Source of the DNA: a candidate division WOR-3 bacterium
GTDB taxonomy: Bacteria; Hydrothermota; Tepidihabitantia; Tepidihabitantales; Tepidihabitantaceae
Direction of reading: 5' to 3'
Length of the DNA stretch: 64,000 nucleotides
Assembly (NCBI GenBank): GCA_965649205.1
Contig: CBFGJV010000005.1
Location: forward strand, 41,918 to 105,917
A model generated the notes under the pieces. That model was not told the DNA's origin and ran no database searches. It saw nothing but the letters and a program-made list of their open reading frames with translations. Shown here piece after piece: positions 1-64,000 of the stretch. The stretch's first letter is position 1; the number at the start of each line of letters is the position of its first letter. The position numbers were made by a program, and so were the translations under genes.

Positions 1-254
1 ACACCATTCTTGAAGACAATGAGGGTGGGAATGCCGTGGATGTTGAATCTGCCGGGTGTTTCCGGGCTTTCGTCTGTATTCAGTTTGCAGACTTTCATGC
101 GGCCGGCAAACCTGGTTGCCAGCCTTTCGATAACCGGTGCCAGAGCCCGGCAGGGACCGCACCATGGAGCCCAGAAGTCCACCACTACAGGCAGTTCCGA
201 TTTTGTTACTTCCGACTCAAAATTATCATCTCGCAGATGTACTATTCCGTCCAT
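1..254 (-). CDS. trxA: Thioredoxin (3' end runs off the window; absent from the ORF track)
   Basis: Manual translation of the reverse strand from ATG at 254 gives [40 protein letters not shown]...[13 protein letters not shown], with the WCGPC active site and cis-Pro IPT motif. SD-like GAAAGGA upstream. Confidence 0.95.
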
Positions 255-351
255 ATTTTTCCTTTCTTTAGTTTTGGACATTGCTGATTGCTTAGCTTTA
301 CACACTGACCTTTTTGACTGCAATTCTCACGGGAAAGGTTCGCAAAGACAC

Positions 352-1161
352 CTACCGGGCCCTAATCACTATGTCAGCATTGCTGGTGAACAGGGTGATG
401 ACAGAGGCCCCAGAGCCGATTCTGCCCCGTTTGTGGGCACGTTCTGATTTCTCATAGCTCACCAGGCCAAAGCCGGAGATAGTTATGTCCCCATTGGAGG
501 TGATGGCTTCAAAGGTTGCAGATATATTGGCGGGCAGGTAGAGCGTGATTTTCCCGTTAGAGGTGCCCAGACTGGCAGATTCGGTTGCTCTTAGTTCTGC
601 CAGGTCGCATTCTATCGCCTGACCGGAAGTAGAGACGGCGACGCTGCCGCGGTGAACCCGGATTCTCACCTTGCCGTTGGAGGTGCTGAGATTCAGAGAG
701 CCTTTGGTGTCCATAACTTCAATATCCGCGTTCGTGGTGGCGGCAGAAACGTCTGCGGTTATACCGGTTATGGAAACTGTTCCGTTGGAGGTGGAAAGTG
801 TGAGCGGAATGGATTCCGGGACGTAGAGGTCATAATGGACGCCGCAACTGCGGCTGCCGCCGGGTACGAGGGCCAGCAGGGAAAGTCGGCCAGAGTTGAC
901 AGTGTCCTTGAGAGTGATGTTTTCCAGCGCCCGGGCCGCGTCGGCACTGTCGCGGCCATAGCACCAGCGGGTGATGTGGGCGGTGAGAAGCGAGTCAAGG
1001 GCGAGGGAGATGTGAATATGACCGTTGCGGGTGCTTGCTTCCAGGCTGGTGAGAGATGGGGCGGGCCAAGAGCGGGTTTCAGGCAGTTCCAGCCGATAGG
1101 TGTAAATGCAGGCCAGGAGGTGGATCACTGTCCAGAGAATAAGGGGCGAAAGGCGTCGCAC
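352..1161 (-). CDS. DUF4097 / putative adhesin beta-strand-repeat lipoprotein
   Basis: Signal peptide with LLAC lipobox-like motif; repeated STSNG(x)(I/V) beta-repeats. Confidence 0.8.
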   Translation of the reverse strand: MRRLSPLILWTVIHLLACIYTYRLELPETRSWPAPSLTSLEASTRNGHIHISLALDSLLTAHITRWCYGRDSADAARALENITLKDTVNSGRLSLLALVPGGSRSCGVHYDLYVPESIPLTLSTSNGTVSITGITADVSAATTNADIEVMDTKGSLNLSTSNGKVRIRVHRGSVAVSTSGQAIECDLAELRATESASLGTSNGKITLYLPANISATFEAITSNGDITISGFGLVSYEKSERAHKRGRIGSGASVITLFTSNADIVIRAR

Positions 1162-1166
1162 TGCGT

Positions 1167-1844
1167 TTACTTGGTGCTGATTGTCTGGGCTGCAGGCGCT
1201 ATGAGTATTCCCACCGAATAGAAGGGTCCGCCGAAGCGGCTGGGAGGGGTGCCGATGATTCTGGCTCCGCCGGGCTGGTGCCAGTTGACAGCGAAGGGCG
1301 AATACAGATAGCCTGCGCGCAGGGTGAGACCGTAACGGGAGCCAGCGTTGACCGCAGAAATTCCGAGTTCGAGGGCTGCCAGCCCTGTGGGTTTCATTCC
1401 GGATAGGAGCGTGACTCCTTGGCCAGGTCTGGTCAAAAGGGAGTCGAATTTGATATCCCCTTTTTCAGTTCTGATGCTGAATGTTTGCGTCTGGCCACCC
1501 AGTCCGAGCATGGGCACGACAGAAAGAAAGGAGAAGGGAAGCAGTTTGGGCCCGGTTGTAGCGAACAAGCCCCAGCTCTCGCTGTGTAACCGAAAACTGT
1601 CGTTCTCGCTTTCGTCCCAGGTACGATAGAACAGGGGACCGACGAGCAGATGGCCGGTTAGGGAACGCAATTCCAAGCCCCAGCCATAATGACGGCGCGC
1701 AGCCTGCGGCAATCCGTTGGCGGCAAACTTGGCGTTGAAGCCGGCCACATCGGGCTCATAGGCAGCAGCGAAGGGGATAAGCCAAGCTTCCTGAGCTAGG
1801 GTCAGGGTGGTTGCTAGCAGAAAAAACAGAGCCGTTTTCTTCAC
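1167..1844 (-). CDS. Hypothetical exported protein, probably an outer-membrane beta-barrel
   Basis: MKKTALFFLLA signal peptide; alternating aromatic/Gly beta-strand pattern. Confidence 0.6.
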   Translation of the reverse strand: MKKTALFFLLATTLTLAQEAWLIPFAAAYEPDVAGFNAKFAANGLPQAARRHYGWGLELRSLTGHLLVGPLFYRTWDESENDSFRLHSESWGLFATTGPKLLPFSFLSVVPMLGLGGQTQTFSIRTEKGDIKFDSLLTRPGQGVTLLSGMKPTGLAALELGISAVNAGSRYGLTLRAGYLYSPFAVNWHQPGGARIIGTPPSRFGGPFYSVGILIAPAAQTISTK

Positions 1845-1852
1845 TGGTAGCC

Positions 1853-1881
1853 AGTATAGGTAGAAGCAAGAAAGGTGTCAA
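1853..1881 (-). promoter_or_regulatory. Sigma70-type promoter, leaderless start
   Basis: TTGACA-17-TATACT, then 8 nt to the GTG start at 1844; no SD. Confidence 0.7.
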
Positions 1882-1983
1882 ACTGCCCGAAGATAAAAGC
1901 CAGCGCAGTCAGGACAGGATGCCCTTGCGGTTACGCAGAGTCGTTAGTCCGGTGTCTGAGATACCGAGGTGCCAGGCCTGAGT

Positions 1984-3165
1984 TTAGACCGCGAGGGAGT
2001 CGGCCAAAAGTTCGGCCACGTCCACTACGCGCAGGTCCAGCTCCATAGTTTTTACCGAGTCGTCGAACATCAGCAGACAATAGGGACAGGCAACGGCCAG
2101 AATTTCCGCACCGGTCTGGACAGCCTGTTGTACGCGGATATCAGAAAGCCTTTCTCCCTTTGGCCAGTCAAGCCAAAGACCGCCGCCGCCTCCGCCGCAG
2201 CAGATGGACTGGTCGCGATTGAAGTGAAGAATCTCCACCAGCTCCAGCCCGGGAATACTTCTCAATACCTGTCGGGGTTCTTCGTAAATGCCGCTCTGGC
2301 GACCGAGCGTGCACGGGTCGTGATACACTACCTTCTTGGGCAGAGGCTTCTTGGGCTGAAGCCGACCTTCGGCGAGAAGTCGGGCAAACAGCTGGGTTTC
2401 GTGAATGAATTCGCGGCCCTTGCTCAACTCGGGATAGTCCCGGCGAAAACTGCGATAGCAGTGAGGCGAAGTACAGATCACTCGTCTGACTTCCGGTTTG
2501 TTCAGGAGTTGAGTATTGGTCTCCGCTAATTGTTGGAACGCATCCTCGGCTCCGGCCCGGCGTATGGCTTCGCCGCAACAGGCCTGCTCAGCGCCCAGTA
2601 TGCCATACGACAGGCCGGCCGCACTAAGTACCCGGTAGGTGGCACGATTGAAAGCCTGACAGCGCGGGTCAAAGTCGGCCGTACAGCAGGTGAACCAGGC
2701 ATATTCGGTGTCGGAAGCGAAACAGGGTACAGAAAGGTCTTTGGCCCAGTCGGTACGTTTCTCAGGCGCTCCGCCCCAGGGATTGCCTACCGCTAGACAT
2801 TGAGAAATCACGCTCAGCAGAGTAGAGGGCACGGAGCGGTTCTCCACCATCACGCGGCGCACTGCGCGCAGGACAGAGGGAAGGTCCACTCCGCGTGGAC
2901 AGCGGGCCAAGCACGCTTCGCATCCGACGCAGCGGTATAGTTCTTCCACCTCGGCCGCTACTTCTTCCTGTTCTTCTGCGTTGAGTACCGCACCCAGCTT
3001 TACGGCCTGGGGCAGACGATGTACGGTGAATGATACCCGTTTGATGTGATACCAGGGACAAAGAGACATGCACATACCGCACTGGTAGCACTTGCGTACT
3101 TCTTCTCCCCCGTATTCCAGAATCAGGTCGCGGATGTCCAGGTCCGGAACAAGCAGTTTGGGCAT
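1984..3165 (-). CDS. HdrD/GlpC-like Fe-S oxidoreductase (2x[4Fe-4S] plus two CCG domains)
   Basis: CYQCGMCMSLCP and CVGCEACLARCP ferredoxin motifs; CCG motifs (ACCGE, ICCGGGG); YHDPC and ACPYC. Confidence 0.88.
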   Translation of the reverse strand: MPKLLVPDLDIRDLILEYGGEEVRKCYQCGMCMSLCPWYHIKRVSFTVHRLPQAVKLGAVLNAEEQEEVAAEVEELYRCVGCEACLARCPRGVDLPSVLRAVRRVMVENRSVPSTLLSVISQCLAVGNPWGGAPEKRTDWAKDLSVPCFASDTEYAWFTCCTADFDPRCQAFNRATYRVLSAAGLSYGILGAEQACCGEAIRRAGAEDAFQQLAETNTQLLNKPEVRRVICTSPHCYRSFRRDYPELSKGREFIHETQLFARLLAEGRLQPKKPLPKKVVYHDPCTLGRQSGIYEEPRQVLRSIPGLELVEILHFNRDQSICCGGGGGGLWLDWPKGERLSDIRVQQAVQTGAEILAVACPYCLLMFDDSVKTMELDLRVVDVAELLADSLAV

Positions 3166-3266
3166 GGAGCTAATTCTTGCACCAACAGCCGGCAGAGTCA
3201 AGCGAACTCCAACCGAGTTGCTTCAACTGTAAACACCGCCAACGAGCAGGCGTGCAACCGCTTCGG

Positions 3267-5990
3267 TCAGCGTTCGAGAATCAGTTTCCGGGTGGCGGTG
3301 AAGTTATTGGCCTCCATCCGTATGAGATACACTCCCGGGCTCAGTATCTGTCCGTTATAGCCGCGGCCATCCCATATTGTCTGGTGAAAACCTGCTGGTA
3401 AAACGCCCAGCCCGATTTCCCGCAGCAGAATTCCTGTTGCGGAGTAGACGCATAGGCGCACACGGGCCTGTTCAGGCAGGCCGAACCGGATGCGGGCTGA
3501 GCCGAGGACAGGATTGGGGTGCGGTTTTTCCAGAGAAAATCTTAAAGGCCGGGCCGGGTTTTCTTCAATGCCGGTCAGCGGAACTACTTCAACCGAGTCG
3601 GTGAGAAAGTCGTTGGCGGGTGCGGTATCGCCGGCGACCGCAGTGGAGCAGCGCACCAGATAGGTGCCGATCGAATCTGCAGCCCAGGGCCGATAGGATA
3701 CGGTGCTGTTCATACCGGCCAGTACTAGCACAGTCTGAGTGTCTAGGTAAGTGGTACCAATGCGGAACCAAGTGAAGACCTCTTCGTCCTGGGTGCCGAG
3801 ATTGTGTATGGTGGCAGAGGGGAAGACGACAGAACCGGAGTCTATGCGTCCGGTCGGCGCCAGAATGGCGGTTACGGCTATGTCTTTGGGCGGGCCGGTG
3901 CGGACTTCGATGTCGCCGGTGAGTGCCCAGGCAAACCATTGTTTCTGCGCGGTGCGCACATTCTGACCATATACTTTGATTGTCCAGTAGCCGGTATCAG
4001 GAGAGTTTACCCGCACGCATTCTTCCACATTGAGCGAGTCCCAGGCAGAAGGATTCGGCGTGGACTGGCCGCCGCTATACTGGTTTCCCCGGTAGGAGAC
4101 ACCCGCAGGAGAAATCATTTCCAGATTCAGGTTGTTTACCAGAGTAGGGTTGGCATTGGGAGCGGCGGCGGTGTCGGTCCAGGCCAGACACACCCGCAGG
4201 GGAATTGCCGAGTTTACCTTGAAGCGAGCTTCTTTGTATTCACCGGTGGCGAGTCCGAACGTGTCGTCCACCAGCAGCAGTTTGCGACTGTCGCCAGGGA
4301 AATAGAGCACCGAATCAACATCTACCCGACCCCAGCCGATGTCAAAACTGGGGATGGTGTAGGAGCCGACATTGGGGTCGGCGGATACCTGAGCCATAGC
4401 GCGGAGAAGGGCGGCGGAGTTGTAGTTGAGCTTCTGATGGGGTTCGGGTGTGCCGGACGGGTAGTATCCTTCTTGCAGGTAGCAGCGCATCAAACCGACT
4501 GCGCCGTTGACGCTGGGCGTGGCCATCGAGGTGCCAGACATTTTGGAATAGCCGTTGGTGGAAGGTGCGGCCTGGGCCGAGTTCAGGTCCACGCCGGTGG
4601 CCATCACGTTGGGTTTGATTCTTCCATCCTGGGTCGGACCCCGGGAGGAGAAGCTGGCAATGGTATTGGAGCCGGTGCCGTTGTTGGTAGCGCCTACCGT
4701 CAGCACGTTCTTGGCGATGCCGGGATTGCGCAGACGACGGGCAGAAGATTCGTTGCCCGCGGCCATTATGTTCAAGAAGTCTTTGTGCGCCCAGCAATAC
4801 GCATCAGTGGAAGCGTCCTGTAGCAGATAGGTTCCGGAGGAGTTGGAATAGCCCCAGGAGCCGGACGCCTGCCATACAGGCCGAAGAGAATCGGGCAGGC
4901 CGCGGCCCAGATGCACTGTGTCCCATACCGGGTAGAGGTCGGCGCTGACTACGAAGCTGGTGCCGTTGGTCAGGTCCACAAAGTAAAGTCGGGCATCCTT
5001 GGCTATGCCGTCGTAGAAGCTGGTACCACCGGTGAGCGAGTCGTTGCCGGCTACAGTGCCTGCAACGTGGGAGCCGTGGTACTGGCCTTCACTGGCATCA
5101 GCAGTTCCGTATTTCTTGTAGGCAACCACTTTGCGGTGGTCAGGCCAGATGCCGGGCGGGGTTACAGGTCTAGCCGGGTCGCGGAACATATCGTGGCCGG
5201 TATTCAGACCGGTGTCGTGGACAGAGAGAATTACACCTTGACCCCGCACTCCTTCCTTCCAAGCGCGGCGGGCGGTAAGGCTGGTGTCCGGGGGTGCTAC
5301 TGGCTGCCAGCCAGTCTGGGCGACCCACTGAGCGCTGTTGTTGCAGGTGGTTGGTTCGTTCCAGGCCTGAATCCAGAATACTTCCTGCAGGCGGGCCAGG
5401 TCAGGGATTCTTTCGGTGTCCAGCGTAAACTCAACTGTGGTGCCGTACGCGGAGGTCATAACCTGCAGCAACGTGCCGTCTAGCTCTTCTATTTTGCGGG
5501 TGACAGCGGCCGGGTCTTCGGTGGGCGTGACCAAAAGCGAGAAGCGGCGCGTGCCGGCAGTGCCCAAGAGTCCCAGCTCCAGTTTGTACGCAGGTTGGAA
5601 CAAGCCGACCCAGTTCACGAACGGCAGGCTGGAGACATACGCTCTTTGGCCAGCGTCAAGTCGGGCAAGCACCGCATACTGGGGCAGGTAGCCAAAGGTC
5701 CTGATACCGGACGCTTCGAGCCGGCGAAACCAGTTCTGTTCAATCGGGCCGGTGAACTGGATTATGCAATACTGACTGCCGGTTACATCTTCGGCAAGGC
5801 GGAGATTGTGGGGAAGGTCTGGTTCGCCTTTCTGGGTGTCTATGACATAACCATTGGAGAAGGAAATAAAGCGGACTTCGCCTGAAGCGGGGGTGAACCG
5901 ACGGACAGGCCCCATGTTGTAGTGACTTGCCGGCAAAGCCAGGGCTGGCACAGACGCCAGCAGGAGCAGAAACGCAGTTACATATCTCAC
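3267..5990 (-). CDS. Secreted S8 subtilisin-like serine peptidase with CARDB and C-terminal FlgD/T9SS-like domain
   Basis: Signal peptide; catalytic D (HDTG), H (HGSHVAG) and S (GTSMATP); C-terminal PNP...WDG...PGVYLIR...TRKLIL. Confidence 0.92.
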   Translation of the reverse strand: MRYVTAFLLLLASVPALALPASHYNMGPVRRFTPASGEVRFISFSNGYVIDTQKGEPDLPHNLRLAEDVTGSQYCIIQFTGPIEQNWFRRLEASGIRTFGYLPQYAVLARLDAGQRAYVSSLPFVNWVGLFQPAYKLELGLLGTAGTRRFSLLVTPTEDPAAVTRKIEELDGTLLQVMTSAYGTTVEFTLDTERIPDLARLQEVFWIQAWNEPTTCNNSAQWVAQTGWQPVAPPDTSLTARRAWKEGVRGQGVILSVHDTGLNTGHDMFRDPARPVTPPGIWPDHRKVVAYKKYGTADASEGQYHGSHVAGTVAGNDSLTGGTSFYDGIAKDARLYFVDLTNGTSFVVSADLYPVWDTVHLGRGLPDSLRPVWQASGSWGYSNSSGTYLLQDASTDAYCWAHKDFLNIMAAGNESSARRLRNPGIAKNVLTVGATNNGTGSNTIASFSSRGPTQDGRIKPNVMATGVDLNSAQAAPSTNGYSKMSGTSMATPSVNGAVGLMRCYLQEGYYPSGTPEPHQKLNYNSAALLRAMAQVSADPNVGSYTIPSFDIGWGRVDVDSVLYFPGDSRKLLLVDDTFGLATGEYKEARFKVNSAIPLRVCLAWTDTAAAPNANPTLVNNLNLEMISPAGVSYRGNQYSGGQSTPNPSAWDSLNVEECVRVNSPDTGYWTIKVYGQNVRTAQKQWFAWALTGDIEVRTGPPKDIAVTAILAPTGRIDSGSVVFPSATIHNLGTQDEEVFTWFRIGTTYLDTQTVLVLAGMNSTVSYRPWAADSIGTYLVRCSTAVAGDTAPANDFLTDSVEVVPLTGIEENPARPLRFSLEKPHPNPVLGSARIRFGLPEQARVRLCVYSATGILLREIGLGVLPAGFHQTIWDGRGYNGQILSPGVYLIRMEANNFTATRKLILER

Positions 5991-6012
5991 GATGCCTCTC
6001 TTTTTAGGGTTG

Positions 6013-6921
6013 TTATTTTCCTTTCCGGGGACGGAAACGTCCTATGCGCATTATTTCAGCCAGATTGGCATGGGGGTCAATCTTCGGCACGAGCAGTGGC
6101 CGGGGGCTGGAGATAAGCGTGGTCACCCCCGGGCCATGGCCGGCCACCAGACAGTCGGAGTGAATTACAATGCCGATGGTAACCGCTCCCTTGCGCCAGG
6201 AACGGCCATAGGTATTGTCGTGGTCGGTAATGGCAACAAAGTCACCAAAGCGTAACTTGTCCAAACCCAGGCGCGCAATTTCTTTCCGATCGGTGGTCAT
6301 CACATCGTAGTCGCCGGTGCCCAGAGACAGCGAGCCTACACCTGAGCCCATCAGATACCCGGGAATAATGGCCGCTACCGGAACTTCCAGCCGGCCATCG
6401 CCAAGTTCCTTCACCCCGAGTCGGAAGAACAGGCGTGGATCCAGGTTGGTTATTTGAATATCAGGATAGTCTAGAAGCTGGAAACCCTGGCCGTATCCTT
6501 TGATAAGGAACTTGTCTTCCATCTGGAGTTTTTCCAGCACCGAGTCGGCAAAATCCACCAGGACGTGTTCGGCTCCGCCGTGATGACCTGTAACCACACC
6601 TTTTGCTCCTTTGGCATCACCGGTAACCACCTTTACCTCGTTGCCTACGCAGGAGTAGAAGTGCAGGGAGGTATTAGGATGGTCCATACGTTTTTCCCAG
6701 TCGGCGATACACGAAACTCCTGGTTCTATATGGTCTCCGGCCCAGCCGAAAGCAGGGTCACCTACCTTCACATTGTAGGATATGCCGCCGATAGAGGGCA
6801 GAAGGAAAGGTCGGCCGTTTGCGTCAACTGCGTGATTGCGTCTGCCGGAAGGATAGGACACCTTGCCCTGCACGGACAACATTACCACTTTGTCAATATT
6901 GGTTCGAATTTTGTGCTTCAT
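6013..6921 (-). CDS. DUF4438 family protein
   Basis: Motifs GGISYNVKVGD, GDHIEPGVS, GHHGGAEH, GDYD and HSDC..AGHGPG match the family. Start set at ATG 6921, 6 nt after TATAAT. Confidence 0.82.
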   Translation of the reverse strand: MKHKIRTNIDKVVMLSVQGKVSYPSGRRNHAVDANGRPFLLPSIGGISYNVKVGDPAFGWAGDHIEPGVSCIADWEKRMDHPNTSLHFYSCVGNEVKVVTGDAKGAKGVVTGHHGGAEHVLVDFADSVLEKLQMEDKFLIKGYGQGFQLLDYPDIQITNLDPRLFFRLGVKELGDGRLEVPVAAIIPGYLMGSGVGSLSLGTGDYDVMTTDRKEIARLGLDKLRFGDFVAITDHDNTYGRSWRKGAVTIGIVIHSDCLVAGHGPGVTTLISSPRPLLVPKIDPHANLAEIMRIGRFRPRKGK

Positions 6922-7113
6922 GCTGTTATTATAGGCCGGCTTTCCTGTCCTGCAACAAATCTGCAGACTCATTTGGGTCTGCGGTTGGGGAAGAGAGAGC
7001 TTTCTTTTTAGGTCAGTTGACCGCATTATTTATTGTCCTTGAGTTCTGAGAAGGGGAATAGCGATCCTTGACACCGTACCAGTCCGGCCTAATGTTGAAG
7101 CCGGAGGTGCACT

Positions 7114-7719
7114 TTGTGGAAAGAAGTCTTTGGGTCGAAGGTTAGAGTTGCAGGCGTAGCTTTGCTGGCTGCTTGCAGTGTGTTTATCTCAGCCTGCGGT
7201 GGCCGTTCTGGCACCGGTTCGCTTCCTGAAGTTCCGCTACCTAAAACAGGCACAAACGTTATGACTCTTACCAGCCCGGCATTTGCTTTCGGCCAGACAA
7301 TTCCGGTGCGCTACACCGGCGACGGTGACAATCTGTCACCTGAGCTAAACTGGACTGGGGCGCCGGAAAACACCCAGAGCTTTGCCCTTATCTGTTCTGA
7401 CCCGGATGCTCCGTCTGGTACCTTTATTCACTGGGTCATTTATAACATTCCCGGTGCGATGCGCGCTTTACCCGCTGGCATGCCCAAAAATCCGGTTGTG
7501 CTGGACAGTGCCGAACAGGGATATAACAGTTTTGGCCGGCTAGGATATGATGGTCCGCAGCCGCCACCGGGCAAGCCGCACCGTTATATTTTCAAGCTGT
7601 ACGCCCTGGATACGCGGATAAAAGCAAATCAGCGTGTGGTTGACGCCGAGTTTCTGCAGAAAAAGATGGACGGGCATGTACTTGCAACCGCAGAACTGAT
7701 GGGGACTTATCAGCGCTGA
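7114..7719 (+). CDS. YbhB/YbcL (PEBP / Raf kinase inhibitor-like) family lipoprotein
   Basis: DPDAP..F.HW and GPQPPPGKPHRY.F motifs; N-terminal lipobox-like ISAC. Confidence 0.9.
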   Translation: MWKEVFGSKVRVAGVALLAACSVFISACGGRSGTGSLPEVPLPKTGTNVMTLTSPAFAFGQTIPVRYTGDGDNLSPELNWTGAPENTQSFALICSDPDAPSGTFIHWVIYNIPGAMRALPAGMPKNPVVLDSAEQGYNSFGRLGYDGPQPPPGKPHRYIFKLYALDTRIKANQRVVDAEFLQKKMDGHVLATAELMGTYQR

Positions 7720-7858
7720 GGGCAGATATAAGCCTCCGGGCAAACAAAGGCTTTTTACATCTGTCATCAGTTTCCTGCGGTTAGGAGTTTTTCCGACCTT
7801 ATCGGGCAGAGGTGGAGTTTTTTCGAGAAGGCGGTCTCGTAAGTGAAGTTTTTCCGTA

Positions 7859-8182
7859 TGGGGGTCGCTCAGGGGGCTGCTCGGTAGGTGGTTGGGGGAG
7901 CGGTTCCGGGGGTAGGCTACTGGGCCGGGGGGTGGACCGGGAAGCCGGTCGGTGGGCAGGCAGTTCTCCAAGCCGCGGGGACGGCTGGTCAGATGGCCGG
8001 ATGATAGGCAGTTCTCCCTCTTGGCTGGGGATAGGTTCGGTCAGGAGGTCGGCAGGCCGCTGACAGGGCTGGTGGGGAAGTCTATTACCGAGCCGGTCGG
8101 TGAGGGGTTTACCGGGTTATTCAGGAAGTTGCCAGGGGGACGGATTGGAGAGCAGGTCGGCAGTCAGAATCCTGCTGATGTA
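7859..8182. repeat. Degenerate G-rich tandem array, 27 x 12 bp
   Basis: Units in constant phase from 7859, e.g. agggggctgctc, ggtaggtggttg, ggggagcggttc, ggcaggcagttc, ggacggctggtc, gataggcagttc, ggtcaggaggtc, accgagccggtc, ggagagcaggtc. Intergenic between convergent genes. Confidence 0.7.
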
Positions 8183-8216
8183 GGTTAGGGAAACATAAGA
8201 GGTTACAAACTGAAGC

Positions 8217-9611
8217 TTAGCCAGCTACTTGGAGGTTGCCGAAACGGATTGCATAGGGGCCGCGGTAGGACTGATAGACTTGAGTTTCTTTGGAGTAACG
8301 GGCATCGGCCAGAGTCTCAAACCAGTTGCCCACCAGCAGGCCGCCTTTGAAAGGCACGGGTTTGCCGTTCTGGTACTTTTCGCCCAGCCTGATTTCTACG
8401 GCGAATTGGCCGGAGGTCTGATTTACCGAAAAGGAGGAGAACGCTCTGATTACCACGCAGTTATCTGAAACCAGTTCTGCCATAGGGGTGCTGCCGGCGG
8501 GTATTACCGTTTCTCCCAGCTGGCCGGGCGCAGGAATGCCGGCGTCCAATAGTCCTAGATAGTGGTAATAGCGCCTCGCGCCTAGGAGTCCTTCGTAGCG
8601 GCCGTTCTTGACAACGGTTACCGGCCGGCAGGGAGTAGCGTCTGATTCGGCAAGCCGGGCACTGCGCAGACCGAAAGGAACCAGCGGGTCTGATACCAGA
8701 TTCAAGGCTTCTCCCAGCAGGGGTTTCTCGCCCCAGACCGGTTTCCCTTTTTCATATTGACTGGCTTTTTCGTATACCATGCGAGCATTGGCGTGAAATG
8801 CCAGAGGTGTGTTCTGCAGAGAAAGGAAATCAGCAGCCGCTTCGCCGGCGAGCACTACCGGGCCCTGCCAACGAGAAGGAGGTGAAGCAAGAGCGATATT
8901 GCGGGCCGCACTGGCATACTCTGTCACTATAGTTGCCGGATTCAGGTCGGAAAACCGGCGGCAGGAGAGCCGGGCGGTATGTTCGCCTACCCGGTCTTCT
9001 GCCGGGCGGCCCAGGAAGCATATCTCTATGTCAATTCGGGTGACCGGATACACGAGGTTCAGACCAGTTGAGCTGAGTACTTGTACCCGAGTGCGTTGGA
9101 TGAACGTTTCCAGGTTGGAGACCGTAACGTCTGGCTGAGGGGCAGTCGCAGCTACAATCTGGTCGTTGAATTTCTGGGCAAGGTTAAGAAGGGCTTTGTG
9201 GTCAAGTCCGGCGAGTTGGGGGTCGGCCAGTTCTACTTCGGGGTAGGATTCGTCCTTGCCTGGCAGGGGAAAGGGCTGGTTGCGTTGACTGCGAGCCGCA
9301 GCGACCAAGTTGTCTACTACTGTTTTGAGAGAGGTTTCCTCGTCAGAGATGAACTGGCCAGAGGCATCGCCCAGCCAAACTGAGCCATCTACCTCGAACC
9401 GGGAGTAGATGGTAACGCCCACTGTTTCCGCAGGAGAAGAGATAACTTCTCGGGGATGGGGATTGGCATGGGGCACAAAACGACCTGATTCCACTGTGTA
9501 TATCTTTGGCAGGCGGATGACGGTCATGGCGTCTGTCTCTCGGCTCGTGAGTATCCAGTCAGTGATGCCTTCAGCTTTTTCCAAATAGGCCTTTATGCGT
9601 TCCAGATTCAT
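8217..9611 (-). CDS. PmbA/TldE-like metallopeptidase partner subunit (divergent)
   Basis: Adjacent to tldD; C-terminal NQTSGQF and P.KGGLLVGN.F motifs; no HExxxH. Confidence 0.75.
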   Translation of the reverse strand: MNLERIKAYLEKAEGITDWILTSRETDAMTVIRLPKIYTVESGRFVPHANPHPREVISSPAETVGVTIYSRFEVDGSVWLGDASGQFISDEETSLKTVVDNLVAAARSQRNQPFPLPGKDESYPEVELADPQLAGLDHKALLNLAQKFNDQIVAATAPQPDVTVSNLETFIQRTRVQVLSSTGLNLVYPVTRIDIEICFLGRPAEDRVGEHTARLSCRRFSDLNPATIVTEYASAARNIALASPPSRWQGPVVLAGEAAADFLSLQNTPLAFHANARMVYEKASQYEKGKPVWGEKPLLGEALNLVSDPLVPFGLRSARLAESDATPCRPVTVVKNGRYEGLLGARRYYHYLGLLDAGIPAPGQLGETVIPAGSTPMAELVSDNCVVIRAFSSFSVNQTSGQFAVEIRLGEKYQNGKPVPFKGGLLVGNWFETLADARYSKETQVYQSYRGPYAIRFGNLQVAG

Positions 9612-9692
9612 AGGTGTTCTCCTTCTATCTGCGCGGGGCCAGTCCAACAGGGTGGAAATGTCGCTTCCAACTTTCGTGTTGCCCGCATAGTT

Positions 9693-11126
9693 TTACCCCA
9701 GTTTCAGGCGGCAGCGAATATAGGGACCGCCGCTGGCATTACGCACCCATTCCTTGTGACCTTTGCCGCAGGTACCGGCTGAGGTGGTATCTAACTCGGT
9801 ACCTACTGCGTCTACGCTGCCCAGTACGTCTGGCACGTATCCTGTGACGCCTATCTGATAGTAGCGCCGGCCGGTGAGCTTGCCCGACTTTATTTCATGG
9901 CCGTGTAGGACCTGGAGCTGAACGCCCCAGCCAAGCGGGTCTTCCATACCAGAGGTCATACGTTCCAGAAGTACGCCGTTCTCGGTGGCGGCAATCATTT
10001 CGTCCCTGGTCAGGCCGCCTGCTTCCCGGGGACGAGGCAGGAAATAGGTACAGGTCATCCGGGCATAGATGGGGTGACTCCAGCTTTCCAACCGACCAGA
10101 TGCAGACTGTTTCAGTCCCGGCAGCCGGTCTTTCATCATCAGGTAAGAATAGCGGTCACACATCATAGTAGGTTGCAGGATGCCGTCCCTGACTAGAACG
10201 ACAGGTTCTTCGGCTAAGACTCCGTCGTCGGAGAAAAAGACAGAGCCATTGGTGCCAGGTCGGCCCGGTTCATCTACTATGTTCACCAGTTCCGAACCGA
10301 CGCGCTTGCCGATGAAGAGCAGGGCCCGGGCGGCACCGCGCATCATCGTGTCCAGCTCGCAACCGTGGCCAAACGACTCGTGGGCCAGCGTGCCGGCCAC
10401 ATCTGGTGCCAGAATGCAGTGGTATTCGCCCGGTTCGAGAGGTACCGCCTGCAGGCAGGCAACAGTTTCGTCAGCCACCTGGTGGGCCCAGGTGGCATCG
10501 GTTGTTGCCAGTGTTTCCCAGCCGGTACCATACAGGTGGCCATAGTTCTGTACCTGTTTTGTTCCGTCTGTAGCTATGGCTACAGCAAAGAGAATGGTGC
10601 GGGTAATCTCGCTGGAGAGAAGTTTGGTTCCGTCGGCAAAAAGTCGGTATTCCCTGTCTGTCTGCAGTGCTACCTGAGACATGGCGATACGTTTGTCTCT
10701 GGTGGCTAGCGCCTGAAACAGTCTGCCGCACAGTTCCTGACGTTCGGGAGTTGAAATCAGCAGCGGGTCTTTTTCGTATAGCGTGCGGAAGTGGCGGTCC
10801 ATTTGCATACCGGGGTCCGGAACCGGGCCTGGTTTTAGAGACAAGGAATTGGCCAGACCCTGAGCCAGTCTGATCAGATAAGTACGGTCCTGCAGACGGT
10901 TGGTGGCGACAGAATGAAAGGTGGCTCCGTCCCAGGCAGTTATTCTGATGCCCGGGTCTGGAGGTGTAGGCACTACCTTTTCTTCACTTCTGGACTTGGC
11001 TACAGACATCCCTCCCCGGCGCGTGACAAGCGCATAAGCATAAGGCGCCTTCTTTTTCAGTTCTGCTACCAGTTCGGGAAGAAATCCGCGCAGATTTTCT
11101 AGTTCTGGAGGCAGGTCACAGTTCAT
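9693..11126 (-). CDS. tldD: TldD family metallopeptidase
   Basis: HESFGHGCELD zinc motif, ARMT.T and C-terminal GTCGKG...GGP. Confidence 0.9.
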   Translation of the reverse strand: MNCDLPPELENLRGFLPELVAELKKKAPYAYALVTRRGGMSVAKSRSEEKVVPTPPDPGIRITAWDGATFHSVATNRLQDRTYLIRLAQGLANSLSLKPGPVPDPGMQMDRHFRTLYEKDPLLISTPERQELCGRLFQALATRDKRIAMSQVALQTDREYRLFADGTKLLSSEITRTILFAVAIATDGTKQVQNYGHLYGTGWETLATTDATWAHQVADETVACLQAVPLEPGEYHCILAPDVAGTLAHESFGHGCELDTMMRGAARALLFIGKRVGSELVNIVDEPGRPGTNGSVFFSDDGVLAEEPVVLVRDGILQPTMMCDRYSYLMMKDRLPGLKQSASGRLESWSHPIYARMTCTYFLPRPREAGGLTRDEMIAATENGVLLERMTSGMEDPLGWGVQLQVLHGHEIKSGKLTGRRYYQIGVTGYVPDVLGSVDAVGTELDTTSAGTCGKGHKEWVRNASGGPYIRCRLKLG

Positions 11127-11156
11127 GTGTTTCCTTTCCTGAAGAAGTTGGGAGTG

Positions 11157-12266
11157 TCAGACAAGAAGACACCCTTTTTTCTCATACTCCTGAAACAGTT
11201 TGCCCCAAGGGGTTTCCTTACGCCAGCGTTCGTACACTTTTTTGTAGCGCAGGGGCCACTGGATGACGTCATGATTTACCGCCGACACGAGAATGGGGAA
11301 GAATACCAGAGGCGGCCGCAGAATCAGTTTCTGGAGGAATTTGGTCGGGCCGTACCAGGAAAGCCAGCCGAGAAAGCGATGGAAGTTGTATCCCACATCA
11401 AATCCCCAGTTTTCACCCGATACGTCGTCGCCTACGAGTTCAATCTCCTTTGGATCGCCCACGCCCAGGCCGCGTTCGTGCGCCAGACGGATGTAAGGTA
11501 TAGACATAGGGTCAAAGCCCATGAGCTTGGCGGCAATAGCGTCGATAGCCGTCTGGTCACCAGAGGCGAGGATGATATTCTTTACCACTGGCGTCATCGT
11601 GCGCGGGCCCGGGCCGTTGCCGGCAGTGGTCCCGTCCATCACGGCAAAGAGGCCAGTGTGTATCTCCTTCTGGATGGCGAGCAGGTCCACCAGGGTTTCA
11701 TGAATCCAAGTGTGCGTGTAATGACGGTTTGTGGACAAGAGTCCGCCGAAGGCATTTTTCATGGCGCCAGTGGTGGTGGTGTAGATGTGGCATTTCACGG
11801 TAGGCAGATGCACTATGTTCTTACCGAAAAAATAGTCAGGCAGGCGCAGGCCTTTGGGGTAAACTTTATGCAGCGCAAGCAGTTCTGTTTTTGGTTCGTA
11901 CGGAACCCACTTTATGTCTTCTTCCTTGAAGTTATAAAGAACCCGCAGGTTGCATTTGCGGAATATGGCAACGTAGCGGTTCAGGTCCTCGCCCTTGTGG
12001 GTATCAATGACTACGGTCTTGTTCTGGACCACCGTCAAGTCTGTATATCCCAAGTCACGCAAGCCCAGTACGGTGCCTTCCAGCTGCCAGGGTGTAGTGT
12101 TAGCAGAAGGCATGGGGAAATGCCAGGATATATTGTCCTTGAGGATAGTGGTTTTACCAGGGGCCAGAAATTGGTCGGCTCCAGCCAGACGGATAAGTCG
12201 GCGGTAGTCGTCCAGGACCGTTTCCGGCCTGGTTCGGAGAACAGCAACACGCGCGCGGCTACTCAC
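11157..12266 (-). CDS. DUF362 domain Fe-S/oxidoreductase-like protein
   Basis: LPTVKCH..T.TTGAMKN.FG, DG...G.GP and AIDA.AAKLMG.DP motifs. Confidence 0.85.
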   Translation of the reverse strand: MSSRARVAVLRTRPETVLDDYRRLIRLAGADQFLAPGKTTILKDNISWHFPMPSANTTPWQLEGTVLGLRDLGYTDLTVVQNKTVVIDTHKGEDLNRYVAIFRKCNLRVLYNFKEEDIKWVPYEPKTELLALHKVYPKGLRLPDYFFGKNIVHLPTVKCHIYTTTTGAMKNAFGGLLSTNRHYTHTWIHETLVDLLAIQKEIHTGLFAVMDGTTAGNGPGPRTMTPVVKNIILASGDQTAIDAIAAKLMGFDPMSIPYIRLAHERGLGVGDPKEIELVGDDVSGENWGFDVGYNFHRFLGWLSWYGPTKFLQKLILRPPLVFFPILVSAVNHDVIQWPLRYKKVYERWRKETPWGKLFQEYEKKGCLLV

Positions 12267-12385
12267 AACTAGTAATTATAGCACAGACAAGAATAACTGC
12301 AATTGTCCATAATGCACCTACAGACAGAGCCTGCAATCTGCGGTTCCGGGTTTGACAGAAGGGCAGATGTGTATAATGTTCGCTT

Positions 12386-12769
12386 ATGAGTAGAGCCAGA
12401 TTTGCAACTGCTATTAACTGTATGGACGGCAGAACGCAGCTGCCTGTTATTGAGTGGATGTTGGCCAATTGCGGAGTAGATTATGTGGACAATGTCACGG
12501 AGCCAGGTCCGGTGAAGATACTGGCGGAGGCCGGCGACAGTTCTCCGGCAAAGGCCATAATGGGTCGAGTGGCTATTTCGGTAGAGAAGCACTGTTCGGA
12601 CAAGGTTGCGGTGGTGGCACACTACGACTGTGCGGGAAATCCGGAGCCGAAGTCAGTGCAGATGCGTCAGCTGAGTTCCGCTTTGAATACTGTGAAGAGC
12701 TGGAATTTTCCGGTTGAGGTCATCGGTCTGTGGGTGGATGAGAACTGGCAGGTACACAGAGTAATATAG
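12386..12769 (+). CDS. Minimal beta-class carbonic anhydrase-like protein
   Basis: NCMDGR and HYDCAG zinc-ligand motifs (CxDxR...HxxC). Confidence 0.75.
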   Translation: MSRARFATAINCMDGRTQLPVIEWMLANCGVDYVDNVTEPGPVKILAEAGDSSPAKAIMGRVAISVEKHCSDKVAVVAHYDCAGNPEPKSVQMRQLSSALNTVKSWNFPVEVIGLWVDENWQVHRVI

Positions 12770-12835
12770 CTTTGTCGTATCTAGCAAGGGGTTGGATAGT
12801 CGTTACCTGCCAAATAGGAGGCGGCGCAAGCTGGT

Positions 12836-12863
12836 TTGACAGGAATTGACCCCGTAATACAAT
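12836..12863 (+). promoter_or_regulatory. Sigma70-type promoter of purN, leaderless
   Basis: TTGACA-16-TACAAT, then 7 nt to ATG 12871; no SD. Confidence 0.7.
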
Positions 12864-12870
12864 TTACCTC

Positions 12871-13488
12871 ATGACGCCCACAGTAATCGGAGTGTTGGCT
12901 TCAGGACGCGGGAGTAATTTCGAGGCTCTGGCCAGAAACTTCCGGAATGGAACTACTGGCGGGCTGGTCAGAGTAGTCATTGCCAATGTGCCTGACGCTG
13001 CGGTGCTGGAGCGAGCCAAAGCTCTGGGCGTAGAGGGAAAACTCATTGACCACAAAACATTTGCTTCGCGGGCGGATTTCGAGCGGGCATTGATTGAAGA
13101 GCTGGAAAAATACAATGTGGGACTGGTGTGTTTAGCCGGTTTTATGCGTATTCTTTCTCCGGTGTTCGTGAATCACTTTGCCGGAAGGATTATGAACATA
13201 CACCCATCTTTACTTCCGGCATTTGCCGGCCTGCAGGGAATGGATGTGCATCGGGCCGTGCTGGAATCGGGCGCCCAGTTTACCGGCTGTACGGTGCATT
13301 TCGTAAATGAGCATGTTGACGCCGGACCTATCATACTGCAGAGAGTTGTACCGGTGTTAGACGATGATACGGTGGAAACTCTGGCTGCGCGGGTTCTGGC
13401 AGAAGAACATCAGGCCTATCCGGAAGCGGTGAAGTTGTTCTGCCAGAACAGGCTGCAGATTCAAGGTCGCCGGGTGAAAATCATCTAG
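12871..13488 (+). CDS. purN: Phosphoribosylglycinamide formyltransferase
   Basis: SGRGSN, LAGFMRIL, NIHPSLLP, GCTVHFV and DAGPII motifs. Confidence 0.97.
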   Translation: MTPTVIGVLASGRGSNFEALARNFRNGTTGGLVRVVIANVPDAAVLERAKALGVEGKLIDHKTFASRADFERALIEELEKYNVGLVCLAGFMRILSPVFVNHFAGRIMNIHPSLLPAFAGLQGMDVHRAVLESGAQFTGCTVHFVNEHVDAGPIILQRVVPVLDDDTVETLAARVLAEEHQAYPEAVKLFCQNRLQIQGRRVKII

Positions 13489-13496
13489 GTGCGCAG

Positions 13497-14531
13497 ATGC
13501 CGATACGGGTAGCGATTGTGGGTTGCGGTACGCAGGCGCAGGTGGCGCACATACCGGCTCTGAAACAGAACCGGAATGTGGAAATAGTGGCCCTTTGTGA
13601 TACGGATGTGCGCAAGCTCAACCACCTCTGTTCCCTGTACAATGTTCCCCGCCACTATGTGGATTTCGACGATTTGAAGAACGACGAAGATATTGATGCG
13701 GTGGTGATTGCCACGCCCAATTACCTGCATGCCCCTATGGCCATAGCGGCTATGCGATACGGCAAGGACGTGCTGTGCGAAACGCCGCTGGGTCTGAATG
13801 CGGCAGAGGCGCGGGCTATGATTCAGACAGCGGAAGAAGAGGGTCGCTATCTAATGCCCTGTCTTAACACCAGACTCCGGCCTGACGTGCAGACTATCCG
13901 CAAGTTTATCAATGGCGGAGAATTAGGCCAGCTGTATTATTGCAAGACCGGCTGGCTGCAGGGTCGCAGTTCCTGGTCCATGGGGGGCTGGCGTGAGCAA
14001 CGGCTCCGGTCAGGAGGGGGAGCTTTCCTTTCTTTGGGTACTGCGCTGTTGGATTTTGGCCTCTGGCTACTTGCCCCTGCGCGGCCGTTGTCTGTTGTCG
14101 GCGTGTCGCATCGCCGTATGCCCCACATGGAAGTTGAGGATACCGCGTTTGCCATGATTCGGCTTGCCAATGACATACTTCTGACCCTGGAGGTGGGCTG
14201 GAGCATGTTGATGGATAGAGATTTCACCTATTTCAACGCCTTTGGTACCAGCGGCGCAGCGTTGCTGAATCCTATTCAGATTCATAAAGAGATGCACGGA
14301 CATCTGGTCAACGTGACACCAACCGTGTCCACCAAGGGCATACAACGTGCCTCATATCGCATGTTGATTGATATTTGGGTAGATTCATTGGTGCGGCGGG
14401 TGCCACCGGCCATACCGGCCACCGAGGGTCTGCTCATAAATCAGATTGCCGATGCGTTCTACGAATCCTGCGCAACCCGGGTTGAGGTAAAGCTGCCCGT
14501 GGAACAGCAGGAAAGACAGCAAAACCAGTGA
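13497..14531 (+). CDS. Gfo/Idh/MocA family oxidoreductase
   Basis: VGCG Rossmann motif; ATPN..H; VLCETP (variant of EKP); SGGG. Confidence 0.9.
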   Translation: MPIRVAIVGCGTQAQVAHIPALKQNRNVEIVALCDTDVRKLNHLCSLYNVPRHYVDFDDLKNDEDIDAVVIATPNYLHAPMAIAAMRYGKDVLCETPLGLNAAEARAMIQTAEEEGRYLMPCLNTRLRPDVQTIRKFINGGELGQLYYCKTGWLQGRSSWSMGGWREQRLRSGGGAFLSLGTALLDFGLWLLAPARPLSVVGVSHRRMPHMEVEDTAFAMIRLANDILLTLEVGWSMLMDRDFTYFNAFGTSGAALLNPIQIHKEMHGHLVNVTPTVSTKGIQRASYRMLIDIWVDSLVRRVPPAIPATEGLLINQIADAFYESCATRVEVKLPVEQQERQQNQ

Positions 14532-14544
14532 ACGCCGGCTCTGG

Positions 14545-16212
14545 TTGCTACTTGCTGCTGCTTTAGTGACTGCCCGGACTGGCACATTTCTGAGTCTTAC
14601 GCTGGGCGCCCTGGCGCTTAGCCTTGCTTTTGCCCCCTTTCCTTTTCGTTTTCTTGCGTTTTTTGCCCTGATACCGCTGCTGCGGACGATAGACCTTGCG
14701 TGGTCGCATTCAAGTGGAAAACAGCGCGTTTTTCTCTGGTCATGGTTCTTCGGTACGCTGGCTGCCGGCTTTCACTTTTGGTGGCTTTGGTTTCTGGTTG
14801 TGCCAGTGGAGCCGGTAACGCGTTTCTTGCTCAATATCGGAGTAGTGGTGCTTCTTATTTACTTGGGCCTGTATTGGGCGGTATTCGGAATTATCGTGCG
14901 CCGTCTGGGCTTGTGGACCGCGCCGTTAGTCTGGCCGCTGCTGGAGTACCTCAAGAGTCTGGGACAGATTGCGTTTCCCTGGGATTTGCTCGGTTACGCT
15001 ATGACTCCCTGGCTTCCTTTTATTCAGCCGGCTGCTTTTGGGGGAGTGTATCTGGTTTCGGCCTGGGTAGTACTGGTGAATCTGCTCTGCTATCGTATTG
15101 TGTTTCCTCAGCGCAGATTAGAGATGTGCGGCTCGGGCGAGGGAAGGCAAGCCGGGGGAATAAGACAGCAACTTTTGCGTCCGCGTATAGCTTATGGGGT
15201 CGGATTGGCACTCACACTGCTGGGTCCTTTGGTTCTTTTTCTTATCAGAGTCAAGCCGCATGTTTGTGGGTTGCGCGTGGCCATAGTGCAACCAGACGTG
15301 TCGCCTCTGGACAAGGGAGACATTGCTTCCCGCGAACAGATATACGCCGACCTTCTGCGGCTGGTGCGGCAGGCGGCGAAGGACAAACCTGACTTGATTG
15401 TCTGTCCGGAAACGGCCACGTTGTTCGATGTGACTGATCAGAAGAACTACATCAGTCAGAGCTTGAAGAGGCTGGTAGATTCGCTAGGCATACCGGTGTT
15501 TACTGGTACGCCGCTCCATGACCGACAGCGCGGCACCTGGCATAATGGGGCTGTTTTACTTCTGGCGGGAGAAGATTCTGTGGCGCAACGGTATTATAAA
15601 ATGCGGCTGGTTCCGTTTTCGGAAAAAATCCCTTATGCGGATGAATTTCCGCTACTACGAAGAGTGTTGGCCACTGGTGATATGGGTAACTGGGACAGGG
15701 GCAGGGATTACACCATTTTTCACCTTCAGTCCGGCGCAGCTACGAGGGCTGATACGGCAGCGGCAGTGCAAGTTCAGAAAGGGCCTTCTATCAGCAGATT
15801 CTCCGGTCTTATCTGCTTTGAGGCAATTTTCGGCGATTTGGCTCGTCAGTTTGTACGGAGAGGCGCAGAGATGCTTGTGGTTGTCACGAATGACGGCTGG
15901 TTTGGCAGGATTATCGGCGCCCAACAACATGCAGAGCTGGCCGTGATGCGTTCAGTTGAACAGGGCGTACCACTCGTTCGCAGTGCCAACAATGGCATAT
16001 CGTTTATCGTCGATCCCTACGGAAAAGTGTTGTGCCAGACCGGGCTCTTTACCCAAACGATACTTAAGGGAGCAGTGCCTTTGCCTCTTCCACCCACGTT
16101 TTATTGTCGTTTTGGGGACTGGTTTATTGTCTTCTGTCTCGCGGTTATTGTGATTCAGACCGTAGTTTGGTTTCTGCGCGGGCGGAAAGACATCAGGCAG
16201 GCGGCACGATAG
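14545..16212 (+). CDS. lnt: Apolipoprotein N-acyltransferase
   Basis: Multiple TM helices plus nitrilase triad (PET, YYKMRLVPFSE, ICFE); TNDGWFG; QH...A..R..E; RSANNGIS. Start uncertain. Confidence 0.93.
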   Translation: MLLAAALVTARTGTFLSLTLGALALSLAFAPFPFRFLAFFALIPLLRTIDLAWSHSSGKQRVFLWSWFFGTLAAGFHFWWLWFLVVPVEPVTRFLLNIGVVVLLIYLGLYWAVFGIIVRRLGLWTAPLVWPLLEYLKSLGQIAFPWDLLGYAMTPWLPFIQPAAFGGVYLVSAWVVLVNLLCYRIVFPQRRLEMCGSGEGRQAGGIRQQLLRPRIAYGVGLALTLLGPLVLFLIRVKPHVCGLRVAIVQPDVSPLDKGDIASREQIYADLLRLVRQAAKDKPDLIVCPETATLFDVTDQKNYISQSLKRLVDSLGIPVFTGTPLHDRQRGTWHNGAVLLLAGEDSVAQRYYKMRLVPFSEKIPYADEFPLLRRVLATGDMGNWDRGRDYTIFHLQSGAATRADTAAAVQVQKGPSISRFSGLICFEAIFGDLARQFVRRGAEMLVVVTNDGWFGRIIGAQQHAELAVMRSVEQGVPLVRSANNGISFIVDPYGKVLCQTGLFTQTILKGAVPLPLPPTFYCRFGDWFIVFCLAVIVIQTVVWFLRGRKDIRQAAR

Positions 16213-16392
16213 CCTGCCTTGAGGTGTGAACCCTTTTCTGTTCCAGTTTCCCTGCTGAAAACATACGCACAGGCCGGTGCTGACCAAAGACTGAATTCGC
16301 AGTAGCACACCAGAAGCAGAGTCAGTTCCTGGTATACTGCATGCTTGCGTCTGACGCGTCGTTCGGTATATTTGGAGCGAGCAGGGGCAGAG

Positions 16393-19300
16393 ATGTGTAG
16401 AGCTGTCGCTTTCTCAGTCTTTTTTCTTGCCTTAGGGGGCAGGGTTCTGGCCGGCTGGCTGCCGGAAGAAAGGCTTACCTTCCGGCCTGACACGGCCGAC
16501 TACACTACACCCAATTATGCGCGCTGTGTGGCATCTGACCGGACTGGCAACGTGCATGTGGTCTGGTATGGCAGGTGGCAACAGAAGCCTCAGGTCTGGT
16601 ACAAACGCCTGGATGCTCTGTCCGGCCGATGGTCGGAGAATATGGTGATTTCCCATGAACCGCAGGGAGCAATCAATCCCTGCCTGGCTGTGGACGACTC
16701 CGGCAATGTGCATGTGGCGTGGCAGGTGGCAACAGCCCAGGCAGACACCGTATTGCGCTACCGTTGTCGGCACGTTGCCGGCGGCGTCTGGGACTCGATT
16801 GAAACAGTAGTCAGAGGCACACGTATGCAAACGCCTTCCCTTGCGGCCCGGCAGGATGTGGTTGCGCTGGTCTGGAGCCAGCAGTGGTTACCGCAGTATC
16901 AAGGGGTTTTTCTGGCTGTGCGCACTCGCGGTGGCTGGTCACAGCCGGAAATGGTGAGCGATTCTCTTTCCAGAGACCAAGGAGCTGGTGCAGTGGGCAT
17001 CGGCGCCGGCAGCGTGGGTGTGCTCTGGAGGAACGGAACAGCCGATTTGATTATGTTTCGACAGCGGGAGACGACTGGCTGGGCCGGACCGGAGACTGTT
17101 TTTCGGGGTGCCAGTGCGGCGCCCTGTCTCTGGATAGAACCGAAAGGAACGGCGCATAGCATCTGGACAGCCAGTATTTCAGGCAGGGACAGATATGTCT
17201 ATCGTCAGAAACAGGAAGGCATTTGGCGTGATGCTGTGATGTTGCCCGAGACTTATCCCATGCAGGGGCCGGTGTCCTTGGGAGTGGAACAGAGTGGCCA
17301 AATTCATCTGGTCTGGGTGGCGAAAGATACAGTGTATTATGCCACGGCGGAAAGCAGCGGCCGCAGGTGGTCAGTGCCGCTGGCCATCGGATTCGGGCCA
17401 TACGGACGCGGGAACCCCAGTCTGCATGTGCAACAGGAGGGTGAGTTACAAGTTGTGTGGACAGACAACCGCCATAATCCCTATCCCTATTCTGATATCT
17501 ACTGTCGCAGGTATGGGTGGTTGCGGGACATATCTGTACAACGTGTCGTCAGTCCTGTGGGCATTATTGACAGCGGCATGGCGGTAGCTCCTGCAGCCTG
17601 GGTAGCTAACTGGGGAGATTCTACGGAGACGCAGGTAAGGGTAGATTTCCGCCTCGGTGATTCTGGGCAGCTGAGGATGGTGACAAGCATTCTTCCGGGC
17701 GACTCTGCGCTTGTACATTTTGATACCTGCAAGTTGTTGTCCTTGAGCTGGATTGGGCTTTGTTGTTCTACCGCCCTGACAGGTGATGCAGTGCCGGCAA
17801 ACAACGTAAGCAGAGATTCCATTTTTGTGCGGCTGCGTGATGTGGCACTGGACTCTATACTCACTCCTCGTGGTTTGCTACCGCTGGATACAGTGCGACC
17901 GGCGGCTACTGTACGTAACCGCGGTAATGTGGCGGCGGAGGCGCGGGCCAGATTCAGTATTCTGGAGAATGGCGAGGTCGTATACTCCGGGCAGACCACC
18001 GTTCCCATTCAGGCTGGGGTCGTCCGGCGGCTGGAGTTTCCACCCTGGGCGGGCAAGGTGGGGGTTTTCACTGCCGTATGTTCAGTCAGTTGCGGAGGCG
18101 ACATTCATCCCGAGAACGATACCGGTTCAACTCGGTTTGAGTTGTTCTATCGTGACCTCGGGATAGAGGACATAACTTGGCCGACAGGGCAGGTTGATTC
18201 CGGCGTCTTTGGCCTGCCGGTTGTGCAGGTACGCAATTTGGGGAATACAACCGAGCGCTATTGGGCGTTCCTGACTATAGGCGCTGATTACAAAGACAGT
18301 CTTGAAGTGCAGTCTCTGCTTCCGGGGCAAACCGATACGCTTCATTTTGCGGGCTGGACGGCTCAAAAGCGGGGTCTTCTGTTTGCTGGGTGTTCGCTCT
18401 GGTGCAGCGGAGACATGAACCTGTCCAATAATGCTGCGGCGCGCACGGTGTTCGTACAGGTGCGGGATGCGGCGGTGGAAAGTATCGTCAGCCCGGCCGG
18501 ACCGATTACTGTCGACAGCGTGCGTCCTTGCGTACGCCTGCGCAACCAGGGCAATACAAAGGTCATTTCCCGGTGCGGGTTCCTCATAGAATCTGATTCC
18601 TCAGGCATTGTCTATGTTGATTCTGTGGACGCTTACCTTGCCCCTGACTCTGTAACAGAGGTAATGTTTTCTAGCTGGCAGGGAACGCCGGGTCGGTATA
18701 GAACAGCGTGCTTTTCCTCTCTGGATGGTGACATGCGTTCTGAGAATGATACCCTGCGCGGGGAGTTTTTAGTCTACCAACCAGAGGTGCGGGTGATAAG
18801 AATGTTAGTTCCGGCTGCGGTGGTTGATTCTGGCTGGTACGACCGTCCGGTCGTGGAGTTGCACAATGTTTCTCCTGTTCCGCTTGCCTGCCTCTGCAGT
18901 CTGTATATCGGTCCGTATTATGCCCAGGTGGAGACAGTGGCCGGTATGTTGCCCGGTGAGATACGGGGGTATCGCTTTTCCGAACCCTACTATGCGGTTC
19001 AGCGGGGCTGGCAACCAGTCCTGTGTTCCATATTTGGTTTTGCGGGCACGTCGCGAACGCCTGCCTGCAAGCTGGAATGCAGCCTGTTTGTCAGGGTCAG
19101 GGATGCGAGCGTGGAAGGCATCCTGGCGCCTTCGGGCAATGTGGGCAGAGGCGAAATCAGACCGCGGGTGCGAGTTCGCAATCGGGGAAATGTTACTGGC
19201 AAACCAGGCTGCTGGTTTGCTGTCAGAGATAGTGCGGCGGAACTTTATCGCGACTCGGTAAGTCTGGAGCTGGAGCCGGGGAACGATGCGGTGGCGGAGT

Positions 19301-20877
19301 TTCGTTTCACAAGTTTTCCTAGCGGACGCTATCGCGCCTATGCCTGGACTTTTATGGAAAACGATATGGTGAGGGCCAATGATACGACCCAAGCCGGTTT
19401 CCGAGTGGTACGGACGGATGCAGCGGCGCAAAGAATTTTGCAGCCGGCGGGTGCCATCCGTCCCGGAAGAGTACGGCCCGCTGCCGTAGTGGCTAATCTG
19501 GGTGAATGTGATAGTGATATAGAGGTGATGTTTTGGATTGCGGATTCCTTGCCGGTATATTCTGATACCGTCCGGTTACTGCGGGTGGGCGTGGCGAAGG
19601 AAACAACGGCTCTGTTCAGAGACTGGGATGCCGGGCCAGGAAAATACAACGTTAGGGTTGTGACTTTGGTTGCCGGGGATGAAAACCCTGGTAACGATTC
19701 CTGTTTTGCCCAGGTGAGAGTTGAGCTGCCGCGACGCTGGGTGCAGCTGCAGGAAATCCCGGCCGGTCGTGCCGGCCAGCCAGTCCGCGCCGGAGGATGT
19801 CTGGTTTCTCTGCGGGACGGGCTATTAGGTTTGAAGGGAGGAAACACAGATGAGTGCTACCGATATTCTGGGCACGAAGATTCCTGGTTTGCACTCTCAC
19901 CTTTGCCCCCAAGTCCCACTGGTCGCAAGGTTAAAGCCGGAGCAGCTATCTGTTTTGATGGAGCGCGGCGAGTTTATGCTCTGCGGGGCAATCGTACGCG
20001 CGAATTTCTGGCCTACGATGTGATTACGGATTCCTGGCGATTTCTTTCCGCACTACCCGAGGGGACAAGGATGTTGAAGTACGGAGCCGGACTCGGGTTT
20101 CTCTCTGGCGATACGGGGCGTGTTCTGTTTGTGAAGGGTAGTGGGACCTGCGATGTTCTGGTGTATTGGACAAAACAGAATCAGTGGCATGCCCGGCGGC
20201 GACTTCCCTGTGGACCGCAAGACAGACCGGCTAGAAGAGGAACTTGTCTGGTTGTAAGTTCGGGCCGGGTTTTCTGCTTGAAGGGAGGAACAAACGAGTT
20301 CTATGAATATTTCCCCAAAGGAGATTCCTGGGTCCGGCGAGCTGATTTACCGGCTGTGGGTAATTCGGGTCTGGCGCGTAGGGTCAGGGACGGTGCTTCA
20401 TTGTGCGCTGATCAGTCTGGCTGCGTCTATGCTTTCAAGGGCCGCAGCAATGAGTTCTGGCGCTACAGCGTGTCTGCTGATGTTTGGGTGCAGCTAGAAG
20501 ATTTTCCTTTCCCAGAGCCGGCCCGCAAAGCAGGTTCTGGTGCTGCACTTGCCTTTCTTTCCGGTTGCATATATGCCCTGAGGGGCGGAGGCAGCAGAGA
20601 ATTGTGGAGATATGAGCCAGAGATAGCGGGAAAGGATACAACTACAGCTACAGAAGTAGAGCCGGGCATGGCAGCGCAAGCGGGTGAGGCAAAGAAAGCC
20701 GGGTGGTTTCGGACAGAGGTGTTTCTTTTGCCCGGTTCGGCTGTGGTGTATGATGTATGCGGCCGCCAGGTAGAGAGAGCGGTTTCAGACAAGTTGCGGT
20801 TATCTTCCGTGCCAGGCGTGTATTTTGTGCGAACTACCAAAGACCGCCGTTGCCACAAGGTGTTGTTGCTCAGATAG
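16393..20877 (+). CDS. Large secreted multidomain protein: beta-propeller (VHVVW repeats), about 7 CARDB/Ig-like repeats, Kelch-like propeller, T9SS-like tail
   Basis: Signal peptide; repeated D...I..P.G...P...V.N.G...GD....ND units; LKGG.T.EF..Y repeats; C-terminal VYDVCGR...PGVYFV...KVLLLR. Confidence 0.8.
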   Translation: MCRAVAFSVFFLALGGRVLAGWLPEERLTFRPDTADYTTPNYARCVASDRTGNVHVVWYGRWQQKPQVWYKRLDALSGRWSENMVISHEPQGAINPCLAVDDSGNVHVAWQVATAQADTVLRYRCRHVAGGVWDSIETVVRGTRMQTPSLAARQDVVALVWSQQWLPQYQGVFLAVRTRGGWSQPEMVSDSLSRDQGAGAVGIGAGSVGVLWRNGTADLIMFRQRETTGWAGPETVFRGASAAPCLWIEPKGTAHSIWTASISGRDRYVYRQKQEGIWRDAVMLPETYPMQGPVSLGVEQSGQIHLVWVAKDTVYYATAESSGRRWSVPLAIGFGPYGRGNPSLHVQQEGELQVVWTDNRHNPYPYSDIYCRRYGWLRDISVQRVVSPVGIIDSGMAVAPAAWVANWGDSTETQVRVDFRLGDSGQLRMVTSILPGDSALVHFDTCKLLSLSWIGLCCSTALTGDAVPANNVSRDSIFVRLRDVALDSILTPRGLLPLDTVRPAATVRNRGNVAAEARARFSILENGEVVYSGQTTVPIQAGVVRRLEFPPWAGKVGVFTAVCSVSCGGDIHPENDTGSTRFELFYRDLGIEDITWPTGQVDSGVFGLPVVQVRNLGNTTERYWAFLTIGADYKDSLEVQSLLPGQTDTLHFAGWTAQKRGLLFAGCSLWCSGDMNLSNNAAARTVFVQVRDAAVESIVSPAGPITVDSVRPCVRLRNQGNTKVISRCGFLIESDSSGIVYVDSVDAYLAPDSVTEVMFSSWQGTPGRYRTACFSSLDGDMRSENDTLRGEFLVYQPEVRVIRMLVPAAVVDSGWYDRPVVELHNVSPVPLACLCSLYIGPYYAQVETVAGMLPGEIRGYRFSEPYYAVQRGWQPVLCSIFGFAGTSRTPACKLECSLFVRVRDASVEGILAPSGNVGRGEIRPRVRVRNRGNVTGKPGCWFAVRDSAAELYRDSVSLELEPGNDAVAEFRFTSFPSGRYRAYAWTFMENDMVRANDTTQAGFRVVRTDAAAQRILQPAGAIRPGRVRPAAVVANLGECDSDIEVMFWIADSLPVYSDTVRLLRVGVAKETTALFRDWDAGPGKYNVRVVTLVAGDENPGNDSCFAQVRVELPRRWVQLQEIPAGRAGQPVRAGGCLVSLRDGLLGLKGGNTDECYRYSGHEDSWFALSPLPPSPTGRKVKAGAAICFDGARRVYALRGNRTREFLAYDVITDSWRFLSALPEGTRMLKYGAGLGFLSGDTGRVLFVKGSGTCDVLVYWTKQNQWHARRRLPCGPQDRPARRGTCLVVSSGRVFCLKGGTNEFYEYFPKGDSWVRRADLPAVGNSGLARRVRDGASLCADQSGCVYAFKGRSNEFWRYSVSADVWVQLEDFPFPEPARKAGSGAALAFLSGCIYALRGGGSRELWRYEPEIAGKDTTTATEVEPGMAAQAGEAKKAGWFRTEVFLLPGSAVVYDVCGRQVERAVSDKLRLSSVPGVYFVRTTKDRRCHKVLLLR

Positions 20878-20949
20878 GATGCATTCTTCGTTTCGGGTGC
20901 GGGGATTGCCGATGGTTGACTGACCTATCGGTAAGAGCTACGATTGTTT

Positions 20950-21804
20950 GTGCGATGCCTAGTTACTGGCGCATCCGGTCTGCTGGGAAGACAGTTTGTG
21001 CGCTGGTTGAGAGAAAGAGGGGAGGAGGTGGTTGAATGGGACTTGCCGGAGCATGACATTACTGATGTGAATAAGACTATAAATGAGATTCATCAGGTAA
21101 AACCAGAGGTTGTGTTTCATTTTGCCGCCTGGACAGATGTGGATGCATGCGAGAGCGACCCGGCAAGGGCTACAGCAGTCAACACGCAGGGGGCTTGGAC
21201 TGTTGCTTTGGGCGCCACAGAGGTGAACGCACGTATGGTTTATCTCAGCACTGATTACGTGTTTGACGGCAGCAAGACCAGTCCTTACGACGAGCGGGAT
21301 AAGCCGAATCCCTTGTCAGTATACGGTAAGAGCAAGCTGATGGGGGAGAAGGCAGTAATGCGTTCCTGCGGGAAATTCTATATTGTGCGTACCAGCGGCA
21401 TGTTCGGAAGTTATGGACGGAATTTTGTGGATACAATTCTGGTTGCAGCAAGAAGTCAGAAGGCCCAGAACGGAGAATCGTTGCGGGTGGTGCATGATCA
21501 GCGGTTCTCGCCAACTTACGCGGCTGACCTGTGCGAGCCTCTGTATGAACTGGCACGACAGGCCAGTCCGGGCATTTATCATCTGACTAACAGTGGGCAG
21601 TGTTCCTGGTTTGAGCTGGCGCAGGCGGCGATAGAGCTGGTCGGACTTAATTGTCCGGTTGTGCCTATTACGGCGCGCGAGCTAGGTCGTCCTGCTCCGC
21701 GGCCGGCCTTTTCGGTTTTGGAGAATCGTAACTTCAAGCGCAAGTTTGGCAGAATACTGCGGCCGTGGCAGGAAGCACTGGCAGAATACCTGCGGGGAAA
21801 ATGA
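20950..21804 (+). CDS. rfbD: dTDP-4-dehydrorhamnose reductase
   Basis: TGASGLLG, AAWTDVD.CE, STDYVFDG, YGKSKLMGE and PA.RP..S.L motifs. GTG start 5 nt after TTGACT-17-TACGAT. Confidence 0.95.
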   Translation: MRCLVTGASGLLGRQFVRWLRERGEEVVEWDLPEHDITDVNKTINEIHQVKPEVVFHFAAWTDVDACESDPARATAVNTQGAWTVALGATEVNARMVYLSTDYVFDGSKTSPYDERDKPNPLSVYGKSKLMGEKAVMRSCGKFYIVRTSGMFGSYGRNFVDTILVAARSQKAQNGESLRVVHDQRFSPTYAADLCEPLYELARQASPGIYHLTNSGQCSWFELAQAAIELVGLNCPVVPITARELGRPAPRPAFSVLENRNFKRKFGRILRPWQEALAEYLRGK

Positions 21805-21835
21805 GGAGCCGTGGTTTAGACCCAGAAAGCAGCAG

Positions 21836-22273
21836 GTGATATTGGCGTTCTGTTATTCTGAAGAACAGAAAGAAACACCCTATCGGCAACCGAAGTTGGC
21901 GGTCGACTGTATTGTCAGAGTAAAGGGAAGGATTCTGCTTATCCGGCGGAAGAATCCACCTCTAGGCTGGGCTTTACCGGGTGGTTTTGTGGAGTATGGA
22001 GAATCTCTGGAGGAGGCGGTGAGGCGGGAGGTGAAGGAGGAAACCGGACTGGAATTGGAGAATCTGCAACAGTTTCGGGCTTATTCCGACCCAGGCCGGG
22101 ACCCGCGTTGTCATTGTGTTTCGGTGGTTTTCACCGCAGATGGTATAGGTGAACCCCGAGCGGGCGATGATGCCGGAGACATCTGTCTGGCTGATCCGGA
22201 GGCACTGCCTGAGCTGGCATTTGATCATGCCCTCATTCTGGCTGACTACAAAGAAAGCAGAGCGAAAGGATAA
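21836..22273 (+). CDS. NUDIX hydrolase
   Basis: Nudix box PGGFVEYGESLEEAVRREVKEETGL; RDPR; LAFDH. Confidence 0.92.
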   Translation: MILAFCYSEEQKETPYRQPKLAVDCIVRVKGRILLIRRKNPPLGWALPGGFVEYGESLEEAVRREVKEETGLELENLQQFRAYSDPGRDPRCHCVSVVFTADGIGEPRAGDDAGDICLADPEALPELAFDHALILADYKESRAKG

Positions 22274-22297
22274 CCCACCCTAAGGCGATTCTTCGTC

Positions 22298-23170
22298 TCA
22301 GGAGAAAAGCCGCAGACTGAAGTGCAAGGCGCTGGCAGAAATGATGCCGACGGAAAGGTTATCGTCTAGGTCCAGCGGTAGGGCTTCGGCACAGGCTGCC
22401 AGAAAAACAGAGAGCAACAGGGCAGGCAGGGGAACAGGAACAAACTCGGCCAGTATGGAGCCGACAGCGAGGCAAGCCAGAAAGTGCGACAGGGTACCTT
22501 CCACAGTCTTGTGGAACAGGGGAGTGCGTCCGAACCAGATGCCGAAGAATTTTGCGGAGAAGTCTCCGAACACCATGAAGGCCAGAGCATAGAGCGTAAC
22601 GGTGCGGTCGAAAATCAGGGTCACCAGAAGTGCAGCCAAGAGGAAAAGCGTCATGGAGGACAGCCGGTCTTTTTCCTTGGCTTTGAAGGTGCTTGCAGCG
22701 CGGTGAAACAGGAAACGGTTGACCCGGGTGGCGCTGAGACGGGTCAGGTCAAGAGCAAGAAATCCGGCGGTTACCACTGCGAGCAGGACCAGTGTCCAGG
22801 TGCGGCCCCAAACAAAAAGGAGCCCAGGAAAGGCCATGGCGGCAGGACGGATCAGAAAACGCCACAGTTTTACTTGCCCCCGTGCGTTTTCGGGTTGCAC
22901 GAACAGTTTTCTTCTGGCGGCGGAAATGATGCTGGCTGTGAGGGCCGTCAGGGCCAGCACTGTTATTCCGTAGCGGAGCGCGGTTATACTTACATAACGC
23001 CACACAAAAAAGCCAAGTAGTGGTGCGGCTGTGAGCCCAACGAATTCCCAACGTCTGGTGATGAACCGGACAGAGACGCCTACCACTAGTATCAGCACAA
23101 GGGGATACCAAGGTGTACTTTGCTCTGGCTTCTGAGCAAGAGTGACGAACAGCAAAGAAGCGTCTGCCAC
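22298..23170 (-). CDS. Polyprenol/diacylglycerol kinase family membrane protein (dolichol/phytol kinase-like)
   Basis: Hydrophobic; FGD.SA..FG..FGR, KTVEGT and LDDNL motifs. Confidence 0.8.
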   Translation of the reverse strand: MADASLLFVTLAQKPEQSTPWYPLVLILVVGVSVRFITRRWEFVGLTAAPLLGFFVWRYVSITALRYGITVLALTALTASIISAARRKLFVQPENARGQVKLWRFLIRPAAMAFPGLLFVWGRTWTLVLLAVVTAGFLALDLTRLSATRVNRFLFHRAASTFKAKEKDRLSSMTLFLLAALLVTLIFDRTVTLYALAFMVFGDFSAKFFGIWFGRTPLFHKTVEGTLSHFLACLAVGSILAEFVPVPLPALLLSVFLAACAEALPLDLDDNLSVGIISASALHFSLRLFS

Positions 23171-23215
23171 GGTGCCCGGATTATACGGGCAGGTTAGAGC
23201 AAGGGCAAGTAAGGC

Positions 23216-23545
23216 TCAGGGCTGGTTTGAGGACGTGTTATCCGGTGTGTCCTGGCCGGCAGCAGGTTTGGACTGTTTCTGAGCTTCTTCTTCGGCTCGG
23301 ATGAAGGCAAGGCGAAGCTGATAGAGTATGTCATTCAGCAGCCTGGTTTCTTCTTCCGTTCTGTTGCCCTCGGTTTTAGCCCTGAGCATTTCCAGAGTGG
23401 AAATGGTATGGCGGGCATAAGCGAGATTCACAGGGGGCGGTTTCTGACCAGGCAGAACTTCGTGTCCGAGATAGGAAAGGGCGGCGGCAGAGAGGCTGAG
23501 AAAAAGGTCCGATAAGGATGCTTCGGGCATTCTATCTGTTGGCAT
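23216..23545 (-). CDS. DUF1844 domain protein
   Basis: A...LG, A..TI..L.ML..KT.GN...EE..LL...LY.L pattern. Confidence 0.85.
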   Translation of the reverse strand: MPTDRMPEASLSDLFLSLSAAALSYLGHEVLPGQKPPPVNLAYARHTISTLEMLRAKTEGNRTEEETRLLNDILYQLRLAFIRAEEEAQKQSKPAAGQDTPDNTSSNQP

Positions 23546-24704
23546 GGTAGTCCAAAAGGGTTCTGGTCTGGATTACATGACCATCCTTGATGTAGATGCG
23601 GGGAACGCGAGGACTTACCCGGCATAGTATCTCGTAGGGAATTGTGTCAGCCCAGTTAGCCAGTTCGCTTGCGGTTATAGTTTCCTTTCCGGCAGAACCT
23701 AGAAGAGTAACTTCGTCGCCGATAGATGCCTCTGGGATGTCAGTCACGTCCAGCATGGTGAGGTCCATACATACATTGCCTACCACCGGAGCACGCCGAC
23801 CGGATACAAGTGCCTGTCCGCGGTTGCGCAGCGCGTAGGGATAGCCGTCACCGTAGCCGGCAGTGATGACAGCGATACGGGAACGACGACGGGTGAAGAA
23901 ATTTCTTTCATAGCTGATGGACACGCCCGCCTCAAACTCTCGTAGGTTGACAATGCGGGAGCGCAAGTTCATAACCGGCTTCAGTTGTAAGCGGGATTGA
24001 CGTTGACCCTCGCGATAACTTTCCGGCAGTATGCCGTAAACAATCAGGCCGGGTCGAACCATATCCAGATGCGAGTTCCGAATGTTCATGAGTCCGGCGG
24101 AGTTGGCTGCGTGAGCGGCAATGTTTTCTACGCCTCTACCTCGCAGCGCAGATAGTAAGTTTCTGTAGTCTGCGAGCTGTTTTTCGGTAAATACAATGTC
24201 AGTGTCTGCTGCCGGGAAATGGGTAAATACTCCTTCCAGTCGCAGGCCGGGGAGAGAGGCCACGCGAGGAACAAAATCCAAGGCTTCGGAGATAGATACG
24301 CCGGTACGGCCCATGCCCGTGTCGACTTCTATATGTATACCCAGAGAGGTGTGGCGACGTTGGGCTTCTGCAGACAGACGCCGGGCAAATTCAGGCTCGG
24401 TGACGGAAGGCGTAAGCCAGAATTCGAACAAGTCCGGTATTTCGCCGTAGGTAGCCGGCGAGAGAACAATAATAGGGTTGTTGAGACCGGCTTTGCGCAG
24501 GCTGATGCCTTCCTCCACTGAGGCGACGCCAAAGGCGTCCACCTTGCCGGCGAGTTCACGGGCTACTTCGCGCAGACCGTGTCCGTAGGCGTCTGCCTTG
24601 ACGGCGACCAGAAGCCGGCTTCTGCCAATGAATCTGCGTACTTCTTCTATGTTATGGTGCAAGGCGTTCAGGTCGATTTCCGCCCAGATGCGAGTCAGGC
24701 TCAT
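23532..24704 (-). CDS. alr: Alanine racemase
   Basis: AVKADAYGHG PLP-lysine motif; DTGMGRTG; GYGDGY; GNVCMD; TIPYEI. Confidence 0.97.
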   Translation of the reverse strand: MSLTRIWAEIDLNALHHNIEEVRRFIGRSRLLVAVKADAYGHGLREVARELAGKVDAFGVASVEEGISLRKAGLNNPIIVLSPATYGEIPDLFEFWLTPSVTEPEFARRLSAEAQRRHTSLGIHIEVDTGMGRTGVSISEALDFVPRVASLPGLRLEGVFTHFPAADTDIVFTEKQLADYRNLLSALRGRGVENIAAHAANSAGLMNIRNSHLDMVRPGLIVYGILPESYREGQRQSRLQLKPVMNLRSRIVNLREFEAGVSISYERNFFTRRRSRIAVITAGYGDGYPYALRNRGQALVSGRRAPVVGNVCMDLTMLDVTDIPEASIGDEVTLLGSAGKETITASELANWADTIPYEILCRVSPRVPRIYIKDGHVIQTRTLLDYHANR

Positions 24705-24734
24705 GGAAATACGGGAAAGCTTCTTCCGCCTCTG

Positions 24735-25538
24735 TCAGCTCTGTGGCGTACGAATCTGGAATTGCCAGCCATATTCAATATAACCCACGGCAGCTGCCGT
24801 ACGTTGAGAGGCCAGATTAGCATCAGAAGTGGTGTAAACGGGTATCCGGCCTGTTTCCAATACCGCTTTGGTGGTGTGGGATACGACTGTGCGGCCACAA
24901 CCTTGGTTACGGAATTCTTCCAGCGTGCCAGGCACAGATACTTCTGCCACTTTGTCAGAAAGGTGGGGAGCCGGAAGCGTAGCAGCAAGGGAGATGAGCT
25001 TGGTGTCTCGGAACACGGCAAACGCTGTGCCGGCATGAATGGAGTGTTCCAGCCAGGGTCCGGGTAACATCCCGCTTTCTCTCACCGCGGGCAGGTCGGT
25101 AAGCAGAAGACGTCGGCAGGGATGGAGTTGGTGCATTCTGAGGGTGTCGGTCGTACAGTAGAGAATGGGGCCAGAGCTGGAGCCTACCCGCTGATGTATC
25201 CCCATAGTTTTGGCTACCGTCAGTACCAGCTGGCGGGCAAACTCCGGTCGCCGCAGATTGGCAAGTCCCATCGCTTTGGCAAAAGAGCCGACTGTCTTGA
25301 ACAGGTTGTTTCGGACGGATATGGCACATCGGCTTTGGGTGATGATCATCCACACCGGGAAGGAGTCGGTATAGAAAGCTTCGGCGCGTTCCCTGCGGGG
25401 TGAGGCGACAATGACGGTCTGGCCCGGGGGAATGAGCCCTATGTCGCAACCCAGATAGGCGGAGAAATAGTCGTCGAGTACGGCAAGCGGTTGTTCTCCC
25501 AGCCCAGACCCGGCGCCAGTATTTTCGTGCTGTCCCAC
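24735..25538 (-). CDS. GNAT family acetyltransferase
   Basis: C-terminal T.EEFRNQGCG...V and N.AS.R.A..VGY. Start placed at GTG 25538, 6 nt after TTGACC-17-TATCCT. Confidence 0.75.
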   Translation of the reverse strand: MGQHENTGAGSGLGEQPLAVLDDYFSAYLGCDIGLIPPGQTVIVASPRRERAEAFYTDSFPVWMIITQSRCAISVRNNLFKTVGSFAKAMGLANLRRPEFARQLVLTVAKTMGIHQRVGSSSGPILYCTTDTLRMHQLHPCRRLLLTDLPAVRESGMLPGPWLEHSIHAGTAFAVFRDTKLISLAATLPAPHLSDKVAEVSVPGTLEEFRNQGCGRTVVSHTTKAVLETGRIPVYTTSDANLASQRTAAAVGYIEYGWQFQIRTPQS

Positions 25539-25639
25539 GCGGACAGGATACGATGGAGGCGAGCGGTGGTCAAGGTGGGAACGTGCTACGCAGCAGAAAA
25601 GAAGAGGCATAGACAAGCAGAATCTTACCTGCTTGGGTA

Positions 25640-28225
25640 TCAGCGCAGATATGTTACACGGCATAGGCGATTCTGCAGGGAATGGCGGGAACGGAGAAAG
25701 TACAGTCCGGAGCCGACTTCCTTGTCTGGACGCCAGACGGCAATGCCGGGTTCCAAGAGGGCAATACGTCTTCCTGTCGCATCCAAGACCTCGACAGCTG
25801 CATCAGACGGAGCGCTGATGTTACAGGCCAGTCGGAACGGGTTGGGCCAGGCCAGGATAGCGTCTGCGGGGCGAGCGGGTAGAGGATTATGGGGTTCAGA
25901 AATTGCCGCGCCGGAGCAGAGCCAGGTCAGCAGCCGAGACAGGAAAGCGGGGCGGGTGAGAAAGTCAGGGCGGGCATTAGGGCGGTTCACAGCCTCGAAG
26001 CCGAATCCGAGCAGAATTATTCTGGCGCCCGAACCGGGCAGTTCCTTGCGTATGCCGGCGCCTACGTTGGTAATGGTATCATACACCAAGAGGCGAGCTG
26101 CGCTGCCCAGGGGAGATACTACGTCGCGCGAGTTCTGATTACCGGCGCCGTCACCGCCGGCTGTGGAGGTGGCGTGGATAGTTCGACCTATCTCGTCCTG
26201 TCTGTTTCCGTACACAGAGAACTGTCGCCAGCCAGACGAATCAAAGCGGCAGCCCACCAGGCTTTCCAGAAAACTGGTACCGGCCAGTTCCTGCGCTATG
26301 TTTTGGCCGGTAAGCAGTAGATTTATCCCTCGCGCCGAGAGTGCTGTGAGACTGTCGCGGTCTTCGGGCGGTATTGTGCCGGTAGTGGTGTTTCCGGAAA
26401 ACCAAATGAGGGTACGAGCCCGCAGTTCCGGACAGCGGGCATAAGGGGGAAGACCCTGAGTCCGGCGGTGCCAGATATAGTTTGTGTAACCGAGGGTGTC
26501 CAGAGTACGGGTGTAGTAGGCATCATACTGCTCTAAGGTGTCGTTGTTTATTACCAGTATTTGGGCAGGTCTGGTAACAAGAGTGAGGGAGGTGTCGCAT
26601 GAGACAAACAGGTTCCAGTGTCTGGTGCTATAGGGAAATGACTGTTCCTGTGTGAGGGTTATGAGTGTGTCCAGTACCCGAAGGCGGAATTGCCCCAGGC
26701 TGTCGGTTACGGTTGAGTCCAGTATGGTGGGGCTGCCCTGTATTCTGGCGGTAAGGCGCGCGGTGATAGGCGAGCCGGTTACTGAATCGGCGAGGATGCC
26801 GGAAACTGAAAAGCGGCCGTATACCTTTATGCGCACCCGACTGGTGTCGTTGGCCCGGTTCAGGTCAGGAATGGCCTGGGCGATGGCCTCAAACTCATAA
26901 ATGCCGGGCAGGCTGGCAAGGTGAGAGGGAAAGTCGGCAGCCGTGTCTATGGCCACGAAGGGGAAATTGGTGTAATGCTTGGTGTGAGTGTAGTCGTTCG
27001 TGCGAACAGTGAAAGGAAAGGTTTCCGGGGAAAGTCCCACGTTGGCCACCGCGGGCAGGATGCGAATTGTGTCACCCGCGATGTATACTTTTTTCGGGTC
27101 GGGCGAGACGAATTCCAGCGCGCAGATGTCGTGTCCATATGTCGTGGTTACATACACATCCATACCCATGAAGACAAGATAAGTGGAAACCCAGGTTTGA
27201 TCCTGAGTGGGCGGGTCGGTCCAGGTGGCGGGAATGCCGCCGTCGCGGTCCGTGTCCTGCTGCAGCAGAGTGTCGAGAAGATACTGATGCATAAGCCACC
27301 AAGATCGTCTGTGCCCGAGCTCGGCCGCGGCCCGATAAGCGTTGGCGAGCCAGATGTTGTGGGAGCAGTTCCATATGCCGGTGGGATAGAATCCAGGCAG
27401 AGAATCGGCGTATTTCTCCACCCATTGTTTGCCCAGCACAGTATCGTCGCGGCCCACGGTACGGCATACACCCCAGAAGGCAGTACCGCCAGACATTGCC
27501 CAGTCACCACGGCCCAGAGCGTTTGCCGCATCACTCTCGATCCAGGACTTGATGCGGTACCCGCGGGCAAGGGCGGTGTCGCGGAGCACGGCCAGATTGC
27601 GCTGCAAAGCGTATTCGTAAGCCATGCCGGAAGACTGGGCAGTGACATAGTTGTCACGATAGCCGGCAGCTGGCAGGGGATTGCGCAGATAGAATCCGGC
27701 GCAGGAGTCAGCGTAGGAGCGGAAGGTGGAATCCTGGTAGGCGCGGCGGTACTGAGGTTCCACCATCATCGCCAGGCCACAATTCCAGACAGCATACCAG
27801 GTGTGTTGCGGGTTGCCGGAGTGCTCCCAGTATGCCGGGTGGTTGAGCACATATATCCAGGCTCGCCGTATGTTTTCCCGATAGTCGTCGCGGCCGGTCA
27901 ATTCATACCAGCGCGACCATATCCAGATTGCTTCCTGGGTGTTGTCGGTCTCAATGACATTGGGCATGTGTTCTGCTTCGATGATACCGCCATAGTCCGG
28001 GGAAGTGGAGTCGGTGACCTGCCAGCGCGCCGTGAAGTCGCAGACCATCTTGAACCGTTCCAAATAGTTGAAACGGCGCGGGCCCTGGAGCAGTTCCAAC
28101 TGCTGTGGAAGCACTTCAGGTCGGTACTCGCGGTAGAAGTTTTCAGATTCCAGTTCTGTCCAGGCACGAGTGGCGAATGCCACCGTCACCAAGCTGGCGG
28201 CGAAGACAAATATCCTGATACGCAC
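25640..28225 (-). CDS. Secreted protein: aromatic-rich helical (alpha/alpha-barrel-like) N-terminal domain, Ig-like domains and T9SS-like tail
   Basis: Signal peptide; SD GGAGGA; DNTQE..W.W and DTDRDGG; C-terminal PNPF...LDATGR...GLYFL. Confidence 0.7.
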   Translation of the reverse strand: MRIRIFVFAASLVTVAFATRAWTELESENFYREYRPEVLPQQLELLQGPRRFNYLERFKMVCDFTARWQVTDSTSPDYGGIIEAEHMPNVIETDNTQEAIWIWSRWYELTGRDDYRENIRRAWIYVLNHPAYWEHSGNPQHTWYAVWNCGLAMMVEPQYRRAYQDSTFRSYADSCAGFYLRNPLPAAGYRDNYVTAQSSGMAYEYALQRNLAVLRDTALARGYRIKSWIESDAANALGRGDWAMSGGTAFWGVCRTVGRDDTVLGKQWVEKYADSLPGFYPTGIWNCSHNIWLANAYRAAAELGHRRSWWLMHQYLLDTLLQQDTDRDGGIPATWTDPPTQDQTWVSTYLVFMGMDVYVTTTYGHDICALEFVSPDPKKVYIAGDTIRILPAVANVGLSPETFPFTVRTNDYTHTKHYTNFPFVAIDTAADFPSHLASLPGIYEFEAIAQAIPDLNRANDTSRVRIKVYGRFSVSGILADSVTGSPITARLTARIQGSPTILDSTVTDSLGQFRLRVLDTLITLTQEQSFPYSTRHWNLFVSCDTSLTLVTRPAQILVINNDTLEQYDAYYTRTLDTLGYTNYIWHRRTQGLPPYARCPELRARTLIWFSGNTTTGTIPPEDRDSLTALSARGINLLLTGQNIAQELAGTSFLESLVGCRFDSSGWRQFSVYGNRQDEIGRTIHATSTAGGDGAGNQNSRDVVSPLGSAARLLVYDTITNVGAGIRKELPGSGARIILLGFGFEAVNRPNARPDFLTRPAFLSRLLTWLCSGAAISEPHNPLPARPADAILAWPNPFRLACNISAPSDAAVEVLDATGRRIALLEPGIAVWRPDKEVGSGLYFLRSRHSLQNRLCRVTYLR

Positions 28226-28289
28226 CTAGTCCTCCATTCTGGTAAATAGACTGAAAGCCCGAAATTCTACATACGAAAAGCCGGCCGGT

Positions 28290-29726
28290 CTAGCGTACGC
28301 GTCTAGTGTATTCGAAACGGGAAACCAGGCCGGGCAGGGCTATCCAGAGGTAACGTTCGTCCGCATAGAGACCGGTAATATGGGTGCTGGGCAGGCCGGT
28401 GGAAGCATCAATGGTGGTGCTGAAGAACGCGGGCTCCCCGGCCGAAGTACTTCGGTACACGGTAATGCCGGAGCCGTTGTCAAAGAATACGGTTTCTCCA
28501 TAGGCTGTCAGGTTGCTGACCGGTCTGCCCAAATTGAAGCCGGGCGGTATGATTTGTTGCCAATTGCCTTCTCTATCCCGCAGGAGTAATCCGCCCAGGG
28601 TGCCGAACCAGGTGAGTCCGCTTTCAGTCTGAGCAAGAGCATAAACCCCGAATCTGGTCCGTCCGAAAGGGTCCACCATTTCGGTCAGTTTGTCGCCTGT
28701 GGTTACATACAGTCCCATGTCTGTCCCGATGAGAATGGAATCGTTTAGTCGCCCCAGGGCATTTATTGATGTCTCTAGGTCAAGTATCCGGGTAAGGTCG
28801 CCGTGCGGGCCAAGGGCGTAAAGAGCTTCTTCTGTACCCAGCCAGGTGGTCAGAGATTCGGCCAGTATGGCGTTGATGCATTCCCGGCGTTGCAAGTCGC
28901 GCAGACCCCAGGAAAGGAGTCGGGAGCCAAAGCCGGGAAGGTCGCCTGGTTTGGTGCGGAAATAGGTCCAGTTTCCCTGCTGATCAACGGAGACGGTCCA
29001 CTCGTTGCCGGTGAGCCACAATTCGTCGTCAATACGGGTAATCCGGTTTACGCGGTCCGCGGTGGGGCCATAGCGGATGTGGTTGAGGGGCATGCCAAAA
29101 CTCAGTGAATACACGGTCACTCCGTAGTCTTTTGCCGCCACATACAGTCGGCGGCTGTAGGGGTCTTTGTACACCCGCGTCATTTTGTGGGTGTTCAGCT
29201 GGTGGTCGGTAAGATAGTAGGGAACAAGAAATACATAGTTTTCAGGTTTGGAGGTGTCACGTTGACCATACCAGAGCAGCTCTCCTTTTATGGAGGAAAC
29301 TCTTTCGTAGCGGTCCAAAAGACGTTCCTTGACGAATAGTCCCTGTTCGGTATCGAAGTAAGCTGCATCTTGGGCTATACCGATGGAGCGAACCTGCTGG
29401 AAAGGAGGCGAAAGTTTGGTGACACGGTCAGGGGTCTGCAGGTACTGGTACAGCCCGTTACTGGTGACGATGAAAAGGTCGCTGCGGATGGGGTTGTAGG
29501 CGCAGAGGCGCACGTCTCCGGACAGACCGTCAGCCGCCGTGAGGGTGCGCACCGGGCGCAAGGTCATTCTGTCCAGTACATACACGCCAGCCGGTACGGC
29601 TATGTATAGATTTTCCGGACTGGCGGTGATACAGCGAATATCATCCATGGCAGGATAGTGCATCCATTCGGAAGGGCGGTACAAAGTGAAGAAACTAATT
29701 AGGAAAAGGAAACTGGACAGATTCAT
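28290..29726 (-). CDS. Beta-propeller protein (two-component regulator propeller-like repeats)
   Basis: Repeated W.GT..GL, ADGL and GLPS.HI motifs; ATGA overlap with the nnr stop. Confidence 0.7.
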   Translation of the reverse strand: MNLSSFLFLISFFTLYRPSEWMHYPAMDDIRCITASPENLYIAVPAGVYVLDRMTLRPVRTLTAADGLSGDVRLCAYNPIRSDLFIVTSNGLYQYLQTPDRVTKLSPPFQQVRSIGIAQDAAYFDTEQGLFVKERLLDRYERVSSIKGELLWYGQRDTSKPENYVFLVPYYLTDHQLNTHKMTRVYKDPYSRRLYVAAKDYGVTVYSLSFGMPLNHIRYGPTADRVNRITRIDDELWLTGNEWTVSVDQQGNWTYFRTKPGDLPGFGSRLLSWGLRDLQRRECINAILAESLTTWLGTEEALYALGPHGDLTRILDLETSINALGRLNDSILIGTDMGLYVTTGDKLTEMVDPFGRTRFGVYALAQTESGLTWFGTLGGLLLRDREGNWQQIIPPGFNLGRPVSNLTAYGETVFFDNGSGITVYRSTSAGEPAFFSTTIDASTGLPSTHITGLYADERYLWIALPGLVSRFEYTRRVR

Positions 29727-31303
29727 GCGCACAGCCCTCTTGATTTCCTGTTACGGTTGTCCCGGCCGGTGAGGGTCCGGAATGCGGCGGGCAGGTAGTC
29801 AATCAGGTCTTCGGCACCCAGACAATACTCGGTGAGAGCGGGCACCGCGATGTCGGCGGCAAGACCATGCAGAAACACGGCTGCCACTGCGGCCTGGAAA
29901 GTACTTGCTCCTGTGGCCAGAATACCGGCCAGAAGTCCGGTCAGAACATCTCCCGTACCGCCGCTTGCCAGACCGCAATTGCCGGTGGAGTTCACGTACA
30001 CTTTACCGTCAGGCGTTCCGGTCACGGTTGGGGCTCCCTTGAGCACGAGGGTCTGATTCCATTCTTTGGCGAGTGTGCGAGTCAGGTTGATGCGGTCGGC
30101 GTTCACCCGGGCCGGCTCAATGCCGGTGAGCCGGGAGAGTTCGCCCGGATGAGGCGTGAGTACCGCACAGGCCCGCAGTTGCGGTATGAGAGAGGTATGG
30201 CTGGCCAGGATATTTAACGCATCAGCATCTATTACTACAGGTTTTGTGACTTGAAGGAGGAAATCACGCAGCAGTTCACTAGTCGAGGGATGAGTGGTAA
30301 GGCCAGGTCCGACAGCGACAGAGGTGGAAACTTCTGCCTGTTCCAGAAGCAGGGGGAGGGCGGAGGAAGAGATTGTATGCTCTTCGGTTTCGGGGAGGGG
30401 CAGTTTGATTGCCTCTACCACCCTGCCGGCGACAATGGGAGTAATACTCGCAGGAGTGGCCAGACGCACCAGTCCGCAGCCAGAACGCACCGCGGCCTTG
30501 CCAGCCAGGCAGGCGGCACCGGAAAAGCGGGGTGAACCGCAGATGAGAAGACAGGAACCAAAGGTTCCCTTATGCCCATCTGCAGGCCGGGGTGGAAGCA
30601 CAGAGCGGACATAATCGGCGTCAACCAGAAAAGTGTCGGCACCCTGATTCAGTAAGGCGGGCGGTATGCCGATGTCGGTTATGGCCAGTCTGCCGGTGTG
30701 GGCGGCAGCAGGAAAAAGTACGTGGCCGAATTTGGGCAGAGCCATAGTGACTGTCAGGTCGGCGTAAACTGCCGGCTCAAAGCTGTTGCCGGTGTCTGCG
30801 TCCACGCCGGAGGGCAAATCTACGCTTACCGTGTAACGTTTAGCTCTGTTGATGGCGGCTATGGCCTGTGCAAACAGTCCCTGGGGCGGCTGGGAAAGCC
30901 CGGTGCCGAAAATGGCATCAATTACGATGTCCGCCTGCTGGAGAATCGTTTCCAAGTCTGCGATATTGCTGAGCTCAATTATGCTTATACCCGCCTGGAG
31001 TAGTCTTTCCGCATTGGTACGAGCGTCTCCCTTCAGGTTTTTCAGGCTGCCCAGGAGCGTACACACCGGGTCTGCACCCTTTGCCTGCAGATAGCGGCAG
31101 CATACGAATCCGTCGCCACCGTTGTTGCCCGGACCACACACGACCGCAACTCGCTTGCCACGGAGGTTGCCCACTTCTTTTTCCAGATGTTCTATTACTC
31201 CGCGGCCGGCGTTTTCCATAAGTGTCAGACCGGGAATGCCCAGATTTTCTATGGCCTGCCGGTCAATTTCCTTCATTTGTCTGGCAGTGACAAGGCGGTA
31301 CAT
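29723..31303 (-). CDS. nnr: Bifunctional NAD(P)H-hydrate epimerase/dehydratase
   Basis: LMENAG, GPGNNGGDG, DAIFGTG, DLPSG, HKG.FG, IDADALN, TPH.GE and GGTGDVL motifs. Confidence 0.96.
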   Translation of the reverse strand: MYRLVTARQMKEIDRQAIENLGIPGLTLMENAGRGVIEHLEKEVGNLRGKRVAVVCGPGNNGGDGFVCCRYLQAKGADPVCTLLGSLKNLKGDARTNAERLLQAGISIIELSNIADLETILQQADIVIDAIFGTGLSQPPQGLFAQAIAAINRAKRYTVSVDLPSGVDADTGNSFEPAVYADLTVTMALPKFGHVLFPAAAHTGRLAITDIGIPPALLNQGADTFLVDADYVRSVLPPRPADGHKGTFGSCLLICGSPRFSGAACLAGKAAVRSGCGLVRLATPASITPIVAGRVVEAIKLPLPETEEHTISSSALPLLLEQAEVSTSVAVGPGLTTHPSTSELLRDFLLQVTKPVVIDADALNILASHTSLIPQLRACAVLTPHPGELSRLTGIEPARVNADRINLTRTLAKEWNQTLVLKGAPTVTGTPDGKVYVNSTGNCGLASGGTGDVLTGLLAGILATGASTFQAAVAAVFLHGLAADIAVPALTEYCLGAEDLIDYLPAAFRTLTGRDNRNRKSRGLCA

Positions 31304-31315
31304 CGATGACAAAGG

Positions 31316-31343
31316 ATTATAGGGTAGGGGTAGTGAGTGTCAA
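31316..31343 (-). promoter_or_regulatory. Consensus sigma70 promoter of the nnr operon
   Basis: TTGACA-16-TATAAT on the minus strand. Confidence 0.8.
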
Positions 31344-31382
31344 TCAGGCGGGAAAACCAGGCGGAAATCCCCGTATAAGCCA

Positions 31383-31411
31383 TTGACAAATTGGCCAGTC
31401 AAGGTTAGACT
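31383..31411 (+). promoter_or_regulatory. Promoter of buk-iorAB with overlapping TTGAC-N10-GTCAA inverted repeat
   Basis: TTGACA-17-TAGACT, then 7 nt to GTG 31419; inverted repeat at 31383-31402. Confidence 0.7.
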
Positions 31412-31418
31412 AGGCCAA

Positions 31419-32507
31419 GTGGTTATTCTCGCTGTCAATCCGGGTGGAACGTCCACCAAGGTGGCTGTTTTCAGAAACAGACGCCAGGTATTCAGCGAAA
31501 ATATCGAACATCCCACGGTTCAGCTGGGTAAGTACAAGATGGTACTGGACCAGTACCGTTTTCGGAAACAGACCGTGCTGGACGCTCTGAACAGCCATGG
31601 AATTGACCCGAAGACAATTGACGCCATAGTGAGCCGGGGCGGGCCGCTGCAGCCGGTTCCTGGCGGCGTGTACAGAATTACCCCGCGGGTAATTTCAGAC
31701 ATACGCCAAGGACGGGTGCAGACCATACATCCTTCTCTGCTGGGACCATTGGTGAGTCACGAGCTGGCAGAAGAACTTGGCGTGGAGGCGTACTTTGTGG
31801 ACCCGGAGTCCACAGATGAGTTCTGGGATGTTGCCCGCCCGACTGGTCTTAAGGGTATTTACCGAACCGCTCTTTCCCACGCACTTAGTTGCCGTACGGT
31901 AGCTAGGCAGGCCGCGAAACGGATAAAGAAACCATACGAGCAGTGCAATTTCGTGGTAGCGCATCTGGGTTCGGGCTTTACCATCGCCGCGCATCTGCAG
32001 GGCAGACAGGTGGATGCGACGAATGCAAACGAGGACGGGCCTTTCTCGCCCCAGCGGGCCGGCACTTTGCCTTCGTCCGGGCTGATAAGGCTTTGTTTTT
32101 CCGGCCGGTACTCAGAACGGGATGTACTGGACCTGGTGCAGAGACGGGGCGGTCTGGTTTCTTATTTCGGAACCGATGATTTCCGGGTTCTGGAGGACCT
32201 GGTGCAGAAAGGCAACAAGATGGCGGAGACTGTGTATGAGGCGATGGTGTACAACATAGCGAAGTACATCGGTGCCTATGCGGTGCTGGCGCGTGGCAAA
32301 CTGGATGGCGTGCTGGTGACAGGAGGACTGGCTAAGTCAAAGCGTCTGGTGGTTGATTTGCGCCGGTGGGTAGGACATCTGAGTCCCCGTTTTCTGGTTT
32401 TTCCCGGAGAGGAAGAAATGCCGGCGCTGGTGTTTCGTCTGTTGTCTGCACTTGCCGGGGAGGAGAAAGTGAAGGTGTATGAAAAAGAGATTACTTTCAG
32501 GCGATGA
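31419..32507 (+). CDS. buk: Butyrate / branched-chain carboxylic acid kinase
   Basis: ILAVNPGGTSTK, RGG, HAL, AHLGSG, GPFSP.RAG.L, TGGLA and PGE.E motifs. Confidence 0.93.
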   Translation: MVILAVNPGGTSTKVAVFRNRRQVFSENIEHPTVQLGKYKMVLDQYRFRKQTVLDALNSHGIDPKTIDAIVSRGGPLQPVPGGVYRITPRVISDIRQGRVQTIHPSLLGPLVSHELAEELGVEAYFVDPESTDEFWDVARPTGLKGIYRTALSHALSCRTVARQAAKRIKKPYEQCNFVVAHLGSGFTIAAHLQGRQVDATNANEDGPFSPQRAGTLPSSGLIRLCFSGRYSERDVLDLVQRRGGLVSYFGTDDFRVLEDLVQKGNKMAETVYEAMVYNIAKYIGAYAVLARGKLDGVLVTGGLAKSKRLVVDLRRWVGHLSPRFLVFPGEEEMPALVFRLLSALAGEEKVKVYEKEITFRR

Positions 32508-34218
32508 AGCAATAGCCCGTGGCGCCTGGGAAGCAGGTTGTCGCGTGGCCGCAGCCTATCCCGGGACGCCTTCAACCGAAATCCTGGAAAATCTGGCCGA
32601 GTACAAGCAAGTATACTGCGAATGGTCTGTCAACGAAAAGGTAGCCCTGGAAGTAGCGCTGGGAGCTTCTATCAGTGGTGCACGGGCCCTGGCCGCGATG
32701 AAGCATGTGGGTCTGAACGTGGCGGCCGACCCGTTGTTTTCCTCTGCCTATATCGGAGCGCGAGGCGGGCTGGTGGTAGTTACAGCCGACGATCCGGGTC
32801 TGCATTCTTCCCAGAACGAGCAGGATAACCGTTTCTACGGACTGGCGGCCAAGCTGCCTGTCTTGTGTCCGGCAGACAGTCAGGAGTGCAAGGACTTCAC
32901 CAGGCTGGCCTTTGACATTTCTGAGCAGTATGACATTCCTGTGCTTATCCGGATTACCACCCGCGTGGCACATTCCAGTTCGGCGGTGGAACTGGGAGAA
33001 AGAGAAGAGCGTCCCCCCAAGGGTTATGAGAAACTGATTACCAAGAACATCATTCTTCCCGCATTTGCGAAGAAGCGACACGCGGATTTGGAACTGAGGC
33101 TGGACCGGTTACGCGAATATGCTGAGAGCACGCCGATAAATCGAAGTGAGCCCGGAGAAAAGAAACTGGGTATCATCTGCGACGGTGTAGCCTACCAGTA
33201 TGCCCGCGAGGTTTTTCCCCAAGCGTCGGTTCTGAAGCTGGGAATGGTGCACCCGTTCCCGGCGGAACTGGTGCGCAGGTTTGCCGCGGGCGTGGAGCAG
33301 TTGGTGGTGGTAGAAGAAGGGGATCAGTTTCTGGAGTTGCAGGTGCGGGCCCTGGGGTTTACTCCGGTGGGTAAGGGTACGTTGCCCAGATGGGATGAGC
33401 TTAGTCCGGCAGTGATACGCAAGTCCCTGAGTGGATTTCTGGACGGAGAAAGCGGAAGATTAGACGGACATAAACCTGAGCCCAATATTCCTCCCCGGCC
33501 GCCGGCGCTATGTCCGGGTTGTCCGCACACTGGTATTTTCTATGCGCTGCAGAAGCAGCCGTTGATAATCGGAGGGGATATAGGATGCTATACGTTGGGT
33601 GCGTTGCCGCCGCATAATGCGATGGATACTTGCATTGACATGGGTGCTTCCATCACCTTTGCCCACGGCTGCGACAAGGCGCTGGGCAACACGGATGCAA
33701 GAAGACGGGTGGCGTTTATCGGTGACTCCACGTTCTTCCATTCGGGCATCACCGGGCTTTTGAATACGGTGTATAACAAGGCGGATGTGGTAACCATCAT
33801 TTCGGATAACCGCACCACCGGGATGACTGGTCATCAGGAACATCCCGGCACCGGGAGGACGTTGCAGGGAGAGGAAACAGCCGTCATTGAGCTGGAAGCC
33901 ATAGCTCGGGCCTGCGGGGTCAAGAATGCAGTTACAGTTGACCCCTATCAGGTGCGGGAGACAAGAAAGAAGGTAAGGGAAGTGCTGAAGCAGCCGGGGC
34001 CGGCGGTGATAATATCGCGCCGCGCCTGTGCTCTGCATATACGGCTGCATAATCCCCCCAAAAAGGTTGACCGAGAGAAGTGCATCGGGTGCAAGACGTG
34101 TCTGGCACTCGGCTGTCCGGCGCTGACTATGGTGGAGGGCAAGTCTTTCATTCAGGATACGGTGTGCGTGGGCTGCGGAATGTGCGCGGATGTGTGTCCC
34201 AAGGGAGCTATAGCATGA
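32479..34218 (+). CDS. iorA: Indolepyruvate:ferredoxin oxidoreductase alpha subunit
   Basis: YPGTPSTE, NEKVALE, MKHVGLNVAAD, CPGCPH, GDIGCY and GDSTFFHSG motifs; C-terminal 2x[4Fe-4S]. Confidence 0.96.
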   Translation: MKKRLLSGDEAIARGAWEAGCRVAAAYPGTPSTEILENLAEYKQVYCEWSVNEKVALEVALGASISGARALAAMKHVGLNVAADPLFSSAYIGARGGLVVVTADDPGLHSSQNEQDNRFYGLAAKLPVLCPADSQECKDFTRLAFDISEQYDIPVLIRITTRVAHSSSAVELGEREERPPKGYEKLITKNIILPAFAKKRHADLELRLDRLREYAESTPINRSEPGEKKLGIICDGVAYQYAREVFPQASVLKLGMVHPFPAELVRRFAAGVEQLVVVEEGDQFLELQVRALGFTPVGKGTLPRWDELSPAVIRKSLSGFLDGESGRLDGHKPEPNIPPRPPALCPGCPHTGIFYALQKQPLIIGGDIGCYTLGALPPHNAMDTCIDMGASITFAHGCDKALGNTDARRRVAFIGDSTFFHSGITGLLNTVYNKADVVTIISDNRTTGMTGHQEHPGTGRTLQGEETAVIELEAIARACGVKNAVTVDPYQVRETRKKVREVLKQPGPAVIISRRACALHIRLHNPPKKVDREKCIGCKTCLALGCPALTMVEGKSFIQDTVCVGCGMCADVCPKGAIA

Positions 34219-34808
34219 ATCTGGTGGTGTGCGGAGTAGGCGGGCAGGGAGCGGTGCTGTTTTCCGAGCTTCTTTCGCAGGTGGCACTGGCAGCAGGGCT
34301 GGATGTGAAAAAGAGCGAGGTGCACGGAATGGCGCAGCGGGGCGGAAGCATCACCACCCATGTGCGGTTTTCCTCCAAGGTGTATTCTCCTCTGGTGGAT
34401 CAGGGAACGGCAGATTTTCTGGTTGCCTTCGAGAAACTGGAAGCGGTGCGTTATGTGCATTATCTGGCTGAGGAAGGACAGTTGCTCTACGACACTCGTC
34501 GACTGGACCCTCTGCCAGTACAGTTGGGATTAGTGGAGCGTCCGACAGATGCCTGGCTGGACGAGCGTCTGGCTGCAAGAGCGCGCAGGCGTCTGGCAGT
34601 ACCTGCCTTTGAAATTGCCCGCCGACTGGGTGAGCCGCGGGTGCAGAATGTGGTGATGCTGGGAGCTCTGGCAAGATTTCTGCCTTTTCCGGCTGATTCT
34701 TATCGCGACGCAATCAGACTTCTGGTGAAGCCTAGGCTGGTGGATTTGAACATCGCCGCCTTTGAGCAGGGGATGGACGCGGTCCAGACGAAACAAGAGA
34801 CACCCTAA
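34215..34808 (+). CDS. iorB: Indolepyruvate:ferredoxin oxidoreductase beta subunit
   Basis: GVGGQG and SEVHGMAQRGGS; start overlaps the iorA end. Confidence 0.95.
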   Translation: MNLVVCGVGGQGAVLFSELLSQVALAAGLDVKKSEVHGMAQRGGSITTHVRFSSKVYSPLVDQGTADFLVAFEKLEAVRYVHYLAEEGQLLYDTRRLDPLPVQLGLVERPTDAWLDERLAARARRRLAVPAFEIARRLGEPRVQNVVMLGALARFLPFPADSYRDAIRLLVKPRLVDLNIAAFEQGMDAVQTKQETP

Positions 34809-34860
34809 GACCCAGGTACAGTTTTTTCCTGCGCGTAGCAGTTTTTAGCCGCAAAGGCGG

Positions 34861-35793
34861 TCAGGCGGTTTGTCGCACAACAGAGCGGAAAAGACGGATT
34901 TTTTCGGCAACAAGCTGCGTAACCGCGTCGCGGGCCAGACCCAGATACTCGCGCGGGTCAAACCTGTCCGGATGCTTGGCGAGATGATGACGGATTTCGG
35001 CGGTAAAGCTAAGACGCAGGTCGGTGTCAACATTGACCTTGTTGATGCCCAGAGCGATTGCTCGCAAAAGCTGTTCTTCCGGCACGCCGCTGGCGCCGGA
35101 GATTTTCATACCGGAGTCCAGACAGCGCTGGATAACAGAGCGCGGTACGCTGGAGGCGCCATGCAATACTAAAGGCAGACCACCGGTCGTCTCCTTTACC
35201 CGCTGCAGCCGGGCGAAGTCCAGCTGTGGTTCTCCGCGGAATTTGAAGGCACCGTGACTGGTACCTATGGCCGGAGCCAGAGAATCGATGCCTGTTTCTT
35301 TAACGAAGACAGCTGCTTGTTCCGGATCAATCAGCACGGCATCACGTTCAGCCACAGTTACGTTGTCTTCGGTTCCTACCAGCCGGCCCAGTTCTGCTTC
35401 TACTGCGGCTCCGGTCTTGCGCGCCATCGCCACCACCAGCTTTGTCCGGGCGATGTTTTCTGTAAAAGGCAGGTCAGAGGCGTCAATCATTACCGAGGTG
35501 TAACCCATTTCCAGACAACGCTGTATGAGCGTGAGGTCGCGTCCGTGGTCCAGATGCAGACAGAGCGGTACGTTACTGTGCGCGGCAGCCGTGCGGGCGA
35601 GAGCCACTATGTTTTCCAGCCCGGCGTAGCGTATTGCTCCCTCGGTAGTGGCGAGAAAAACGGGGGAATGAGTGTGTTCTGCCGCGGCACAGATAGCTTG
35701 CAGAAACTCCAGGTTGTTGAAATTGAAGGCGCCGAGCGCGTAACCGTTCCGGTTGGCTTCTGCCAGAAGTTCGCGGCCCGAAACAAGATTCAC
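34861..35793 (-). CDS. fba: Class II fructose-1,6-bisphosphate aldolase
   Basis: GAFN, HLDHG, SVMIDAS, EAELG, GTSHGA.K, LVLHGAS and KVN.DTD motifs; GTGA overlap with the upstream gene. Confidence 0.95.
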   Translation of the reverse strand: MNLVSGRELLAEANRNGYALGAFNFNNLEFLQAICAAAEHTHSPVFLATTEGAIRYAGLENIVALARTAAAHSNVPLCLHLDHGRDLTLIQRCLEMGYTSVMIDASDLPFTENIARTKLVVAMARKTGAAVEAELGRLVGTEDNVTVAERDAVLIDPEQAAVFVKETGIDSLAPAIGTSHGAFKFRGEPQLDFARLQRVKETTGGLPLVLHGASSVPRSVIQRCLDSGMKISGASGVPEEQLLRAIALGINKVNVDTDLRLSFTAEIRHHLAKHPDRFDPREYLGLARDAVTQLVAEKIRLFRSVVRQTA

Positions 35794-36719
35794 AGCGAGA
35801 GAGGAGTGACAGTAATTTGCGGAAGCAGCTCTTGGATATCCTTCTCGCGGCACAGGCCGGTACCGGGCGTCAGGGTGGCGGCGGTGCCTGCTGCCACGGC
35901 CCAGCGCAGGCATTCGGCCGGCGGGGCGTGTTCTACCAGGCCTTTTATGAATCCGGCCACAGCGCAGTCTCCAGCTCCAACCGTGCTTTTTACTTCCACC
36001 TGCGGCGGACGGGCGTGCAGAACCTGCTCCTTGCTTACGAGGATAATGCCTTCCGCGCCGAGGGACACCAGCACAGTGCCGACCCGGTCAAGGATAGTGC
36101 GACTGAAGTTGACTATGGCCGCAAAGTCAGGCAGCGGAGTGCCGGCCAGCTCGCTGAGTTCTTCCCGGTTCGGCTTTATGTAGGCCGGCCGGGCCAGCAG
36201 GCTGTGACGAAGCGCAGAGCCGGATGTATCCAGCAGTACGGTCGCCTTTTTTTCGTTGCCCAGTTGCACCAGCCGGCGGTACACCTCCGGGGTGAGACCA
36301 CGGGGCAGAGAACCGGAAATCACCAGAAACGTCAAATCCTGCAGGCCGCTGACTTTTTCCACAAAGTCCAAGAGTTCGGTGGGTGCAATCTCGGGCCCCT
36401 GAGCCAGAAGGGCCGTTTCCTGGCCGGTGGAGGTTTCCTGGATGATTATATTGGTTCTGGTTTCGGATACGATTCTGGTAAAGTCACAGGTGATGCCTTC
36501 GTTCAGCAGTCGGCCTTCAAACTCTTTGCCGTCAAAACCGCCTACGAAACCAAGCGCAACTGACGGTACGCCCATAACCAGCAAGGCACGGGAAACATCT
36601 ATGCCCTTGCCGCCGGCGTAACGTTCTTCGCGCATGACCCGGTTTGTCCTGCGGGTTTCCAGCTTCTCGACGTAGAGGGTGCGGTCGAGAGCAGGGTTGA
36701 GAGTGACTGTGTATATCAT
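35790..36719 (-). CDS. 1-phosphofructokinase-family hexose kinase (PfkB)
   Basis: TVTLNPALD, GGKGI.VS, ETRTN, SGSLP.G, IKPN..EL and STVGAGD motifs. Confidence 0.93.
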   Translation of the reverse strand: MIYTVTLNPALDRTLYVEKLETRRTNRVMREERYAGGKGIDVSRALLVMGVPSVALGFVGGFDGKEFEGRLLNEGITCDFTRIVSETRTNIIIQETSTGQETALLAQGPEIAPTELLDFVEKVSGLQDLTFLVISGSLPRGLTPEVYRRLVQLGNEKKATVLLDTSGSALRHSLLARPAYIKPNREELSELAGTPLPDFAAIVNFSRTILDRVGTVLVSLGAEGIILVSKEQVLHARPPQVEVKSTVGAGDCAVAGFIKGLVEHAPPAECLRWAVAAGTAATLTPGTGLCREKDIQELLPQITVTPLSL

Positions 36720-36747
36720 CGGGTAGGGTTTTTTGTTTCCTCTGGTC

Positions 36748-36777
36748 ATTCTAGAATTGACGCAGGGAAGTGTCAAT
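36748..36777 (-). promoter_or_regulatory. Promoter of pfkB-fba with overlapping ATTGAC-N10-GTCAAT inverted repeat
   Basis: TTGACA-17-TAGAAT on the minus strand; inverted repeat at 36756-36777. Confidence 0.7.
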
Positions 36778-37155
36778 CTGTTGCTTTGTTCAGACCGAAC
36801 AGGCGGAACTGGGTGCGGGGACAGGATGAGGAGCCGGGGTATGTGCCTGTCGGGCCTAAGGTCCTAAGGTCGTTGCTTCAGGGGAATAGTATCGTCTCTG
36901 CAGTTCAGCGAGCTTTCTGCCAGCCTGCCAAGATAGCCGTGCGGCGGATGGCGGCTTCCTTGATTCTGGCTTGGGCTTGAGGAACTGACCAGCGGCAGAT
37001 ACCGCAGGCTGCATCGTACCCGAAGTTGAGTGGAGTCCGGAGCAGAAACGGGCTGCCTGTTCTCTGAATTTTTTGCCAGACCGAAGGGAATACGGCTAGC
37101 TGGTTGGCAAGGCAAGAGAGTCAGATGACCTATTTGAGAACCACAGGGTACGTGA

Positions 37156-37208
37156 GGGGGGGGCAACGGCTGGGGGAGTGGCTGGGGGAGCTGGGGAGGG
37201 GGTAGAAT
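37156..37208. repeat. Short G-tract array with 12-bp period; G-quadruplex-compatible
   Basis: ggctgggggag at 37168 and 37180; five G-runs of 4-8 nt. Confidence 0.55.
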
Positions 37209-37269
37209 GCGGTTTTGCCTATCTCTTTGCAGGTACGGGAGTTAGCCGATAGGAAGACAGGGCGGAGAA

Positions 37270-37287
37270 TAATACTCATGAGTATTA
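37270..37287. promoter_or_regulatory. Perfect 18-bp palindrome, candidate operator
   Basis: TAATACTCATGAGTATTA, about 250 bp upstream of the rubrerythrin operon. Confidence 0.5.
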
Positions 37288-37535
37288 GGGGCAAGGGAGA
37301 AGAAGCGGTGGGGCGGGTGCTGCAAGGCGCGCAATACGGCGAGTATCTGTGTGGCGGCGAGATTTGGCTTGTCGGGTGATTTTTTGATTCTGGCAGAAGA
37401 ATAGATTTGGCTGATAACTATCAGGGAATCTTTCCGGGCGGGAAAGTAGTCTATACTCTAGCCACGATGCTTTTTATATGGTATAATTACTGCATAAATT
37501 ATGTTGGCACAAACCCCAAACAAAAAGGAGTAACA

Positions 37536-38108
37536 ATGAGTTTGAAAGGAACTAAAACCGAAAAAAATCTGCTCACAGCTTTTGCCGGTGAATCTCAGGC
37601 CCGGAATCGTTATACCTACTGGGCCAATCAGGCACGAAAGGACGGCTATATGCAGATAGCCGACATATTTGAGGAAACCGCCAACCAGGAAAAGGAACAC
37701 GCCAAGCGTTTCTTCAAGTTTCTGGAGGGTGGCGAAGTGGAAATCCAGGCGGCTTTTCCAGCCGGGGTCATTGGCACCACCGCAGACAATCTGCGGGCTG
37801 CTGCTGCGGGTGAGCACTACGAATGGTCGGAGATGTATCCCGGCTTTGCCAAGGTCGCCGAGGAGGAAGGATTTCCCGAGATAGCGGCTGTTTTCCGGGC
37901 GGTGGCAGTGGCGGAGAAGCAGCACGAGAAACGGTACAACGACCTGCGGCAGAATGTGCTGCAGGGTCGGGTATTCAAGCGGGAACAGCCGGTAGTGTGG
38001 CGCTGTCGGAATTGCGGCTATCTGCATACCGGCACCGAGGCGCCCAAGGTGTGCCCTGCCTGTGCTCACCCGCAGGCGTATTTTGAGCTGCTGGGCGAAA
38101 ACTGGTGA
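37536..38108 (+). CDS. rbr: Rubrerythrin
   Basis: [18 protein letters not shown] and AEKQHE motifs; C-terminal WRCRNCGY...CPACAHP; SD AAGGAG. Confidence 0.97.
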
Positions 38109-38127
38109 AGCAAGAGGAACAAAGCAT

Positions 38128-38637
38128 ATGACAGAGAGAAGCGTACAGTTTGGTCCCGGCCGTCTGCGTCTGGAGGGCAAGGCACTCCAGGTTGGAGACA
38201 GAGCGCCGGATGTGGTGCTGACCGGACAGGACCTAAAGCCCGTGTCCCTGTCTTCCTTCTTTGGCAAGGTGCTGGTGCTTTCCAGCGTGCCCTCGCTTGA
38301 TACTCCCACCTGCGATATGGAGACACGGCGTTTCAACGTTGAGGCGGCGAAGCTGGGTCCGGAAGTGCAGATTATTACGGTCTCCATGGACCTGCCGTTT
38401 GCGCAGAAACGCTGGTGTGGAGCTGCGGGGATTGACCGCGTGCTGGTTCTGTCGGATCACCGTGAGGCGGCCTTTGGTCTGGCATACGGGGTGCTAATAC
38501 CTGAGGTTCGTCTGCTTGCCCGTGCCGTGTTCGTAGTTGACCGGCAGGGTATCGTCCGTTACATTCAGCTGGTTGAGCAGACCGGTAACGAGCCTGACTA
38601 CGAACCTGTTTTGGCTGCGGTTCGGCAATTGCTCTGA
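38128..38637 (+). CDS. tpx: Thiol peroxidase (atypical 2-Cys peroxiredoxin)
   Basis: VPSLDTPTC, SMDLPFAQKRWC, LLARAVFV and EPDY motifs. Confidence 0.95.
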   Translation: MTERSVQFGPGRLRLEGKALQVGDRAPDVVLTGQDLKPVSLSSFFGKVLVLSSVPSLDTPTCDMETRRFNVEAAKLGPEVQIITVSMDLPFAQKRWCGAAGIDRVLVLSDHREAAFGLAYGVLIPEVRLLARAVFVVDRQGIVRYIQLVEQTGNEPDYEPVLAAVRQLL

Positions 38638-38649
38638 AAGGTGGAGGCA

Positions 38650-38838
38650 ATGTCTGAAAATAATCAGAATAAGCCCTACTGGAAATGCAGTGGTTGCGGC
38701 TATGTGCTTCAGGCCGAGGCGCCGCCGGAACCTTGTCCGTCCTGTGGGGCAAAGTGCGAGTTTGTGAATGTGACCTGCTACACGCCTGAGTGCGGTTTCA
38801 CCGGCGTGGATCCGCGGCTGGCGGGTGGCAATAAGTAA
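38650..38838 (+). CDS. Small rubredoxin-like protein with extra CxxxxC motif
   Basis: WKCSGCGY...CPSC...[16 protein letters not shown]. Confidence 0.8.
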
Positions 38839-38854
38839 AGAAAGGAGTCATATT

Positions 38855-39235
38855 ATGGCCAAGAAACTGGAAGTGTATAAGTGTGAAGTTTGCGGGAATG
38901 TAGTTGAGGTTCTGCACGGGGGAGCCGGGTCCCTGGTCTGCTGCGGTAAACCGATGAAGCTTATGGTGGAGAATACCGTGGATGCGGCCAGAGAGAAGCA
39001 TGTCCCGGTCATAGAGAAGAAAGATGACGGATACCTGGTGAAGGTAGGAAGCGTGGCCCACCCGATGGAAGAAAAGCACTATATTCAATGGATAGAGCTG
39101 TTGGTGGATGAGCGGGTGTGCCGGGCCCACCTTGCGCCCGGCCAGGCGCCTGAGGCGATGTTCTGGGTGAAGGGCGAGAAGGTAGAAGCCAGAGAGTATT
39201 GCAATCTGCACGGGCTCTGGAAAGCGGGGTTGTGA
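38855..39235 (+). CDS. dfx: Desulfoferrodoxin (superoxide reductase)
   Basis: [25 protein letters not shown] and YCNLHGLW motifs. Confidence 0.97.
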
Positions 39236-39777
39236 TGGTACCAACGAAGATTGAGGATGCCTTCAACGAGCAGATAAAACACGAGCTGGAATCGGCCTAC
39301 CTCTACCTGGCCATGGCCGCCTATTTTGATTCCGAGGGTCTGGAGGGAATGGCCCGCTGGATGCGCGCTCAGACGCAGGAGGAAGTGACGCACGCTATGC
39401 GTTTCTTCAAGCATCTTCTGGAACGGGGCGGTACGGTGAAGCTTTCCGCGCTTTCTCAGCCGCAGTCTAAGTGGGATTCGCCGCTGGCGGCTTTTGAGGC
39501 TGCTTACAAGCATGAGCAGTTTATTACCAACTGCATCCACAAACTGGTGCGTCTGAGCAGGGAGGAGAGCGATTTCGCCTCGCAGACCATATTGCAGTGG
39601 TTTGTGGACGAGCAGGTGGAAGAGGAAGAAAGCACTCTACGGGTGGTGCAGCAGCTCAAGCTGGTGGGGCAGGACGGAAGAGGACTGTTGATGCTGGACC
39701 GGGAACTCGGTACCCGCACCTTTGTGCTGCCGCCAGAACTGGCAGCCTTTTACGCGCAGGCCCCAGCCGGCGCCTAG
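39235..39777 (+). CDS. ftn: Non-heme ferritin
   Basis: FNEQI..EL.SAY.YL.M, EE..HA and LQWFVDEQVEEE motifs; TGATG overlap with dfx. Confidence 0.95.
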   Translation: MVPTKIEDAFNEQIKHELESAYLYLAMAAYFDSEGLEGMARWMRAQTQEEVTHAMRFFKHLLERGGTVKLSALSQPQSKWDSPLAAFEAAYKHEQFITNCIHKLVRLSREESDFASQTILQWFVDEQVEEEESTLRVVQQLKLVGQDGRGLLMLDRELGTRTFVLPPELAAFYAQAPAGA

Positions 39778-39829
39778 GGAAGGTTTATCTGCGTCGAGAG
39801 TTTGGAACTGCCCCAACGGAGGACAGCTG

Positions 39830-41032
39830 ATGGGTGGAAATACGTTCAGTGCGGTGCGGGTGTCGGAGCATGTTTACTGGGTCGGAGCAGTAGACTGGGG
39901 ACTGCGTGATTTTCATGGCTATTCAACTCATCGCGGCTCCACCTACAACGCCTATCTGATTCTGGCAGACAAGGTAACGCTGGTGGATACAGTGAAGCGG
40001 GGCTTTGCCGACGAACTGCTGGCGCGCATAGCTTCGGTCATAGACCCGGCACGGATTGACTACATTATCTCCAATCATGCGGAGATGGACCATTCCGGTT
40101 CACTGCCGGAGATAATCCAGGCGGTGCAGCCGGAGAAGGTCTTTGCCTCGGCTATGGGCGTGAAGGCTCTGGCCGCGCATAATCTGACGCAGCAGGTCGA
40201 GGCGGTCGGGAACGGCAGCAGTCTCAGTCTGGGCAATCTTACCCTGCGGTTTTGGGAGACCAGGATGCTGCACTGGCCGGACAGCATGGTGTCTTATCTG
40301 GTAGAAGACCAGGTGCTGTTTTCGCAGGACGGATTCGGAATGCATCTGGCTTCAAGCGAGCGGTTTGCCGACGAGGTTGACCCCTGGATTCTGCGTTACG
40401 AAGCGGCCAAGTACTATGCGAATATACTGCTGCCCTATTCGCCGCTGGTGACCAAGTTGCTGGCAACGATAAAGGAGCTGGGTATTCCCATCGCCTGCAT
40501 TGCCCCGGACCACGGCCCAATCTGGAGAAAGGGGCTAGATGTCCTGGAGTGGTGGCGGGAATGGGCGGAGCAGAGGCCCACGAAGAAGGCGGTTATAGCT
40601 TATGACACCATGTGGAAGTCAACCGAACTGATGGCGCGGGCGATAGCGGAAGGTCTGGTAGAAACTGGTGCCACGGTAAAGCTGGCGGGTATGCACGGTT
40701 CCACCCGCAGCGATGTGGCAACAGAATTGCTGGAAGCGGGCGCATTTCTGGTTGGTTCGCCGACTATTAACAACAACATGTTCCCCACTGTTGCCGATCT
40801 CTTGTGCTATATTCGCGGTCTGAAGCCCAAGAATCTGGTAGGTCAGGCATTTGGTTCCTATGGCTGGTCGGGCGAAGGAGTCAAGCAGGTGCGGGAAGAG
40901 CTGGTCAGAATGGGCGTGGAGCTGGTGGGTGAGCCTGTGGCGGTTAATTATGTTCCGAATCAGTCTGCTCTGCAGGCGTGCCGGGAACTGGGTCGCGCGG
41001 TGGGCAGAAGAATGCAGGAGAGGTTATCTTGA
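39830..41032 (+). CDS. fprA: Flavodiiron protein (O2/NO reductase)
   Basis: [20 protein letters not shown] and PDHG motifs; flavodoxin domain YDTMW.ST, GSPT, FGSYGW.GE. Confidence 0.96.
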
Positions 41033-41766
41033 ATCAGGATAACTGCCCTACCGGTCTCGACCTTGCCGCCTTGAACTATCTCACCTATGGACTGTATGTG
41101 GTGACCGCGCGCGAGGAAGAACGGCGCAATGGCTGCATCATCAATACCGCGGTGCAAGTGGCGCTTGACCCCTGCACCGTCACCATCAGTCTGAGCAAGA
41201 AGAATCTGACCACAGAGATGATTGAACGCAGCGGCCGGTTCGCTTTTCAGGTCTTGGAGAAGCAGACGCCGCTGCCGTTCATCGGCATATTCGGTTTCCG
41301 CACCGGAAAGGAATTTGACAAGTTCAGCAAGATGCGCTTCCGCGACGGAGCCAACGGCTGTCCAGTTGTTCTGGAGCATACGTTGGTATCGGTGGAAGCA
41401 GAGGTGAAACAGGTGGTTGATTGCGGAAGTCATGTGCTCTTTGTGGCCAGAGTGACGGCGAGTGAGGTGTTGCAGAGCGGAGAGCCTCTTACCTATGCCT
41501 ATTACCACGAGGTAAAGGGAGGTAAGACCGGCCGCAACGCTCCTACCTACGGCATAGGAGAAAAGAAGAAAGCAGAGAAGGAAGTTCCAGAGAGGAAGAA
41601 AACAATGAAGAAGTACGTCTGTACAGTATGCGGATACGTGTATGACCCGGAAGCAGGCGACCCGGATAACGGCGTGAGACCGGGTACGGCGTTTGAAGAC
41701 CTGCCGGATGACTGGGTCTGCCCGGTCTGCGGTGCGGCTAAGGAAGAGTTCGAACCGCAGGAATAG
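41029..41766 (+). CDS. Flavin reductase-rubredoxin fusion (high-molecular-weight rubredoxin, Hrb-like)
   Basis: YGLYVVT..NGCIINT, FGF..G...DKF and LTYAYYH..KGG; C-terminal [12 protein letters not shown]...F..LPDDW.CPVC. Confidence 0.92.
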
Positions 41767-41810
41767 ACTGCGGGCCTTGTCCGGTAAATGATTTCAGTCG
41801 GGATTGCCGG

Positions 41811-43064
41811 CTACTCGGCTTTGCGTCGGGCAGCGGCGCTGCGGATGTACTGGGGCGGTGTGCCTTCTGTGATGACTTTAGGGGTGATGATGCATTCTAC
41901 CACATCTTGCAGAGACGGCAGTTCGAACATGATGTTCAGCATGGCTTTTTCCAGAACAGAACGCAGTCCCCGGGCCCCGGTCTTGCGTTTCAGAGCCAGG
42001 TCGGCCACAGTGTTTAGGGCTTCTGGGGTCAGTGTGAGTTTTACGCCCTCCATCTCAAAGTAGTATGCGTACTGTTTGAGCAGGGCATTGCGGGGTTTGG
42101 TGAGTATGTCAATTAGGGCCTGCCGGTCCAGACTATGCAGAGTGGCGATGACCGGCAGTCGCCCTACCAGTTCCGGAATCAGGCCGTACTGAATTAGATC
42201 GTCCGGTTCCACCAGCGTAAGCAGTTCGTCCGTACTGCGCCGGCCGGAAGGAACCACATCATGGCCAAAGCCCATGGCTCCGGAACGCACCCGGCGCTCC
42301 ACGATTTTATCCAGCCCGATGAAGGCGCCGCCGCAGATGAACAAAATGTGGCGAGTGTTCACCTGGATAAACTGCTGTTCGGGATGTTTCCGTCCTCCCT
42401 GGGGAGGAACGTTGGCAATGGTACCTTCCAGGATTTTGAGCAGGGCCTGTTGTACTCCTTCGCCTGATACATCGCGGGTGATGGAAGGCGAATCTGACTT
42501 GCGGGCAATCTTGTCAATCTCGTCCAAGTAAACTATGCCGATTTCTGCCATTTCTATGTTCATGTCCGCAGCTTGAAGCAAGCGGAGAAGGATGTTTTCC
42601 ACATCCTCGCCTACATAGCCGGCTTCCGTGAGCGGAGTGGCGTCGGAGATGGAAAAGGGCACTTTCAGAAACCTGGCCAGGGTTTCAGCAAGGAGCGTCT
42701 TGCCCACGCCGGTGGGCCCGATGAGCAGGATATTAGCCTTTTCCAGGTCAGGGCGGTGATCACGGGAGAAGATGCGCTTGTAGTGATTGTAAACCGCCAC
42801 GGATATGACCCGCTTGGCCAGGTCCTGTCCGATGACATACTGGTCCAGATGGGCTTTGATAGCCGCGGGCGTGGGAAGCGAACGACCGAGACGCAGACTG
42901 CGGTCTTTTGCCTGGTCGTCGAACAATCCTACAACCGTGCGGGCGCACGCTTCGCAGATATGAGAACGACGTCCAGCTACTAGTTGATTACCCGGCGCCG
43001 GAGTCTTGCCACAGAATCCGCAACGGGGCGGTCTGGTTCTGGTGCCGGTCTTTTTGCTGCTCAC
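41811..43064 (-). CDS. clpX: ATP-dependent Clp protease ATPase subunit
   Basis: C4 zinc finger, [26 protein letters not shown] and [14 protein letters not shown] motifs. Confidence 0.98.
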
Positions 43065-43645
43065 GGGCGTTTGAAAATAACCTCGTCCACGATGCCGTAT
43101 TCTTTGGCTTCGGTGGCGGACATGAAGAAATTGCGGTCGGAGTCCCGTTCTATCCTCTCTACCGGCTGGCCGGTGTGCAGGGAAAGTATTTCGTTCAACT
43201 GCTTTTTCAGTTTGACTATTTCTCGGGCGTGAATGTCAATATCCGTGGCTTGACCGGAGATTCCGTAAGCCGAAGGTTGATGAATCATTACTCGGGACCG
43301 GGGAAGGCAGAAGCGTCGGCCTTTTTCTCCGGCAGCCAGAAGCAGAGCAGCGATGGAAGCGGCCATGCCTACACAGGTGGTAGCTACCTTGGACTTGATA
43401 TATTGCATCGTGTCGTATATGGCCAGGCCGGCAGATACTACGCCACCCGGAGAGTTTATGTAAAGGTTTATTTCCTTTTCCGAATCCTCTGCCTCCAGAA
43501 ACAGCAGTTGAGCTACTACCAGGTTGGCCACGTTGTCATCGATGGGCGAGCCGAGAAAGATGATTCTTTCCTTCAGAAGTCGAGAATAGATATCGTAGGC
43601 GCGCTCTCCCCGGTCAGTCTGTTCAATGACTATGGGTACTAACAC
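43061..43645 (-). CDS. clpP: Clp protease proteolytic subunit
   Basis: [24 protein letters not shown] and DRNFFM motifs; GTG start after SD. Confidence 0.98.
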
Positions 43646-43661
43646 AGGGCCCTCCTGTTCT

Positions 43662-44876
43662 TCAGCTAACATCGGCTTTCTCCAGTATAAAATCCATTAT
43701 CTTTTCCCGCAGAACCTGATTTCTGAATACCGGGTTATCCAGAAGCGGTTCCAGTTCGGTCACGGGTCGGTTGGCTTTTTGGGCCAGGTCCTCAATTCGC
43801 GACCTGATTTCCTCTTCGTTCACTTCTATTTTTTCCAGTTCGGCGATACGGGCGGCTATTATATCAAACTTGGCCCGCCTTGTCGCTATGACACGGAGTT
43901 TGGCTGCGGTTTCTTCGTCGTCGGGAAGTTCGTACTCGCGGGCCAGTTGTTCCAGCGTGGCCCTGACCCAGCTTTCCGGCGGTTCGAAATCGTGTTCGCG
44001 GACCAGAAGGTCGAATATCTGGTCCTTGAGGTTATTGGCTACCAGCCTGGCTCGGTCCTGCATTATCTGCTCGTTCAATTCCTGCCGGAGGGCGTCCAGG
44101 CTTTCGTAACCCAGGTCATAGGCAAATTGCTCGTCTATCTCAGGAAGATGTTTTTCCTTGACTTCTCTAATCTTGAACTTGAAGGTCAGTTTCTTTCCTG
44201 CCAGGTTCTTGTCCGGATGGTCAGGGGGAAATTCAACCGTAGCTTCTCGCTCGTCGCCCGGTCGTACCCCCTGCAGGATGCTGTTTATCTCGGTTAGGTT
44301 TGCCTGATTGCCTACTTGTAACATCACGTTCGTGCGAGCCGGGCCTGCTGGTTTATCTCCGTCAAAAATCTGGTAGTCGCAGGAAACAAAATCCTGTTCC
44401 TGAGCTGGTCGGGATACAGGAGTGAAGGTGGCGCATTGCTCCTGCAGGGCCTTCAGTCTGCGTTCAAACTCGGCTTCAAAGCCGGTGGGCTCTTCTCGTT
44501 TCAGCTTCAGACCGCGGCAGTCCTTCAGCTGGAAATCCGGGAATACCTCCGCGTGTATGGTGAATCTTACGGTCTTGTCGGGGAGCACTTCCAGGTCGTG
44601 TATGCGGGCGCGGGCCGCAAGTCTGAGCTTATGCTGTTCCAGTACTTCGGAGGTAGTCTGTTCCACAATCTCTTCGACTGCCACAGCTTCCAGACTGGAG
44701 CCAAGACGTTTCTCTAGCACGTGTCGAGGTGCTTTGCCCGGACGGAAGCCGGGGATGAGGGCCTTGCTGCCGTACTTCTGATACAGTTCTTCCAATTTGG
44801 ACCGGAGTCGGTCCGATTCAACCTCTACCTTTATTTCGCGCAACCAATCTTTGGGCGCCTGGATGCTTATTTCCAA
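43662..44876 (-). CDS. tig: Trigger factor
   Basis: [10 protein letters not shown] ribosome-binding motif; FKBP domain; tig-clpP-clpX synteny. Confidence 0.95.
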
Positions 44877-44957
44877 ACTGATACTCCTTATTCGCCAGAG
44901 TGTTACTTTTTGTCCCTGGGTAAGACCAGAGAGGGCTTACGGTCGGGCCGCAGGCCA

Positions 44958-45039
44958 TGCGAGGAGGGGGAGTTGAACCCCCACCCTTCACAGGACTGGA
45001 TCCTAAGTCCAGCGCGTCTGCCAGTTCCGCCATCCTCGC
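44958..45039 (-). tRNA. tRNA-Leu(TAG), CCA not encoded
   Basis: GCGAGGATGGCGGAACTGGCAGACGCGCTGGACTTAGGATCCAG...GGGGGTTCAACTCCCCCTCCTCGCA cloverleaf with long variable arm; promoter TTGACT-17-TATACT at 45050-45078. Confidence 0.97.
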
Positions 45040-45265
45040 AACGGCGTTGAGTATAGGAGGTGGCAGAACAAAAGTCAAGGGAGTGCTGATTCTGAACTTA
45101 CGGTGGGGCCTCGGTTAATTGTCAGTCAGGTTGTTCACAAAAGCTTGACTTTTTATCCCTGTTTGGTATCTACAGTTAGGCACAATCAGTGGATACGATT
45201 ATGCCCAGTTTCGCAGAAGTTTTCAGTATCCGTCCGGCAGAAATTCCATACATAGGAGGTAACTA

Positions 45266-48200
45266 ATGCAGAAAAGAACTGTCGTGCTGCTCGTAGCCCT
45301 AAGTATCGCCTTGCTTCTACCTGTTCAGGCTAGAGAGCGTCGCGGCTTAGGCTTTGGTTTGGATGCGGGACGTAGGCCCACAGGCAAGGTGTATGGTCTG
45401 AGTGTTCCGGAAGTCACTCCCGGTAACACAGATGAAGTTATCTGGGAGCCCGAAGTCAGGTTATCGTTCAACACCGCGCATGACCAGACAGATTCGTCCA
45501 ATCAATATAATGTAGCCGTGGACCGCTCTGGTCGGGTGCATGTGGTATGGACCAATCTCACCAACTATCGCACGATTTACAAGCGCTTTACACCCGGGAG
45601 CGGCTGGGGCGACAGCGTGATGCTGGGCACAGACATTCCAGGTACGCATTATGACCGTTATCCTTCGCTTTGTCTGGATGATTCTGGCCGTCTGCACGTA
45701 GTCTGGGTGACCGGGCCAAACACCAGTGCGAATGCGGCGGTGTACTACCAGATGTGGCACCCTGCGACCGGTTGGAATCCTGCCAGTCGGATGATTTCTG
45801 ATGACTCGGTGGCCAAGCCCAAGACTAGCCCGCACATAGCCTGCACCCCGGATGGCCGGGTGCATGTGGTATGGTGCGAAAGAACCTCAACCACCAAGTA
45901 CGCCTACTATGTGGCATACAGAGAAAAGGTGGACACGACCTGGCAGCCGCAGTTCAATCTGGATTTTGCCGACTACGAAAGAATATCAGCGTGCATCGCG
46001 GGCGGCCCTGATAACCGGGTGCATGTTGCCTGGCGGGGCAGCGACCAGGCTAACCCGACTTATTCCCAGATATTCTATAAGGAAAAGACTGCGGCCGGTT
46101 GGCAGCCGCTGGTGCGCATTACCAACGGTTTGACTACCCATCAGACGCAGCCTTCCATATGTGTGAATCCAGTTACCCGGCAGCCGCACATAGTTTGGCG
46201 CAGTCTGGTTACCACTAACGGTCGCATCTGTCATACCTATCGTGTTGGAGGTGTCTGGCAGCCGACCGATACGGTTTCGGAACGGACGCTGAATACGGCG
46301 CAGGCCGACCCGCAGGTGGTTGCGGCTCCGGACGGGCGGGTGTATGTGGTTTGGTCTGGTTTTTCTGTGGCCTCGCCCAGTTACCAGCAGATACGTTCCT
46401 GCGAGCGCACGCCGGAAGGTGTCTGGCGCGCACCGCGGGACATTACCACTGGTGCCTATGCCAAATTTGCGCCGAGTCTGGCACTGGATACGCTGGACGG
46501 GCTCTATCTGTATCTGGTATGGCGCGACATGCGCAACGGCAGCACGAACAGCGACATTTACTACCGGTTCGGCTTTGACCCGGCCAAAGACGTAGCAGTT
46601 CTGTCCGTTGTTTCTCCGACGCCCATCTATATGCGGGGCACAGCGGCGGTGGTTCCGCAGGCCTGGGTCAAGAACTTCGGGACTGCCAATCTGGATTCGT
46701 TCCCGGTGGTTATGAAGCTGGGAGACGGGTACACAGACAGATTTGTGGTGCGTAATCTCATTTCCGGGGAAAGTACTCTGGTGAGCTTCGCTCCTTGGCA
46801 GCCCACGGGCGGGGTCTATCCGATGAAATGTTCTACGCTTCTGAATGGAGACAGGGTAAATGCCAATGACTTCCGTACGGGACTCATACTGGTAGCCGAC
46901 TTCATTGAGCAGTTTGAGGCTGATAACGGCCGGTACGAACCCACCCCGCCAACCGGTGCTTGGGCTTGGGGCGTTCCTTCCTCTCCGCGTCCGCCGGCCC
47001 TTTCCGGAACCAGGGTGTGGGGCGCACCGCTTTCTGGCAATTACGTGGACAATGCTGACTGGAGACTGGTTTCGGTTCCGTATGTGGCTTATGTGGACAC
47101 GCCGGTAGTGTCCTTCTGGCATTGGTACAATTTCGAGCTGGGTTATGACGGAGGTAATCTGTCTTACTCCACCGACAACGGCGCAACTTGGAACGTGGTG
47201 CATCCTTGGACCAAGTACTCTGCGCCGTATTACAGCGGGACGGTGCGCGGACTGGGCTACGAATATGGCTATTCGGGAAGCACCACAGGATGGGAACGGG
47301 CTTACTTCCGAATTCCGGTTGATTCCGGGACGGTGGTGCGGTTGCGTTGGCGTCTGGGGTCGGACATCTCCAATACCAGCCCGGGCTGGATCATAGAAGA
47401 CGTGACGCTTCTGGGACTGGCCAAGCCAGACGTAGGCGTAGTGTCCCTTGTTGTGCCAACCGGCACGCTGGTGCGGGATACGCTGATTCCCAGGGCTTGG
47501 GTGAGAAACTTTGGTTCGGCTCTGACCCTGCCGAACAGTTTTACGGTTTCTCTTGTGGTTCCGCCGGACACCTATGTTTCCACAGTGCCGGTAGGTCCTC
47601 TGGCCATGTCTGAGAGTGTGCTGGTGAGTTTTGCCAAGTGGATACCTCCGCGGGTTGGTTTCTATATGGCCAAGTGTTCCACCAGGCTGCAGGGAGACAT
47701 TTTGCCCGCGAACAACTCGATAACGGCAGAAGCGGCAATAGTAAACTTTATTGAGAGCTTCACTGCTTCCAACGGCAGTTATGTGCCGACGCCCACAACC
47801 GGAGCCTGGGCTTGGGGTGTGCCGGCCGCGCCGCGTAAGCCGGCTCGTTCTCTGCCCAATGCCTGGGGGGCGACGCTTACCGGCAGTTATGGCAACAGTG
47901 TCAACTGGAGATTGGTATCTGTACCGTATGCGGCTTTGGCTGACACACCGGCTATTTCGTTCTGGCACTGGCGTAACTTCTACGACGCCAATGACGGCGG
48001 TAACGTGGCTTATTCCACGGATAACGGGGCTACTTGGACAGTGCTTATGCCCTGGCCGGGACGTTCTGCTCCTTACTACTCCGCCCCTATCCCTGGATTG
48101 GGTAACGAACGCGGTTACACGCTGGTGGATACCAACTGGACCCAGGCTTGGTTCCAGATTCCGGTCACAGCCGGCACCGCCTTCTGGCTGCGTTGGCGGT

Positions 48201-50752
48201 TGGGTTCTGACGCTAGCTACACCTCCCACGGCTGGATGATAGACGATGTGGCCGGAATGAATGTGGCTCTGGCAAAAGACGCCGCAGTCACGGCAATTAC
48301 CGCTCCGGCCAGCATGTTTGTGCTTGATACTGTCGTGCCTGCCGCTTGGGTAAAGAACCTGGGTTCTGCTCCTCTGGACAGTTTTCAAGTCAGGATGACC
48401 ATCGGCACGGAGTATTCCTCCACTGTTTCGGCGGGACCACTGGCGGTGGGCGACAGCGTGCTGGTGAGTTTTGCCAAGTGGTTGCCTTCCCGGGCAGGGT
48501 TCTTTGAGGCTAAGTGTTCTACCCGGTTGGCAGGCGATAACTATCCGGTCAATGATTTCCGGTCCGTATCCTGCGTGGTGGTAAACTTCACCGAGACCTT
48601 TGAGGCCACCAACGGCAGTTACAAGCCGGACCCGACCAGCGCGGCTTGGACCTGGGGCGCTCCTGCATCGCCCCGTCCCGCGGCGCGTTCGGGTACTAAG
48701 GTGTGGGGTGCACCGCTGAGCGGGAACTATGCTAACAGTGCCAACTGGAAACTGGTGTCCATACCCTATGTGGCCATGCAGGACACGCCGGTGGTCACCT
48801 TCTGGCACTGGTATCAGTTCCAGGCTCCGCCCACGCCTCCTACTGCGGCTTATGACGGCGGCAATGTGTCCTATTCTACGGATAACGGCAACACTTGGAT
48901 TGTTATCTCGCCTTGGGCCGCGCGTTCTGCTCCGTATCACTCCGCGGTAATTACCGGCCTGCAGAACGAATACGGCTATACTGGCAGCATTTCGGCCTGG
49001 ACCCAGGCTTGGTTCCAGATTCCGGTTGCCAATGGCACCAGATTTCTGTTGCGCTGGCGGCTGGGGTCTGATGCCTCCACCACCAACTACGGCTGGATGA
49101 TAGAGGATGTGTCTGGTATTGGTATGCGACCGCTGGCGGACGTGCAGGCCAGTTCTATCGTGGCGCCTACGGGTACGATTGACTTCGGTACGGTGGTTAC
49201 GCCCAAGGCCAAGGTGAGGAATCTAGGCGGTGCGAATGCCACGTTCAACGCGGTCTTCCGGATTGCGGACCGTTACGAAGACACCAAGCTGGTAACAGAC
49301 TTGCTGCCGGGAGAAGAAAGGGAAATAACCTTCCGCGACTGGACCGCAGACACTGCCGCTACCGTAACACTGAGTTGCAGCACTGCTCTGCGCGGAGACG
49401 ATGTTCCTGGCAACGACAAGGTTACAGGCGCCGCCTTCATCAGGCTCCAGGATGTGCAGTCGGTTGCCATAATGGCGCCGGTGGGAGCGGTTGATTCCGG
49501 AAGCGTGATTGTGCCCCGGGTAAGGGTCAGGAACAATGGCAATCAGCCGGCTACTTTCCCCACTTTGTTGACCATTGGTGGCTACAGCAATACCCAGACA
49601 GTTACGAACCTGGCTCCGGGCGAGGAAAGGGAAGTTACCTTTGCGGCTTGGAGTGCGACTGTGCGAGGCCAGTATACCGTAAAGTGCAGCACGCGACTCA
49701 GTGGAGACAGAAATCCGGGTAACGACAGAGTGACGGCGACGGTGTGGGTGGTACGTTACGACGTCGGGGTGGATACAATTCTTGTGCCAGCCGATTCGGT
49801 TGATTCCGGCACGGTAGTGGTTCCCAGCGTGCGGGTGAGAAACTACACTCAGGACTCTGCCCGTTTCGTGGTCTGGTTCAAGATACACAGGGCAGACGAA
49901 GATGCGTTGACCTGCGGAGCGGCAGAAACAGCGGTGCAGGCCTCTGATGGTAGCGATCAGACCTATGTGGACAGTCTGGTACTGTCGCTGCGCGGTGGCG
50001 AAAATGTGATAGCCGTGTTTGAGAAAGAATGGATAGCTGGGCCTGTCGGCAACTACCGGCTGGAATCCTATACCGTACTGGCTGGAGACATAAACAGAGC
50101 CAATGATACGGTCAGGGGCACCCTCAGGGTCGCACGTGTGGTCCGGGATGTAGGCACCGTGGCCATACTGTCTCCTGTGGGCAGCATCGATTCCGGGACA
50201 GTGATAGTTCCTCAGGCGATAGTGCGTAACTTCGGAACTAGACCGGAAACTTTCCCGGTAATGCTGACTATCGGCTCTGCCTACGTGGATACTCAGTTTG
50301 TCAGGTTAGACATCGGGCAGGAAGATACAGTGGAGTTTACCGAATGGACAGCACAACCGCGCGGAAGGTTGCGGGTGGTGGCTCGTACCTTGCTGGCAGG
50401 AGACGCAAACCCGAGCAACGACGCCCGGACCGACTCGGTGGAAGTAAGAACGCCGGGTGGAGTGGGTGAAGCGGGCGAGCTGCCGCAGAGGTTTGCCATA
50501 ACAGGCGTGGTTCCCAATCCGCTCTCCCGCACCGGTGTGTTGCGTCTGGCTCTGCCTGCGGCTATGCCGGTGAATGTAACTTTGTACGACGCGGCAGGTC
50601 GCGTAGTGCAGGTACTGCTGGATGGTCAACTGCCTGCCGGTTATCATGAGGTCCGTCTGGCCGGCACCGAGCTGCGAGAAGGAGTTTACATCCTTGACTT
50701 GGCAGTAGCCGGCAATAGATGGAAGGAAAAACTGGTAGTGACAAGAGAGTAA
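45266..50752 (+). CDS. Giant secreted protein: beta-propeller, three (CARDB + jelly-roll/MAM-like) modules, four further CARDB repeats, T9SS-like tail
   Basis: SD AGGAGG; signal peptide; VHVVW repeats; 3x SFWHW...DGGN..YSTDNG.TW...RWRLGSD...GW.I.DV; C-terminal PNP...YDAAGR...GVYIL...KLVV. Confidence 0.85.
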   Translation: MQKRTVVLLVALSIALLLPVQARERRGLGFGLDAGRRPTGKVYGLSVPEVTPGNTDEVIWEPEVRLSFNTAHDQTDSSNQYNVAVDRSGRVHVVWTNLTNYRTIYKRFTPGSGWGDSVMLGTDIPGTHYDRYPSLCLDDSGRLHVVWVTGPNTSANAAVYYQMWHPATGWNPASRMISDDSVAKPKTSPHIACTPDGRVHVVWCERTSTTKYAYYVAYREKVDTTWQPQFNLDFADYERISACIAGGPDNRVHVAWRGSDQANPTYSQIFYKEKTAAGWQPLVRITNGLTTHQTQPSICVNPVTRQPHIVWRSLVTTNGRICHTYRVGGVWQPTDTVSERTLNTAQADPQVVAAPDGRVYVVWSGFSVASPSYQQIRSCERTPEGVWRAPRDITTGAYAKFAPSLALDTLDGLYLYLVWRDMRNGSTNSDIYYRFGFDPAKDVAVLSVVSPTPIYMRGTAAVVPQAWVKNFGTANLDSFPVVMKLGDGYTDRFVVRNLISGESTLVSFAPWQPTGGVYPMKCSTLLNGDRVNANDFRTGLILVADFIEQFEADNGRYEPTPPTGAWAWGVPSSPRPPALSGTRVWGAPLSGNYVDNADWRLVSVPYVAYVDTPVVSFWHWYNFELGYDGGNLSYSTDNGATWNVVHPWTKYSAPYYSGTVRGLGYEYGYSGSTTGWERAYFRIPVDSGTVVRLRWRLGSDISNTSPGWIIEDVTLLGLAKPDVGVVSLVVPTGTLVRDTLIPRAWVRNFGSALTLPNSFTVSLVVPPDTYVSTVPVGPLAMSESVLVSFAKWIPPRVGFYMAKCSTRLQGDILPANNSITAEAAIVNFIESFTASNGSYVPTPTTGAWAWGVPAAPRKPARSLPNAWGATLTGSYGNSVNWRLVSVPYAALADTPAISFWHWRNFYDANDGGNVAYSTDNGATWTVLMPWPGRSAPYYSAPIPGLGNERGYTLVDTNWTQAWFQIPVTAGTAFWLRWRLGSDASYTSHGWMIDDVAGMNVALAKDAAVTAITAPASMFVLDTVVPAAWVKNLGSAPLDSFQVRMTIGTEYSSTVSAGPLAVGDSVLVSFAKWLPSRAGFFEAKCSTRLAGDNYPVNDFRSVSCVVVNFTETFEATNGSYKPDPTSAAWTWGAPASPRPAARSGTKVWGAPLSGNYANSANWKLVSIPYVAMQDTPVVTFWHWYQFQAPPTPPTAAYDGGNVSYSTDNGNTWIVISPWAARSAPYHSAVITGLQNEYGYTGSISAWTQAWFQIPVANGTRFLLRWRLGSDASTTNYGWMIEDVSGIGMRPLADVQASSIVAPTGTIDFGTVVTPKAKVRNLGGANATFNAVFRIADRYEDTKLVTDLLPGEEREITFRDWTADTAATVTLSCSTALRGDDVPGNDKVTGAAFIRLQDVQSVAIMAPVGAVDSGSVIVPRVRVRNNGNQPATFPTLLTIGGYSNTQTVTNLAPGEEREVTFAAWSATVRGQYTVKCSTRLSGDRNPGNDRVTATVWVVRYDVGVDTILVPADSVDSGTVVVPSVRVRNYTQDSARFVVWFKIHRADEDALTCGAAETAVQASDGSDQTYVDSLVLSLRGGENVIAVFEKEWIAGPVGNYRLESYTVLAGDINRANDTVRGTLRVARVVRDVGTVAILSPVGSIDSGTVIVPQAIVRNFGTRPETFPVMLTIGSAYVDTQFVRLDIGQEDTVEFTEWTAQPRGRLRVVARTLLAGDANPSNDARTDSVEVRTPGGVGEAGELPQRFAITGVVPNPLSRTGVLRLALPAAMPVNVTLYDAAGRVVQVLLDGQLPAGYHEVRLAGTELREGVYILDLAVAGNRWKEKLVVTRE

Positions 50753-50770
50753 CCCCGGTTTTGGCTGCAG

Positions 50771-50812
50771 AGGGAGCTGTGTCCGCTTCCGGGCACAGCT
50801 CCCTGCCTTTTA
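50771..50812. terminator. Intrinsic terminator between convergent genes
   Basis: 15-bp stem agggagctgtgtccg / cgggcacagctccct with 4-nt loop, followed by gcctttta. Confidence 0.85.
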
Positions 50813-50828
50813 TGGAATAGGGCGAAAC

Positions 50829-51707
50829 TTAGAGTCCGCGGCCTTCGAAGTCGGGCGTGTACTCGCGTCGGGCAGAAGACAGTTCCTGGCAGAAGGCTTC
50901 TTCAAATCCCAGCTTTACCAGATGGGCGCTAACATCCTCATATTCAGTTGGAGTAAGGCGGCGGTTCATACCGGGTAATTCTACCGCGCGATAGGTTGGG
51001 TAATACTGAGCCATCAGGCTGATGGCGGTGCTGGTGCCCAGATTGTCTGCAATCCGGTCCAATATGGCTTTGCTGTCATCTGTGTGTCCAGGCAGCACCA
51101 GGTGGCGGACGATGAGCCCTTTTTCTATAATTCCGTGCTCGTCATAGCGAGTGGTTCCCACCTGTCTTTTCATCTCCAGCAGGGCGGAGCAGGCGTAGCG
51201 GGCGTAATCGGGAGCCGAAGAGAACTGCCGGGCCAGTTCCGGCGAAAAATACTTAAAATCTGGGAGATACACCTGAACGAGACCTTCCAGCTTGGCCAGT
51301 GTTTCCACTTTCTCGTAGCCATTAGAGTTCCAGACTACAGGAATTTTCAGTTTCTTCTGTGCCTGCTGCAGTACCGGAATCAGCTGTTCAGAATAGTGGG
51401 TGGGCGTGACGAGGTTTATATTGTGGGCACCCTGCTGTTCCAACTCTAACATGATAGCCAGCAAGCGGTCGGGGGAGACCGGGCGGCCAAAGCCAAGCTG
51501 AGAAATGTCGCAGTTCTGGCAGAAACGGCAGGAGAGATTGCAATGGGTGAAGAAGATGGTGCCGGAACCGCGCGTACCGGAGATGGGCGGTTCTTCCCAG
51601 AAGTGCAGCTGGGCCTGAGCGACGACGAATTCCTCCGGCGCCCGGCAGACTCCCAGTTTTTGTTTGCGGTCTACCCCGCATTCGAACGGACACCCGCGAC
51701 ACACCAT
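50829..51707 (-). CDS. PflX-like radical SAM protein
   Basis: C..CP..CGVDR, H.WEEP.ISG..GSGTIFF, CNLSCRFCQN, HNINLVTP and RHLVLPG motifs. Confidence 0.92.
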   Translation of the reverse strand: MVCRGCPFECGVDRKQKLGVCRAPEEFVVAQAQLHFWEEPPISGTRGSGTIFFTHCNLSCRFCQNCDISQLGFGRPVSPDRLLAIMLELEQQGAHNINLVTPTHYSEQLIPVLQQAQKKLKIPVVWNSNGYEKVETLAKLEGLVQVYLPDFKYFSPELARQFSSAPDYARYACSALLEMKRQVGTTRYDEHGIIEKGLIVRHLVLPGHTDDSKAILDRIADNLGTSTAISLMAQYYPTYRAVELPGMNRRLTPTEYEDVSAHLVKLGFEEAFCQELSSARREYTPDFEGRGL

Positions 51708-51898
51708 AGAGAGAATTATACAGAAGCGCGCTGGACAATACAGTCCGTTTTGTCCGGACGGGGATTGACATTTGAGAACATTGGTGATAAACTTAGTTTC
51801 TGGGCCACAGGCCCTGACCGCCAACTTAGCGGAGCTCGGCCTGCGGCCCTTATTAGAAAATAGCCAGTTTCAGGGCCAAACAGGCCAAAGGAGGACAA

Positions 51899-52150
51899 AT
51901 GGCGCTGGTTGATGATGTCAGGAACATCATCGTTGAACAACTGCATGTGACACCGGAAAAGGTGACAGAGACAGCTCATTTTGTGGACGACCTTGGTGCG
52001 GATTCTCTCGACATTGTCGAGCTGGTCATGGCTTTTGAGGAGAAGTTTGGCATAGAGATTCCGGACGAAGATTCTCAGCAGCTTGTGACCGTAGGCAAGG
52101 CTGTCGAGTATCTGCAGAAGAAACTGGAAGAGAAAGAAAAGTCCAAGTAG
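51899..52150 (+). CDS. acpP: Acyl carrier protein
   Basis: [23 protein letters not shown]. Confidence 0.98.
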
Positions 52151-52168
52151 CCCCACACATATCAGTTC

Positions 52169-53428
52169 ATGTTCCTGCAGAATAACTGCCGTAGAGTGGT
52201 AGTTACCGGTCTGGGCGCGGTCACGCCCGTAGGCAACAATGTTGCTACCTTCTGGGAGAGCCTGCTGGCCGGCCGGACGGGGATAGCCCGCATCGCTTCC
52301 TTCGACCCTTCTGACCTGCCGGTGCAGATTGGAGCTGAGGTCAAGGGTTTTGTGGCCGAAGAGCGGTTGGACCCGAAACTGGCCAAGCGGACCGACCGGT
52401 TTACCCAGTTCGCCTTGTGTGCGGCGGCCGAGGCTATCAGCGACTCGGGGCTGGATTTTGATAGGGAAAACAGGTCCCGGGTCGGGGTAATTGTCGGCTC
52501 CGGTATGGGTGGGGTGCAGACTTGGGAGTCTCAACACGCCCAGTTCTTGGAGAAAGGGCCGCGGCGGGTATCGCCGCTGCTGATTCCCATGATGATTCCG
52601 GATATGGCCTCCGGACAGATTTCCATCAATTACGGTCTGCGCGGGCCGAATTTCTGTACAGTTTCCGCCTGCGCTTCGGGTGCCCATGCTACCGGTGAGG
52701 CGTTCCGGCACATAAAGCAGGGAGACTGTGATATTGTTATCGCCGGCGGTTCAGAAGCGGCCATTACCAGTTTCACGGTTGCGGCGTTTGCCAATATGGG
52801 GGCCTTGTCCAAGCGAAACGAAGCGCCGGAAAAGGCTTCCCGACCGTTTGATCGGGATCGGGACGGCTTTGTCATTGCCGAAGGATGTGGCGTGTATATC
52901 CTGGAAGAGCTGGAGCACGCCAGAAGGCGCGGGGCAAAGATATACTGCGAACTTGCCGGCTATGGTGCCACAGCTGACGCCAGTCATATCACTGCTCCGG
53001 ACCCGGAGGCCCGGGGCGCAATTGAGGTCATGCGCCAGGCTATGGCGGAAGCAGGTCTGACGCCGGCGGACATAGATTACATCAACGCACACGGCACTTC
53101 CACGCCTTTGAATGACGCTTCAGAGGTAAAGGCCATATACGAGGTTTTTGGCGAACATGCCAGCCGCCTGGTGGTGAATTCCACCAAGTCCATGATAGGG
53201 CATGGTTTGGGCTCGGCCGGGGCGATGGAGTTTGTGGCCACGGTCTTGTCAGTCAAACACGGCAAGGTGCACGCCACCGTGAACCACGAGCAGCCGGATG
53301 AGGGAGTGACTCTGGACTTTGTCAAAGGAGCGGCACGCGCCATTCCTATACGCGCCGCTTTATCCAATTCCTTCGGCTTCGGCGGTCACAATTGTTGTCT
53401 GTGCGTCAAAGCCTACGAAGAAAACTGA
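52169..53428 (+). CDS. fabF: 3-oxoacyl-ACP synthase II
   Basis: RVVVTGLG, SACASG, NAHGTST, STKSMIGH and SNSFGFGG.N motifs. Confidence 0.97.
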   Translation: MFLQNNCRRVVVTGLGAVTPVGNNVATFWESLLAGRTGIARIASFDPSDLPVQIGAEVKGFVAEERLDPKLAKRTDRFTQFALCAAAEAISDSGLDFDRENRSRVGVIVGSGMGGVQTWESQHAQFLEKGPRRVSPLLIPMMIPDMASGQISINYGLRGPNFCTVSACASGAHATGEAFRHIKQGDCDIVIAGGSEAAITSFTVAAFANMGALSKRNEAPEKASRPFDRDRDGFVIAEGCGVYILEELEHARRRGAKIYCELAGYGATADASHITAPDPEARGAIEVMRQAMAEAGLTPADIDYINAHGTSTPLNDASEVKAIYEVFGEHASRLVVNSTKSMIGHGLGSAGAMEFVATVLSVKHGKVHATVNHEQPDEGVTLDFVKGAARAIPIRAALSNSFGFGGHNCCLCVKAYEEN

Positions 53429-53444
53429 AAGGGTGAGGTAGGGT

Positions 53445-54227
53445 ATGAACATAGTCGTCTGCCTGAAACAGGTTCCTTCCACGGAAACCAAGATCCGCAT
53501 TAACACCCAGACAGGATTTGTAGATACGAGCGAAGTAGAGTGGGTGGTGAATCCTTACGACGAGTATGCCATAGAGACGGCTCTGCGTATCCGCGAAAGA
53601 GTGGGCGGTACCGTAACTGCAGTGACTCTGGGTCCGGAAAGGACGAAAACCGCTCTGAGGACCGCTCTTTCCATGGGGTGCGACCGGGCAGTGCATGTGG
53701 CTGATACAGGCGCTGAAGATGTGGACTATCTGGGCAGAGGCCAGATGCTGGCTGCGGCAATTAAGCGGGAACCTTTTGACCTGGTGCTGTGCGGGAAGCA
53801 AGCGGTAGATGACGATCTGGCGGCAGTGCCGCAGGCCATCGCTCATTTCTTGGGGATTCCGCACGTGGCGGTGGTGCCAGAGGTAATAGTGGAATCCGGA
53901 AAACCGGAAATAGTCTGCCACCGCGAAGTGGAAGGAGCAACAGAAGTAGTGGAAATAAAGCTGCCCTGCCTGGTTACCATTCAGAAGGGTAAGTATGACC
54001 CACGTTATCCTACGCTGAAGCTAATGATGGCCGCCAAGAAGAAGGAGATACCTACTTTGACCGCTCAGGCTCTGGGCCTGGATCCGGCACAGTTGAGCCG
54101 GAGTATTGCTTATCTGGGCGACCGGTTGCCACCAGGCCGCAAACCCGGGAAAAAGCTGGAAGGAGAGCCGGCGCAGGTTGTGCCGGAGCTGGTGCGGCTA
54201 TTGCGGGAAGAGGCAAAGGTAATCTAA
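53445..54227 (+). CDS. etfB: Electron transfer flavoprotein beta subunit
   Basis: VCLKQVP, NPYDEYA.E, CGKQAVD.D and PRYPTL motifs. Confidence 0.95.
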   Translation: MNIVVCLKQVPSTETKIRINTQTGFVDTSEVEWVVNPYDEYAIETALRIRERVGGTVTAVTLGPERTKTALRTALSMGCDRAVHVADTGAEDVDYLGRGQMLAAAIKREPFDLVLCGKQAVDDDLAAVPQAIAHFLGIPHVAVVPEVIVESGKPEIVCHREVEGATEVVEIKLPCLVTIQKGKYDPRYPTLKLMMAAKKKEIPTLTAQALGLDPAQLSRSIAYLGDRLPPGRKPGKKLEGEPAQVVPELVRLLREEAKVI

Positions 54228-54242
54228 CCCTTGTAGGACGAA

Positions 54243-54887
54243 GTGTTTGACCGAAAGCTGAGTCAGGAACGGTTGGTGGTAGGCATCGGGGGTAATTCGG
54301 GCGCAGGCAAGACTACGGTGGCGCAGGAATTGAAACGGCTGGGCGCACAGGTAATTGACGCAGATGCGATTGCGGCCAGCGTGTTGCGTCAAGGCACTCC
54401 GCAATACAAGGAACTTATCAAGGCTTTTGGCAAGGACATAGTGGGCCGGAATGGTCAGATAGACCGCAAGGTCCTGGCAGCAAAGGCCTTTGCCGGAAAG
54501 ACTCAGCTGAAGAAACTGAACGCCATCACCCACCCGGCAATCATAGAGCGCATCCGCAAGGAATTGGCCGAGATGCGCAAAGGGCTGATTATCCTGGACG
54601 CTGCCCTGCTTTTTACGGTGGGGCTGGACAAAGAGGTGGATGTATCTATCCTGGTCACTGCACCAGAGCGACTGAAGATAAAGCGTCTGGTCGCCTCCGG
54701 TCTGACCAAGGAAGAGGCCAAACGGCGGCTGGAATTACAGGAGCCGGACGCCAAAGTGTGGCGTCGCGCCAGCTTTGTGCTAGACAACCGGGGGTCGCTG
54801 GCCGAGCTGAAACGGAAGACTCGCGCTCTCTGGAATTTCTTCTACTCGGCCCGCTTCCAGAACCTGAGGCAATCGCAGGGCGCTTGA
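54243..54887 (+). CDS. coaE: Dephospho-CoA kinase
   Basis: G..GAGKTT, IDAD.IA, IDRK.L, LN.ITHP and DAALLF motifs. Confidence 0.92.
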   Translation: MFDRKLSQERLVVGIGGNSGAGKTTVAQELKRLGAQVIDADAIAASVLRQGTPQYKELIKAFGKDIVGRNGQIDRKVLAAKAFAGKTQLKKLNAITHPAIIERIRKELAEMRKGLIILDAALLFTVGLDKEVDVSILVTAPERLKIKRLVASGLTKEEAKRRLELQEPDAKVWRRASFVLDNRGSLAELKRKTRALWNFFYSARFQNLRQSQGA

Positions 54888-54972
54888 AGTCAGTCCGCGC
54901 TGACTATAAGCTGGAGTAGGACCAATATGTCTCGGTGTTTCTGTGTCTGTGTTTCCCTGAGGAGTTGAGAAT

Positions 54973-56022
54973 ATGACACTGGATCAGGTGCCGATTCGCG
55001 AATTGGAGCTGGCGGACGGTCTGGTGCGGACAGTTACTCCCTATGTTCTGGAATATGCCGAGGTAGAACAGCTGGCGGAAGACGTGTTCCATATCTGTCG
55101 GAGGCTTACCGATGGCGCAGTGGATGGCAGGGGAGAGCGGGAAAGAGAGTCCAACGCGGACAGCTACCCTCTATTGGCCAAGGGCGAAGTTTACGGCCGG
55201 ATGCACGTAATCTATGACCTGGAAGAAACCCGAATCAATCTGGAATTTCCATCTGACCTTGCCACCAAATTCTATCGGCTGCTGCGGGAGCAGAGAATAG
55301 TGCAGCCGGATCTGCTTGAGGTCAGACGAACAATGTCGGGAAATCTGGCCGAAACCGTGGCGGCGGTACTATGGCAGATAGGCGCCATAAAAGTGAGCCT
55401 GGGCGATTTGCGTCCGCTGTTCCAGGTGGATATGCGCAAGAATCGCAGTCCGATATACATTGACGTAAAAAGTCTGGCCAACTACCCGGAGGTCAATGAT
55501 TTCGTTCTGGGCTCGGCCGCTCTTTTGCTGCGCAAGGTCAAGTTTGACTGCATCTGCGGCATAGAAGCCGGCTCCATTGGCATTGCTGCGGTTTTGGCGC
55601 ATAAACTGTGCAAGCCGGCTTTCTTTGCCCGGCGGGAAAAACGTTATCCAGAAGCCAGCCCCTTTGAAGGTATCAAGCGGCACGAACTTTTCCGCAAACG
55701 GGTACTGCTGGTGGATGACACGCTGGTCCACGGCTGGACCAAAGCCAGGATAATCAAAGAAATACGTAACTGGGGCGGCATTGTGGACGCCTGCTTTGTC
55801 ATATTTGATCGGCGGCAGGGTGGGGAAAAGGATCTGGCCGAACTCGGGGTGCAGCTTTGGTATCTGACCGACCGTCGCGCCGCACTATCTCCCAAGATAC
55901 CACCGGACATCAGCTTCCTTACGCCGGAGGAATACCGGGAGATTACGGATTACTTTGCCGATCCGGCTGCCTGGCACGCCAAGCGCGGACTGGAATACCA
56001 CAAACTGCAACCGCCGGTCTGA
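54973..56022 (+). CDS. Orotate phosphoribosyltransferase-like type I PRTase with about 120-aa N-terminal extension
   Basis: SPIYID, GIEAGSI, RREKR, variant PRPP loop VLLVDDTLVHGWT, FDR.QGG and terminal ADP..W. Confidence 0.7.
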   Translation: MTLDQVPIRELELADGLVRTVTPYVLEYAEVEQLAEDVFHICRRLTDGAVDGRGERERESNADSYPLLAKGEVYGRMHVIYDLEETRINLEFPSDLATKFYRLLREQRIVQPDLLEVRRTMSGNLAETVAAVLWQIGAIKVSLGDLRPLFQVDMRKNRSPIYIDVKSLANYPEVNDFVLGSAALLLRKVKFDCICGIEAGSIGIAAVLAHKLCKPAFFARREKRYPEASPFEGIKRHELFRKRVLLVDDTLVHGWTKARIIKEIRNWGGIVDACFVIFDRRQGGEKDLAELGVQLWYLTDRRAALSPKIPPDISFLTPEEYREITDYFADPAAWHAKRGLEYHKLQPPV

Positions 56023-56074
56023 CGCGGCGGCCGAAATTCCCCTTGACAACCGTTTTTCTGTTTCTATATTTTAT

Positions 56075-56149
56075 TTGTTCCCCCTAGAGAGTTGTCATAG
56101 ACCGCCCAGGAGCCCGCAGTCGCGGGAGAGTCTGGTTTGAGGGGAATAA
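56075..56149 (+). ncRNA. Candidate structured 5' leader or sRNA
   Basis: Begins just after TTGACA-16-TATATT. Nested stems 56075-56088/56136-56149, 56098-56102/56130-56134 and 56113-56117/56122-56126. Confidence 0.4.
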
Positions 56150-56270
56150 TTTGCAGGAAGACGGGAAAGGAGGAAGTAACATCAGACTCGTCTAGATGAA
56201 GGGAAGGAACCAGCAGCGTGAAGCTGACTGGCGGATAGACAGAAGGGAGTTGAAAACAAGGGAGGATCAG

Positions 56271-57524
56271 ATGATCAAAACTTTGAAGGTCCGTTACTAC
56301 ATCCGCAGGCTTTCCAGCGATGATTGGACCGTACGCGAAGATGCAGTCAGGGCACTGGCTGACCTTGGTGACCGTCGGGCGGTGGGGCCGCTTTTGGAAA
56401 TGCTGGGTGACGAGCACCCGGTGGTACGCTCAGTCGTAGCGCTGGCTTTGGGCCGACTGGGGGACGAGCAGATGGTTCAGCATCTGGTGACAGCATTGGA
56501 CTCCGGGAATTTCGAGATACGACGTTCTGCAGCTATCGCCTTGGGTGAGTTGAGGCATCCTCAGGCGGTTGAGCCTCTGCTCAGACGACTTGCCGAGGAA
56601 ACATTTGCCCCGGTACGAGTGGCGTTTGTGGATGCGTTGGGAATGATTGGCGACAGCCGCGCCGTGGCAGGATTACATGTGGCGTTAGGCGATGGCGACG
56701 AGCGCGTCCGTCTGCACGCGGCCAAGGCTCTGGCGCTTTTAGGACAGCCGGAATGGAGACGCATAGTGGTTGGCGATGCCGAAGACTTCCGGCGGTTGGG
56801 CCGCTGCAAGGACAAAAGGGCTTTACCGCCTTTGTTGCGGGCGATAAAAAGCTACGACTGGGCGGTACGGGCCGCAGCCGCAAATGCGCTCGGTATTATG
56901 GGATGCAAAGAAGCGGTTGGTTATCTGGTGCAGGCGCTTGATGATGCGGAGTGGGCAGTCAGAACCGCTGCTGCCGAGGCTCTGGGGATGATAAAGGACA
57001 GACGGGCTGCAGAGCCACTGTTGCGAGTCTTAAGGTCGGGGCATCCGGACGTATTCCATGCTGCGGCAGAAGCGCTTGTCTGGTTGGAAGAACCTCGAGC
57101 CCGGGAACCTCTTCTTAACGCTTTGCAGGATGAAAATCCTCGGATTCGGGTTTCGGCACTTAGTGCTTTGGGACAGCTGGACGACAAGAGCACGGTAGCG
57201 TCCATTATCGGACTGCTGGGCGATGCGGAACCGACGGTGCGAGTGGCCGCGGCCACGGCTTTGGACCTACTGGGCGAGAAACTATGGAAGGAAATCGTGC
57301 GGGGGGACAAGGGTGATTTCGACCGGCTTGCAGATTGTAAGGACCAGCGAGCCATGGTGCCTTTGTTTCAGGCGCTGGACAGCAGAAGGGTGGACGTAAG
57401 GCTGAGTGCGGCCAGGGCTCTCGCAAGAGCGGCGCGGCAGCTGAAAGTGATTCTGGGTGAACGGTGGGCGGAAATACAGGCGCTATTGGCTTTTGAGCCG
57501 ACACTCTTTGATGAGACCGGTTGA
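56271..57524 (+). CDS. HEAT/PBS-lyase repeat protein
   Basis: Repeated VR..AA.ALG..GD.RAV.PL...L.D units; SD GGAGG before ATG 56271. Confidence 0.9.
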   Translation: MIKTLKVRYYIRRLSSDDWTVREDAVRALADLGDRRAVGPLLEMLGDEHPVVRSVVALALGRLGDEQMVQHLVTALDSGNFEIRRSAAIALGELRHPQAVEPLLRRLAEETFAPVRVAFVDALGMIGDSRAVAGLHVALGDGDERVRLHAAKALALLGQPEWRRIVVGDAEDFRRLGRCKDKRALPPLLRAIKSYDWAVRAAAANALGIMGCKEAVGYLVQALDDAEWAVRTAAAEALGMIKDRRAAEPLLRVLRSGHPDVFHAAAEALVWLEEPRAREPLLNALQDENPRIRVSALSALGQLDDKSTVASIIGLLGDAEPTVRVAAATALDLLGEKLWKEIVRGDKGDFDRLADCKDQRAMVPLFQALDSRRVDVRLSAARALARAARQLKVILGERWAEIQALLAFEPTLFDETG

Positions 57525-57598
57525 TGAGACCGGAGTTATTCAGCCGAACAGCGTTCAAGGAGGTTCTCAGACCTAGCCCGGGTATTTAGAAGTTCAAC

Positions 57599-58000
57599 TC
57601 AGGGCAGGGAATCTTCGGTCAGGAGCAGTTCGCACATTCCCGACGCCCGACCGTAGAGCACCAGACACTCTTGATACAACTGATTGCGACGTGCGGTGTC
57701 CTTGGCCCGGTGCCATTCGGCAATTGCCCGGCGCAGACCGACAATCTCTCTTTCCAGCCGTTGCAACTTGAAATTCAGACCCGGTCGCCGCAGAAGAGCT
57801 ACGGAATCCATCCGGGCCGCAAGAGATGCAACTACCTGCTCCAGACTGTCCGCCTTCTGTTCATATGCGGCGATGGAATCCGCCCCCACTTGGCTTGCAT
57901 ATACCGGCGTGCGGCCGGTGTACAGTCTGACCGCGAGAAAGACAGTAGTAGCCGATATCAGCACCAGTAGGACGGTAAAAACTTGCAGCAAAACCTTCAT
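57599..58000 (-). CDS. Hypothetical membrane-anchored coiled-coil protein
   Basis: SD AGGAG, N-terminal TM helix, helical remainder. Confidence 0.65.
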   Translation of the reverse strand: MKVLLQVFTVLLVLISATTVFLAVRLYTGRTPVYASQVGADSIAAYEQKADSLEQVVASLAARMDSVALLRRPGLNFKLQRLEREIVGLRRAIAEWHRAKDTARRNQLYQECLVLYGRASGMCELLLTEDSLP

Positions 58001-58158
58001 TTTTGCTCCTGTGCTTCACATATATGATAAGTTCTGGCCGTACAACTGGTCAAGGCAAGAAGCTTTTCCGGCCAGTTCCTTTTCCTGTTTCTGGCGCAGG
58101 ATGCTGAGGGTTGAACGGCGTTAACTGTTCGGATAAGCTTTGCTAAGAGGTAATAACA

Positions 58159-58941
58159 ATGAATACGAAAAGAATGCTGTTCGCTATATCTGTCCTGGTG
58201 CTGGTGTTTACCGGTTGTGCCAGGCGGCGGACTATCACCTTGGCCTCCCTTGCTGACATCATCGTGGCCCAAGACGGTTCCGGTAACTATCTCAAAGTAA
58301 TGGACGCAGTCAACGTGGCGGAAGGAGGTGACATCATATTTGTCAAACCGGGAATCTATAAGGAAAAGGTAGTGATTGACAAGGAGGACATCGTACTCGT
58401 GGGCGCCGGGCCCGGAAAGACGATTATTGACGCGGACGAAGAACATGCCGCCATCATTCTGAGCGGCAACGCCTGCATAGTTGAAGGCTTTAGCCTTACC
58501 GGAGGAGAATACGGTATCGATGTCAGACACGGTTACCATCGGATCAGTCGCTGCCTCATTTTCGGCAACAGGTATTTTGGTATCCACCTGTCCGACCAGC
58601 CAAGCGTCGGTTCGTCCATTATCGAGTTCTGCACCATTGTGGATAATGGCGTTTCCGGCATATACTCCATGAAGGACGACGAGAATACCGAAATTCGATA
58701 CTGCGTCATCGCCCGTCACGAGAACGGCATAGTTGCTATTAACGAAGGAGGAGGCATGAAGGTTGAGTACAACGTGCTGGACAACGAGGATGGAAATTTT
58801 GACATCTTAACCGCAAGCAAGAAGGACAATATCGAAGGCCACCCACAGTTTGTGAATCCGAATAAGGCTGACTATCGCCTGAAGAAAGACTCGCCGGCGA
58901 TCAACATCGATGGCAAGGGCACAACCGCGGGTTGTTTCTAG
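58159..58941 (+). CDS. Right-handed beta-helix lipoprotein (pectin lyase-like / NosD-like)
   Basis: FTGC lipobox; VAQDGSG.Y and I.VKPG.Y.E; N-G-I repeats; P.FV...DY.L..DSPAI. Confidence 0.8.
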   Translation: MNTKRMLFAISVLVLVFTGCARRRTITLASLADIIVAQDGSGNYLKVMDAVNVAEGGDIIFVKPGIYKEKVVIDKEDIVLVGAGPGKTIIDADEEHAAIILSGNACIVEGFSLTGGEYGIDVRHGYHRISRCLIFGNRYFGIHLSDQPSVGSSIIEFCTIVDNGVSGIYSMKDDENTEIRYCVIARHENGIVAINEGGGMKVEYNVLDNEDGNFDILTASKKDNIEGHPQFVNPNKADYRLKKDSPAINIDGKGTTAGCF

Positions 58942-59046
58942 CCCGGCAGCCAACTGGCGACAAAAGATTAGGATAGATAGAAAACTATTTTCTTGAGGAA
59001 TCAGGTTTTCTTGACTTGGGCAGGGGGGCGAGTATGCTTTATTTGC

Positions 59047-60048
59047 GTGACGAGACTGGTTACGTCTCGAGAGAGAACTGCCGCGGTCCTTACGGCGTTA
59101 GGTTTAATTTTTTCCAGTCTGGCCGGCGCAGAGGCGCCGGCTGTTTGTTTTCCCGAAAAAACTGCCAGTAATGGCATGACCGCAGCAGTGGTGATGAAGC
59201 CGCGGGGCAAAAATCCGCAGGGCGCAGAGGAGTATCTGTGTCTGCGGGATTCGGCCGTGATGGTGAAGGTTCCAGCTGCAGGCACAAGGCGCGCATTCTA
59301 CATAGATAAGTACGAGGTGACCAACCGGCAGTTTGCCCGCTTTGTGGAGGCTACTGGTTATCAGACTGACGCGGAAAAGCATAACCGGGGATGGGTGTAC
59401 GATTTGGAGCTGGGCCGCTGGGAGGAGAAGAAGGGCGTCAGCTGGCGGGACTTTCATCGGCCGGAGACGGACAATCATCCGGTAGTGCTGGTGTCGTATA
59501 ATGACGCCCGGGCCTATTGCGACTGGGCGGGCAAAAGACTACCCACAGAGGAAGAATGGGAACTGGCCGCGCGAGGCACCAGAGACCAGACCTATCCCTG
59601 GGGCAATTCGCCGCCAACCGGAGCTACCTGCAACTTTGCCGACCGCAGTCTGGGCACAGAGTGGGCCAGCAAACAGATTGACGACGGCTTCGGTTTTACG
59701 GCACCGGTGGGCAGTTACCCGCAGGGTGCTTCGCCTTGGGGTTGTATGGATATGGCCGGAAATGTGTGGGAATGGTGTGACGGCTGGTATGGCGGCCCTG
59801 CTCAGAGCGGCAAGGCTAATCCGCTGGTGCATCCCACCAGTTCTAACCGGGTGCTGCGCGGCGGTTCCTGGGGCGACGGGCCGAGAATGATGGCGTGCGG
59901 TTCGCGTATTGGTCTGTGGTCTTCTTTCCGCTTTACCTACAGTGGATTCCGCACCGCCTTGGGGCCCGAGCGAGCCGGAGTCGTGGAAATAGCCGCCTGC
60001 CAGGATACAGCGCCGTTCCTGACTCCACACGAAAATATCCGGCAGTAA
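59047..60048 (+). CDS. Formylglycine-generating-enzyme (SUMF1/FGE-sulfatase) domain protein
   Basis: FYIDKYEVTN, HPVV.VS..DA.AYC.W, RLPTEEEWE.AARG, DMAGNVWEW, RGGSW and GFR motifs. Confidence 0.9.
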   Translation: MTRLVTSRERTAAVLTALGLIFSSLAGAEAPAVCFPEKTASNGMTAAVVMKPRGKNPQGAEEYLCLRDSAVMVKVPAAGTRRAFYIDKYEVTNRQFARFVEATGYQTDAEKHNRGWVYDLELGRWEEKKGVSWRDFHRPETDNHPVVLVSYNDARAYCDWAGKRLPTEEEWELAARGTRDQTYPWGNSPPTGATCNFADRSLGTEWASKQIDDGFGFTAPVGSYPQGASPWGCMDMAGNVWEWCDGWYGGPAQSGKANPLVHPTSSNRVLRGGSWGDGPRMMACGSRIGLWSSFRFTYSGFRTALGPERAGVVEIAACQDTAPFLTPHENIRQ

Positions 60049-60069
60049 AAATCAGACAACCGTAAAAGA

Positions 60070-60094
60070 AACGGCGGGCACCCGGCCCGCCGTT
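60070..60094. terminator. Bidirectional intrinsic terminator
   Basis: 10-bp stem aacggcgggc / gcccgccgtt, flanked by an A-run and attt, between convergent genes. Confidence 0.8.
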
Positions 60095-60113
60095 ATTTGC
60101 TCGGGGTGAAGGT

Positions 60114-60704
60114 CTATTGCACCTTCACTGACCTAGCTGCGTGCCTGTGACCCGGTCCACAATCTACGACTACCACATATCCGCCCGCGGGAAGCGAGCT
60201 TAGCAATGGTCCTTCCAGCCGCAACTGCGAGCCGGCAGAGAACTCCTGACTGAGACGGAGTCTGCCGTGCAAATCATACAGCCTTACGTTGATTGGCTGC
60301 CCGGCGTATCCCTGGCTGAAACTCACCACCAGGCTGCTGCGGAAGATGGGCGGGACCACCGGAATCCGCGGCTGGTCCTCGCGATTCCCGTTGATTCCCG
60401 CCACTGGTTCTTCCAGGCGGCCGGAGCCGTCCAGCATACCCGGGCTGCCCGGCAGGTCAACGCGCGGAGGCACTATAGGTACGGGCAAGGGAAGCTCCGG
60501 CAAGCTTGGAAGCACGGGCAGAATCAGACGTTCCTCGCTTGCCTCATCTACCAGCAGAGGCTGGCCAATCCGGACAGGCGGAACCATCGGTGGTACCAGG
60601 TCCAGGTACATAGGCGGTTGCGGCTGCCTGTACTCCGGATTGATTTCAGCCAGAGCCGGAGTCAGTAGTAGAAGTAAGGTAAATAGACCGATTAGCTTTT
60701 TCAT
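60114..60704 (-). CDS. Small secreted Pro-rich protein with T9SS-like C-terminal domain
   Basis: SD AGGAGG; MKKLIGLFTLLLL signal; Pro-rich body; LYDLHGR...LPAGGYVV...VKV tail. Confidence 0.7.
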   Translation of the reverse strand: MKKLIGLFTLLLLLTPALAEINPEYRQPQPPMYLDLVPPMVPPVRIGQPLLVDEASEERLILPVLPSLPELPLPVPIVPPRVDLPGSPGMLDGSGRLEEPVAGINGNREDQPRIPVVPPIFRSSLVVSFSQGYAGQPINVRLYDLHGRLRLSQEFSAGSQLRLEGPLLSSLPAGGYVVVVDCGPGHRHAARSVKVQ

Positions 60705-60763
60705 AGCTACCTCCTGTTTTTTACTGCTGGCAGAACCAGCAGGACTCTTCCCATTATTAATGA

Positions 60764-60856
60764 CTATGCGGTGCCGGCGAGAGATTCTATTCTCTGCGCC
60801 GGGCCCGGAACTACTCCGGGCCGTCTTGTATAGTGCGTCGTTACTGTACCGCATAG
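60764..60856 (+). ncRNA. Candidate three-stem junction structured RNA or ssDNA element
   Basis: P1 60764-60774/60846-60856 (11 bp, one G.U on the + strand); P2 60775-60801 (10 bp, 1 bulge); P3 60802-60822 (8 bp). Confidence 0.5.
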
Positions 60857-61297
60857 CACTGCTTAGACACAAACCGAAGCGCAAGGATTCAGCAGTCTGT
60901 AAGACCGCGCCAGCATCCAAAAAGGAAAAGCTTTTCAGCCTGCTTTGTCCGACGCTCAGATGCGGCCGGAACATACGGATTTACAGCCGGATACACAACT
61001 GCCCGCCGCACTGGAGACAAAAGCGGGGTAGAACGGCGTAGGTAATACTTTTTCAATCAGTTATCAGCTTAGTCCCTGGTATTACCGCCCCCGAATTTGT
61101 TGCCAGCTTCTTCTGGGTGCTGTTTAGGTGCAACCTATGGGAAAACCAAGACTTGGCGCTTTTATTGCCCCTTGCTCGGCCGCAGCCCCCTAGGCGGCGT
61201 GGGCGCTGGGGACTCCCCGGCAAAACCGTCTTCTGGATAAAAACGGCCGCTTGTGTCCATATAACCTGATGAGAAGAGAGACCTAAAGGAGGAAATT

Positions 61298-61672
61298 ATG
61301 GATAACTTCTCAAGACGGATAACAATGAACCGGGGCACTATCCGCGTGCTGGAAGAGAATACGTAAAGGCGCTGAAAATCCGCTGCTGGGAAAAGCGCAG
61401 CCGCAGGCGGAAAAACTGTTCGGAAAGAGGTTTTGTCCCTGCTGGAAACCGCGGGAATGAGCAGATTTGAGACTATGCACTACGGCTGGTTTCTGCGCGA
61501 ACTTTCCCGGCTGTGGTGCAACTATGCGGGCCGGGACCTTGCCTTTCATCTGGAGCTGTGTATGCGCAAATGGCTGGGATACGGACTGAAAAGCGAAATA
61601 ATCCAGTTTCTGGTAGTGGAAATACACCTGCGGCTCAAAGCTAGAAGCGAAAACGGCAAGAAGGCGGAATGA
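61298..61672 (+). pseudogene. Disrupted small helical protein resembling the Adnaviria (SIRV2-type) major capsid protein, copy 1
   Basis: SD AAGGAGG plus ATG 61298 in frame with ORF 61433-61672, but in-frame TAA (61364) and TGA (61373). C-terminal part VLSLLETAGMSRFETMHYGWFLRELSRL...KWLGYGL. Confidence 0.55.
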
Positions 61673-61675
61673 CAG

Positions 61676-62147
61676 ATGGACCCAACAGAAAACAGACAGA
61701 TAGAGCGGGCCGTAAGTCGCCACCATCGGGCGTTGGCCAGAGGCACTGCTCCCTGCCGCGCGGACGGCGACGCGCAGGCAGACAACTTCCGGGCCGCACT
61801 GGAGCGGGCAGAACTGCGTGCGGCGCAGATGAAAGCAGTCCTGCACGCCGCGCAGGTGCTGATGGGCCAAACCCTGCTCTGGCGCAACTTCATTTTGCAT
61901 CTGGACCGGCTGGCACGCACCTGTGGAGGCGTCACGGCATCGGTGCTGGTGCGAGCAGGCCCTTCGCGGGCTGGCACGCACCTGTGGAGGCGTCACCCTG
62001 CGGTTGCGCGCAAAGGAGGCGGTACAGCGTTGGGCGGCCTTGGGTCTGGACGCAGAACTGCTCCTTCGCCTTGCCGCAGAAGTATTCGGCCTGGACGCAT
62101 TGACAGAAAAGGGTGGGAAAATAGAATGCCACAATGGGGTTGAATAG
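61676..62147 (+). pseudogene. Paralog (copy 2), frameshifted by a 61-bp insertion
   Basis: Removing one repeat plus the insert joins ORF 61676 to ORF 61923-62147, giving a 136-aa protein paralogous to copy 1. Confidence 0.7.
61908..61996. repeat. Exact 28-bp direct repeat flanking a 33-bp insert (neo-CRISPR-like unit)
   Basis: GGCTGGCACGCACCTGTGGAGGCGTCAC at 61908-61935 and 61969-61996; insert GGCATCGGTGCTGGTGCGAGCAGGCCCTTCGCG. Confidence 0.92.
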
Positions 62148-63225
62148 GCTCGCAGTAATCTGGGCGCTGCTTGTGTCCCTGAGTTGGGGCTTCTGGGACT
62201 TCTGGCCCTATTTGCAACATCAGGACCTGCTTTCCCGTTCCATAGATATCTGTGGTGAGCGATATCCGGAAATGCTTACCGAACTCAGGGTTTATCGCGA
62301 TCGTCTGCTCGCCGGGGTCCACGACGAAGACTATGACCAGGACGAAGTCAACGGCTCCTACTCCGACTATTCAGGCTACTGCGCGGTGCTTCCGGCTGCC
62401 TGGTGGCCCACGGCGCGGCGACGGCTCAACGCTATCCAGTGGGTTTATGACCCGCAGAATCCCAACAACTGGAATGCGGCTCTGGTCACCTATCCTTCCG
62501 ATCCGGCCCGGGCTTACTATATGCTTGGCCACATCATTCACAACTTGCAGGACTTGTTTGTGCCGGCGCACGCGCACATTGCGCCCCATGGCGCAGGCAC
62601 AGGTGGTCTGGTGGAAAATCACTCCTGGCCACTCTACTTTGATAACTTTGAGCAATACTGCGAAACAGGCGCCAACGAACTTGGCCGGGCCCGGGCAGAG
62701 CGCATTCCGCAGGCTCCGTTGGAAACACTAATGGTGTGGGCGGCGCGCTTTGCTGCCACAGACGTGGAATCGGTGGGATTCAGACCGTCTTTATACTATG
62801 CTCGGCCGGACAGTGCGGGCGGCTGGGGTCGGTACCGACCCTATCCTTCCGGCGGCTATCCCTGCGGTCGGGACCGTATCACCAATGCGCTGGCCGACTC
62901 CTGGTCGCTCTGGCTCGCGCCTACCTGCTGTGAATACGGAGCTGCGGCCATACGCAACTTCTGGCGGGCAAGCGTAGGCCGCAAGGAAGGTCAAATGGTT
63001 CGGTCTGAGACGCTGTTCCTGCCGACTTCGCCTATACGGCCCGGCTCTTTACTGCTGGAGGTGGCGCAACCGGTGCGGGTGCAGTTCTTTACTCCTTCCG
63101 GCTGGCTGGAGGCAGAAGCCACAGGCACCCGTATTTACTGTCCCTTATTGCCTGGGGGGCGGTGGTTTGTGCGCGTAGCGGACAGAACTGGCGCGACAGT
63201 ATTTCCGCTGACGGTTATTCCTTAG
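62134..63225 (+). CDS. Secreted zinc-dependent phospholipase C / P1 nuclease-fold protein with degenerate T9SS-like tail
   Basis: Signal peptide, then W...H near the mature N-terminus; G.HDED; LGHIIHNLQDLFVPAH; D.FE. Promoter TTGACA-16-TAGAAT 6 nt before the ATG. Confidence 0.7.
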   Translation: MGLNRLAVIWALLVSLSWGFWDFWPYLQHQDLLSRSIDICGERYPEMLTELRVYRDRLLAGVHDEDYDQDEVNGSYSDYSGYCAVLPAAWWPTARRRLNAIQWVYDPQNPNNWNAALVTYPSDPARAYYMLGHIIHNLQDLFVPAHAHIAPHGAGTGGLVENHSWPLYFDNFEQYCETGANELGRARAERIPQAPLETLMVWAARFAATDVESVGFRPSLYYARPDSAGGWGRYRPYPSGGYPCGRDRITNALADSWSLWLAPTCCEYGAAAIRNFWRASVGRKEGQMVRSETLFLPTSPIRPGSLLLEVAQPVRVQFFTPSGWLEAEATGTRIYCPLLPGGRWFVRVADRTGATVFPLTVIP

Positions 63226-63524
63226 AGCTGGCTTGCCTGCCAGCGCGGGTCGGCCATGGCTGCGTCCAGCTCAGAGCCGGCACGCAGGGCAGTGCGGTGC
63301 TGCCGGTCGTAGTCCGCACCGGCATATCTGCAGAGAAGCTGGATGGGAATGTCATCGGCTCGGCGCAGGCTTCCACTACCGTTGGGCCGCAGGGCGAATA
63401 GAAGCATGAGTAAACTCGACGCTCGATTCAGACAGAATGAACCGGAAAGGAAGCCTGCTATCGGGTATTCCCAGAAAGCTTTTCATAGAAGCGTTCCCAT
63501 TATCCCCCGCCAGCGCTCGCGCAC

Positions 63525-64000
63525 TCAGTCCATGCCGAGTACTCGCGCAACGTACTCCCCCTGCTGGCAGATGACCGGAAACTCGCGCTCGATGTCGGCC
63601 CACTGACGGTTCTCTCGGTCGGGAATATGCCTCAGGTCTGTGTCTGAAAGAATGTACCCATCAAGTGATATGCTCTTGGTCCTGAAATCATCTCGCTCGG
63701 AGAACTCCCTGAGCTTGTTGAGCGCTTCGAACTTGGGTTTGGTACCCCTCAATCCCTGATGGTGCAACCCGTGTGGGTCCAAGAACCGAACGTGCACAGC
63801 TCCGGTCTCGCGGTTCCTAAGCCAGATGATGAAATCCGGGTAGAAACCGCTGCGCGAGAACAGACCCACACCGCGGCCCGGCAGGTTTCGGAGTACGTAC
63901 ACTTCATAGTTCCGATAGGGTTCTTTGTCATGGTTATCCCGCCAGAACTTCTGCATGTCCTCCAGTAACCGCTTTTCGTTCTTTCCCAGCGGCGGCGGCT
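63525..64000 (-). CDS. C-terminal nuclease part of a type III restriction endonuclease (Res subunit), partial
   Basis: L...E..L, Y.LRNL...GVG.F...GFYPDFIIW and FLDPHGL (PD-(D/E)xK variant). The ORF continues beyond the window. Confidence 0.75.
   Translation of the reverse strand, partial: PPPLGKNEKRLLEDMQKFWRDNHDKEPYRNYEVYVLRNLPGRGVGLFSRSGFYPDFIIWLRNRETGAVHVRFLDPHGLHHQGLRGTKPKFEALNKLREFSERDDFRTKSISLDGYILSDTDLRHIPDRENRQWADIEREFPVICQQGEYVARVLGMD

Follow-up and report, generated by a model that had tools for sequence, protein, structure and literature searches.

A broken pair of small genes in the chromosome of a candidate division WOR-3 bacterium is almost certainly homologous to the major capsid protein of the Adnaviria, gene 1 being connected to it through a profile match only. 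The pair is one decayed copy of a multi-copy chromosomal family found in nearly all sampled genomes of one WOR-3 order. Selection, ubiquity, synteny and the absence of viral partner genes make it highly probable that this family performs a cellular role maintained by selection. The protein is a member of a known fold; for the cellular system we found no precedent.

A decayed pair of paralogous genes

The window, by which we mean the whole stretch of 64,000 nt that was analysed, carries the two genes head to tail on the + strand (61298-61672 and 61676-62147). They are flanked by a divergent gene (60114-60974) and by a gene encoding a 363-aa protein (62134-63225), and the wider neighbourhood consists of cellular genes. 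The features of the locus are as follows.

61182..61227, no strand assigned: short GC-rich dispersed repeat 5' of the promoter-like motif (BLASTN; C24, C11, C3 and C30, 84-89%)
61234..61263, + strand: promoter-like motif TGGATA-N18-CATATA, whose CATATA box is common to other cassettes of the genome
61287..61292, + strand: Shine-Dalgarno sequence AGGAGG of gene 1 (from the sequence)
61298..61672, + strand: gene 1, type-A capsid-fold paralogue, pseudogene, 124 codons (from the sequence, L034 and profiles)
61358..61420, + strand: frameshifted stretch of gene 1 (extra base at 61358, missing base after 61420)
61676..62147, + strand: gene 2, pseudogene of a type-B paralogue with the capsid fold, 136 codons when the insertion is left out (from the sequence, L034 and profile A8)
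61908..61935, + strand: first copy of an exact 28-nt target duplication (from the sequence)
61936..61968, + strand: 33-nt inserted piece, first base G; candidate ectopic type I-E CRISPR spacer
61969..61996, + strand: second copy of the 28-nt duplication (from the sequence)

When read through with X at the breaks, the two products share 23% identity over 116 residues (BLASTP E 1.5e-4 in a two-sequence search), and the profiles of their subfamilies match with an hhalign probability of 97.5% (E 5e-12). The sequence-only reading had described two adjacent paralogous genes, of 124 and, once repaired, 136 codons, with both copies disrupted. The paralogy and the disruption are borne out, by these alignments, by frameshifts in gene 1 and by a 61-nt insertion in gene 2, but gene 1 is no open frame of 124 codons: the frame of its ATG runs into TAA at 61364-61366 and TGA at 61373-61375. 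Two compensating frameshifts displace codons 21-41 or so to another frame, and this shifted frame codes for residues that are conserved in orthologues. A natural A-B fusion protein of 254 aa (L034) matches both genes, its first half aligning with gene 1 at 52% identity and its second half with gene 2 at 46%, each over 124 aa.

A 6.8-kb contig of a relative (X1), about 88-94% alike, covers 60058-63266 with the same gene order and is free of all three lesions: it lacks base 61358, has one extra base after 61420, and skips from 61907 to 61969. Judged from its substitutions, which are listed in part, its frames would be open. A shorter contig (X2) likewise skips the 61 nt of gene 2. Because X1 carries none of the lesions and X2 lacks the 61 nt, the window copies are recent pseudogenes. 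No RNA data set was listed as containing this stretch. Elsewhere around the locus, the GC-rich repeat at 61182-61227 has four more copies in the genome, and a 349-aa phosphoribosyltransferase-domain protein encoded at 54973-56022 has an extra N-terminal domain with no Pfam family.

Relationship to the capsid proteins of Adnaviria

Four sequence types were distinguished in the family: A (that of gene 1), B (that of gene 2), C (the most capsid-like) and D (short). The window pieces on their own gave nothing meaningful against Pfam, PHROGs and PDB sequences, and the Pfam scan found no PF12193 match in them; the capsid likeness becomes visible only with intact relatives or profiles. A profile of the gene-2 subfamily (A8) matched the SSRV1 coat protein (6wq0) at E 6e-5, and its best six PDB matches were all adnavirus capsids. 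A profile of the paralogues of the genome (A1) matched AFV1 ORF140 at E 5.7e-4, with the best five matches all adnaviral. Five of ten chromosomal proteins of the genome matched PF12193 at 15.8-21.5 bits, below its cut-off of 25.2, and one type-C homologue among the matches listed (P0014) carries PF12193 as a precomputed annotation.

Structural comparison gave the same picture. The AlphaFold model of type C (pLDDT 96) has a four-helix bundle at its C-terminus and an extended N-terminal helical arm, and the arm, which wraps DNA in the virus, aligns with SSRV1 from residue 5. In Foldseek its best seven PDB rows were all adnavirus capsids, with TM 0.80 for 3j9x and 0.78 for 6wq0, at E values of 3.5e-3 and 8e-3; no match reached E 0.001. 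In VIA-align (48,161 chains) the best seven rows were adnaviral as well; they include 6wq0 (Z 13.2, rmsd 4.4, 119 aligned) and 3f2e (Z 13.1, rmsd 1.6, 79 aligned), together with 3fbz (Z 11.9), 3fbl (11.8), 5w7g_B (10.7) and 6d5f (9.6), while the best unrelated chain reached Z 8.0. These Z scores are to be read with the warning of the program that helical bundles can come near 13. Since the Foldseek E values exceed 0.001 and helical bundles can score high Z, our case for homology rests on the agreement of sequence and fold. The type-B domain of the fusion model also matched 3f2e (Z 13.6, rmsd 1.6 A, 78 aligned) and 6wq0 (Z 12.9).

Type A is connected less directly. Its profile (A7) found no direct match in the PDB, and it matched type B at 97.5% and type C at 95.7% probability, the match covering the bundle. 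In the model of the A-B fusion the helix layout of type A resembles that of type B, with a single-chain pTM of 0.54. The first 40 residues of type A are acidic, and a basic N-terminal arm is missing from it; among the chromosomal proteins tested, seven of nine have a pI of at least 9.1. The ESM Atlas, searched with homologue P0005, was uninformative (best score 0.81), and fold matches in BFVD to DUF732 proteins were weak (E 0.5-2).

The earlier proposal that the pair has the fold of the SIRV2 coat protein held up against profiles and, for types B and C, against structures: the models of intact relatives match SIRV2, SSRV1 and AFV1 first. Its comparison with capsids built from two paralogues is matched by a conserved A+B pair, which in several genomes is fused to one chain.

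A chromosomal family of the WOR-3 order

The source genome holds 19 domain matches in 17 segments on ten contigs, among housekeeping genes. With a first profile, the family was found in all 34 other genomes of the order and in none of 166 other genomes of the phylum; with a second, 63 of 65 other order genomes had it and none of 206 genomes from outside the order did. The order counts are over kin and are not independent, and absence here means 'not found'. Named homologues are labelled candidate division WOR-3 bacterium (four names among the 120 matches listed), and type C keeps 65-80% identity among these 120. Copy number ranges from 2 to 22 or more per genome. In G005, which is a single scaffold, 14 matches are spread along the chromosome and several are decayed.

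Some positions are common to different species and genera. Copies follow clpX and clpB in both G003 and G016, and a copy stands beside groES in G003, G002 and G123. Four type-C pairs gave dN/dS ratios of 0.08-0.15, and for three A/B pairs the ratios were 0.22-0.32. No viral partner genes lie beside the copies in the loci of the source genome, of G005 and of near-complete relatives or in the window; the neighbours are cellular. Likewise, in the loci that were read, the cassettes are not repeatedly accompanied by an integrase, a transposase, a replication gene, a glycosyltransferase or a minor structural protein. Archaeal hosts are a criterion of the Adnaviria; here the homologues come from WOR-3 and the flanking genes are bacterial. 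The ancestor of the WOR-3 order would have fixed the chromosomal family, and the birth and death of extra cassettes are observed.

These results bear on the two origins that the sequence-only reading had offered. It had rightly noted that viral genes are missing near the pair, and a search of related genomes for intact paralogues, as it had suggested, returned a many-copy family with housekeeping neighbours. Its first option, the remnant of a bacterial Adnaviria-like virus, is not supported in that form: what the window holds is a single decayed member of a chromosomal family that has many copies, is under selection and extends across the order. Its second option, a domesticated DNA-coating system, fits such a family, with the DNA-coating role itself standing as a prediction.

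Profile matches formed 1569 clusters at 50% identity, part of which are likely viral, for example capsid domains with tail-like extensions. Five proteins (P0216, P0233, P0250, P0262 and P0266) join an N-terminal capsid-like domain to tail-fibre-like extensions, and three of them cluster weakly with WOR-3 type-C proteins. At one locus (L047:5802-7284) a family gene comes after two others, one coding for 197 aa and assigned to no family, the other resembling Pam3 gp33 (PF23984); this is the only phage-like context seen at a chromosomal copy. At another (L060), an ECF sigma gene and a type-C gene share a 7.8-kb contig in a bin labelled Dehalococcoidales, which reflects either mis-binning or transfer.

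Organization of the cassettes

The full cassette consists of a tract of 12-nt period, a promoter-like motif, A, (D), B, an ECF sigma gene and C. The motif TGGATA-N18-CATATA occurs once in the window and in none of 100 shuffles. CATATA lies within 300 nt upstream of five of seven cassette-first genes, the window pair included, compared with 38 of 912 background genes, and we infer that the motif is a promoter. Of 47 loci, which come from about a dozen genomes and four virus-like contigs, 30 have an ECF sigma gene, its class confirmed, at a distance of 1.5 kb or less; the other 17 have no nearby ECF gene. In most of the 30 ECF-bearing loci this gene lies immediately upstream of a small gene.

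With overlapping loci kept, 19 of 71 clusters have a tract of period 12 or 24 upstream, and 3 of 73 have one downstream. After de-duplication, tracts precede 22 of 84 first genes (10/25 of type A, 6/11 of type B and 6/48 of type C), and the period is 12 or 24 in 22 of the 30 tracts found upstream of first genes. What is conserved in the tracts is the period itself: their unit sequence varies from genome to genome, they preserve no reading frame and their lag-3 periodicity does not rise above background. We rejected the possibility that the tracts encode four-residue protein repeats, as they have no common frame and lag-3 is at background. That they are an order-wide feature is not supported, as none was present in 220 kb of low-copy genomes of the order. 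The window copy has no 12-nt tract. Outside the order no tract occurred in 796 kb, a result that is not significant because the rate in the source genome is itself low at the strict setting, where only four tracts were found. One adnavirus capsid dimer covers 12 bp of A-DNA, as stated in PMC7189273 and PMC5517147, and the period of the tracts may correspond to this footprint.

Parts of cassettes are also dispersed. Solo tracts and truncated cassette heads without genes are scattered in the source genome and in G005, where the solo tracts are 83-88% like cassette heads. The head has at least six copies in the source genome, with differing 3' ends, and no integrase or transposase was found near these dispersed heads. 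Each comprises a 12-nt tract, the CTTCACTTAC motif, the promoter-like motif and the start of gene A. One lies in the window at 7832-8008 (G000:C5:49751-49926); further heads in G000 are at C1:64.8 kb, C5:1 kb, C8:34.5 kb, the end of C10 and C20:14.5 kb.

Nucleoid proteins and sigma factors

The source genome is 98% complete, and the only HU/IHF-family protein found in it is IHF-beta-like. Two HU/IHF matches are present in 20 of 20 genomes of the other four families of the order and in 9 of 34 genomes of family f1, where 24 of 34 have only a weaker IHF-like PF00216 match (for example L030:5177-5467) and one has none. HU proper was possibly lost within family f1, and a nucleoid role for the capsid-like proteins may apply in that family. 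An order-wide replacement of HU was rejected, as the other four families keep both matches in all 20 genomes. A general linkage to HU genes was rejected too: of the 22 HU loci read, two, both of genus g17, have a family gene within about 1 kb, and another two have one at distances of 4 and 8 kb. The order in g17 is a capsid-like pair, a 12-nt tract and an HU gene (L031:6348-7819, L192:5100-6717). As RpoD and five ECF-type factors are the only sigma factors found in the source genome, it has no sporulation-type sigma, and no SASP family matched in the Pfam scans of the family proteins.

Free elements with two capsid genes

A scan of genomes returned four short contigs on which Ig-like structural genes come after two or three capsid genes, and a scan of metagenomes confirmed 118 stretches and returned 77 loci. 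Together these make 81 loci (L092, L094-L173), of which 68 carry a pair of capsid-like genes; an ECF sigma gene is absent from all 81. Several have end overlaps or tandem units, which suggests circles of about 7-15 kb; the adnaviruses described so far are, to our knowledge, linear. The elements carry Ig/CARDB-like structural genes, glycosyltransferases, a Dam-type methylase and ASCH.

The capsid proteins of the elements have 36-43% identity to type C, their profile matches that of type C at an hhalign probability of 99.8%, and several exceed the PF12193 cut-off. Because they pass this cut-off and match type C so strongly, they bridge the bacterial family and the rudivirus family, and by sequence the elements are the closest non-chromosomal relatives of the family. 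Three alignments against IMG/VR, which reach close relatives only, confirmed none of 147, 19 and 28 pattern matches, and no description of these two-capsid elements was found in the literature searched.

Three weak hints bear on their host: a Shine-Dalgarno sequence leads 77 of 85 element genes, a degenerate tRNA-Tyr-like stretch is present, and a 1.9-kb element piece was binned in a genome of family f1 (G018:C627). Among the 36 spacers of the source genome there is no real match to the elements, and no tRNA was called in 31 element loci. The DNA matches of L127, which are phylum-wide, come down to this one tRNA-Tyr-like stretch, which is too generic to identify a host. Trees recovered clades for type A, type B and both element capsids (98-100), with deep nodes at 20-67; the second tree held 58 of 134 de-replicated domains and left out the solved archaeal capsids. 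With deep nodes at 20-67, the trees do not give the direction of transfer.

CRISPR-like geometry of the gene-2 insertion

Type I-E spacer integration has a 28+33 geometry with a leading G. The frame of gene 2 changes at the exact 28-nt repeat, whose spacing is 61 nt; 28 and 33 nt add to 61 nt, the period of 34 of the 36 intervals in the type I-E array of the genome. Among exact duplications of 24-34 nt with periods of 45-80 outside the array, only two have period 61, and both are 28+33+28: one lies in gene 2, and one on C21, in the leader of a different family gene. The remaining five lie inside longer tandem-repeat regions on C20 and C22. The family makes up 0.36% of the genome, yet both period-61 events fall in family loci, an observation that was made post hoc. 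The 28-nt target agrees with the array repeat at 15 of 28 positions in reverse orientation, a score that 45 of 5000 random 28-mers also reach, and, with up to five mismatches allowed, neither the genome nor the retrieved loci contained a source of the 33-mer. Off-target integration by Cas1-Cas2 is termed neo-CRISPR in 10.1101/148544, citing Nivala 2018, and the gene-2 lesion is likely such an off-target type I-E event.

The second insertion (L022:7971-8059; G000:C21:34970-35058) resembles an off-target type I-E spacer integration as well. The array itself, of 37 repeats (L025; G000:C43:2925-6680), ends about 13 nt from the type-B stop codon of an A-D-B cassette.

Proposed function and alternatives

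We hypothesize that the family descends from, or has a common ancestor with, the Adnaviria major capsid protein. Type C, with its full basic arm, would form a homodimer like that of SIRV2, and A and B would form a heterodimer like those of AFV1 and PFV2, as suggested by their fusion in some genomes. Our model predicts that the dimers polymerise on dsDNA, each covering about 12 bp, and push the DNA to A-form, with the 12-nt-period tracts acting as phased loading sites. The sigma factor of the cassette or the shared promoter would turn the system on in stress or dormancy, and the coat would protect and condense the chromosome in the manner of the alpha/beta SASPs of spores. DNA coating with the geometry of the virus is suggested by the basic charge, the 12-nt tracts and the conservation of arm and bundle, and induction by the ECF sigma gene together with the promoter-like motif that the cassettes share. 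Counted against this reading are the Foldseek E values, the sub-cut-off PF12193 scores, the acidic type A, the patchy tracts, the retention of HU, the missing sporulation-type sigma, the scattered solo tracts and truncated heads, which look like mobility, and the 17 of 47 loci without an ECF gene. On balance, we give even chances that the family is a domesticated, inducible and protective A-form DNA-coating system of SASP-like function. That an A-DNA capsid was domesticated as inducible chromatin under an ECF sigma, and that its source was small circular Adnaviria-like viruses of bacteria, we put forward tentatively, with doubts outweighing support.

The signs of mobility could have another cause, namely a host-encoded packaging or mobilising system in which the proteins coat DNA from 12-nt tracts and yield filamentous particles or transposing intermediates. 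Such a gene-transfer-agent-like or selfish non-autonomous element would explain the spreading of at least six cassette heads with differing 3' ends, the head-like solo tracts of G005 and a copy number that varies from 2 to 22 or more, and the small elements have the same two-paralogue layout. We nevertheless consider it unlikely, since none of the mobility or virion genes listed above recurs beside the cassettes read, and some single copies that are stable, syntenic and strongly selected have no tracts. Captured coat genes might instead serve as an antiviral decoy, their dominant-negative subunits jamming assembly or sequestering the genomes of related small viruses that infect the order. The two-capsid elements, as nearest non-chromosomal relatives (hhalign 99.8% to type C), and their 1.9-kb piece binned in a genome of family f1 (G018:C627) speak for this, as do the diversity and fast turnover of the paralogues and the restriction-modification or CRISPR genes that adjoin some cassettes. 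The 36 spacers of the source genome have no real match to the elements, however, type C at 65-80% among the 120 homologues listed is conserved beyond what an arms race would lead one to expect, and defence genes are patchy where this family is near-universal; we rate the decoy as improbable.

An ECF sigma gene directly 5' of a small gene is the classic sigma/anti-sigma layout, and this arrangement is seen in most of the 30 ECF-bearing loci, so type C could regulate the neighbouring ECF sigma, either as an anti-sigma factor or as a transcription regulator, with its fold re-used for protein binding. An N-terminal DNA-wrapping arm that aligns with SSRV1 from residue 5, the many copies without an ECF neighbour and the absence of anti-sigma structures among the fold matches listed leave this very improbable. 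Finally, the window pair and several other copies are broken and related free elements exist, as would be expected of functionless debris from repeated integrations by an Adnaviria-like bacterial virus. We find this hardly credible given purifying selection, positions kept across genera, presence in 63 of 65 genomes and the fact that none of the other genes of the free elements stands beside any copy read. For the family it is largely refuted, and it holds only in that the window copy is dead.

Comparison with known systems

The nearest known relatives are the capsid proteins of Rudiviridae (SIRV2 3j9x; SSRV1 6wq0; SIRV C-terminus 3f2e; PF12193), which share the long N-terminal helical arm, the C-terminal helical bundle and a length of about 120-125 aa and give the best fold and profile matches. 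In contrast to them, the family is bacterial-chromosomal, is present in many copies without viral genes, has 16-22% identity and, in the proteins scanned, stays below the PF12193 cut-off. Two adjacent paralogues are also the arrangement in Lipothrixviridae, Ungulaviridae and Tristromaviridae (AFV1 5w7g/3fbz/3fbl, SFV1 6d5f, SIFV 6wq2, PFV2 6v7b), from which the cassettes differ in having up to four paralogue types and an ECF sigma gene and no virion genes; the A-B heterodimer is predicted. The free two-capsid elements, for their part, differ from the chromosomal family in being free, apparently circular and without ECF sigma. In Demeterviridae, as stated in 10.1101/2025.08.23.671958, the coat proteins are fused in one ORF. 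The same source treats DUF732 as the outgroup to SIRV2-like capsids; for DUF732 (PF05305), of mycobacteria and phages, the TM was no more than 0.32-0.42 across 75-84 residues, well short of what the adnavirus capsids gave.

Two systems are comparable in function or history. The alpha/beta SASPs, a functional analogue only since their fold is unrelated, convert DNA to an A-like form and are under the control of alternative sigma factors. The DVNPs arose from a viral DNA-packaging protein that was adopted as a multi-copy chromatin protein in dinoflagellates, where histones were displaced; they are eukaryotic and of unrelated fold, and the WOR-3 order mostly retains HU/IHF. PMC8801598 describes SASPs as the products of small chromosomal genes present in multiple copies, and as proteins that coat DNA and protect it. 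The capsid protein is presented as exclusive to an archaea-specific realm in PMC13700489, and adnaviruses as unconnected to viruses of bacteria in PMC10848233. We found no published report of the bacterial family, and 'Adnaviria' together with 'WOR-3' returned 0 papers, in a search that stopped short of supplementary tables and most subscription journals.

The window pair is dead, and its value is mainly as a pointer to the family and as a case of a CRISPR-like lesion, likely a natural example of gene inactivation through off-target CRISPR spacer integration. The small elements with two capsid genes are candidates for a new group of viruses, and if the source of the family was small viruses infecting bacteria, a realm held to be archaea-only would cross the domain boundary. 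An order-wide bacterial family under selection breaks the archaea-only boundary of the Adnaviria capsid and provides a cellular counterpart against which the origin of that capsid can be tested. For the bacteria themselves, it would be a possible second, SASP-independent way to protect DNA in A-form, and it may be a prokaryotic parallel to the capture of viral chromatin proteins in dinoflagellates.

What the first reader, a model, noticed from the sequence alone, without database searches (positions are those of the whole stretch)
61908..61996. 28-bp target duplication plus 33-bp insert: footprint of off-target Cas1-Cas2 spacer integration that knocked out a gene
Seen: an exact 28-bp direct repeat (flanking bases differ on both sides) encloses 33 unrelated bp starting with G. 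The repeat is ordinary coding sequence (RLARTCGGVT), and deleting the 61-bp unit restores the frame. Established: type I-E Cas1-Cas2 inserts 33-bp spacers, whose first G derives from the AAG PAM, and duplicates a 28-bp repeat, giving 61-bp units. Off-target 'neo-CRISPR' integrations have been shown experimentally in E. coli. Inference: a natural, fixed off-target acquisition acting as an insertional mutagen, here in a virus-like gene. No cas genes are in the window.
Basis: partly seen in the sequence, partly recalled or inferred. Interest (0 to 1): 0.85.

Follow-up and report, generated by a model that had tools for sequence, protein, structure and literature searches.

The report
Misplaced CRISPR spacer inside a gene
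The enzyme that writes this bacterium's CRISPR memories most likely pasted a spacer into an ordinary gene instead of the CRISPR array, and did so a second time elsewhere, giving a clean natural example of an error known mainly from laboratory experiments.

Summary
Confirmed: an exact 28-bp repeat encloses 33 unrelated bases and frameshifts a small gene. Contigs of a close relative in 3 of 4 runs lack exactly this 61-bp unit, so it is a derived insertion with target duplication. The genome has a type I-E locus whose array uses the same 28+33 geometry (34 of 36 spacers); its three other arrays do not. Genome-wide, only two such repeats lie outside arrays, and both are 28/33. Best reading: off-target integration by the resident I-E Cas1-Cas2 (about 0.88). 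Caveats: no protospacer or PAM was found, the leading G is weak evidence, and source reads were unavailable. The cassette shows other signs of decay (the upstream gene is frameshifted), so the scar may not have been the inactivating hit. Both scars lie in or beside genes of a chromosomal family related to archaeal filamentous-virus coat proteins (0.45% of the genome), as does the I-E locus. A second I-E-bearing relative showed no scars in 2.19 Mb, so targeting is unproven. The phenomenon is published for E. coli, and this scan has noted such scars, and this gene family, in other genomes.

The parts
61908..61935 (+). Target copy 1 (28 bp), originally single-copy coding sequence; positions 16-22 (GTGGAGG) resemble the G-tract of the resident I-E repeat
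   Evidence: (one copy in the relative)
61936..61968 (+). 33-bp insert, the putative spacer; starts with G on the + strand; source not found
61969..61996 (+). Target copy 2 (28 bp), identical to copy 1
61676..62147 (+). Interrupted gene of the rudivirus-coat-protein-like family (136 aa without the unit). With the unit it reads normally to residue 87, shifts frame and stops at 62143, losing the C-terminal helices. It also lacks two 6-bp in-frame stretches present in the relative
   Evidence: (table 4)
61298..61672 (+). Upstream gene of the same family, itself broken: two single-base indels near 61358 and 61420 give a stop after 22 codons
   Evidence: (table 4)

Best explanation
The resident type I-E Cas1-Cas2 integrase carried out a full-site integration at a non-CRISPR site. 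It joined the two ends of a 33-bp prespacer to opposite strands 28 bp apart inside this gene, and gap filling duplicated the 28 bp, leaving a repeat-spacer-repeat unit that shifts the frame. The same enzyme did this at least once more (G000 C21:34970-35058). SHOWN: geometry, derived state at this site, a resident I-E system with the same geometry, a second unit, and partial likeness of this target to the native repeat. INFERRED: that this enzyme did it; that specificity is loose because the system is a recent arrival with only 18 bp between cas2 and the first repeat, in a host with one DNABII gene and no clear IHF pair; that the scars survive because they fell in redundant, decaying loci (about 0.6 for this last step).
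For: (1) Of exact repeats of 24 bp or more at periods 45-100 outside the four arrays in 2.15 Mb, 2 of 2 are exactly 28/33 (wider scan). (2) The I-E array on C43 has 37 repeats; 34 of 36 spacers are 33 bp and 35 of 36 start with G. The other arrays have periods 76-83, 72-75 and 70-71. (3) cas1e, cas2e, cas5e and cas6e pass NCBIfam cut-offs; cas8e is at the end of C12. (4) Contigs of a relative about 88-90% identical skip exactly 61 bp here, with 28 letters fitting both sides, in 3 of 4 runs from one study. (5) The I-E cas2 family was found in only 2 of 44 genomes of the family, and the same-genus genome G001 has other cargo in that slot. (6) The target matches the native repeat at 13/28 forward (top 1.3% of genomic 28-mers) and 15/28 reversed (top 0.25%, best of both strands). 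It has 6 of 7 bases of the G-tract at positions 16-22 in the G-first orientation (top 0.14%), where Goren 2016 places the ruler anchor (PMC5039180). (7) No local template: the longest shared word within 1 kb is 8 nt, reached by 89% of random controls.
Against: No protospacer was found for either insert, so no PAM. The second target is not repeat-like overall (10/28 and 9/28; 27% of the genome scores as well), and its best sub-motif (5/7, 1.4%) is one of 20 post-hoc comparisons. Neither target forms the native inverted repeat that Goren 2016 found essential, and leader-end likeness is better in the orientation opposite to G-first. Source reads were not available, and the empty allele of the second site was not found. 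G057, with a 77% identical Cas1, showed no 61-bp scar in 2.19 of about 3.7 Mb.
Confidence: 0.88

Rival explanations
1. Directed variant of the same chemistry: Cas1-Cas2 is drawn to loci of the coat-protein-like family, for example because these DNA-wrapping-fold proteins coat or bend their own loci and stand in for IHF. This is compatible with the best explanation and differs only in why these sites were hit.
For: Both scars are in, or 42 bp upstream of, genes of this family, which with 200-bp flanks cover 0.45% of the genome. The I-E locus lies between such genes: one 1.5 kb before cas3, three starting 10 bp behind the last repeat. The fold matches Adnaviria coat proteins.
Against: Only two events, and the association was seen post hoc. 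Against DNA outside long ORFs (205 kb) the family loci are about 5% by my estimate, so survival in dispensable DNA explains much of it. The window cassette has independent lesions. No scar was found in 125 loci (441 kb) from relatives, including 30 family loci of I-E-bearing G057, nor in 2.19 Mb of G057.
Confidence: 0.08
2. A non-CRISPR process (break repair with a captured fragment, template switching, or slippage) made the duplication and the insert, and the match to I-E geometry is chance.
For: No PAM or protospacer evidence; the second target is not repeat-like.
Against: Such processes have no fixed size (established knowledge), yet both units are exactly 28/33, and 0 of 23 comparable repeats in G057 have period 61. 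There is no local or genomic template: the longest genomic match is 13 nt.
Confidence: 0.05
3. Another integrase made it: one of the genome's other Cas1 proteins, a casposase, or a 33-bp miniature mobile element.
For: Four further cas1 loci exist. Both inserts carry GCATC near their G-first end.
Against: The other arrays have periods of 70-83 bp. The two inserts are no more alike than GC-matched random pairs (15% score as well), and they show no terminal inverted repeats by inspection.
Confidence: 0.04
4. Assembly artefact.
For: No run holding the filled allele was found. The second site lies in a stretch collapsed between two near-identical paralogous loci.
Against: The 33 bases occur nowhere else in the assembly, and two unrelated units share one geometry. 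The window site is single-copy DNA collinear with the relative's contig.
Confidence: 0.03

Closest known systems
Non-canonical (off-target) spacer integration and 'neo-CRISPR' units by E. coli type I-E Cas1-Cas2 (Nivala, Shipman and Church 2018; not held, seen only through passages in bioRxiv 10.1101/148544 and PMC7054753)
   Same: Same subtype, same 28+33 unit outside the array, and a target partly resembling the repeat.
   Different: Natural expression in an uncultured bacterium rather than overproduction; an empty allele is seen in a relative; both scars lie at one gene family. The cited passage calls the natural evidence in two other species circumstantial.
Canonical type I-E adaptation with two rulers in the repeat (Goren 2016, PMC5039180, parts 1-2 of 4 read; review PMC10011333, passages)
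   Same: 28-bp duplication, 33-bp spacer, G next to the first repeat copy, G-tract at positions 16-20 partly present.
   Different: No leader, no inverted repeat, a single unit, and no evidence of crRNA processing.
HU-controlled fidelity of Cas1-Cas2 in Thermotoga profunda type III-A (PMC13769266, passages)
   Same: Shows that without an architectural protein Cas1-Cas2 integrates off target; this host has one DNABII gene.
   Different: Different CRISPR type and in vitro; nothing was tested for this host.
Rudivirus/Adnaviria major capsid protein (PDB 6WQ0, 3J9X, 3FBZ, 5W7G; Pfam PF12193)
   Same: The family profile matches 6WQ0 at E 3.3e-6 and 3J9X at 1e-3; the top 8 fold matches are these coat proteins.
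   Different: Multi-copy chromosomal family (2-80 matches per genome, 44 of 44 genomes); not found in IMG/VR by two scans; below the Pfam cut-off.

Membership tests
Off-target type I-E Cas1-Cas2 integration product | Exact 28-bp duplication around a 33-bp insert | tested here: met
Off-target type I-E Cas1-Cas2 integration product | Target single-copy before the event (empty allele) | tested here: met
   3 of 4 runs, one study; window site only
Off-target type I-E Cas1-Cas2 integration product | Type I-E cas1 and cas2 and an array of the same geometry in the genome | tested here: met
Off-target type I-E Cas1-Cas2 integration product | Target resembles the native repeat | tested here: inconclusive
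   window site top 0.25%; second site not enriched
Off-target type I-E Cas1-Cas2 integration product | Insert is a protospacer with a PAM whose last base is the first G | tested here: inconclusive
   no source found; G-first has 59% chance
Off-target type I-E Cas1-Cas2 integration product | Reads span the unit; the enzyme reproduces the event | not testable with these tools
   no run with the filled allele
Functional type I-E CRISPR mini-array | Palindromic repeat that forms the Cas6e hairpin | tested here: not met
   folding z-scores +0.74 and +0.54
Functional type I-E CRISPR mini-array | Leader upstream and further expansion | tested here: not met
   1 of 6 leader-end bases in the G-first orientation; one unit only
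Adnaviria-type major capsid protein fold (interrupted gene's family) | Sequence and fold similarity to rudivirus/lipothrixvirus coat proteins | tested here: met
   (model made from the C21 paralog, Foldseek E 0.02 at best)
Integrated Adnaviria provirus | Coat gene inside a viral gene set or on viral contigs | tested here: not met
   neighbours look like host genes; no relative in IMG/VR; present in 44 of 44 genomes

The most novel reading that the evidence does not exclude
A bacterial family of archaeal-virus coat-protein homologs binds its own loci and acts as the DNA-shaping host factor that draws a newly acquired type I-E Cas1-Cas2 there, in place of IHF. That would explain why both off-target spacers and the I-E locus itself sit at these genes.
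Probability: 0.08. Interest if true: 0.85.

Novelty: new member of a known kind. Interest (0 to 1): 0.48.

Why it matters
Off-target spacer integration is shown in E. coli overproducing Cas1-Cas2, and a paper I could read calls the natural evidence circumstantial. Here the geometry picks out one of four resident CRISPR systems, the empty allele is seen, and a second event exists. That gives two natural target sites for testing what an IHF-poor type I-E integrase recognises, and shows adaptation acting as a low-rate insertional mutagen. It also shows a trap: such scars may mark genes that were already dying, not genes they killed. If the link to the coat-protein-like family is real, it would give that family a first function.

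Tried and rejected
Protospacer searches found nothing. The window insert had no exact match in IMG/VR, JGI metagenomes or GTDB genomes and no real match in 132 genomes of the class. The C21 insert had no exact match in IMG/VR and was not searched in the two larger collections. Phage records gave only chance hits (E about 4). Native spacers gave no match longer than 22 nt in the genome or held loci. The leading G as evidence was rejected as weak. Kinship of the two inserts was rejected. A hairpin in the target was not found. An empty allele for the C21 site was not found in 41 genomes or in metagenomes. General targeting of the gene family was not supported in G057 or other relatives; about 40% of G057 was not scanned. 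A provirus reading was rejected. The four runs held only 5-10% of the stretch's words and are a relative, not the source sample; no habitat is inferred. Cas7 was not found, most likely because of the C12/C43 assembly gap. The Nivala paper and its supplements could not be read; its target motif may bear on the motif comparison.

Full report
OBSERVATION. The unit is as described: 28 identical bases at window 61908-61935 and 61969-61996 around 33 others, with differing flanks on both sides. Twenty block-shuffles of the window gave at most 14 bp. The repeat lies in an ORF starting at 61676. Without one 61-bp unit it encodes 136 aa, and both halves align contiguously to single intact ORFs in relatives (9 of 41 genomes have a match). 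With the unit, the frame is normal to residue 87, shifts, and loses the region holding the family's nearly invariant Trp and Gly.

DERIVED STATE. Four public runs held a small share of the region. Laid at 85% likeness, contigs in 3 of the 4 skip exactly 61 bp at 61907 to 61969, with 28 letters fitting either side; one 6.8-kb contig is collinear from 60500 to 63266. The ancestor therefore had one copy of the 28-mer, and the event happened in this lineage. These contigs are a relative about 88-90% identical, from one study; none carries the filled allele, so reads across the unit remain untested.

THE ENZYME. The genome (2.15 Mb, 48 contigs, 98% complete) has five cas1 loci. Contig C43 carries cas5e, cas6e, cas1e and cas2e, all above NCBIfam cut-offs, followed by 37 repeats; 34 of 36 spacers are 33 bp and 35 of 36 start with G. 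cas8e and a cas3-like ORF (by inspection) end contig C12; cas7 was not found, probably because it falls in the gap. The other three arrays have periods 76-83, 72-75 and 70-71. In E. coli the 33-bp protospacer's first G comes from the AAG PAM (PMC10011333, passages), and a 28-bp repeat is duplicated under two rulers (PMC5039180, parts 1-2 of 4).

A SECOND SCAR. Among exact repeats of 24 bp or more at periods 45-100 outside the four arrays, there are two in the whole genome, and both are 28/33: this one and C21:34970-35058. In 2.19 Mb of relative G057 the same scan listed 23 repeats, mostly low-complexity or tandem, none at period 61. Two independent units matching the one resident array of that geometry is the strongest evidence.

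WEAKER EVIDENCE. The window target resembles the native repeat: 13/28 forward and 15/28 reversed, the latter in the top 0.25% of genomic 28-mers. It has 6 of 7 G-tract bases at positions 16-22 in the G-first orientation. The C21 target is not enriched overall. The motif tests were 20 post-hoc comparisons. Neither target has the native inverted repeat. The leading G carries little weight, since 59% of GC-rich 33-mers start with G on one strand. No protospacer was found, so the PAM is untested. Local template switching is not supported.

WHY FIDELITY MAY BE LOW (inference). The I-E cas2 family was found in 2 of 44 genomes of the family, and in the same-genus genome G001 the same flanking genes enclose other cargo, so the system looks recently acquired. 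Only 18 bp separate cas2 from the first repeat. The host has one DNABII gene, below the curated cut-offs for both IHF and HU. In Thermotoga, loss of such a factor raises off-target integration in vitro (PMC13769266, passages).

THE GENE. The interrupted gene belongs to a family with 17 matches in this genome and 2-80 in each of 44 of 44 family genomes. Its profile matches rudivirus coat proteins (6WQ0, E 3.3e-6), and a confident model of the C21 paralog (pLDDT 93.7) has Adnaviria coat proteins as its top 8 fold matches, none below E 0.001. It was not found on viral contigs, so it is virus-like in fold but chromosomal. The lineage is probably candidate phylum WOR-3; that name is my recall and comes from no call. 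One search for it with 'major capsid protein' and 'filamentous' returned 0 papers, and a second returned a listing with no title on bacterial homologs (listing only).

WAS IT A KNOCK-OUT? The relative's contig shows that the upstream gene of the same family (ATG 61298) differs by two single-base indels, near 61358 and 61420. In the window it stops after 22 codons, with the middle part in another frame matching homologs. The scarred gene also lacks two 6-bp in-frame stretches present in the relative and in homologs. The cassette was therefore decaying, and the spacer may have landed in a gene that no longer mattered. The order of events is unknown.

THE ODD COINCIDENCE. The second scar ends 42 bp upstream of another gene of this family, and the I-E locus lies between family genes. 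These loci are 0.45% of the genome with 200-bp flanks, or about 5% of the DNA outside long ORFs by my estimate. Survival in redundant loci is the simpler account. G057, with a 77% identical Cas1 and 80 family matches, showed no scar in 30 family loci or in about 60% of its genome. A directed mechanism is not excluded but rests on two events.

WHAT IS KNOWN. Nivala, Shipman and Church 2018 showed off-target integration in E. coli and offered circumstantial natural cases in two species. I could not read it and rely on passages in 10.1101/148544 and PMC7054753. Five searches (listings only) showed no survey of natural scars, but the library lacks most subscription papers. This scan's notes list 93 findings in at least 58 genomes with such words and several on the coat-protein-like family; these are unchecked leads, not support.

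VERDICT. A real, derived 28/33 insertion, most likely an off-target product of the resident type I-E Cas1-Cas2 (0.88). It is not a functional mini-array. It is a new, well-controlled member of a known kind; interest 0.48.

Noticed in passing
G000:C21:34970-35058 (L008 5971-6059): Second orphan 28/33 unit, 42 bp upstream of an intact coat-protein-like gene. A near-identical second copy of this locus is split between the starts of C27 and C2, with the middle collapsed, so which copy has the scar is unknown.
   Followed up: partly
window 61298-61672: Upstream coat-protein-like gene broken by two single-base indels; the relative's contig has the other allele at both places.
   Followed up: yes
L052 5211-10971 and L007 1-6215 (ends of C12 and C43): The type I-E locus sits between a coat-protein-like gene plus a sigma-factor-like ORF (by inspection) and three coat-protein-like genes. 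In G001 (C56) the same flanks enclose other cargo, separated by three extra copies of the 3' end of the coat-protein-like gene, which hints at a cassette-insertion hotspot.
   Followed up: partly
L007 2890-2926 and L094: Very short I-E leader (18 bp after the cas2 stop), with a motif shared between G000 and G057 that overlaps the end of cas2.
   Followed up: no
window 61182-61227: GC-rich element of about 45 bp with copies on C24, C3, C11 and C30 and in the relative's other contigs.
   Followed up: no
G000 C3:2-688 and C42:5396-6157: Two open frames that each hold two coat-protein-like domains in tandem.
   Followed up: no
G000 C1:30382-30560, C22:1-330, C20:1571-2600, C31 end: Three further CRISPR arrays of other geometries and a cas1 cut by a contig end.
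   Followed up: partly
L007 4638-4760: Two consecutive identical spacers in the I-E array.
   Followed up: no
window 62134-63225: 363-aa ORF with no Pfam match whose start overlaps the end of the interrupted gene; conserved at 69-73% DNA identity in four relatives.
   Followed up: no
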